Notes: generated by a model from the sequence alone, not told the origin. A DNA stretch of 32,865 bases from Deltaproteobacteria bacterium (GCA_017889845.1 JAGGAJ010000003.1:1-32865), one strand, 5' to 3'. Shown: positions 1 through 32,865, counted from the first letter of the stretch. Numbers and translations: made by a program.

Positions 1-1
1 G

Positions 2-871
<870 letters not shown>

Positions 872-894
872 GGGCTGTCCCGCAAGGCAAGGCT

Positions 895-933
895 GGAATG
901 GCCAGGGAGGCAGCTCCCTGGCCATTCCCTTTT
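895..933 (+). terminator. Rho-independent terminator of icd
   Basis: Perfect 15-bp stem GGAATGGCCAGGGAG (895-909) / CTCCCTGGCCATTCC (914-928), GCAG loop, followed by CTTTT. Confidence 0.85.
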
Positions 934-987
934 GTGCGCTCCACGAGGTTGCCCCCCGGTCTGGGTACAACGCAGGGTGTTTGGTGA

Positions 988-1014
988 ATATTGTTGGCAA
1001 AGTGCCAACAATAT
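988..1014. promoter_or_regulatory. Perfect AT-rich inverted repeat (operator-like or hairpin)
   Basis: ATATTGTTGGCA-AAG-TGCCAACAATAT, 12-bp arms with 3-nt spacer, lying between two convergent genes. Confidence 0.45.
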
Positions 1015-1140
1015 ATCCAGGTACCCTCCCATCGATTCAGGGGATCGCGCGCGCCTCAAACTCAGGCAGTTCCTCGCATCTGCCCTGTTATCTCGAACGG
1101 GTCATTTGCCAGGTTCAACAGACGGGCGGGCTGCCTGCGC

Positions 1141-1491
1141 TCATTGGTGGCCTGGGTTCGGCGTCGTCCCGTTGCCGTTTCCGCTGCCGGCGGCGATTGC
1201 GATCCCGATCCCGATGAGCACGGCGGTCCCGGCGGCGATCCACCAGTACGTTCCGGAGGATTTTCCCTTCGCCGGTTCCTTCTCTGCCGCTTCCCCGGCC
1301 TTGGCCGCCTGGTTCGCGTCCGTTTCCGGAATCGGCGACACGCCGGGAACGGTCTCCTTTTTCGGCCACGTTTCCCAAGTGTCGGCCGCGATAACGCGGG
1401 TAACGGATCCCAGGCTCGTGGTGAGGAAACAGGCTGCGCAAAGGATAGCGACGACGGATTTGATCGTAGTCCGGATAAGGGGTCCGCGCAT
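1141..1491 (-). CDS. Small hypothetical exported/membrane protein (116 aa), probably co-transcribed with the multiheme cytochrome
   Basis: ATG is 12 nt after the cytochrome stop, with a GGGGA SD. N-terminal signal-like hydrophobic stretch, P/E/A/K-rich linker, C-terminal TM helix YWWIAAGTAVLIGIGIAIAA and a G/N-rich tail. Confidence 0.75.
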   Translation of the reverse strand: MRGPLIRTTIKSVVAILCAACFLTTSLGSVTRVIAADTWETWPKKETVPGVSPIPETDANQAAKAGEAAEKEPAKGKSSGTYWWIAAGTAVLIGIGIAIAAGSGNGNGTTPNPGHQ

Positions 1492-1503
1492 GTTAATCCC
1501 CCG

Positions 1504-3126
1504 TCACCAATTCTCTCTCCCGTGACATCCCGTAAGGCCTCCGTCCCGTGGATTGCAGCTGTTCCCGTTGTACCTGACGGCGGGAAGGATCGTCGCCCGA
1601 GGCGATTGCTCGAAAGCGGGCGTTGCCAGGTTGTCGAAATGGCCTGACACGTTCACCTTCGACTGATCGTGGCACCGTTTGCACGTCGCCGCGCTGAGTC
1701 CGAATACGTTGTCGGCGAGGTGCAGGCTGTGCCTTCCCGAGAAGTAGCTGTTGTACTGGGTCGTGCCGGCGACGTGACAGCTCAGGCACGCGTTGGGAAC
1801 GTCGATCGCGTTGGCCGTCGCCGTCTGCCAGTCGGGCGTCGCCTGCCCGCCGTGGCAGATCACGTTCGAGCAGGTCCGGCTCGCGGCGTTGAAGTCCGCC
1901 GTGCCGGACTCCGCGTTGTAGGCCCCGAGGAAGGCGACCTCGCCCGGGGGTACCCGCAAGGCGTCCTTGCCCGGTCGCGCGTTGGCCCGGTTGTAATGCT
2001 CCAGGGTGCCGGTATCCAGACCGTTGTGACACGGGGTGCATACCCCTACCCCGGGCAGCGCACCGTGGACGGCGTGTTTGCCGGCCACGTCCGGATACGT
2101 CGCGCCGGATGGCGGATCCCCATGGCAGGAGGTGCAGTTGAGCGATGTCAGGGGCGAGCCGGTCTGGTGGCACACCGTGCAGGTCGGCCCGGTATCCGTC
2201 GCCGACCCCGATTCGAAATGGCAGGAACCGCAGCTGGACGCGAAATCGGAAGACGTCACGGAGGTATGGTTCGTCCCCGTGAACGGCACGAGATGGCTCG
2301 CGCCCCCCCTCCAGGAGAAGTTGTCGTGGACGATCGTGTGGCAGGTAAAGGTCCCGCACGACTGTGCCGTGGCGTTGTAGTTGGCGGCCGAGCCGCCCGG
2401 CTCCATGGTCTGGCCCGCCGGGCCCTCCATCTGGGCCGTATTGAGGAACTGGAAGTGGTTCCCCGCCCCCGTGGTCCCGTTCGCCATGTTGTGGCACTCG
2501 GTGCACAGGATCGCTCCGCCCACCGTGGTGGACAGGTGCGCCGCGTGGAGGCCCGAGAACGGACTGTTGTTTTCGGGGGTCTGCGCGGCCGTACCGATCT
2601 TGTGGCACTGCCGGCACCCCGCGTCCGTGTTGACGGGTATCGTCCCGGTCTGCCAGCTGGGCGCCGTCACCGCGCCGTGGCAGCTCACGTTGGCGCAGGT
2701 GAGCGCGGCGTTGTCGAACGAAGCCGCCCCGGCCTTGGCGTTGTATGTGGCGAGTATTGCCGCATCGCCCGGTGGAATCCGCAAGGCGTCCTTCCCTGGC
2801 CGCGCGTTCGCCCGGTTGTAGTGCGCCAGGCTCCCGTTGTCCAGCCCGTTGTGGCAGGTGCCGCAGACCCCTGTGACGGAGGCCAAGGCGTCGTGCGTGG
2901 CGTGACGGCCGGCGACGTCCGGGTAAACGGTCCCCGACGGCGGCCGCGCGTGGCACGAGGTGCAGTTCGCGAAGGGCAGCGCAGTTCCCGACTGGTGGCA
3001 CACTGTGCAGAGCGGCGCCGTGCCGCTTGGCGAAACGCCGGTGATCGCATGGCACGCGGAGCAATCCGAATCGAAGCCAGCCTGGTTTGTCGCGGTATGT
3101 GCCGTTCCCTGGAAGGGGACGGGATG
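1504..3126 (-). repeat. Internal tandem duplication of a ~270-aa, 8-heme-motif unit in the cytochrome (units about 2296-3126 and 1504-2295)
   Basis: Both units start HxVPFxGTxH and share CTVCHQxG, CTSCH..PPSG..YPDVAG.HA.H, CHNGLD.G.L.HYNRANARPGKDALR.PPG and C.NV.CHG. Confidence 0.9.
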
Positions 3127-4191
3127 CGTCACACCGCCGGGACCCCCGGAATGACAGGAAATTCCGTTAAAGGAGGCAGAGAAGCAGCTCGGAGCGTTGG
3201 GATCCGGCCCCGTGCCGGCGCCGTCCACCTTGTGGCAAATGGCGCACGCCACGTTCCGGTTCCCGGAATCCCGGTGGGACGACACATAGGTTGGGAACGG
3301 TTGCGGCGCCTGGTACCAGCGGATCGGGTGCGCCCTTGCCTGCGGGTGGCAGGTAGAGGTCTGACAGGAGGTCGCCGCCGATCCGCCGTTGAACTGGATC
3401 GTCCCCGGCACCCCGTGGCAATCCTGACAGGACGACAGGTTCTGCTTGGCGGTCAACCCGTGGAACTGGTTGCTGGTTGGGTTGACCCATGTGGGCCCCA
3501 GGGTGTGGGGCGCCTCCACGGGGCCGTGGCACAGGGTGTTGTTGTAACATCCGGGCGCCGTACCAGGTGGCGCAGGAGTCGGATTCAGCGACGGGTCCGG
3601 GTTCAGGTTGTTGTCCCGGTGGCACTGGGCGCACACCGGTGCGTTCGCCCCCGCAGTGCCTGTGTGGGCGTAGGTGTCCCCGGTACGCCACTGGGACGGG
3701 TGCGGCGCCGGGGCCCCATGGCACTCCTCGCAGGCAGGCGCCGTCAGGAAACCGGAGAAGTTGCTCCCGTGGCAGACCTGGCAGGAGGCGAACCCGGAGC
3801 TGCCGGGAGCCTTCTTCGCGGAGTCCCCGTGGGGTTGGGACGTCGCACCCAAAGTGTTGTCGTACCAATTGCTGACCGGGCCGTGGTGGCACCCGGCCGG
3901 ATTGCCGAAGCAGGAAGTCCCGGAGGTCCCGCCGGAGAGGTCCGCACCGTGGCATTCGGCGCAGGAACTGCTTCCGCCGTTGGCGATGTAGGTCAGTGTG
4001 GCGGACGTCGCGTGACGGCCGCCGGTGGGAACCACCACCCAATCCGGCGGGCTGGTCATACCGCCGGAGGAGTTGTCGTCCGCGCATCCGGAGATCCCTG
4101 CGAAGGCGACCAGCAGGAGGATCAGCGACAGCGTGGAAAGTCGAAGGTCCCGGAAGGAAAGGTCCCGGAAAGAATGGATGGGGACCGTCAT
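1504..4191 (-). CDS. Large lipoprotein multiheme c-type cytochrome (CxxCH / CxxxxCH type), up to 26 hemes
   Basis: AGGAGG SD, lipobox ISG-C after a hydrophobic core, and 18 CxxCH plus 8 CX4-9CH motifs by manual count. Resembles Geobacter-type CxxxxCH...CxxCH domain cytochromes. Confidence 0.93.
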   Translation of the reverse strand: MTVPIHSFRDLSFRDLRLSTLSLILLLVAFAGISGCADDNSSGGMTSPPDWVVVPTGGRHATSATLTYIANGGSSSCAECHGADLSGGTSGTSCFGNPAGCHHGPVSNWYDNTLGATSQPHGDSAKKAPGSSGFASCQVCHGSNFSGFLTAPACEECHGAPAPHPSQWRTGDTYAHTGTAGANAPVCAQCHRDNNLNPDPSLNPTPAPPGTAPGCYNNTLCHGPVEAPHTLGPTWVNPTSNQFHGLTAKQNLSSCQDCHGVPGTIQFNGGSAATSCQTSTCHPQARAHPIRWYQAPQPFPTYVSSHRDSGNRNVACAICHKVDGAGTGPDPNAPSCFSASFNGISCHSGGPGGVTHPVPFQGTAHTATNQAGFDSDCSACHAITGVSPSGTAPLCTVCHQSGTALPFANCTSCHARPPSGTVYPDVAGRHATHDALASVTGVCGTCHNGLDNGSLAHYNRANARPGKDALRIPPGDAAILATYNAKAGAASFDNAALTCANVSCHGAVTAPSWQTGTIPVNTDAGCRQCHKIGTAAQTPENNSPFSGLHAAHLSTTVGGAILCTECHNMANGTTGAGNHFQFLNTAQMEGPAGQTMEPGGSAANYNATAQSCGTFTCHTIVHDNFSWRGGASHLVPFTGTNHTSVTSSDFASSCGSCHFESGSATDTGPTCTVCHQTGSPLTSLNCTSCHGDPPSGATYPDVAGKHAVHGALPGVGVCTPCHNGLDTGTLEHYNRANARPGKDALRVPPGEVAFLGAYNAESGTADFNAASRTCSNVICHGGQATPDWQTATANAIDVPNACLSCHVAGTTQYNSYFSGRHSLHLADNVFGLSAATCKRCHDQSKVNVSGHFDNLATPAFEQSPRATILPAVRYNGNSCNPRDGGLTGCHGRENW
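4144..4173. repeat. 15-bp tandem duplication in the cytochrome signal peptide (SFRDL x2)
   Basis: aaggtcccggaagga / aaggtcccggaaaga, 14 of 15 identical. Confidence 0.8.
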
Positions 4192-4559
4192 GTCTCCTCC
4201 TGTCCTACCCGTGGTACTGCCTGCACTTCACGTCGTTCCTGTTTCCGTCGGCCCAAGCCCTAATCCCAGGAATCCATTCTGTTTACACCACATCGGTCAA
4301 GTCAAGCCCGAATTCTGTTATCGGCGACGAACCTGCTTGAAACGTAAAAAATCTCCTGATGATGGAGCAATTATTAGTCCATGGAAACACTCGCTGTGGA
4401 ATGTGGCTTTTCTCATATTGTTTCAACTGTCTTAATGAAATTAAAACGCAAATTGGTATTCGTGGCCTGAGTCGTCAGTGGTAAATCCGGTTCATTATTG
4501 TGGAAATATTTACTAATGACTGCGTTTCCAAAGGACGATATACCGGCGCCAGGGCAATG

Positions 4560-4593
4560 AAAAAGGGCTGACAACGGACCATTGCCAGCCCTT
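4560..4593 (-). terminator. Rho-independent terminator downstream of tRNA-Leu
   Basis: Minus strand AGGGCTGGCAA-TGGTCCG-TTGTCAGCCCT followed by TTTT, about 10 nt after the tRNA CCA. Confidence 0.8.
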
Positions 4594-4603
4594 CGGATTG
4601 CCT

Positions 4604-4690
4604 TGGTGCCGGAGGAGGGACTTGAACCCTCACGCCCTTGCGGGCACGGGATTTTGAGTCCCGCGCGTCTGCCAGTTCCACCACTCCGGC
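4604..4690 (-). tRNA. tRNA-Leu (anticodon CAA)
   Basis: GCCGGAG acceptor stem, D-loop TGGCAGAC, anticodon arm CGGGA-CT-CAA-AA-TCCCG, long variable arm GCCCGCAAGGGC, T-loop GTTCAAGTC, encoded CCA; 87 nt. Confidence 0.98.
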
Positions 4691-4715
4691 TTCCGGGAGT
4701 GCGCCCGGATTTTCC

Positions 4716-4745
4716 TTTATACACCGGTTCCCGATCCGTTTCCAA
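4716..4745 (-). promoter_or_regulatory. Putative sigma70 promoter for tRNA-Leu
   Basis: Minus strand TTGGAA-N18-TATAAA, ending 25 nt before tRNA position 1. Confidence 0.5.
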
Positions 4746-4846
4746 CATCCCGCCCCCGTCACTTCCGGGTCCGTCCGCATCGGGTCCCGCGTTCGGAAGC
4801 TCCACCGACACGCCGGGTATTCCCGCGCCGCAGGCGGGGGACGGAG

Positions 4847-4852
4847 TATAAT
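4847..4852 (+). promoter_or_regulatory. Consensus -10 box (TATAAT) 7 nt upstream of the cvpA ATG
   Basis: TATAAT-GTGCGCG-ATG, with no SD in between. Confidence 0.6.
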
Positions 4853-4859
4853 GTGCGCG

Positions 4860-5354
4860 ATGAATCCCGTAGACATCGCCCTCGCGGCCCTCTGCATCTG
4901 GTTCGCCGTGGCGGGTGCACTCCACGGCCTGGTCCGCCAGCTCTTCTCCATCGGGGGAATCGTGGCCGGCCACCTGCTGGGGATCCGGTATTACCCCGCG
5001 GCGCAGAAAGCCCTGCAACTTTCCTTCCCGCACTCCGAGGTGGCAGGCTATGCCGCAATCTTCCTGGTCACCTGCATCGTTGTCCGGCTGATCGGGGGGC
5101 TGGTGGAGGGGAAGGTGCGGGGGTCGAAGCTCTCCGGGATGGACCGGGGGGCGGGGCTGGTCGTCGGCCTGCTGAAGGGGGCGCTGCTCTCGGTCCTGGC
5201 GGTGTTCCTGCTCGTGGTGCTGCTTCCGAGGGACTCCCGCGTCCTGCGGGAATCGAAGGCGGCCCCCACGGCGATCGCCGCAGGCAGATGGCTGGCCGGG
5301 GTGTTTCCCCAGAAGATCGCGGAACCGTTCCGCGAGAAGGCGCCCTCCCGGTAG
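4860..5354 (+). CDS. cvpA: CvpA family (colicin V production) membrane protein
   Basis: MNPVDI start, G..HGLVRQLFS, four hydrophobic segments, DRGAGLVVGLLKG and ..ES.. motif typical of CvpA. Start reassigned from the ORF track. Confidence 0.88.
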   Translation: MNPVDIALAALCIWFAVAGALHGLVRQLFSIGGIVAGHLLGIRYYPAAQKALQLSFPHSEVAGYAAIFLVTCIVVRLIGGLVEGKVRGSKLSGMDRGAGLVVGLLKGALLSVLAVFLLVVLLPRDSRVLRESKAAPTAIAAGRWLAGVFPQKIAEPFREKAPSR

Positions 5355-5375
5355 TCCCTCCCCGCGATCCGCGCC

Positions 5376-6665
5376 TCACTCCCCCCGGATCGCCTTCCGC
5401 GACGTCTTGATGGCGCACAGGTCCGCGCACATGGTGCAGACCGCCTCGTCGACCGTGGGGAGGCTCCCGCCGCGCATGGCGCGGGCGCGCTCCGGGTCGA
5501 GGGAGAGGTCGATCTGCGCCTTCCAGTCCAGCGCGCGGCGGGCGTCCGCCATCCGGTTGTCCCGGTCCATAGCGCCTGGCAGCCCCCGGGCGATGTCGGC
5601 GGCGTGGGCGGCGATCTTTGCCGCCACCACGCCCTCGCGGACGTCCTCGACCGGCGGGAGGCGCAGATGCTCGGAGGGAGTGACGTAGCACAGGAAGTCC
5701 GCCCCGCTCCACGCCGCGATCGCTCCGCCGATGGCCGAGGTGATGTGGTCGTACCCCGGCGCGATGTCCGTGACGAGCGGACCGAGGACGTAGAACGGCG
5801 CCCCGTGGCACAGCCGCTTCTCCAGCGCGATGTTGGCCGCGATCTGGTGCATCGGCACGTGGCCGGGTCCCTCGATCATCACCTGCACGTCCCGCTCCCA
5901 GGCCCGCTCCGTGAGTTCCCCCAGCGTCATCAGTTCGTGGACCTGGGCCCGGTCGGTCGCGTCCGCCAGGCAACCGGGACGCAGCCCGTCGCCCAGGGAG
6001 ATGGTGATGTCGTATTCCCGGCAGACGTCGAGGAGCCGGTCGTACTGCTCGTAGAAGGGGTTCTCCTTCCCGTGGTACCCCATCCACTCGGCGAGGAGCG
6101 ACCCGCCGCGGCTGACGATGTCGAGCCGGCGTCCCTCCCGGACCAGGCGCCCGAGGGCGTCCCGGGTGACCCCGCAATGGACGGTCATGAAGTCGACGCC
6201 GTCCTCCGCCTGCTTCAGGATGCCCGCGAAGAAGTCGTCCGCCGACAGCTCCACCCACGACTTCCCCCGCAGGTTCCCGTCTGACGCCGCCTGGTAGACG
6301 GGAACGGTCCCGACGGGGACGGGGCACTCCGCGAGGATCGCGCGCCGGATCCCGTCGATCGGTCCCCCGGTCGAGAGGTCCATCACCGCGTCGGCCCCGG
6401 CCGAAACGGCGGCGCGCATCTTTTCGAGCTCGAGATCGAGGCTGGCGCGGTCCCTCGAGGAGCCCACGTTCGCGTTCACCTTCGCGGAGAGCCCCTCGCC
6501 GATGGCGACGGGCCGGATCTCCCGGCGTTTCCGGTTCCGCGGGATCACCGCCCTGCCGGAGGCGACGAGGTCCCGGAGCCGCTCCGGGGCCACTCCCTCG
6601 CCTTCCGCCGCCCGGACGATCTCCGGCGTCGGTTCCCCGTTCCGCGCGCGTCGCATCAGCGTCAT
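5376..6665 (-). CDS. thiC: Phosphomethylpyrimidine synthase ThiC (short type, 429 aa)
   Basis: KVNANVGSS, MDLSTGG, VGTVPVYQA, IVSRGGS, SLGDGLRPGC, EGPGH, PGYDHITSAIG, CYVTPSEHL and C-terminal CTMCADLC. GGAGG SD before ATG 6665. The upstream TPP riboswitch favours ThiC over the Bza paralogues. Confidence 0.95.
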   Translation of the reverse strand: MTLMRRARNGEPTPEIVRAAEGEGVAPERLRDLVASGRAVIPRNRKRREIRPVAIGEGLSAKVNANVGSSRDRASLDLELEKMRAAVSAGADAVMDLSTGGPIDGIRRAILAECPVPVGTVPVYQAASDGNLRGKSWVELSADDFFAGILKQAEDGVDFMTVHCGVTRDALGRLVREGRRLDIVSRGGSLLAEWMGYHGKENPFYEQYDRLLDVCREYDITISLGDGLRPGCLADATDRAQVHELMTLGELTERAWERDVQVMIEGPGHVPMHQIAANIALEKRLCHGAPFYVLGPLVTDIAPGYDHITSAIGGAIAAWSGADFLCYVTPSEHLRLPPVEDVREGVVAAKIAAHAADIARGLPGAMDRDNRMADARRALDWKAQIDLSLDPERARAMRGGSLPTVDEAVCTMCADLCAIKTSRKAIRGE

Positions 6666-6726
6666 GGCGTGCCTCCCTTTCCCCCGCATCCCTGGTGCAG
6701 CGTTCCCGGTGTGGCTGCCGGAAATG

Positions 6727-6756
6727 AAAAACCGCGCCAGGGGGACTGGCACGGTT
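6727..6756 (-). terminator. Terminator (expression platform) of the thiC TPP riboswitch
   Basis: Minus strand AACCGTGCCAG-TCCCC-CTGGCGCGGTT followed by TTT, between aptamer and thiC start. Confidence 0.8.
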
Positions 6757-6764
6757 CGAAGAGC

Positions 6765-6860
6765 ACCACGCTCCCTGCGCCGGCATTACCCGGGTCAGGT
6801 TCGACGGGTTGCCCGCCGCCACGGCGGCAGGCTCTCAGCGAAAAGCACCCCTGGCGGTTT
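6765..6860 (-). ncRNA. TPP (THI-box) riboswitch aptamer
   Basis: Minus strand AGGGGTGC...GCTGAGA...AACCCGTCGAACCTGACCCGGGTAATGCCGGCGCAGGGAG matches the TPP consensus; directly upstream of thiC. Confidence 0.95.
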
Positions 6861-6866
6861 CACTCC

Positions 6867-6896
6867 ATGATACGGCCGCCGGGAAGGCGCTGTCAA
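6867..6896 (-). promoter_or_regulatory. sigma70 promoter of the thiC leader
   Basis: TTGACA-N18-TATCAT, ending about 6 nt before the riboswitch 5' end. Confidence 0.8.
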
Positions 6897-6925
6897 ACGC
6901 CCCCGCGCACTTTCCCCCCGCGTCC

Positions 6926-6955
6926 TTTACTTGCCGGGGGGGGGTGGGGTAGACT
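6926..6955 (+). promoter_or_regulatory. Putative sigma70 promoter of the alr-mla-pur run
   Basis: TTTACT-N18-TAGACT; the spacer contains a G9 tract (6936-6944). Confidence 0.4.
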
Positions 6956-6992
6956 TCTCGAAATATACAAGGGGTTTCCACGAGGTCCCCGG

Positions 6993-8105
6993 TTGGCCCG
7001 ACCCACGGTAGCGGAGATTCGCCTCTCCGCCCTCCAGCAGAATTTCCAAGCCCTTCGCGACCTGCTGCCCCGCTCGACGGGGATCCTCGGCGTGGTCAAG
7101 GCGAACGGGTACGGCCACGGCGCCGTATCCGTAGCCCGCGCTCTCGAGGCGGCCGGGGCGAGGATGCTGGGGATCGCAACGGTGGATGAGGGCGTGGAGC
7201 TGCGCCGTGCGGGGATCCGCCTTCCCCTGGTGGTCCTGGGCGGCGTGGATCCGCCGCAGGCGGAGGAGGCGCACGCCCACGGCCTGTCCGCGGTGCTCTT
7301 CGACCGCGCGCAGACCGGCTACCTGGCCCGCGCGGCCGGGAAGGCCGGGCGGGCCTTTCCGGTGCACGTCAAGGTGGACACGGGCATGGGGCGCCTGGGT
7401 ATCCTCCCCGGGGAGGCGGCCGGCCTGCTCCGGGACCTCGCGGCGGAGCGTGGGCTCCGGCTGGAAGGATGGATGACCCACCTCTCCTCCGCGGACGGCT
7501 CCGCGGCCGCGGACCGGGAGTGCACGCGGGAGCAGTTGCGGACGTTCACCGAAATCCTCCCGGCGGTGCGCGCCGCCTTCGGGGAGAACGTCGCCGCCCA
7601 CGCCCTGAACAGTGCGGGGATCCTTTCGCACCGCGAGGAGCCGTTCGACATGGTCCGCCCCGGCATCGCCCTGTACGGCTGCTCCCCGCTGGCGGGGGAC
7701 GCGGGCGTCACCCTGCGCCCGGCGATGCGCATCGTCACGAAGATCGTTTCCCTCAAGGAGCTGCCGGACGGCCACGCCGTCAGCTACAATCGGCGGTACC
7801 GGTGCGCCGGTTCGCGGACGGTCGCCGTGGTGCCCATCGGGTACGCCGACGGGTACCGCAGGGGGCTGACCGGGCAGGCGCGGATGGCTGTGGGGGGAGG
7901 GACGGCGCCCGTGGCGGGAACGATCTGCATGGACCACACCGTGATCGACGTGACGGGGATCCCCGGGGTCGGGATCGGCACCCCGGTGGAGGTGATGGGG
8001 GAGGCCTCCCTCTCCGCCTGCGAGATGGCGCGGCTCTGCGGCACGATTCCGTACGAGATCCTCACCCAGGTGGGGGCGAGGATCCCGAGGGTCGCCGTTG
8101 ACTGA
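6993..8105 (+). CDS. alr: Alanine racemase
   Basis: VVKANGYGHGA PLP-lysine motif, HVKVDTGMGRLG, VRPGIALYG, PIGYADG, GTICMD, GTIPYE. Likely TTG start at 6993 (GAGGT SD; RPTVAEI N-terminus). Confidence 0.95.
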   Translation: MARPTVAEIRLSALQQNFQALRDLLPRSTGILGVVKANGYGHGAVSVARALEAAGARMLGIATVDEGVELRRAGIRLPLVVLGGVDPPQAEEAHAHGLSAVLFDRAQTGYLARAAGKAGRAFPVHVKVDTGMGRLGILPGEAAGLLRDLAAERGLRLEGWMTHLSSADGSAAADRECTREQLRTFTEILPAVRAAFGENVAAHALNSAGILSHREEPFDMVRPGIALYGCSPLAGDAGVTLRPAMRIVTKIVSLKELPDGHAVSYNRRYRCAGSRTVAVVPIGYADGYRRGLTGQARMAVGGGTAPVAGTICMDHTVIDVTGIPGVGIGTPVEVMGEASLSACEMARLCGTIPYEILTQVGARIPRVAVD

Positions 8106-8895
8106 ACAGAAACGCCGGAACGGCGCAGCCCTCGCCGCCGAGCGCCTCGGCGAGCGGGTCTACGCCATGGTGCAGGAGCTGGGGGCGATCTTCACGCTCT
8201 TCCTGCAGTTCCTGTCATGGATGCCGCGGCCCCCCTCCGAGATCCGCAACATCCTCAAGCAGATGGAAGAGGTGGGGGTCCGGTCGATGCCGGTGGTCCT
8301 GGTGACCGCCACGTTCACCGGCATGGTCCTCGCGCTCCAGAGCTACTCGGGATTCCAGCGCTTCCAGGCGACCAGCTTCGTGGGTTCCGTGGTCGCCCTC
8401 TCCATCACCCGCGAGCTGGGGCCGGTGTTCGCGGGGCTGATGGTCTCCGGGCGCGTGGGGGCGGCGATGGCCGCCGAGCTGGGGACGATGAAGGTCACCG
8501 AGCAGATCGACGCCCTGGTGACCCTTGCCACCAACCCCGTGAAGTACCTCGTGGTCCCGCGCGTGGTGGCCGCCACCCTCGTCCTCCCCGTGCTGGTCGT
8601 CTTCGCGGATCTCGTGGGGATCCTCGGCGGCTACTTCGTGTCGGTCTACCTGCTGGGTTCCAATCCGTACGTGTACGTCGCGAAGACGTACCAGTACCTG
8701 GAGTTCAAGGACATCTACACCGGCCTGGTCAAGGCGTCGGTCTTCGGCATGCTGATCGCCCTCATCTCCTGCCACCACGGCTTCGTCGCGGAGGGGGGGG
8801 CGGAGGGGGTCGGAAGGGCCACCACGAGGGCGGTGGTCGCCTCCTCGATGATGGTGCTCATCTCGGACTACTTCATGACTTCGTTCATGTTCTGA
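8098..8895 (+). CDS. mlaE: MlaE family ABC transporter permease
   Basis: RELGPVFAGLMVSGRVGAAMAAELGTMKVTEQIDAL and GGAEGVGRATTRAVV. Confidence 0.95.
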   Translation: MTEQKRRNGAALAAERLGERVYAMVQELGAIFTLFLQFLSWMPRPPSEIRNILKQMEEVGVRSMPVVLVTATFTGMVLALQSYSGFQRFQATSFVGSVVALSITRELGPVFAGLMVSGRVGAAMAAELGTMKVTEQIDALVTLATNPVKYLVVPRVVAATLVLPVLVVFADLVGILGGYFVSVYLLGSNPYVYVAKTYQYLEFKDIYTGLVKASVFGMLIALISCHHGFVAEGGAEGVGRATTRAVVASSMMVLISDYFMTSFMF

Positions 8896-8917
8896 GCGGG
8901 GAGGGAGCGGCGTTCGG

Positions 8918-9727
8918 GTGATCGAGATCCGGGGCTTGAGCAAGCGGTTCGGAAAGAAGGTGGTCCTCGACGGCCTCGACCTGACGGTGCCGAAGGGGAA
9001 GAATACCGTCGTCATCGGCGGCAGCGGCACGGGCAAGTCCGTGCTGATCAAGTGCGTGGTCGGCCTGCTGCGTCCCGACGCGGGGGAGATCCGGATCGGC
9101 GGCGAGGACGTCACCAGGATGGACGAGCGGGAGCTGGTGCGGGTGCGCCGCAAGTTCGGGATGCTCTTCCAGGGCTCGGCGCTCTTCGACTCCCTGGACG
9201 TGGGGGACAACGTGGCCTTCGCCCTGCGGCGGCTGAAGATGTTCCCGGAGCGGCAGATCCAGGACGTCGTGGAGGAGAAACTGACGATGGTGGGGCTCCG
9301 GGACATCCAGCGCCTGATGCCCTCGGAGCTTTCCGGGGGGATGAAGAAGCGCGTGGGTCTGGCCCGGGCGATCGCAGCGGAGCCCGACATCCTGCTCTAC
9401 GACGAGCCGACCACGGGTTTGGACCCCATCATGGCCGACGTGATCAACGGCCTGATCGTCGCCCTGCGGGAGTCCCTGGGGGTGACCTCCATCTCCATCA
9501 CCCACGACATGGCCTCCGCATACAAGATCGCGGACACCATCGCCATGCTGTATAAAGGTAAGATCGTCGAGGTGGGCACCCCGGCGGAGATCCGCGGCTC
9601 GTCGAACCCGGTGGTCCGGCAGTTCGTGGAGGGGCGGGCCCACGGGCCCATCACGGCGGAGAGCGAGGAGTTCGTCCGGTTCGTCCGACGCAGGGACGGG
9701 GCGGCGGCCGGCGAGGAGGAGCGGTGA
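8918..9727 (+). CDS. mlaF: MlaF family ABC transporter ATP-binding protein
   Basis: Walker A GGSGTGKS, FQGSALFDSL, PSELSGGMKKRVGLARA, LYDEPTTGLDP; located between mlaE and the MCE gene. Confidence 0.95.
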   Translation: MIEIRGLSKRFGKKVVLDGLDLTVPKGKNTVVIGGSGTGKSVLIKCVVGLLRPDAGEIRIGGEDVTRMDERELVRVRRKFGMLFQGSALFDSLDVGDNVAFALRRLKMFPERQIQDVVEEKLTMVGLRDIQRLMPSELSGGMKKRVGLARAIAAEPDILLYDEPTTGLDPIMADVINGLIVALRESLGVTSISITHDMASAYKIADTIAMLYKGKIVEVGTPAEIRGSSNPVVRQFVEGRAHGPITAESEEFVRFVRRRDGAAAGEEER

Positions 9728-11247
9728 TGTCCAGGGAGGCCCGCGTCGGGATCTTCGTCCTGGTGGGACTGCTGGTCCTGACGTATTTCACCTTCCGCGT
9801 CAGCAAGTGGGGGCTGATCGCCGAGAGAGGGTACAAGCTCACGGTGGACTTCGAGACCGCCGCGGGGCTGGAGCCCAAGGGGGACGTGAAGATGGCGGGG
9901 GTTCCCATCGGCAAGGTCGAGGACATCCAGCTCGTCGGGAACCGCGCCCGCCTGGTCCTGCGGGTCCGCCCCGAGGTGCGCATCCCCGTCGACTCGGTCG
10001 CCTCCATCCAGACGCAGGGACTCCTGGGGGAGAAGTACGTGGAGATCCTCCCGGGGAAGGATCCCCAGCGGATGCTCCCCGCGGGCGGGCAGGTGACCAA
10101 CACCCTGACCCCGACCAACCTCGACGAGATCGTCCGCAAGGTGGAGGGGATCAGCGAGGACGTGAAGAAGTTCACGTCGACGCTCGCCGAGACGTTCGGC
10201 ACGGAGGAGGGGAAACAGGCGCTGGGGGACATCCTGCGGGACGTGCGGACCGCCACGGCCTCCCTGCGGAACGTAGTCGAGGGGAACGAGGAGCGGTTCG
10301 ACCGGATCCTCGTGAACATCGACCGCCTCTCGGGGGACCTCTCCGACATCTCCTCGGCGAACAAGGAAGACGTCCGCGTCGCCATCGCCAACCTGCGCGC
10401 CTTCTCGGAGACGCTCAAGACCGAGACCCCCCAGCTCGCCCGCAAGCTCGAGGCGATGAGCGACAACGTGAGCGTGGTGGTGGGGGAAAACCGGGAGAAC
10501 CTGAAGGAGAGCATCCAGAACCTGAAGACCGCCTCGGCGAAGCTGGACAACACCCTGGACGCGGCGGGCAAGGTGATTACGCGGATCGAGCGGGGCGAGG
10601 GGACCATCGGCAAGCTCGTCAGCGACAACACGGCGTACGCCTCGCTGACCGACACGTTGGACGGCATCAACCGGTACGTGCGGAAGTACGACGCCCTCCG
10701 GATGACCCTGGTCCCGTGGGTCGAGTTCCAGACCCAGAGCTCGGACTGGAAATATTACCTGAACCTGAAGATCCAGCCGACCGCGGACAAGTACTACCTC
10801 GTGGGCGTGGTCAACGACCCGAAGGGGAAGCGCACGGAGACCACCACCGTCACCTCCGTCAACGGCGGGACGCCCGTCGAGACGCAGCAGGTCGAGCTCT
10901 CGAACAAGTGGCTGTTCAACGCCCTGCTGGCGAAACAGTTCTCCCGGGTCACCCTGTACGGGGGGATCATCGAGTCCGCGGGGGGCCTGGGGCTCGAGTA
11001 CGAGATCGCGAAGAACCGGTTCAACGTCGGGCTGCAGGCGTACGATTTCAACCGCCCCGGCGACAACCGCGCGCATTTGAAACTGTACGGCAACTATGAT
11101 ATCGTCAAAAACCTTTTCATCACGGGCGGGGTGGACGACTTCATCAACCGCGAGTCGCAGTTGCGGACCCCCTTCATCGGTTTCGGGATCAAGTTCCCCG
11201 ACGACGACCTGAAGACCGTGGTGGGAGCCGTACCCCTCCGGCCGTGA
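9727..11247 (+). CDS. mlaD: MCE/MlaD family protein with long helical region and predicted C-terminal beta-barrel
   Basis: N-terminal TM, MCE motifs AAGL...V.MAGVPIGKV and GLLGEKYVEI.PG, about 200 aa of heptad-like helix, then alternating aromatic/hydrophobic strands. TGATG overlap with mlaF. Confidence 0.9.
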   Translation: MSREARVGIFVLVGLLVLTYFTFRVSKWGLIAERGYKLTVDFETAAGLEPKGDVKMAGVPIGKVEDIQLVGNRARLVLRVRPEVRIPVDSVASIQTQGLLGEKYVEILPGKDPQRMLPAGGQVTNTLTPTNLDEIVRKVEGISEDVKKFTSTLAETFGTEEGKQALGDILRDVRTATASLRNVVEGNEERFDRILVNIDRLSGDLSDISSANKEDVRVAIANLRAFSETLKTETPQLARKLEAMSDNVSVVVGENRENLKESIQNLKTASAKLDNTLDAAGKVITRIERGEGTIGKLVSDNTAYASLTDTLDGINRYVRKYDALRMTLVPWVEFQTQSSDWKYYLNLKIQPTADKYYLVGVVNDPKGKRTETTTVTSVNGGTPVETQQVELSNKWLFNALLAKQFSRVTLYGGIIESAGGLGLEYEIAKNRFNVGLQAYDFNRPGDNRAHLKLYGNYDIVKNLFITGGVDDFINRESQLRTPFIGFGIKFPDDDLKTVVGAVPLRP

Positions 11248-11293
11248 CGCCGTACCCCCGAACGCATCCACCGTGAAAGAAGGGCAGCAGACC

Positions 11294-12847
11294 ATGGCGA
11301 GAATCCACCGGGCGATCATCAGCGTATCCGACAAGGCCGGAATCGCGGAGTTCTGCCGCGCCCTCTCCAGGCTGGGCGTCGAACTGTACGCCTCCGGGGG
11401 AACCGCGAAACTCCTGCGGGAGAAGAAGGTCCCGGTCCGGCTGATCGAGGAGTACACCGGCTTCCCCGAGATGCTGGACGGCCGGGTGAAGACGCTGAAC
11501 CCGAAGATCCACGGCGGGCTGCTCGCCCTGCGCGGGAACCGCGAGCACATGAAGACGATCGACGCCCACGGGATCCTCCCCTTCGACATGGTGGTGGTGA
11601 ACCTGTATCCCTTCGAGGCGACCGTCGCGAGGCCCGGCTGCACCCGGGAGGAGGCGATCGAGAACATCGACATCGGGGGCCCCTCGATGCTGCGCTCCGC
11701 GGCGAAGAACTGCCAATCCGTCGCCGTGGTGTGCGACCCGGCGGACTACCCGGACATCCTCGCGAAGCTGAAGAAGAACACCGGGAACATCGACGGGGAT
11801 ACCCTCGCCGGGCTGGGCCGCAAGGCCTTCGCCCTGACCGCCCGGTACGACGCGGCCATCTCGAACTACCTCGGCGGCGGGAGCGACCCGTTCCCGGCCA
11901 CCTTCACCTCCCAGTGGCGGAAGGCTCAGACCCTCCGGTACGGCGAGAACCCGCACCAGGCCGCCGCCTTCTACGCCGATTCGGCCATCCCGGACGAGCC
12001 CACCCTCGGCGGGGCCCGGCAGATCCAGGGGAAGGAGCTCTCCTACAACAACATCGTCGACATCGACGCGGCGCTGCAGCTCGCCCTCGAGTTCGACACC
12101 CCCGCGGCCGTCATCATCAAGCACACCAACCCGTCCGGCGCGGGGATCTCGAAGCGGCGGCTGGTGGACGCGTTCAAGAAGGCGAGGGAGTGCGACCCCG
12201 TCTCCGCCTACGGGGGGGTGATCGGATTCAACCGCGCGGTGACCGGCGAGACGGCGCGGGAGGTGGCGAACACCTTCTTCGAGGCGATCATCGCACCCTC
12301 CTACGACAGGGACGCCCGGAAGATACTCTCGGCGAAGGCGAACCTGCGGGTGCTGGAGACGGGAGGCGTGTTCCGGTGGTCCGGCCGGCCGACCTTCGGG
12401 ATGAAGAAGGTCAGCGGCGGGCTGCTGATCCAGACGGGCGACCGCCACGCGCTTGACCCGAAGGATCTCCGGGTGGTGACCAGGCGCAGGCCCACCGACG
12501 ACGAACTCGAGGCGCTGCTGTTCGCCTGGAAGGTGTGCAAGCACGTGAAGTCGAACGCCATCGTCTACGCGATGAAGGACCGGACCGTCGGGGTGGGGGC
12601 GGGGCAGATGAGCCGGGTGGACTCGGCGAAGATCGCCGTGATGAAGGCGCAGTACCCCACCCACGGCACGGTGGTGGCGTCCGACGCCTTCTTCCCCTTC
12701 CGCGACGGTCTCGACGTCGCGGCGAAGGCGGGCGCCACCGCGGCGATCCAGCCGGGCGGATCGGTCCGGGACGCGGAGGTGATCGCCGCCGCGGACGAGC
12801 ACGGGATGGCGATGGTGTTCACCGGCGTCCGGCACTTCCGGCACTAG
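11294..12847 (+). CDS. purH: Bifunctional AICAR formyltransferase / IMP cyclohydrolase
   Basis: [61 protein letters not shown]. Confidence 0.97.
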
Positions 12848-12859
12848 GGAGGGAACGGC

Positions 12860-14146
12860 ATGGGCCTGACGGTACTGGTCGTGGGAGGCGGCGGGCGCGA
12901 GCACGCGCTGGCCTGGAAGATTTCCCGGAGCCCGCTGGTGTCGAGGCTGTACGCCGCGCCGGGGAATCCCGGTATCGCCCGGCACGCGGAGTGCGTGCCG
13001 ATCCCGGTTGCGGACCTCCAGGCGCTGCGGGACTTCGCGGTTTCGAGGAAGGTGGACCTCACCGTCGTCGGGCCCGAGGCGCCGCTGGCCGCGGGTCTCG
13101 CGGACCTGCTGGCGCGGGAGGGGCTCCTGGTGTGCGGGCCGGACCGGGCGGGCGCGCAGATGGAGGGGTCCAAGGTGTTCATGAAGACCATCCTGGCGAA
13201 GTACGGGATCCCCACCGCCGCCTTCCGGGTGTTCGACGAGTACGACGACGCGGAGCAGTACGTCCTGACGCACCGGCTCCCGGTGGTGATCAAGGCGGAC
13301 GGACTGGCGGCGGGCAAGGGCGTTGCGGTGGCCCAGACGTACGAGGAGGCGGTGGCGTTCCTCAGGGACGTGATGGAGCGCCGCGTCTTCGGCGACGCGG
13401 GGAGCCGCGTGGTGATCGAGGAGTGCCTCGCCGGCGAGGAGGCGTCCTACATCGTCTTCACCGACGGAACCAAGGTCGTCCCCCTCCCGTCCTCCCAGGA
13501 CCACAAGCGGATCGGCGACGAAGACCAGGGGCCGAACACCGGCGGCATGGGCGCGTACTCCCCCGCGCCCGTGGTCACGCTCCGGGTCGAGGAGCGGGTG
13601 CACCGCCAGGTCTTCGAACCCCTTCTGGCGGGTCTCCGGAAGGAGGGGATCACCTTCCGCGGCATCCTGTACGCGGGGCTGATGATCGAGAACGACATCC
13701 CGCGGGTGCTCGAGTTCAACGTGCGGTTCGGCGACCCGGAGGCGCAGCCGCTCTTCCTCCGGCTGAAAAGCGACCTCGTCCCCCTCCTGCTGCAGTGCGC
13801 GCAGGGGAAGATCACGGACGCGGGGATGGAGATCGACCCGCGGCCGACCGTCTGTGTGGTGATGTCCTCCGGCGGATACCCGGGGGGCTACACGAAGGGG
13901 TTCCCGATCGAGGGGATCGTGGAGGCGGAGAAGGAGGACGGCGTCGTCGTGTTCCACGCGGGGACGGCGACGGTGGACGGCCGGCTCGTCAACAGCGGCG
14001 GCCGGGTGCTGGGCGTCACCGCCATCGGCGATTCCCTGAAGGGCGCGATCGACCGCGCCTACCGCGCCGTCGGGAAGATCCACTGGGAGGGCGCGTACCA
14101 CCGGACGGACATCGGCCGCAAGGCCCTTCGCCGAGGGGCAGCGTGA
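12860..14146 (+). CDS. purD: Phosphoribosylamine--glycine ligase
   Basis: GGGGREHAL, VVGPEAPL, KADGLAAGKGV, QDHKR, GPNTGGMGAYSP, EFNVRFGDPE, GGRVL. Confidence 0.97.
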   Translation: MGLTVLVVGGGGREHALAWKISRSPLVSRLYAAPGNPGIARHAECVPIPVADLQALRDFAVSRKVDLTVVGPEAPLAAGLADLLAREGLLVCGPDRAGAQMEGSKVFMKTILAKYGIPTAAFRVFDEYDDAEQYVLTHRLPVVIKADGLAAGKGVAVAQTYEEAVAFLRDVMERRVFGDAGSRVVIEECLAGEEASYIVFTDGTKVVPLPSSQDHKRIGDEDQGPNTGGMGAYSPAPVVTLRVEERVHRQVFEPLLAGLRKEGITFRGILYAGLMIENDIPRVLEFNVRFGDPEAQPLFLRLKSDLVPLLLQCAQGKITDAGMEIDPRPTVCVVMSSGGYPGGYTKGFPIEGIVEAEKEDGVVVFHAGTATVDGRLVNSGGRVLGVTAIGDSLKGAIDRAYRAVGKIHWEGAYHRTDIGRKALRRGAA

Positions 14147-14634
14147 TGGAGGGGAAAGTGCTGATCCTCATGGGGAGCGCCTCCGACGAGGAGACGATGC
14201 GCGAGGCGGCGAAGGTCCTTGACGGGTACGGGATCTCCAGCAGGATGACGGTCGCCTCCGCCCACCGGTCTCCCGCCCGCACCCAGGCCCTCGCACGGGA
14301 CGCGGAGAGGGACGGGTACGCGGTGATCATCTGCGGGGCCGGCATGGCCGCCCACCTGGCGGGGTGCGTCGCCGCGGAGACGGTCCTCCCCGTGATCGGC
14401 GTTCCCCTCCCGGGCTCGGCCCTGTCGGGCCTCGACGCCCTCCTGTCCACGGTCCAGATGCCGGGGGGGGTGCCGGTGGCAACGGTGGCGATCGGGAAGG
14501 CGGGGGCGCAGAACGCGGGGCACCTCGCCGCGCAGATGCTCTCCCTTTCCTCTCCCGGGCTTCGCGAGAAGATCCGTACCCGCCGCAAGGCGATGGCCGA
14601 GGCGGTGGAGGAGGCGGCGAAGGGGGTTTCATGA
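14146..14634 (+). CDS. purE: N5-CAIR mutase
   Basis: MGSASD, VASAHRSP, GAGMAAHLAG, PVIGVP, LLSTVQMPGGVPVATVAIG; TGATG overlap with purD. Confidence 0.96.
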   Translation: MEGKVLILMGSASDEETMREAAKVLDGYGISSRMTVASAHRSPARTQALARDAERDGYAVIICGAGMAAHLAGCVAAETVLPVIGVPLPGSALSGLDALLSTVQMPGGVPVATVAIGKAGAQNAGHLAAQMLSLSSPGLREKIRTRRKAMAEAVEEAAKGVS

Positions 14635-14719
14635 TCTCCCCCGCTCCGGAGCGCTCCCCCCGTTTCCCGCACCCGGCGGACCTCGCGGGGCGGGCCCGCG
14701 GTGCGGCGGGGGTCGCCGG

Positions 14720-15388
14720 GTGACGCGGCTTGTACGCCTCGACGTCGACCGGGTCGTCTACCTCCCGCAGGAGGTGGTCGCGTCCCTCAAGAGCGGCGGG
14801 ATGGTCGTGTTCCCCACGGACACCCTCTACGGGCTGGGAGTGGACCCGACATCGGAAGCGGGGCTTGCCCGCCTCTTCGCGATCAAGCGGCGCGAGGGCG
14901 GGAAGCCGATCCCGCTGCTCCTCTCCGGGACGGAGGCTGTCGACCGGTTCGCGCGCCACGTGCCGGAGGGAGCGGCCCGGCTCATGGGGCGGTACTGGCC
15001 GGGGGCCCTGACGATCGTCCTCCCCGCCGAGGAGGGCGTGGACCGGACCGTCACCGGCGGAGGAGACACCGTGGGCCTTCGCGTCCCCGACCACCCGGTG
15101 CCGCGCGCCCTCGCCCAGGCGCTGGGCGGGGCGATCACCGGGACCTCGGCGAACCGCTCGGGGAACCCGGGAGACTGGGGATCCGCCGAGGAGATCGTGC
15201 GGGAGTTCACGGGCGAGGCAGACTGGGTCCTGTGGGACGGGAAGGTCCGGCGGCCCGCGGCCCGGGGGGGCGGACCCGGGAGGCCCCCGGGATCGACCGT
15301 GATCCGGATGACCGGTGACCGGCCGGTCCTGCTGCGGGAGGGTGTCCTTCCGTTCCGTGACATCACCGAATTCCTGGAGGGAGGGTGA
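14720..15388 (+). CDS. tsaC: L-threonylcarbamoyladenylate synthase (YrdC/TsaC)
   Basis: FPTDTLYGLG, K.R...KPIP, WPGALT, GLRVPDHP, TSANRSG, STVI...LLREG. Confidence 0.92.
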   Translation: MTRLVRLDVDRVVYLPQEVVASLKSGGMVVFPTDTLYGLGVDPTSEAGLARLFAIKRREGGKPIPLLLSGTEAVDRFARHVPEGAARLMGRYWPGALTIVLPAEEGVDRTVTGGGDTVGLRVPDHPVPRALAQALGGAITGTSANRSGNPGDWGSAEEIVREFTGEADWVLWDGKVRRPAARGGGPGRPPGSTVIRMTGDRPVLLREGVLPFRDITEFLEGG

Positions 15389-15395
15389 CCGGGCC

Positions 15396-16724
15396 ATGGC
15401 CGTCGTGAAGCCGTTCCGGGGTATCCACTACGACGTGAAGAAGGTCGGGGACCTGACGAAGGTGGTGGCCCCGCCGTACGATGTCATACCGCCCGAGGAG
15501 CAGGAGGCGCTCCACCGGCGGCACCCCCGGAACATCGTGTGGGTGGACTTCGGCCTCGCGCGGGAAGGGGACGGCCCCGCGGAGAACAAGTACACCCGGG
15601 CGGCCCGCTGGTTCCGCGAGTGGCAGGCCGAGGGGACACTCGTCCGGGACGCCGCCCCCGCCCTCTATTACTACGAGCAGGAGTTCTCCCTCCCCGGGAA
15701 GAAGACCTACGTCCGGAAGGGGTTCCTGGGAGCCCTCAGGCTCTCCGCGTTCGGGGAGGGGGAGGTGTTCCCCCACGAGCGGACGCTTTCCCGGCCGAAG
15801 GAGGACCGCCTTGCCCTGATGCGGGTCACGGACGCCCACATGAGCCCCATCTTCGGGCTCTTCTCCGACCCCGCCGACGAGGTGCTGAAAAGCCTCCGTT
15901 CCGGGATGGCCGCCGTGCCGGACCTCTCCGCGGTCGACGACCTCGGCGTGAAGCACCGGGTCTGGACCGTCACGCAGCCGAAGGCGTTGCTGGGGGCGGT
16001 GGAGAAGATGGCGGGCAAGGGGGTGTTCATCGCCGACGGGCACCACCGGTACGAGACGGCGCTGGCATTCCGCGACGAGATGCGCCGGAAGCACGGGAAT
16101 ACCCCCGCCGCGGCGTACGAGCACGTGCTGATGTTCCTGTGCAACATGGACGACGAGGGGATCGTCATTCTCCCCACCCATCGCGGGATCCACTCCGTGC
16201 AGGGTTTCGACCCCGAGGCGTTTCTCGCGAAGGTGCGGTCCCATTTGCCCGTGGAGACCCGCAGCGGATCGCCCGAGGACGCGATGCGTGCGGTCGACGA
16301 GGCGGGCAGGAAAGGGAAGGCGATCGGCTGGAGCACCGGCGGCGGCCGGTTCCATGTGGCCACCTTCCCGGATCTCCGGGGTTTCTGCGACGCGCGGCTG
16401 GCCAGGTTTCCGCCGCAGCTGCGCCCGCTGGACGTCGTGCTGCTGCACGGATTCCTCCTGGAGGAACTCCTGGGGATCTCTCCCGAGGCGGTGACCGCGG
16501 GGCAGTTCGTGAAATATTACAAGGAACCGGCGAAGGCCGCGGCGGACCTCTCCTCCGGGGCGATCCAGGCCGGCTTCTTCCTCAATCCCGTGTCGATCGC
16601 GGAGTTCCGGGACGTATCCCTTTCCGGGCACGTCCTCCCGCAGAAGGCCACCTTCTTCTACCCGAAGATCGGGACGGGGCTCCTCATCTTCCCCGTGTCG
16701 GGAGATGACCGCGTTCCCGGGTAG
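15396..16724 (+). CDS. DUF1015 family protein
   Basis: MAVVKPFRG, APPYDVI, PHERT...KEDRL, IADGHHRYETA, ILPTHR, PQKATFFYPK; GGAGG SD. Confidence 0.9.
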   Translation: MAVVKPFRGIHYDVKKVGDLTKVVAPPYDVIPPEEQEALHRRHPRNIVWVDFGLAREGDGPAENKYTRAARWFREWQAEGTLVRDAAPALYYYEQEFSLPGKKTYVRKGFLGALRLSAFGEGEVFPHERTLSRPKEDRLALMRVTDAHMSPIFGLFSDPADEVLKSLRSGMAAVPDLSAVDDLGVKHRVWTVTQPKALLGAVEKMAGKGVFIADGHHRYETALAFRDEMRRKHGNTPAAAYEHVLMFLCNMDDEGIVILPTHRGIHSVQGFDPEAFLAKVRSHLPVETRSGSPEDAMRAVDEAGRKGKAIGWSTGGGRFHVATFPDLRGFCDARLARFPPQLRPLDVVLLHGFLLEELLGISPEAVTAGQFVKYYKEPAKAAADLSSGAIQAGFFLNPVSIAEFRDVSLSGHVLPQKATFFYPKIGTGLLIFPVSGDDRVPG

Positions 16725-17436
16725 CCCCGGCCTCCTCGTCATCCACCAGCCGGAGAGGGGGTACCGGTTCTCGATCGACTCGGTCCTCCTCGCCGGCTTC
16801 TCGGCTCCGCATTGCCGCGGCCGTGTCCTCGACCTGGGGACGGGATGCGGCATCGTCCTCCTCCTCCTGTCCCGTCTCGCCCCCGATATGGATTCCGGCG
16901 TCGGCGTCGAGATCCAGCCGGCGTTATGCGCGTTCGCGGAGAGGAACTTCCGGGAGAACGGACCGGTCCGGCGGCTTCGTGCGGTCCGGGGGGATTTCCG
17001 GCGGGAGGAGAATGTTGCCGCCCCGGGAACGTTCGACCTCGTGGTGGCGAATCCCCCGTACGGGCGTGCCGGTCACGGACGGCGCAACCCGCACCCGCAA
17101 AGGGAGGCGGCCCGGCACGGAATCCACTGTTCCCTCCGGGAACTGTTCGAGGCGGCGGAGCGGTATCTCGCCCCCGCCGGCAGGCTCGCCCTGATTCTCC
17201 CGCACGGCCGGCTTCCGGAGGTCCGGGACGGTGCCTGGCAGGTGGGTATGGGGATCGGGGAGATGCGTCCGGTCCACGCACGGAGGGGAGCCGCTCCGTC
17301 CCGTGTCCTTCTCCTTCTGGCCCGCGTGGCGGGGGAGCAATCCCGGGAACTGCCGCCGCTGTACCTCCATGAAGGGGAGGGGAAGTATTGCCCGGAGGTG
17401 GAGCGGATCTGCCGGTTATTCCGCGGGGGGACGTGA
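16705..17436 (+). CDS. tRNA1(Val) adenine-37 N6-methyltransferase-like (YfiC/TrmN6 family)
   Basis: Q...GYRFSIDSVLLA, LDLGTGCG SAM motif, NPPY catalytic motif, ARH. Confidence 0.85.
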   Translation: MTAFPGSPGLLVIHQPERGYRFSIDSVLLAGFSAPHCRGRVLDLGTGCGIVLLLLSRLAPDMDSGVGVEIQPALCAFAERNFRENGPVRRLRAVRGDFRREENVAAPGTFDLVVANPPYGRAGHGRRNPHPQREAARHGIHCSLRELFEAAERYLAPAGRLALILPHGRLPEVRDGAWQVGMGIGEMRPVHARRGAAPSRVLLLLARVAGEQSRELPPLYLHEGEGKYCPEVERICRLFRGGT

Positions 17437-17874
17437 CCTGCGGTGGATGGAGCGCAGGCTCTCCCGGGTCTCCGCGTCGGACACCGAGGCGAGCCCGTCC
17501 GGGTCCGGTCCCGGCGGCAGGGGCTCGATCGCTTCCGGCTCCGGCGGGCGGCCTTCCGGATCCGCAATTTCCGCCGGCCCCACCACGAATCGCAGGTCGG
17601 TCACCGGGGACTCCGGCCCCAGGACGCGGCGGATATTCGATAGCAACGCGGGGGCGGTCATCCGCAGCTCTTGGGCCCAGGAGTGGTTCCGGACGGCGAG
17701 GGTCAGGATCCCGTTCCGGAACTTCAGGGGAAGCGCACTCGCGGCGAGCAGCGGGCCGGCGATCTCCGGCCACGCCCTGTGCAGGCCGACGAGGAGGGAA
17801 ACCTGGGGGATCCCGATGGCCTCGAGGAACCGCTCGAGGTCCGCGGAAAGGGGGATCGGTCCTTCCCGGCTCAC
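17416..17874 (-). CDS. dciA: DUF721 / DciA family replicative helicase loader
   Basis: W.EIAG..LAA...P.....GIL...V....WAQEL.......L..I......V.DLRF pattern and a disordered C-tail. GTG start overlaps the upstream stop (GTGA). Confidence 0.8.
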   Translation of the reverse strand: MSREGPIPLSADLERFLEAIGIPQVSLLVGLHRAWPEIAGPLLAASALPLKFRNGILTLAVRNHSWAQELRMTAPALLSNIRRVLGPESPVTDLRFVVGPAEIADPEGRPPEPEAIEPLPPGPDPDGLASVSDAETRESLRSIHRRSRPPAE

Positions 17875-18152
17875 GACCGGGCCTGCCGGCCGCGGCGGAC
17901 CCGTCCGCCGGCGACCTGCCCCAGGAGGGCACAGGCGACGAACGCCGGAATCGCCCATGCGCTGACGTGGTGGGCCAGCCGCAGATACGCAATCAGCGGG
18001 ATGGAAAGGTGCACGCACACGAACCATCCCAGGGAATACCTGCGGAATCCCTCCCGGGCGTACCCCAAGGGGAGGTTCAGGACGATCGCGGCGGCGCCGA
18101 TCATCAGGACGACGTCCCAATGCGCCTGCTGGAAGCCGGCGGAAACGCTCAT
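17871..18152 (-). CDS. Small conserved-looking hypothetical membrane protein (93 aa)
   Basis: Three hydrophobic segments with NLPLGY.R....YS..WF..VHLSIP; translationally coupled to dciA. Start placed at ATG 18152 (alternative 18161). Confidence 0.75.
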   Translation of the reverse strand: MSVSAGFQQAHWDVVLMIGAAAIVLNLPLGYAREGFRRYSLGWFVCVHLSIPLIAYLRLAHHVSAWAIPAFVACALLGQVAGGRVRRGRQARS

Positions 18153-18158
18153 CCTCTC

Positions 18159-18168
18159 CATTATAATG
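18159..18168. promoter_or_regulatory. Palindromic CATTATAATG giving a TATAAT -10 box on both strands
   Basis: TATAAT at 18162-18167 (+) and 18160-18165 (-), in the short gap between divergent genes. Confidence 0.55.
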
Positions 18169-18214
18169 TTTCCCGGACGCTTTCCCATGCGGGCGTCCTG
18201 TCCCAGGAGGCAGT

Positions 18215-18481
18215 TTGTCGCGCGTCCCGTCCCCCGTGATGGTCCTGATCTTCCGTGGCACCCACCAGGTCATGTCGGCGGAGAAGCGCCTCAAGGGGGC
18301 TGGGGTGGCCATGCGCCTGATCCCCGTTCCGCGGCACCTGACGTCCGACTGCGGACTGGCCATCCGGATTCCCCTCTCGGAGCGGGAGCGCGCCCGGGCG
18401 GTCCTGTCCGCGTCGCGGCTCCTCCCGGTATCGGCCCACATCCCGCGGGAGGACGAGGGGTACGATCCGGGGGAACTGTGA
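18215..18481 (+). CDS. DUF3343 domain protein (putative Se/S-carrier-associated)
   Basis: F..TH..M.AEK.LK.......LIPVPR.L.SDCGLAI signature. AGGAGG SD before TTG 18215 (alternative start 18239). Confidence 0.82.
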   Translation: MSRVPSPVMVLIFRGTHQVMSAEKRLKGAGVAMRLIPVPRHLTSDCGLAIRIPLSERERARAVLSASRLLPVSAHIPREDEGYDPGEL

Positions 18482-18593
18482 CGGGAGTCGCGGAATTTTC
18501 CGCGCGATCGATGTGAAATCCGCTTCCCGTTTGACCGATGAGACAGGTTGGGGGGGGGAGTTTCCCCGGTGTGAGCGGGCGAATCGTTAACCC

Positions 18594-18622
18594 TTGACGG
18601 TGGTGAAATTGGTAAGTATAAT
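18594..18622 (+). promoter_or_regulatory. Near-consensus sigma70 promoter of mltD
   Basis: TTGACG-N17-TATAAT in an AT-rich patch, 31 nt before GTG 18654. Confidence 0.85.
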
Positions 18623-18653
18623 AGCAAGTTATACTGCTTTTACCGGAGGGATA

Positions 18654-20588
18654 GTGGAAAGGCGGGTCGCCGTGGCCGCCCTTGCGGGGGTTCTGCTGTG
18701 CGCGCTGGGGCTTGTTTTCCCGGGTGGCGTGCCTGCAGCGGATGCTCCTCCTGCCGCGACGGCGGGTGAGGGGAAGGCGATCCCGGCAGAAGTCCGGCCC
18801 GAGTCGCCCGCCCCGCCCGTTCCCTTCCCGTCCCCGGCGGATAACGCCCTGACCAGGGATCCGGCATCCCCGGCGGATAACGCCCTGGCCCGGGATCCGG
18901 CATCCCCCGGGAATCCCGCCGAAGGCACTGCGCCCCGGATGCCTCCCGCCCCCGCCGCGGTGCCGTCCCGCCTGCCGGTCGAACCTCCCGTCTCCCTTGT
19001 CGCCCCCCCGTCCGAGAAGGCCCCGGACCGGGTCCTCGCACCCGGGGAGGTGGACCTCCAGGTGAACCGGAACCTGGGGGAGGATGCGGGGGGCGAGGGT
19101 ATGATACAGGACGACTTCTTTGCCAACGCCTCGGTGGAGGTAGAGAAGGGGAAGGGGGGGATGTTCGCCGACCTCGCAAACCCGATCGACAAGTTCATCC
19201 GCTACTTCCAGACACGGGGGCGGAGCAGGTTCGAACTGTACCTCTCCCGCTCCGGGAAGTACACCGAGATGATGCGGGAGATCCTCGCGAAGTACGGTCT
19301 GCCCGAGGACCTCGTCTATCTCGCCCTCATCGAGAGCGGTTTCTCCCCGAAGGCATACTCCGTCGCGAGGGCCGCCGGCCCCTGGCAGTTCATCGCGGCG
19401 ACCGGGCGGCGCTACGGCCTGCGGATCGACTGGTGGGCCGACGAGCGGCGGGACGCGGAGAAGTCCACTCACGCCGCCGCGTCGTACCTCAGGGATCTCT
19501 ACGGCATGTTCGAGTCGTGGCCCCTCGCCGCTGCGGCGTACAACGCCGGGGAGGGTAAGATCACCCGGGCGGTTTCCCGGTACAAGTCCGACGATTACGC
19601 GGAACTCATCCGCCACCGGTACCTCAAGCAGGAGACGAAGGATTACGTCCCCAAGATGCTCGCAGCCCTGGCCATCGCCAAGGAACCGGAGAAGTACGGC
19701 TTCGTGGACGTCCGGTACGAGTCCCCCCTGGACCTGCGCACGGCGGAGGTGCCGGGCGGGACGGACCTCGCCGTGGTGGCGGAGATCCTCGAGGTGCCCT
19801 ACGAAACCCTGCGGGACTGGAACCCGGAACTGCGCCGGTTCTGCACCCCTCCCAACCGGGACCGGTACGAATTGCGCCTCTCCGACGACGCGGCCCGCCT
19901 CGCGGAGGAACGGATGGAGGAGATCCGGACCCGGGCGAAGATCACCTTCCTGCAGCACAACGTACGGAAGGGCGAGACGCTCCAGGGGCTCGCGGGGAAA
20001 TACGGAACCTCCGCCGCGGTGCTGAAGGAGCTGAACGGCCTGAAACGGGACTCCCTCTCCCGAACTTCCCGGCTCGTCATCCCGGTGACCGGCCTCTCCG
20101 TGGAGGAGACGGCGCCGGGAAAGGAGATCTCCCCCGACCAGCTGACGATGGCCCACATGCAGGTCGAGGAGAGAGGGCGGAAGAGCAGGGGGAAGCAGAG
20201 GCGTGGCCCGGAATCCGGCGGGTCGGTCACGGTCCGGAAGGGGGACACCCTGGGGCGTCTCGCGAAGGCCCACGGGATCTCCGCGAAGGCGCTTGCCCGC
20301 GCGAACGACCTTTCTCCCGGGGCGAAACTCAAGGCGGGCACGCAGCTGGTCCTGCCAGGCGGGGAAGCGTCGAGGTCCCCCGCCGCCGCGAAGAGGGGAA
20401 CAGCCGCCGCGGCCGCGCCGGTCGGCGGCAAGCGGACGGCGCGCTACAAGGTGCACGAGGGGGACACGTTGGAGCGGATCGCACGGGTCTACGGCGTGAC
20501 CCCCCAGCGGCTTGCGGAACGGAACCGGCTGAAGCCGGGGGACCCCCTCCGCCTGGGGACCGTCCTCGTCATCCCGCTGGAGTCATGA
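18654..20588 (+). CDS. mltD: MltD-like lytic murein transglycosylase with LysM repeats
   Basis: Signal peptide, Pro/Ala-rich linker, SLT motifs LALIESGF, AAGPWQF, AAAYNAGEG, ETKDYVPK, and three clear LysM domains (VRKGETL, VRKGDTL, VHEGDTL). Confidence 0.92.
   Translation: MERRVAVAALAGVLLCALGLVFPGGVPAADAPPAATAGEGKAIPAEVRPESPAPPVPFPSPADNALTRDPASPADNALARDPASPGNPAEGTAPRMPPAPAAVPSRLPVEPPVSLVAPPSEKAPDRVLAPGEVDLQVNRNLGEDAGGEGMIQDDFFANASVEVEKGKGGMFADLANPIDKFIRYFQTRGRSRFELYLSRSGKYTEMMREILAKYGLPEDLVYLALIESGFSPKAYSVARAAGPWQFIAATGRRYGLRIDWWADERRDAEKSTHAAASYLRDLYGMFESWPLAAAAYNAGEGKITRAVSRYKSDDYAELIRHRYLKQETKDYVPKMLAALAIAKEPEKYGFVDVRYESPLDLRTAEVPGGTDLAVVAEILEVPYETLRDWNPELRRFCTPPNRDRYELRLSDDAARLAEERMEEIRTRAKITFLQHNVRKGETLQGLAGKYGTSAAVLKELNGLKRDSLSRTSRLVIPVTGLSVEETAPGKEISPDQLTMAHMQVEERGRKSRGKQRRGPESGGSVTVRKGDTLGRLAKAHGISAKALARANDLSPGAKLKAGTQLVLPGGEASRSPAAAKRGTAAAAAPVGGKRTARYKVHEGDTLERIARVYGVTPQRLAERNRLKPGDPLRLGTVLVIPLES
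18831..18907 (+). repeat. 36-bp tandem repeat (2 copies plus partial) in the mltD linker
   Basis: tccccggcggataacgccctgaccagggatccggca / tccccggcggataacgccctggcccgggatccggca, encoding SPADNAL(T/A)RDPA twice. Confidence 0.9.
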
Positions 20589-20601
20589 CCTGAAGGGCCG
20601 C

Positions 20602-21750
20602 CTGCCGCACGCATACCTCGACAACGCCGCCACTTCCCTGCCCAAGCCCCCGGGTGTCGCGGAGGCCGTCGCCGCGGCGATCCGCCGCGCCGGAAACCCC
20701 GGACGGTCGGGGCACATCCTCTCCATCCGTTCGGCCCGCGACCTGTTCATCGCGCGGGAACGCCTCGCGGAACTCTTCGGCGCCGGAGACAGTTCCCGAT
20801 TCGTCTTCACCGGGAACGCCACCGCCGCCCTGAACCAGGGGATCAAGGGGATCCTTCGCCCCGGAGACCACGTGGTGACCACGTCGGTGGAGCACAACTC
20901 CGTCATGCGCCCGCTGCGGCGGATGGAGGAGTCGGGCGTGCGGATCACGGTGGTGCCGGCGGGCACCGACGGCGCGGTGGATGCGCGCGCGGTGGTCGCC
21001 GCCTTCCGGGAGGAGACCCGCATGGTCGTCCTGGTGCACGCATCGAACGTGTCCGGGGCGATCCAGCCGGTCGGGGCGGTCATCGCCGCCGCGAGGGCGC
21101 GTGGCGTGCTCACGCTGGTGGATGCCGCGCAGACGGCGGGGGCGGTGCCGATCGACCTGGCCTCCCTTCCCGTCGACCTGCTCGCCGCCTCCGGGCACAA
21201 GGGGCTCCTCGGCCCACAGGGAACCGGGTTCCTCTATGTGCGGGACGGGGTCGACGTCGTCCCTCTGGTCGAGGGAGGAACCGGCAGCCGCTCCGAGTCG
21301 GACCACCAGCCGGATTTCTACCCGGATGCCCTCGAGTCGGGGACGCAGAACAGCGTGGGAGTCGCGGGGCTCGCCGTCTCCCTCGCCTGGATCCTCCGGA
21401 AGGGAGTCGAGGCGATCCGCCGCAGGGAGATCGCATTCGTGGAGGAGCTCCTGGCGGGTCTGTCGAGGATCCCGGGGGTGAGCGTCTTCGGGCCGCAGGA
21501 CCCATCGCGGAGAGTTTCCGTGGTGTCGTTCCTCGTGGACGGGTTGGACCCTGCGGAAGTGGGACGCCGTCTGGAGCGGGAGCACGGCGTGCTCGTCCGC
21601 GCGGGGTTGCACTGCTCGCCGAACGGCCACCGGACCCTGGGCACGTTCCCCGCGGGCACCGTCCGCGTGAGTCCCGGCCCCTTCACGACGCGCGGGGAGG
21701 TCGCGCGCTTCCTGGCGGGGGTCCGGAAGATCCGCCGCGTTACCGGCTGA
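20602..21750 (+). CDS. Class V aminotransferase, cysteine desulfurase / selenocysteine lyase-like; start codon non-canonical or frameshifted
   Basis: In-frame YLDNAATS.PKP, NPGRSGH, FT.NAT.ALN, EHNSV, DAAQTAG, SGHKGLLGPQG, RAGLHCSP. No ATG/GTG/TTG before the conserved N-terminus; CTG at 20602 or 20590 are candidates. Confidence 0.88.
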   Translation: MPHAYLDNAATSLPKPPGVAEAVAAAIRRAGNPGRSGHILSIRSARDLFIARERLAELFGAGDSSRFVFTGNATAALNQGIKGILRPGDHVVTTSVEHNSVMRPLRRMEESGVRITVVPAGTDGAVDARAVVAAFREETRMVVLVHASNVSGAIQPVGAVIAAARARGVLTLVDAAQTAGAVPIDLASLPVDLLAASGHKGLLGPQGTGFLYVRDGVDVVPLVEGGTGSRSESDHQPDFYPDALESGTQNSVGVAGLAVSLAWILRKGVEAIRRREIAFVEELLAGLSRIPGVSVFGPQDPSRRVSVVSFLVDGLDPAEVGRRLEREHGVLVRAGLHCSPNGHRTLGTFPAGTVRVSPGPFTTRGEVARFLAGVRKIRRVTG

Positions 21751-22207
21751 CGCCCCGCGCCCGGGAGAGGATCGTACTGGTCGAGCGGCCCGGGAGGAAC
21801 CGGATCGTCTTCACGTCCCCCCCGTGCGCCCGCACCACATCCGCCCCCACGATCTGCTTCCCCTTCCAGTCCCCCCCCTTGACCAGCACGTGGGGGAGCA
21901 CCTCCCGGATCAGCCGCGCCGGCGTGTCTTCCGGGAAGACCGCCACGTAGGATACGCAGGAGAGCGAGGCCAGGAGGTAGGCCCGGTCCGCCGCTTTCTG
22001 CACGGGGCGTCCCTCCCCCTTGAGCCGCCGCACGGAGAGGTCGCCGTTCAGGCCTACGAAGAGGACGTCCCCGAGGGCGGCGGCGCGGCGCAGGTACTGC
22101 GCGTGCCCCGCGTGGAGGATGTCGAAGCAGCCGTTCGTGAAGACGATGCGCTTCCCCTCCCGGCGCAGCCGGGCGCAGAGGGCCCGCACCGCCCGGCGCG
22201 GGATCAC
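21740..22207 (-). CDS. rfaE2: D-glycero-beta-D-manno-heptose 1-phosphate adenylyltransferase
   Basis: VFTNGCFDILHAGH, VGLN.D.SVRRLKG.GRP, VKGGDW, GRSTS; GTGA overlap with the upstream nitrilase. Confidence 0.93.
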   Translation of the reverse strand: MIPRRAVRALCARLRREGKRIVFTNGCFDILHAGHAQYLRRAAALGDVLFVGLNGDLSVRRLKGEGRPVQKAADRAYLLASLSCVSYVAVFPEDTPARLIREVLPHVLVKGGDWKGKQIVGADVVRAHGGDVKTIRFLPGRSTSTILSRARGVSR

Positions 22208-23010
22208 CCGGGCCGCCGGGTTTTCCGGTACGCCCGTTCGTTCCTGTCCGCGAGGCACGGGATCCTCCTTCGGGTCTCCTCGACCGCCGCCGGGTCGATC
22301 GTCGCCAGCGCCATCCCCTCCCCATCTCCGGCGAAGGCCAGCCGTTCGCCGACGGGGGACCAGATGCCAGACCCGCCCGCGTAATGGAACGGCCCGGACG
22401 GCCCCGTCGCGTTCGACGCCACCACGAACAGCTGGCTCTCCACCGCCCGCGCGGCGGCCAGGATCTCCCAGTGGGCGCTCCGCACGGAGGGCCATTGTGC
22501 CGAGACGCAGAAGAGCGTCGCCCCCTCGAGGAAATATTTCCGCGACAGCTCGGGGAAGCGCAGGTCGTAGCAGATCAGGGGACCGACGATCCCCACGTCG
22601 GTGGGGATGCCGCGCGACGACGTGCCGCGACGGAACCAGCGGTCCTCGCCGGAAGGGGTGAAGAGGTGGGCTTTCCGGTATTCCCCGGTGACGACGCCGG
22701 TGGCGTTGACGACGTACAGCGTGTTGTACACGCCGCGTCCGACGCGCTGGGGGAGCGACCCGGCGACGACCACCTTCCGGGACGCGGCGAACTCCCGGAT
22801 CCCGTGGAGGATCGCCGGAGTGGTGGCGCAAAGCGGGGGAAGATCCGCTTCCGCGAACCCCGTGCTCCACATCTCGGGGAGGACGCACAGCCGCGCGCCT
22901 CTCCCGGCGGCCTCCCGCAGGAGCCGGAAGGCGCGCTCCCGGTTGCCCGGGACGTCTCCGACGTCGACGCGGAACTGCAGCGCGGCGGCGGGGAAAGGGG
23001 TTTTCTGCAT
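22204..23010 (-). CDS. Carbon-nitrogen hydrolase (nitrilase family amidohydrolase)
   Basis: E-K-C triad motifs LPEMW, YRKAHLF, ICYDLRFPEL; also ARAVE.Q.FV. Confidence 0.92.
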   Translation of the reverse strand: MQKTPFPAAALQFRVDVGDVPGNRERAFRLLREAAGRGARLCVLPEMWSTGFAEADLPPLCATTPAILHGIREFAASRKVVVAGSLPQRVGRGVYNTLYVVNATGVVTGEYRKAHLFTPSGEDRWFRRGTSSRGIPTDVGIVGPLICYDLRFPELSRKYFLEGATLFCVSAQWPSVRSAHWEILAAARAVESQLFVVASNATGPSGPFHYAGGSGIWSPVGERLAFAGDGEGMALATIDPAAVEETRRRIPCLADRNERAYRKTRRPG

Positions 23011-23037
23011 CGTGTCTCCACGGAATCGAGGTGGCGG

Positions 23038-23778
23038 TCAGGGGACCGCGCGGGCCACCGTCACGACCACTATAATTCCGCCTCCCGTCCGTTTCAAGGC
23101 GATGGAGCACGCCTCCGCCGTGGCCCCGGTGGTGTAGACGTCGTCGAGGAGGAGGACGCGGGCCGGAACGCGCCGGTCCCGCGGGACCCGGAACGCCCCC
23201 TCCACGTTCTCCCGACGGTGTCCGGCCGGCAGGCCCGCCTGGGGGGCGCGCTCGCAGTCCCGCCGAAGGAGGAGGGGATCGAAGGGCCATCCGGAGCCGC
23301 TGGCGAGCCGGGCCCCGACGAGGGCGGGGAGATTGCATCCCCGCCGGAGATATTTCATGGGGCGTACGGGGACCGGAACCACCGTCGGCGCCGCGCCGTC
23401 CGGGAACAGGTCCCTCCAGGGTCCGCGAAACGCATCCCGGAGACGGTCCGCGACCGGACCCGCCGGGAACGGACGGGCCGCGTATTTCGCCGAAAGGATG
23501 GCGGCCCGCACGACACCCGCGTGGAGGAACAGGGAGCGGGCGGCGTCGAACGGCGGCGGGTTCGCCGCGCAGGCGGCGCAGGGGATCGGGAGATCGGAGG
23601 AGACGGCGGAACAGCCGCCGCACAGCGGACACGGGTTTCCCTCCCACGCCTTCCATCTCCGCACAGCCGCCGCGGAGAGGTCCGGGGAGGGGCGGGGGAG
23701 GAGCTCCCGAAGACACGACAGTTCCGCACCGGACCGGCGGAAAAACGGTACCCACCGGGCCTTCGCGCGGGAGAACAC
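23038..23778 (-). CDS. comF: ComF family protein (zinc ribbon plus phosphoribosyltransferase fold); start uncertain
   Basis: CPLC...CAAC, VPVP, RRG.N, Q.GL....RRENV.GAF, LLLDDVYTTGAT. Confidence 0.85.
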   Translation of the reverse strand: MFSRAKARWVPFFRRSGAELSCLRELLPRPSPDLSAAAVRRWKAWEGNPCPLCGGCSAVSSDLPIPCAACAANPPPFDAARSLFLHAGVVRAAILSAKYAARPFPAGPVADRLRDAFRGPWRDLFPDGAAPTVVPVPVRPMKYLRRGCNLPALVGARLASGSGWPFDPLLLRRDCERAPQAGLPAGHRRENVEGAFRVPRDRRVPARVLLLDDVYTTGATAEACSIALKRTGGGIIVVVTVARAVP

Positions 23779-23818
23779 GCGTCGGCCGGCGCGGCCGGGG
23801 GAAGTACCGCGGGATGGT

Positions 23819-25147
23819 TCAGCGGGGGGTTGCGGAAATGGCGTACTCCCGGCTCCCGTGGTCGATGGCGTAGGTGTTCCATCCCCCGCAGGAGAGGCAC
23901 CGGGCGGTCCACTTGATGGTGGAGGAGCCGCACCGCTGGCAGCGGAACGGGATGAGGTACCGCCGCTTGTATCCGTAGGCGCGCTGGTAGTGCTGGCTGG
24001 CCGATTCATACCGCCCCCTGCGCCGGAAGGCCTCCGCGAGCAGGACGTTCACCGACTCGCGGTCCGGGTCCAGGGTCTCCGCCTTCAACAACTGTTCCAG
24101 CGCCTCGTCGATCATCTCCAGCCGCAGGAAGAACTTCCCCGTGAAGAGGTTCACGTCGTAGTCGGAGGGGAACTCCCGCTGCAGGTGCGAGTAGATCCGG
24201 ATCATCGCCTGCGGCCGCTCCGTCTCCACGCACAGGTCCTCGAGCCGGATGAGGAAGATCGGGTTGCGTGTGGCCCGGAACCCCTGCAGCAGGATCTCGG
24301 TTGCCGCTTCGACGTCCCGGCCCCGAAGGTGTTCGGAGAGGGCCGCGTGGGAGGGGCAGAACGACGGGTCGTCCTTGATCACATCGCGAAGCCGGCGTTC
24401 CGCGTCGTCCGCCTTCCCCTGCGCGAGGCGCACCAGGGCCTTCTCGTACCGCAGCGCCGTGAACAGGGCGTGGTCCGCGGCGGAGGCATCCTTCCCGCGC
24501 AGCTTCATCAGCTTCTTCTGCTCGTTGTAGGCGGAGACCATCTCCCCGCGGGAGAGGTGGATGTCGCGGATCTCCTCCCAGGCGCGCGGGTTCTCCCCTT
24601 CCGTCGACTCGACCGCGGAGAGAACCGAGAGGGCCGCCTCCGGGTCGTTCATCTTCCGGTACAGCCGCGCGAGGCGGAAGTAGGCGGACAGGTCGGACGG
24701 TTCGATCTGCTTGACCCGCGTCAGCGCCTTCACGGCCTCCAGCGGGTTCCCCAGCTCCTCCTGGGCGGCGGCCAGGAGGTCGAGCGCCTCCCGGTCGTCG
24801 GGGTTCACCGACAGGGAGCGGGTGAGTTCCCGCGCGGCCTCCTGGAGCATGCCGCGCTGGACCAGCTCCGCCGCCCGCGCTGCCCGCGCCTTCGCCGCGT
24901 CCCTGCGCTGCTTCTCGCGCCGCTCCCGCCAGGTGCGGGACGCCGACGTCACGTCCTTCACGAGGGTGCCCAGGATGACCATCGCCGCGCCGAGGGAGAA
25001 GGAGAGAATGGCCAGTTCGCTGACCGTCACTTCCACCTGCCGCGTGGCGGAGTAGTAGAACGGGACGTGCTGGCCGTTCAGCAGGGAGATGTACGAGAAG
25101 GCGACGAGGATCACGACGAAGAGCAGGAAGAGGAGGCGGATCGCCAT
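23819..25147 (-). CDS. lapB: LapA-LapB-like fusion: two N-terminal TM helices, TPR repeats and C-terminal rubredoxin-like domain
   Basis: N-terminal TM-N...V-TM (SFSLG) LapA-like segment, TPR-like helices, and FRCQRCG.....W..RCLSCGGWNT, the LapB C-terminal signature. Confidence 0.78.
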   Translation of the reverse strand: MAIRLLFLLFVVILVAFSYISLLNGQHVPFYYSATRQVEVTVSELAILSFSLGAAMVILGTLVKDVTSASRTWRERREKQRRDAAKARAARAAELVQRGMLQEAARELTRSLSVNPDDREALDLLAAAQEELGNPLEAVKALTRVKQIEPSDLSAYFRLARLYRKMNDPEAALSVLSAVESTEGENPRAWEEIRDIHLSRGEMVSAYNEQKKLMKLRGKDASAADHALFTALRYEKALVRLAQGKADDAERRLRDVIKDDPSFCPSHAALSEHLRGRDVEAATEILLQGFRATRNPIFLIRLEDLCVETERPQAMIRIYSHLQREFPSDYDVNLFTGKFFLRLEMIDEALEQLLKAETLDPDRESVNVLLAEAFRRRGRYESASQHYQRAYGYKRRYLIPFRCQRCGSSTIKWTARCLSCGGWNTYAIDHGSREYAISATPR

Positions 25148-25179
25148 GCGCGGAGGACCCTCCCGGGGTTGCGGTAGCC

Positions 25180-25530
25180 TTACCCCTCGGGGACCGGCAC
25201 CTCGGGCGCCGCCCCCCACAGCCGGTCGAAGTTGTAGAACTCCCGGACCGCGGACTGGAACACGTGGACCACGAGGTCGCCGTAATCGAGGAGCGCCCAG
25301 CGCCCGTCGCGGAGCCCCTCGACCCCCAGGGGGCGGATCCCCTCCTCTTTCTTCAACGTCTCCTCGATGTACTGCGCCAGCGCCGTCACCTGGCGGTCCG
25401 AGGTCCCCGAGCAGAGCAGGAAGTAGTCGGCGTAGCCGGCGTGCTCCCGGACGTCGAGGGCCCGGATGTCCTGGCCCTTCTTCTCCTGGGCCAGCTTCGC
25501 GCACCGGAGCAGCGTCTCCCGCGTGGTGAT
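25180..25530 (-). CDS. rsfS: Ribosome silencing factor RsfS (Iojap); start codon non-canonical
   Basis: EKKGQDI.ALDV.....ADYF..CSG.SDRQV.ALA, W.LLDYGDLVVHVF....REFY...RLW. The frame is open from the nadD TAG, with no ATG/GTG/TTG until 25389. Confidence 0.92.
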   Translation of the reverse strand: MTTRETLLRCAKLAQEKKGQDIRALDVREHAGYADYFLLCSGTSDRQVTALAQYIEETLKKEEGIRPLGVEGLRDGRWALLDYGDLVVHVFQSAVREFYNFDRLWGAAPEVPVPEG

Positions 25531-25536
25531 GACCGG

Positions 25537-26211
25537 CTACCCTCCTTCTTCCGCTCGATACAGCGCATGGGCCGCGATGTGCCGCTCCACCTCCGGCGGC
25601 ACCAGCCCACGGATGGACCTCCCCCGCCGAACCTTTTCCCGGATGGATCGCGACGAGATGTCGAGGACCGGAAGGTCGGGGCACAGCAGGCGTCGCCCGC
25701 CGGGCAGGCGGTAGGTGCGTCCCGGTAAACTATAGCAACCGTCCCCCTCCTTTTCAATACGCACCCCCGCCGGGAACGCGGATTCCGGCGGCGTCCCCGG
25801 CCGGGGGAGGAGGAGGAAATCGCACGCCGCCAGCAGCTCCTCCCAGCGGTGCCACGCGGGGATTTCCTGGAACGCGTCCGCGCCGACGAGGAAGAGGACC
25901 CCGACGCCGGGGTTCGCCGCGAGGATCTCCCGCACGGTGAGGAGAGAGTACGACGGGCCTTCCCTCCGCAGCTCCAGGTCGAGGACCGACAGCCCCTCTA
26001 CGCCCGCCACGGCGGCCTCCGCCATGGCGTACCGGTGGCGCGCGGTGGCCACCGGCTGCCGCGGCTTGTGGGGCGGCTGGGCGGAAGGGACCAGGTGGAC
26101 GCGGGGGAGGGGGAGGCCCTCCCGGACCTCGATGGCCATCCGGAGGTGGCCGTTGTGGAACGGGTCGAAGGTTCCCCCGAAGAGGGCGATGCCGGGACGC
26201 CCGCCGTGCAC
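25537..26211 (-). CDS. nadD: Nicotinate-nucleotide adenylyltransferase
   Basis: ALFGGTFDPFHNGH, PPHK, GPSYS, LVGAD, W..W, DISS..IR; TAGTG overlap with proA. Confidence 0.95.
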   Translation of the reverse strand: MHGGRPGIALFGGTFDPFHNGHLRMAIEVREGLPLPRVHLVPSAQPPHKPRQPVATARHRYAMAEAAVAGVEGLSVLDLELRREGPSYSLLTVREILAANPGVGVLFLVGADAFQEIPAWHRWEELLAACDFLLLPRPGTPPESAFPAGVRIEKEGDGCYSLPGRTYRLPGGRRLLCPDLPVLDISSRSIREKVRRGRSIRGLVPPEVERHIAAHALYRAEEGG

Positions 26212-27479
26212 TACCGTCGCACCTGCCCGTCCCCGAGAGCGATGAACTTCGTCGTGGTCAGCTCGGAGAGGCCCATGGGGCCGAAGGCGTGGATCTTGGT
26301 GGTGCTGATGCCGATCTCCGCTCCCAGCCCAAGCTGGTACCCGTCGTTGAAGCGCGTGGATGCGTTGACCAGCACCAGGGATGAGTCCACCTCCCGGAGG
26401 AAGCGCATCGCCCGCCCGTGGTCGCGGGTGAGGATCGCCTCCGTGTGGAGGGAACCGTACGTCCGGATGTGCTCCATCGCCGCCTCCATCGACGGGACCA
26501 CGCGCACCGCGAGGATGAGGTCGAGGTATTCCGTCCCCCAGTCCTCCTCCTTCGCCGGAACGGCGGACGGGACCCACCGTCGCGTCTCCGGGCAGCCGCG
26601 CAACTCCACTCCCGCCGCGGCGAGGGCTTCCGCCACCTTCGGGAGGAAGGCGGGGGCTGCGCCCTCGTGCACCAGGAGCGTCTCCATCGCGTTGCAGACT
26701 CCGGGGCGCTGGGCCTTCGCGTTGACGCATACCGGGACCGAAAGCGTAATGTCCGCCCCCTCGTCCACGTAGATGTGGCAGACCCCTTTGTAATGCTTGA
26801 TCACCGGGATGCGGGACTTCTCCGCGACGCTTCGGATCAACCCCTCCCCCCCGCGGGGGATGATCAGGTCGACGTGCTCCTCCTGGGTCAGCAACGCGTC
26901 GATCGCCGCCCGGTCCGTTCGGGGGATCAGCGACACCGCGTCCTCCGGCAGGCCCGCGGAGGCCAGGGCATCCCGCAGGATCCCGGCGATGGCGGAGTTG
27001 GACGCGATCGCCTCGGAGCCCCCCCGGAGGACGACGGCGTTGCCGGATTTGACGCACAGGGCCGCCGCGTCGGCCGTCACGTTGGGGCGCGACTCGTAGA
27101 TGATCCCGATCACCCCGAGGGGGATCCGCATCCGGCCGACCAGCAGCCCGTTCGGCCGTCGTTCCATCCGCTCGATCCCTCCCACGGGGTCGGGGAGGGC
27201 GGCCACCTCCTCGATGCCGTCGGCCATCTGCCGGATCACCGCGTCGGTAAGGCGCAGCCGGTCGATCATCGCGCCGGAAAGCCCCCGTGCCGCCCCCGCC
27301 TCCACGTCCCGGCCGTTCTCCGCCTTGAGGAACTCCGCACGGGCGCGCAGCCCCTTCGCCGTCTCCCGCAGGGCGTCGTTCTTCGCCGACGTGCCGGCGC
27401 GGGCCAGGGGCACCGACGCCGCTTTCGCGGCACGGCAGATGCGCTCCACCATCGCTTCCGTCGTCTCGTGCGCGCTCAC
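26211..27479 (-). CDS. proA: Glutamate-5-semialdehyde dehydrogenase
   Basis: [68 protein letters not shown]; GTG start overlapping the proB stop. Confidence 0.96.
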
Positions 27480-28711
27480 CGCGGTCCGCCTCCTTTCCGG
27501 GCTCCGGGGGGCCGGGCCGCCGGGAGGATCGTGAGATCGTCCCGGTGGACCACCTCCGCCGGCGTGTCGGGCCCGAGAAGGGTCCGGATCTCCCCGCTGC
27601 GCTTCCCCTTCCCCCGATCCACCTGTTCGCTGCCCCACCGCGCTATCCCGCGGGCGAAGACGCGCCCGCGCCGATCCGCCACTTCCACCGCGTCGCCCGG
27701 CTGGAAGTCGCCGTTCGTCCCGGTCACTCCCGCCGGGAGGAGGCTCTTGCCCCCCTCCAGGAGCACCTTGCGCGCCCCGTCGTCCACCACGATGGTGCCG
27801 TGTACGTTCCGGGCGTAGGCGATCCACATCTTCCGGCTCGACAGCCGGCCGGTTTTCCTCGGCAGGATCAGTGTACCGGCGTCCTTCCCCGCGAGTACGT
27901 CGAGGACGGACCGGCGGGACAGCCCGGAGGCGATCACCACGGGGATCCCGGAGGCGGAGAGAACCCTCGCCGCGTGGATCTTGGAGGCCATCCCCCCCGT
28001 GCCCGTCGCGGAGGCGCGGCGGCCGACGGCGGCGCGCACCGTTTCGTCGTCGAGGTCCTCCACGAGGGGGATCCGGCGCGCGTCGGGGTGCCGGTGGGGA
28101 TCTTTCGTGCACAGCCCGTCGCTGTCGGTCAGGAGGATCAGGAGATCCGCGCCGATCATCTGGGTGACCAGCGTCGCCAGATGGTCGTTGGCGCCCCCCC
28201 CGCCTCCCTCCAGGCGGATCTCCTCGGTGGCCACCGTGTCGTTCTCGTTGACGATGGGGACGATCCCGCGGGAGAGGAGTGTCTCGAGCGTGTTCCGCGC
28301 GTTGACGTACCGTTCCCGGTTCTCGAAGTCCTCGTGCGTGAGGAGCAGCTGGGCCACGTGGCGCCCCCGCTTCTCGAAGGCGCGCTCGTACGCGCGCATG
28401 AGCGTGGTCTGCCCCACCGCCGCCGCGGCCTGCTTGAGGGCCACCGTCCGCGGCCGCTCCGCCATTCCCAGCTTCTTCCTCCCTGCCGCGATGGCCCCGG
28501 AGGTGACGACGACGAACGAGATCCCCGCTCCGCCGAGAACCCGGGCCAGCTGGGCGGCAAGGGCGCGGATCGTGGATTCCCGGAGGCCCGCGACCGGATC
28601 GGCGACCGTCCCGCTCCCCAGCTTCACCACCACCCGTCGGATCCGGCGGGTCGCGAGGATCGTCCCGCGGTCCGGAACCGCGAGGCCGGGGTGCGCGCGT
28701 TCAGGCGACAT
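27476..28711 (-). CDS. proB: Glutamate 5-kinase with PUA domain
   Basis: [40 protein letters not shown] and a C-terminal PUA domain (SLLPAGV, VHRDDL). Confidence 0.95.
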
Positions 28712-29708
28712 GCGGCTGCCTCCTTCGCAGGTCGACGAGGCCATCGAGCAGCTTCGGAAGGCCTTCCCCGGTGGCCGCGGAGATGTAGTGGGCCGCCCCC
28801 TCGGGGTGGCCGATCGCCCTGCCCGCCCCCTCGGCGTTTTCGCGCGCCCCCGGCAGGTCCATCTTGTTGAAGGCCAGCAGCGTCGGCCGGGCGGAGAGCT
28901 CCGGCCGGAACCGCTCCATCTCGTCCCTGACCGTCCGGTACGCTTCCACGATCCGGTCCGGCTCCTGCCCGGCGTCGAGCACGTGGACCAGCCCCTCCGT
29001 CCGCTCGACGTGCTTGAGGAAGCGGTGTCCCAGCCCGGCCCCCCGGTGGGCCCCCTCGATCAACCCGGGCAGGTCCGCCACGACGAACTCCTCGTCGCGA
29101 TGGCGGACCACCCCCAGAACGGGGGAGAGGGTGGTGAAGGGGTAGTCCGCGATCCTCGGACGCGCACGGGAGATGCGGGAGAGCAGGGTGGATTTCCCCG
29201 CGTTCGGGAGGCCGACCAGCCCGATCTGCGCGATGAGCTTCAGCTCCAGCCGCAGGCATAGCTCCTGTCCCGGCCCCCCGGGTTCCGCCCGGTCGGGAGC
29301 CTGGTTCACGGACGAGGTGAAGGCGGAGTTCCCACGCCCGCCCCGCCCGCCGGGGGCGGCAAGGAATGTCTCCCCCGGGCGGACCAGGTCGGCCAGCGTC
29401 TCGCCCGTCCCGGCGTCGCGGACGATCGTCCCCGGCGGGACGGCGATCCGCAGTTCGGGGGCGCTCTTTCCGTGCATGTTCTTCCCCATGCCGTGCTGGC
29501 CGCGCTTCGCCTTGAAGATGTTCCGGTACCGGAAATCGAGGAGAGTGGACAGGTGGGGGCTCACCTCGAGGAGGACGCAGCCGCCGTTCCCCCCGTCCCC
29601 GCCGTCGGGTCCCCCGCGGGGGACGAACTTCTCCCGGCGGAAGCTGACGCAGCCCCGGCCGCCGTCCCCGGAGCGGACGGTGATCGTGGCTTCGTCGATG
29701 AAGTGCAT
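28701..29708 (-). CDS. obgE: GTPase ObgE/CgtA
   Basis: FRREKFVPRGGPDGGDGG, GLPNAGKST, YPFTTL, ADLPGLIEGA, NKMD. Confidence 0.97.
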   Translation of the reverse strand: MHFIDEATITVRSGDGGRGCVSFRREKFVPRGGPDGGDGGNGGCVLLEVSPHLSTLLDFRYRNIFKAKRGQHGMGKNMHGKSAPELRIAVPPGTIVRDAGTGETLADLVRPGETFLAAPGGRGGRGNSAFTSSVNQAPDRAEPGGPGQELCLRLELKLIAQIGLVGLPNAGKSTLLSRISRARPRIADYPFTTLSPVLGVVRHRDEEFVVADLPGLIEGAHRGAGLGHRFLKHVERTEGLVHVLDAGQEPDRIVEAYRTVRDEMERFRPELSARPTLLAFNKMDLPGARENAEGAGRAIGHPEGAAHYISAATGEGLPKLLDGLVDLRRRQPHVA

Positions 29709-29721
29709 GAACGGGTAGACG

Positions 29722-29979
29722 TCAGGAGGCGGAGAGGACGGAAACCCTCTTGCGGTCTTTCCCCATGCGGCCGTACTGCACCACCCCGTCGATCAGCGCG
29801 AAGAGGGTGTGGTCCTTCCCCATCCCGACGTTCTCGCCGGGGTGGACCGCGGTCCCCCGCTGGCGGACGAGGATGGATCCTGCGGTGACGGCCTGGCCGC
29901 CGAACCGCTTCACGCCGAGACGCTTGCTTTGGCTGTCCCGGCCGTTTCGGGAGCTGCCTACGCCTTTCTTGTGTGCCAT
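29722..29979 (-). CDS. rpmA: 50S ribosomal protein L27
   Basis: [35 protein letters not shown]. Confidence 0.98.
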
Positions 29980-30001
29980 GGTGTTTCCCCCTGTTCCCGG
30001 G

Positions 30002-30316
30002 TCACCCGACCCGGATCTCGGTAACGGAGAGGGTCGTGAACGGCTGGCGGTGCCCCTGCTTCCGGGCGTACCCCTTGCGCTTCTTGTACTTGTAGACGAG
30101 GATCTTCTTCGTCTTTCCGTTGCGCACCGCCCTGCACACCACGGCGGCGCCGCTCACCGTGGGGGTTCCGACGGTCGTCCCCTGCTCCGTGGCGACCATC
30201 AGGACGTCGGTGAGTTCGACGGTCGCGCCGGCCTCGACCGGCAACTTCTCCACGTTGATGACGTCGCCGGGGGCGACGCGATGCTGCTTCCCCCCCGTGC
30301 GGACAACGGCGTACAT
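30002..30316 (-). CDS. rplU: 50S ribosomal protein L21
   Basis: [24 protein letters not shown]; GGAGG SD. Confidence 0.98.
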
Positions 30317-30352
30317 GGCATCGCCCTCCATCCGGTTCGATAAGAACAAATT

Positions 30353-30381
30353 ACTATAGGGACAGCGGTTTCCCGTGTCAA
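30353..30381 (-). promoter_or_regulatory. sigma70 promoter of the rplU operon
   Basis: TTGACA-N17-TATAGT. Confidence 0.85.
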
Positions 30382-30451
30382 CTGCGAAAACCCCCCGGAC
30401 CTTGGGATATAGTACACCCGGGCCCGCACCGGCGGGCCGGAAAGGGGCGTG

Positions 30452-31444
30452 ATGAAGGACGTCGTCATCGTGGGGGGAGGCCCCGCGGGTCTACTCCTGT
30501 CGCTCTGCCTCCAGGAGCACGGCATCGCCTACCGGACGCTGGAGCGGGGGAAGATCGGCCAGACGTGGCGCGACATGCGGCCGGGCCTTGTGCTGCTTTC
30601 GCCCGCCGTCCCCGGCACCGACTGGACCTCCCTGACCCTGCATCACCCCATCTGGGCGCTGCACGGCGTGCGCCGCCCGTTCCCCACCCGCGAGGACTTC
30701 CTCTGCTACGTGGATGCGTTCGCCCGGGAGAACCGGGTCGCCGTGGCGGAGCGGACGCCCGCGACGGCGGCGCGCGTGGTTCCGGGAGGTTTCGCGGTGT
30801 CCACGGGGGAGGGGGAGATCGGGTGCCGCTTCCTCGTGGTCGCGACGGGGGGCACAACGACCCCCCGCTACCCGGAGATCCCGGGGGTGGCCGGGAACCC
30901 GTGCGTCCTCCACTCGAGCGATTTCGTGAACTGCATGGCGTACGACGGGAAGCGGGTGCTGGTGATCGGGGGAGGGAACTCCGCCGCGGAGCTGTGCGTG
31001 GAACTGGCGGGGACCGCGCTGGTGACCCTGTGCACCCGCAGCCCCCTCCGGTACTTCAGCGAAACCGGGGAGCTGGACCACATCCGGGGATCCTCGGAGA
31101 GCGTCCTCAAGGAGCTCATCCGGTTCCGGATCCTCGGCCTCCGGGAGGGGGACCCGGTGGTTTCGGTCAACGACCGCCTCGTGCGGTTCCGGAGCGGGGC
31201 GGAGGAAACCTTCGACTGGATCGTCTGCGGGACGGGGTACCGGCCGTTGTGGCTTCCGGTATCGGGCGGGACGGTGAAGACGGACGCAGAGGGGTTCCCC
31301 GTCATCTCGCGCGTCGGGGAGTCCAGCATTCCCGGCCTGTATTTCTGCGGCTCCCTCGCGATGTTCCACCGCCGCTGCGCCTTCATCCACGGCTTCCGCA
31401 ACTACGTGGAGAAGGTGTTCTGGGACATCGCCGACCGGCTCTAA
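30452..31444 (+). CDS. NAD(P)/FAD-dependent oxidoreductase (FMO-like / CzcO-like flavoprotein)
   Basis: Two Rossmann motifs VVIVGGGPAG and VLVIGGGNSA, G.TW after the first, LHSSDF, VVATG, CGTGY, PGLYF.G. Confidence 0.85.
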   Translation: MKDVVIVGGGPAGLLLSLCLQEHGIAYRTLERGKIGQTWRDMRPGLVLLSPAVPGTDWTSLTLHHPIWALHGVRRPFPTREDFLCYVDAFARENRVAVAERTPATAARVVPGGFAVSTGEGEIGCRFLVVATGGTTTPRYPEIPGVAGNPCVLHSSDFVNCMAYDGKRVLVIGGGNSAAELCVELAGTALVTLCTRSPLRYFSETGELDHIRGSSESVLKELIRFRILGLREGDPVVSVNDRLVRFRSGAEETFDWIVCGTGYRPLWLPVSGGTVKTDAEGFPVISRVGESSIPGLYFCGSLAMFHRRCAFIHGFRNYVEKVFWDIADRL

Positions 31445-32865
31445 CCATCCCGATCCTTCCCGTCCCCCGGAAGACGGTACTGCAGGCCTTCCGCCACGTG
31501 CGGGAGGGCCACCCTTCGCTCCCCCGCCAGGTCCGCGATGGTGCGCGCCACGCGGCACGCCTTCCCGATCGCCCTTCCCGAAAGGGACATCCGCTCTGAA
31601 GCCCGCTGGAGGAACGCCCGCGCTTCGGGAGCCAGCTCGCGCAGGAGTTCGGACGTCGAGGCACGGACCGTACCGCTCGACCGTTGCGGACGCCCCGCGT
31701 ACCTCTCCTCCTGGATGGCGCGGCATGCGGCCACCCGGAGGCGCACGGCGAAGGAGCTCTCGCCGGCGTCATTCGTCGACCATGCCTCCGGCGCCACCGA
31801 CGCCACGGAAACGGCAAGGTCGATCCGGTCGAGCAGGGGGCCGGAGAACTTCCGCGTGAAGCGGGTGACGGCATGCGGGGAACACCGGCATACCCGCTTC
31901 GGGTGGCCCGCGTTGCCGCATGGGCAGGGGTTGGTGGCGGCCAGCAGCAGGAAGCGGCAGGGGAACCGGTACCGGTGGCCGGCCCGCGAAACCCGGATTT
32001 CCCCGGCCTCGAGGGGTTGGCGCAGCCCCTCCCGCGCCTCGGGACGGAATTCCGAGAATTCGTCCAGGAAGAGGACCCCGTAGTGCGCGAAGGAGACTTC
32101 TCCCGGCCTGGGCGGGTTTCCGCCCCCCAGAAGACCGGCGGGGGAAATCGAGGAGTGCGGGGCGCGGAAGGGGCGGCGGAGCAGGGGAGAGGGCCACGGT
32201 GGCTCGCCGGCGGCGCTGTACACCCGCGTCGTCTCCAGCGCCTCGGAAGGGGAGAGGTCGGGGAGGATTCCCGGCAGCCGCTCCGCGAGCATCGTCTTCC
32301 CGCATCCGGGGGGGCCGACCAGGAGCATCGCGTGGGAACCGGCCGCGGCGATCTCGAGGGCCCTGCGCGCCACCGGTTGTCCCGCCACGTCCAGGAGGTC
32401 CGGCTCCCGGCGGGGCTCCGTGCCGCCCCGGGCCGGGGGGGGATCGGGGGGAGCGACCGGGTCCCGGGGCGCATCGCCGGAGAGGACCGCGGCCGCTTCC
32501 CGCAGCGTTCGGACCGCCGCGACGCGCACTCCCGGGACGAGCCGCGCCTCTTCTCCGTTCGCGGCGGGGGTGATGACCCCGGGGACACGTCGCTCCCGGG
32601 CGAGGAGGGCCTGGGAGAGCGAGCCGCGGACCGGGCGCACGGTGCCGTCCAGCGACAGCTCGCCGGCGATCACCCATTTTTCCAGGGCCTCCCCCGGAAG
32701 GACCCCCTCCGCGCACAGGACCGAGAGCGCGATCGGAAGGTCGAACAGGGAGCCGTCCTTCCGGAGATCCGCGGGCGCCAGGTTGATGGTGACCTTCCTC
32801 CCGGGGAAGGGGAGCCCCGAATTCCGGACCGCCGTCCGGATCCGGTCGCCGCTTTCCCGGACGGC
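31441..32865 (-). CDS. comM: YifB/ComM Mg-chelatase-like AAA+ ATPase (5' truncated by window edge)
   Basis: TINLAPADLRK.GS.FDLPIA, GELSLDG, GPPGCGKTML, RPFRAPH, GVLFLDEF, NPCPCG, SGPLLDRID, VARTIADL. Confidence 0.95.
   Translation of the reverse strand, partial: AVRESGDRIRTAVRNSGLPFPGRKVTINLAPADLRKDGSLFDLPIALSVLCAEGVLPGEALEKWVIAGELSLDGTVRPVRGSLSQALLARERRVPGVITPAANGEEARLVPGVRVAAVRTLREAAAVLSGDAPRDPVAPPDPPPARGGTEPRREPDLLDVAGQPVARRALEIAAAGSHAMLLVGPPGCGKTMLAERLPGILPDLSPSEALETTRVYSAAGEPPWPSPLLRRPFRAPHSSISPAGLLGGGNPPRPGEVSFAHYGVLFLDEFSEFRPEAREGLRQPLEAGEIRVSRAGHRYRFPCRFLLLAATNPCPCGNAGHPKRVCRCSPHAVTRFTRKFSGPLLDRIDLAVSVASVAPEAWSTNDAGESSFAVRLRVAACRAIQEERYAGRPQRSSGTVRASTSELLRELAPEARAFLQRASERMSLSGRAIGKACRVARTIADLAGERRVALPHVAEGLQYRLPGDGKDRDG

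Follow-up and report, generated by a model that had tools for sequence, protein, structure and literature searches.

How many haems does a cytochrome carry when nearly a third of its Cys-pair motifs depart from CxxCH, and what might such a protein do? The question is raised by a gene in the window analysed here, a stretch of 32,865 nucleotides from Deltaproteobacteria bacterium (GCA_017889845.1 JAGGAJ010000003.1:1-32865). Its product (P0001, Table 1) had been described in an earlier note as bearing 18 CxxCH and eight extended motifs. A mechanical regex search returned the same set, 26 C-Xn-CH motifs in total, with a spacer (Xn) of X2 in 18 cases, X4 in four, X5 and X6 in one each and X9 in two. 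The protein has 53 Cys, 52 of them within these motifs, and the remaining one is C36; the claim that only the lipobox Cys stands outside was thus borne out. Likewise, the 26 extra His reported for the mature chain were recovered, as the total of 53 divides into 26 that follow a motif Cys and 27 elsewhere, including H6 of the signal peptide. The second slots of the five N-terminal pairs were also as the note had given them (X6, X2, X5, X4, X9), and the share of sites that a CxxCH scan would miss, put at about 30%, is by arithmetic 8/26, or 31%. The density amounts to ~33 residues per predicted haem.

Chance is ruled out as the source of these counts. In 2000 whole-sequence shuffles, CxxCH occurred 0.17 times on average (maximum 2, against 18 observed) and C-X3-9-CH 0.89 times (maximum 6, against 8 observed). 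When the 18 CxxCH were held as blocks during shuffling, the mean number of extended motifs was 0.17 and the maximum 3, again against 8.

Table 1. Features of the cytochrome locus, in window positions; names that include a haem number refer to predicted sites.
Feature	Position	Strand	Description	Basis
Small conserved ORF	1141..1491	-	116 aa; lies 3' of the cytochrome gene at 13 bases	ORF list
Cytochrome gene P0001, stop codon included	1504..4191	-	895 aa	ORF list and translation
Signal peptide and lipobox	4084..4191	-	residues 1-36, ...AFAGISGC; C36 is the predicted lipidated Cys	read from sequence
N-terminal decahaem domain	3127..4083	-	residues 37-355; five dihaem modules	motif regex
Slot 2	3886..3912	-	CFGNPAGCH (X6)	regex
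Slot 6	3526..3549	-	CYNNTLCH (X5)	regex
Slot 8	3346..3366	-	CQTSTCH (X4)	regex
Slot 10	3151..3186	-	CFSASFNGISCH (X9)	regex
Eight-haem unit A	2296..3126	-	residues 356-632; pattern X2,X2,X2,X2,X4,X2,X2,X4	
Slot 15	2677..2697	-	CANVSCH (X4), opens first TIGR01904 domain	regex
TIGR01904 match	2542-2745		34.3 bits	six-frame search
Slot 18	2338..2358	-	CGTFTCH (X4), last of unit A	regex
Eight-haem unit B	1507..2295	-	residues 633-895; pattern X2,X2,X2,X2,X4,X2,X2,X9	
Slot 23	1852..1872	-	CSNVICH (X4), opens second TIGR01904 domain	regex
TIGR01904 match	1720-1911		33.7 bits	six-frame search
Slot 26	1522..1557	-	CNPRDGGLTGCH (X9), last of unit B	regex
Promoter-like site	4305-4276	-	one found against 0.5 expected by chance; carries no weight as evidence	

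In each N-terminal module, a CxxCH is followed 12-23 residues on by a second C-Xn-CH. The two eight-haem units correspond to the duplication that the earlier note had recognised, with X4 as last slot of one copy and X9 of the other: residues 351-632 and 628-895 are 50% identical over 258 aa (E 6e-77).

At E<=1e-3, 387 homologues of the protein were found. In a set of 29 that was picked for a length of 850-910 aa and exactly 26 motifs (48-81% identity), every member keeps all 26 slots and, at each of the eight extended ones, the second Cys is followed by His without exception. The N-terminal domain used as query gave 541 clusters (50% identity) at E<=1e-3, 97 at E<=1e-30, and 117 homologues of this domain were aligned without any filter on motif number. 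The odd slots are X2 in all of those that possess the slot. At the even slots C...CH is retained and the spacer varies. Slot 2 is X6 in 64 homologues, X4 in 46, X9 in five, X8 in one and X2 in one, while slot 4, which is X2 in our protein, is X2 in 89, X5 in 17, X4 in five, X3 in three and X6 in one. Slot 6 is X5 in 116 and X4 in the last one. At slot 8, X4 was found 55 times and X2 45 times (X3 in five, a gap in 11, other in one), and this slot therefore alternates with canonical CxxCH. Slot 10 is mostly X9 (86 homologues), followed by X14 (12, reading CFSASFTN.DG....CH), X10 (two), X11, X4 and X2 (one each), with a gap in 14.

The spacer pattern of the eight-haem units was seen again in 219 units from 133 proteins. 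Among 216 complete units, the fifth slot is X4 without exception, and the last is X3 in 81, X9 in 56, X4 in 49, X7 in 21, X8 in six, X6 in two and X10 in one, and X2 in none. The 29 full-length homologues show the same: slots 15 and 23 are X4 in 29/29, slot 18 is X4 in 20 and X3 in nine, and slot 26 is X9 in 16, X8 in three and X3 in 10. Three behaviours can be told apart. Where one homologue has X4, X5 or X6, a relative can have canonical CxxCH in that slot, with X2 interchange observed at slots 2, 4, 8 and 10; spacer length is fixed at slots 6, 15 and 23, apart from the single exception at slot 6; and at slots 18 and 26 it varies but is never X2.

Judged on this alignment, each of the eight extended motifs would qualify as a conserved haem-attachment site, having two Cys and a His at fixed position. 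The earlier note had placed the eight pairs in haem positions, a proposal that depended on conservation of their Cys and His. Both are conserved, and C...CH stays fixed at every slot while spacer length changes; this comparison strongly supports 26 putative sites, not 18. The rest of the family behaves similarly. Motif totals among the 121 matches listed are quantised (18/22/26/34/38/42), 112 of these matches have at most two Cys outside C-Xn-CH motifs, and of the 5428 Cys counted over 145 diverse representatives, 95.3% fall within such motifs. Some long motifs are stereotyped in wording: X5 as CFNNTLCH (this type makes up most of the 260 X5 motifs in the 145 representatives), X6 as CFGNPAGCH, X9 as CFSASFNG..CH and CNP..GGLTGCH, and X14 as CFSASFTN.DG....CH.

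The protein matches NCBIfam TIGR01904 (CxxxxCH/CxxCH) with 44.7 bits for a cut-off of 27, over two stretches, residues ~487-552 and 762-824, the latter being the better. Each stretch holds a CX4CH followed by a CxxCH (C499-X4-C504-H and C526-X2-C529-H; C774-X4-C779-H and C802-X2-C805-H), plus two His, which is the make-up of the TIGR01904/PF09698 domain (GSu_C4xC__C2xCH), first defined on Geobacter sulfurreducens proteins. Pfam PF09698 itself stayed under its cut-off (18.4 for 21.7). Homologues are named 'CxxxxCH/CxxCH domain-containing protein' in NCBI and JGI records. By its profile matches the cytochrome belongs to this annotated, uncharacterised family, which the earlier note had not recognised and for which the searched literature held no functional study, just listings of the name. 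The domain, however, accounts for no more than four sites out of 26; it covers neither the N-terminal modules with X5, X6 and X9 nor the last slots of the units, where the spacer varies.

The remainder resembles class III cytochromes (c3, c7, the 16-haem HmcA and the Geobacter c7 polymers). Pfam Cytochrome_C7 (PF14522, 54.5 for a cut-off of 24.8), Cytochrom_c3_2 (PF14537, 49.8 for 25) and Cytochrom_CIII (PF02085, 29.4 for 22.9) all scored above threshold, and an Atlas feature search returned the c7, c3 and PF09698 families again and nothing further. On these profiles, class III (c3/c7-like) modules make up the chain, first five of the dihaem kind and then the two 8-haem units. It shares with this class a short chain, little secondary structure and many sites that would be of bis-His type. 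In cytochrome c3, haems II and IV are bound by CX4CH, and the alternation of a canonical with a longer motif is found here too. One relative, the 1832-aa P0212, strings together copies of the dihaem module of our protein in which both slots are CxxCH (Cytochrom_CIII, E 3e-42). In contrast to class III, our protein has spacers beyond X4 and a predicted lipid anchor, and no solved structure matched it by sequence or, with haem-free models, by fold. Sequence searches of the PDB with the whole protein, the 29-homologue profile and the N-terminal domain gave nothing significant, the best cytochrome being the small tetrahaem cytochrome 1m1p (E 0.43). Haem-free AF2 models had a pLDDT of 33.3 and a pTM of 0.20 for the full length (29-row alignment), and a pLDDT of 68.5 for the N-terminal domain (118 alignment rows). 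Foldseek of the N-terminal model against the PDB found nothing at E<=1e-3 (best HmcA, 2cvc, E 3.2), and VIA-align against 48,161 chains reached at best Z 2.6, with a transposase. Because the AF2 models lack haem, these absent matches do not point to a new fold.

We next consider export and location. The N-terminus reads ...LLLVAFAGISGC36, with an ISGC, read by eye, which we take to be lipobox-like, and C36 is invariant in the 29 aligned homologues. A signal peptide that ends in a lipobox with an invariant Cys marks the protein, as far as its sequence tells, as a bacterial lipoprotein. The gene is surrounded by icd, the small ORF of Table 1, tRNA-Leu, cvpA, thiC, alr and mlaEFD. No porin, periplasmic cytochrome or secretion gene was found in this neighbourhood, and the locus is not a porin-cytochrome (Pcc/Mtr) gene cluster. 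When the ORFs of the window were compared with 70 related loci, the closest of which are labelled Ca. Deferrimicrobium or Deferrimicrobiaceae, no conserved flanking gene emerged except the 116-aa ORF, which lies directly 3' of the cytochrome gene in 8 of the 70 (39-78% identity, tblastn). This ORF has a signal-like N-terminal segment and a hydrophobic helix at its C-terminus, matches no Pfam or NCBIfam family, and is probably co-transcribed with the cytochrome gene. The only clear RNA library (X20, from soil) contained seven short contigs at 90-99% identity; these are at most a hint of expression, as they may stem from DNA carry-over or from a relative.

With its lipobox, and with many multihaem cytochromes encoded in the genome (roughly 21 ORFs contain four or more CxxCH), the protein recalls the lipoprotein cytochromes that metal reducers carry on their outer surface (OmcB, MtrC/OmcA). 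Some homologues, though not the 895-aa cytochrome itself, match PF22113 (MtrC/MtrF domain II/IV) just over the cut-off. It differs from them in that no porin or periplasmic partner adjoins and haem density is much higher, and no similarity to the solved structures of MtrC type was found.

The reading that we favour on balance is that of an exported, lipidated, 26-haem electron conduit matured by System II. The cytochrome would leave the cytoplasm, acquire its lipid at C36 and receive its haems in the periplasm from a ResB/CcsA synthase. Each of the 26 C-Xn-CH sites, X4, X5, X6 and X9 included, would hold haem by two thioether bonds. The His after each motif would be the proximal ligand, and conserved non-motif His would provide most or all of the distal ones. 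The five c3-like modules and the two 8-haem units with their TIGR01904 domain would then form a continuous, closely packed haem chain, serving as lipid-anchored electron conduit or store, extracellular or periplasmic, for example in Fe(III) or humic reduction, in a host that is probably Ca. Deferrimicrobiota (MBNT15). This phylum has been proposed to reduce iron via multihaem cytochromes, in the part of PMC9386147 available to us. The motif anatomy, its conservation, the family and the System II-only background come straight from the sequences; from these we infer haem occupancy, bis-His ligation, the place of the protein and its role in physiology. Its likely function is that of a multihaem wire, anchored by lipid, that transfers electrons outside the cell or within the periplasm. 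Because no porin or secretion gene is adjacent and only one [ST]P[ST] motif is present, it is solely the family and the organism that suggest an outer-surface location and a role in extracellular electron transfer.

Alternatively, a protein with the same haem count may face the periplasm, anchored either in the cytoplasmic membrane or in the outer membrane's inner leaflet, and act as a wire across the periplasm or as an electron store (capacitor) rather than as a surface-exposed terminal reductase. The gene neighbourhood, in which only the 116-aa ORF is conserved, and the single [ST]P[ST] motif would fit such a position, as would the modular lengths of 18-42 predicted haems among the matches listed, which recall the c7-domain polymers of Geobacter, and these are periplasmic. 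However, the lipidated Cys is followed by Ala instead of Asp, and in Geobacter and Shewanella the multihaem cytochromes that are lipoproteins lie exposed at the cell surface. We regard a periplasm-facing protein as possible, though on the doubtful side.

How would haem be attached across such spacers? Haem maturation in this genome has a System II-only background: CcmE is absent, and a canonical ResB and CcsA pair lies on contig C165 (CcsA, 293 bits for the TIGR03144 cut-off of 187.6). Extra ccsA or ccmF paralogues had been envisaged beforehand, and a divergent second CcsA was indeed found on contig C237 (31% identical, 130 bits, under the TIGR03144 cut-off), followed by a short ResB-like ORF. 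The octahaem sulfite reductases MccA/SirA (CX15CH or CX17CH) similarly combine an extended motif with System II, and MccA has a dedicated System II lyase, CcsA1, for its CX15CH motif. By analogy, the extended sites may need the C237 pair as dedicated synthase, all the more as an 83% identical orthologue of its CcsA is present in one Deferrimicrobiaceae genome that also carries the cytochrome family. Against this, the pair is not adjacent to the cytochrome gene, and the window contains no haem lyase gene; Geothrix genomes whose family members bear X3, X4, X5 and X14 have only 31% matches to the C237 CcsA, and no orthologue was found in four family-carrying Holophagaceae genomes (three Geothrix, one Holophaga sp.). 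Moreover, G002 (Geothrix campi) and G004, for which genome completeness is not given, have a single PF01578 match each and no CcmE. Nor is there any sequence similarity to MccA. A dedicated CcsA-type lyase was thus neither co-located nor co-distributed with the cytochrome, no such haem lyase accompanies the family throughout, and we consider that the extended sites are unlikely to depend on one. System I (CcmF) was considered for Geothrix and dropped, CcmE being absent in 5 of 5 genomes examined. We tentatively put forward, at somewhat less than even chances, a large superfamily with stereotyped long-spacer motifs at fixed alternating slots for whose maturation, in Geothrix, one ordinary System II synthase is enough. 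If this were true, CcsBA-type synthases would tolerate anything between 2 and 14 or more residues between the two Cys without a dedicated lyase.

Turning to the ligands, the mature chain has 26 non-motif His, 25 of which are invariant in the 29 homologues, and H60 is His in 116 of the 117 N-terminal-domain homologues. It is the bare equality of counts, 26 His for 26 haems, that suggests all-bis-His ligation. By region, however, these His are distributed 9/9/8 for 10/8/8 haem sites, and M569 is invariant in the 29 homologues, so that one haem or more may have ligands other than a His pair. A haem with an open or non-His distal position could be a catalytic site, making the protein a redox enzyme and not a pure wire, and weak matches to the NCBIfam NrfB and cytochrome c552 families (E 0.009-0.03) would go along with this. 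These matches are far under their cut-offs (16 for 167 and 13 for 692 bits), though, the sequence has neither a CxxCK motif nor any further recognised catalytic signature, and the total of non-motif His equals the haem number; we hold an enzyme to be very unlikely.

That only 18 haems are bound, the eight extended pairs being structural disulfides or left unmodified, is the least credible reading and hardly probable at all: haem attachment at X5, X6 or X9 was not found in the searched literature, the available part of PMC11492766 lists only CX3CH, CX4CH, CX11CH, CX15CH and CX17CH, and native OmcZ (CX14CH) is given as not expressible in Shewanella in what is accessible of 10.64898/2026.07.18.739370, but a disulfide would not need the invariant His after the second Cys, relatives carry CxxCH at these places (slot 8, 45/117; slot 4, 89/117), the number of conserved non-motif His fits 26 and not 18, and TIGR01904, a curated family of haem domains, is defined by its X4 sites.

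The conduit with 26 sites has a structural precedent for its long spacers in OmcZ, the Geobacter sulfurreducens nanowire. In its structure, a 14-residue loop separates two haem-binding Cys (PMC9473688), which proves that a normal c-type haem tolerates a long loop at this place. X14 motifs also occur at slot 10 in the present family. No sequence relationship to OmcZ was detected, and whereas OmcZ has one extended site in eight and forms filaments, ~30% of the sites are extended here, at fixed alternating slots of a lipoprotein. Extended haem motifs as a principle are already known, in print and in recent counting pipelines. For CX5CH to CX9CH haem motifs, the searched literature (bracket notations and subscription journals being outside) held no relevant paper and described no X5, X6 or X9 motif tied to a fixed slot; we regard the novelty as modest.

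Since the eight long spacers are kept across hundreds of relatives, simple CxxCH counts miss about a third of the predicted haem sites; for the 121 matches listed, 968 of 3254 motifs escape such a scan, and for the 145 representatives 26.5%. The under-call of 31% matters in practice because the MBNT15 phylum paper, in its available text, counts CxxCH motifs only (PMC9386147). Even a count that spans n = 2 to 5 (PMC12545173) would overlook the X6, X9 and X14 sites. Haem number fixes the length, redox capacity and mass of such electron conduits, and haem counts widely serve to flag extracellular electron transfer in metagenomes. If one ordinary System II synthase does mature the long-spacer sites in Geothrix, the conserved loops would serve a function, for instance in contacts between modules or, as has been suggested for the loop of OmcZ, in binding an acceptor, and would not be neutral insertions.

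Relatives of the cytochrome occur in Ca. Deferrimicrobiaceae and in Holophagaceae/Geothrix. Cultured Geothrix isolates carry the family, so that haem attachment at X5-X14 and the substrate range of System II are directly testable. Wetland and freshwater Deferrimicrobiota commonly carry the family, as do Holophagaceae.

The gene of P0001, the putative multihaem lipoprotein cytochrome, is real and its motif count is correct. When a script paired each CH with the nearest preceding Cys, 26 C-Xn-CH motifs (slots 1 to 26, Xn being the residues between the two Cys) were found: 18 X2, four X4 (CQTSTCH, CANVSCH, CGTFTCH and CSNVICH), one X5 (CYNNTLCH), one X6 (CFGNPAGCH) and two X9 (CFSASFNGISCH and CNPRDGGLTGCH). 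They use 52 of the 53 Cys, and the leftover one, C36, closes a lipobox-like ...AFAGISGC. The earlier note had indeed counted 26 motifs, 8 of them extended, with the lipobox Cys as sole non-motif Cys. His residues number 53, 26 after a motif and 27 elsewhere; since H6 belongs to the signal peptide, the mature chain has 26 non-motif His, the number that had been claimed. Site density is 26 sites for 859 mature residues, or ~33 residues per haem. In 2000 shuffles of P0001, CxxCH occurred 0.17 times on average (maximum 2) and longer motifs 0.89 times (maximum 6); with CxxCH kept as intact blocks, the mean for longer motifs was 0.17 (maximum 3). These counts are far below those observed, so that the motif pattern is not due to chance.

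Mature P0001 is made of three parts (see table). The second-motif spacers of the five N-terminal dihaem modules are, in order, X6, X2, X5, X4 and X9, and the two copies of the 8-haem unit share 50% identity over 258 aa (E 6e-77), with X4 in the last slot of one and X9 in that of the other; both patterns had been read correctly from the DNA.

Positions of the features discussed in the text
Feature	Sequence	Position	Strand	Remarks
P0001 gene	window	1504-4191	minus	open frame, 895 codons
N-terminal domain	P0001	residues 37-355		five dihaem modules: CxxCH, then second motif 12-23 residues on
8-haem unit	P0001	residues 356-632		spacers X2,X2,X2,X2,X4,X2,X2,X4
8-haem unit	P0001	residues 633-895		spacers X2,X2,X2,X2,X4,X2,X2,X9
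TIGR01904 copies	window	2542-2745 and 1720-1911		from six-frame genome search
M569 codon	window	2485-2487	minus	in CTECHNM
Small ORF	window	1141-1491	minus	116 aa; starts 13 bases past P0001 stop
tRNA-Leu (CAA)	window	4604-4690	minus	between P0001 gene and cvpA
Hairpin	window	895-928		perfect 15-bp stem (10 G-C pairs), T-rich tail
Divergent CcsA (L002)	C237	~897-2461	plus
CcsA fragment (L003)	C42	2-187	plus	62 aa, C-terminal, at contig start
Second family member	C145	~2369 to contig end (3623)	plus	truncated by contig end
Three consecutive cytochrome ORFs	C7	~3196-8400	plus	9-11 CxxCH each
Membrane-anchored cytochrome	C76		minus	12 motifs, including one X4 and one X3

By its Pfam matches, P0001 is of the class III cytochrome c type (Cytochrome_C7, 54.5 bits; Cytochrom_c3_2, 49.8; Cytochrom_CIII, 29.4; all above cut-offs). 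The NCBIfam model of the CxxxxCH/CxxCH domain, TIGR01904, scored 44.7 bits for a cut-off of 27, with two domain copies, and the corresponding Pfam model, PF09698, scored 18.4, slightly under its cut-off of 21.7. Slots 15 and 23, both X4, carry the signature of the TIGR01904 family. A large protein database yielded 387 homologues at E≤1e-3, several of them named 'CxxxxCH/CxxCH domain-containing protein' or 'predicted CxxxxCH...CXXCH cytochrome family protein' by NCBI/JGI. From the TIGR01904 score and these names, we conclude that P0001 belongs to an already annotated family. Searched with the N-terminal domain, 1.84 billion representatives gave 541 clusters (50% identity) at a threshold of E≤1e-3; tightening it to 1e-10 left 326, and to 1e-30 left 97. 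One homologue, P0212 (1832 aa), repeats this dihaem module along its length, with CxxCH in both slots, and its match to Cytochrom_CIII (E 3e-42) ties the P0001-type module to the c3 family. The CX4CH haems of cytochrome c3 are haems II and IV, the same alternation as in P0001.

The source genome contains ResB and CcsA, which indicates System II haem attachment; CcmE was found in none of five genomes (the source genome and four family-bearing ones). A canonical ResB/CcsA pair lies on contig C165, its CcsA reaching 293 bits for a TIGR03144 cut-off of 187.6. A look-up of extra ccsA paralogues, proposed in the earlier note, returned a divergent second CcsA on C237, which shares 31% identity with its canonical counterpart and, at 130 bits, falls under the TIGR03144 cut-off. 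Behind it comes a short ResB-like ORF, an order reversed compared to resB-ccsA on C165. A CcsA fragment on C42, 89% identical to the C165 CcsA, may be a recent duplicate or reflect strain heterogeneity in the bin. An orthologue of the divergent CcsA, at 83% identity, occurs in one Deferrimicrobiaceae genome; only 31% matches were obtained from four Holophagaceae genomes (three Geothrix, one Holophaga sp.). Geothrix campi and Ca. Geothrix skivensis have a single PF01578 match each, yet encode family members with X3, X4, X5, X7, X9 or X14 motifs, so that a dedicated lyase is no general requirement of the family; that one serves the extended sites in P0001's own lineage seems improbable to us.

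That the extended motifs occupy haem positions, as had been proposed, is supported by four comparative lines. Concerning Cys usage, in 112 of 121 sequences among the matches listed, no more than two Cys fall outside C-Xn-CH motifs. In these listed sequences the motif totals are quantised at 18, 22, 26, 34, 38 and 42, consistent with a 10-haem head extended by 8-haem units, either entire or halved. One frame of Ca. Geothrix skivensis carries 52 motifs in 1806 aa; together with the quantised totals, it points to a family growing by whole or half 8-haem units. Concerning slot retention, none of the 26 slots is missing from any of 29 homologues (48-81% identity), a set selected for 850-910 aa and exactly 26 motifs; the identical P0002 was removed, and sequences such as P0040 (24 motifs) stayed outside it. 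Every motif Cys and His is invariant in their alignment except C879, whose column moves with spacer length.

The third line, fixed ends with variable spacers, comes from 117 homologues whose N-terminal domain aligned over at least 240 residues, motif number not being used as a filter. Odd slots are X2 wherever the slot exists; at even slots C...CH is kept and the spacer varies, which answers the alignment check suggested beforehand. Slot 2 is X6 in 64 homologues, X4 in 46, X9 in 5, X8 in 1 and X2 in 1; slot 4 is X2 in 89, X5 in 17, X4 in 5, X3 in 3 and X6 in 1; slot 6 is X5 in 116 and X4 in 1; slot 8 is X4 in 55, X2 in 45 and X3 in 5; slot 10 is X9 in 86, X14 in 12, X10 in 2, and X11, X4 and X2 in 1 each. 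Relatives thus have canonical CxxCH at positions where P0001 has X4, X6 or X9. Slot 4 of P0001, the canonical CEECH, is X5 or X6 in relatives and an extended CMNNGALCH in the source genome's paralogue on C145. In 133 proteins, 219 8-haem units were compared: all 216 complete ones have X4 at slot 5; the last slot is X3 in 81, X9 in 56, X4 in 49, X7 in 21, X8 in 6, X6 in 2 and X10 in 1, and X2 in none of 216. Finally, of the mature non-motif His, candidates for distal ligands, 25 of 26 are invariant in the 29-row alignment; the exception, H60, is retained as His in 116 of the 117 sequences that make up the larger one. Together, these lines argue that the extended motifs are haem sites. An 18-haem protein, its extended Cys pairs forming disulfides, is most improbable, as the His that follows the second Cys, and never varies, would be superfluous for a disulfide. 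At about 0.6 kDa per c-type haem, the 26- and 18-haem forms would differ by about 5 kDa.

The same habit was seen in 145 new representatives, among the matches listed: 95.3% of 5428 Cys lie within C-Xn-CH motifs, X3-X15 make up 26.5% of motifs, and the long motifs are stereotyped. X5 (260 motifs) is mostly CFNNTLCH or CFNSTLCH, X6 typically CFGNPAGCH, X9 is CFSASFNG..CH or CNP..GGLTGCH (68 cases) and X14 is CFSASFTN.DG....CH (55 cases). The source genome has a second family member, on C145, with a lipoprotein-like N-terminus followed by ten strictly alternating motifs (CAECH, CFTPASGCH, CQICH, CMNNGALCH, CAQCH, CYNNTLCH, CGVCH, CLNNAACH, CATCH, CFNSTLCH); a 5-CxxCH ORF lies immediately upstream.

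The equality between 26 non-motif His and 26 haems holds as a total only, as His are distributed 9, 9 and 8 over the three regions, versus 10, 8 and 8 haems. The distal ligand of at least one haem may therefore be another residue, or come from a different module. M569, one of five Met in P0001, does not vary among the 29 homologues and is a candidate non-His axial ligand. AF2 gave a pLDDT of 33 for full-length P0001, and a pLDDT of 68.5 with a pTM of 0.56 for the N-terminal domain (118 aligned rows). Neither Foldseek nor VIA-align matched the N-terminal model to a PDB entry, and sequence searches of the PDB gave no match. As the models were made without haem, these results bear neither way on haem sites.

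Judged from its sequence, P0001 can very probably be classed as a TIGR01904/class III lipoprotein cytochrome with 26 haems. Its likely role is that of a haem wire, or of an electron store, held by a lipid anchor and serving electron transfer outside the cell or in the periplasm. The principle of extended motifs is known: a 2024 survey (PMC11492766) gives as described motifs CXCK, CX2CK, CX3CH, CX4CH, CX11CH, CX15CH and CX17CH, a 14-residue loop separating two Cys was solved in OmcZ (PMC9473688), and a Cx2CH to Cx3CH change was described at a homologous MtrA haem (10.1101/2025.05.29.656830). Wider counting is also in use, with n = 2-5 in the PMC12545173 pipeline and very wide CXnCH in 10.64898/2026.05.27.727921. 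A full-text literature search returned no relevant paper on CX5CH to CX9CH haem motifs, and the TIGR01904 family, searched by its names, came up in two papers that merely name it. Fixed-slot X5, X6 and X9 motifs, like the TIGR01904-type family itself, thus appear undescribed within the searchable literature. P0001 remains a variant within known biology; it is a well-supported case, showing that CxxCH-only counting misleads for a widespread family, and cultured Geothrix strains make the case of the extended sites testable: one such isolate has an 18-motif homologue, and X3, X4, X5 and X14 sites are carried by loci L034, L035, L038 and L040.

The source assembly (1.98 Mb, 264 contigs, the window being C75) is rated 92% complete. 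The best related loci carry the names Ca. Deferrimicrobium sp. (at 74% identity), Ca. Deferrimicrobiaceae or 'Deltaproteobacteria bacterium'; remoter ones (35-53% identity) are from Holophagaceae and Geothrix, with G. rubra, G. campi, G. paludis and G. oryzisoli among the isolates. From these loci, the organism probably falls within Ca. Deferrimicrobiota (MBNT15). The paper naming this phylum (PMC9386147) proposes dissimilatory iron reduction via many multihaem cytochromes, and counts CxxCH motifs only. The source genome has ~21 ORFs with at least 4 CxxCH.

Neighbours of the P0001 gene are housekeeping genes: a convergent monomeric isocitrate dehydrogenase, tRNA-Leu, cvpA, thiC, alanine racemase and mlaEFD. 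No porin or periplasmic cytochrome partner adjoins it. The sole conserved neighbour is the small ORF: of 70 related loci, 8 have it directly downstream as well (39-78% identity), and one of the 8, L048, also shares thiC upstream (84% identity). The product of the small ORF begins with a signal-like segment, continues with a middle rich in Lys, Glu and Ala, and has a hydrophobic helix at the C-terminus (...YWWIAAGTAVLIGIGIAIAAG...); it matched no Pfam or NCBIfam family. The hairpin between this ORF and the isocitrate dehydrogenase gene is likely a terminator, possibly in both directions.

Elsewhere in the genome, cytochrome ORFs were seen on C76 and C7 (see table). One of those on C7 has a long multi-helix membrane C-terminus, and presumably resembles inner-membrane quinol-linked cytochromes. 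Metagenomes from wetlands and freshwater contain DNA near-identical to the P0001 gene: 8 runs, belonging to 4 studies, had at least 77% of the sampled words.
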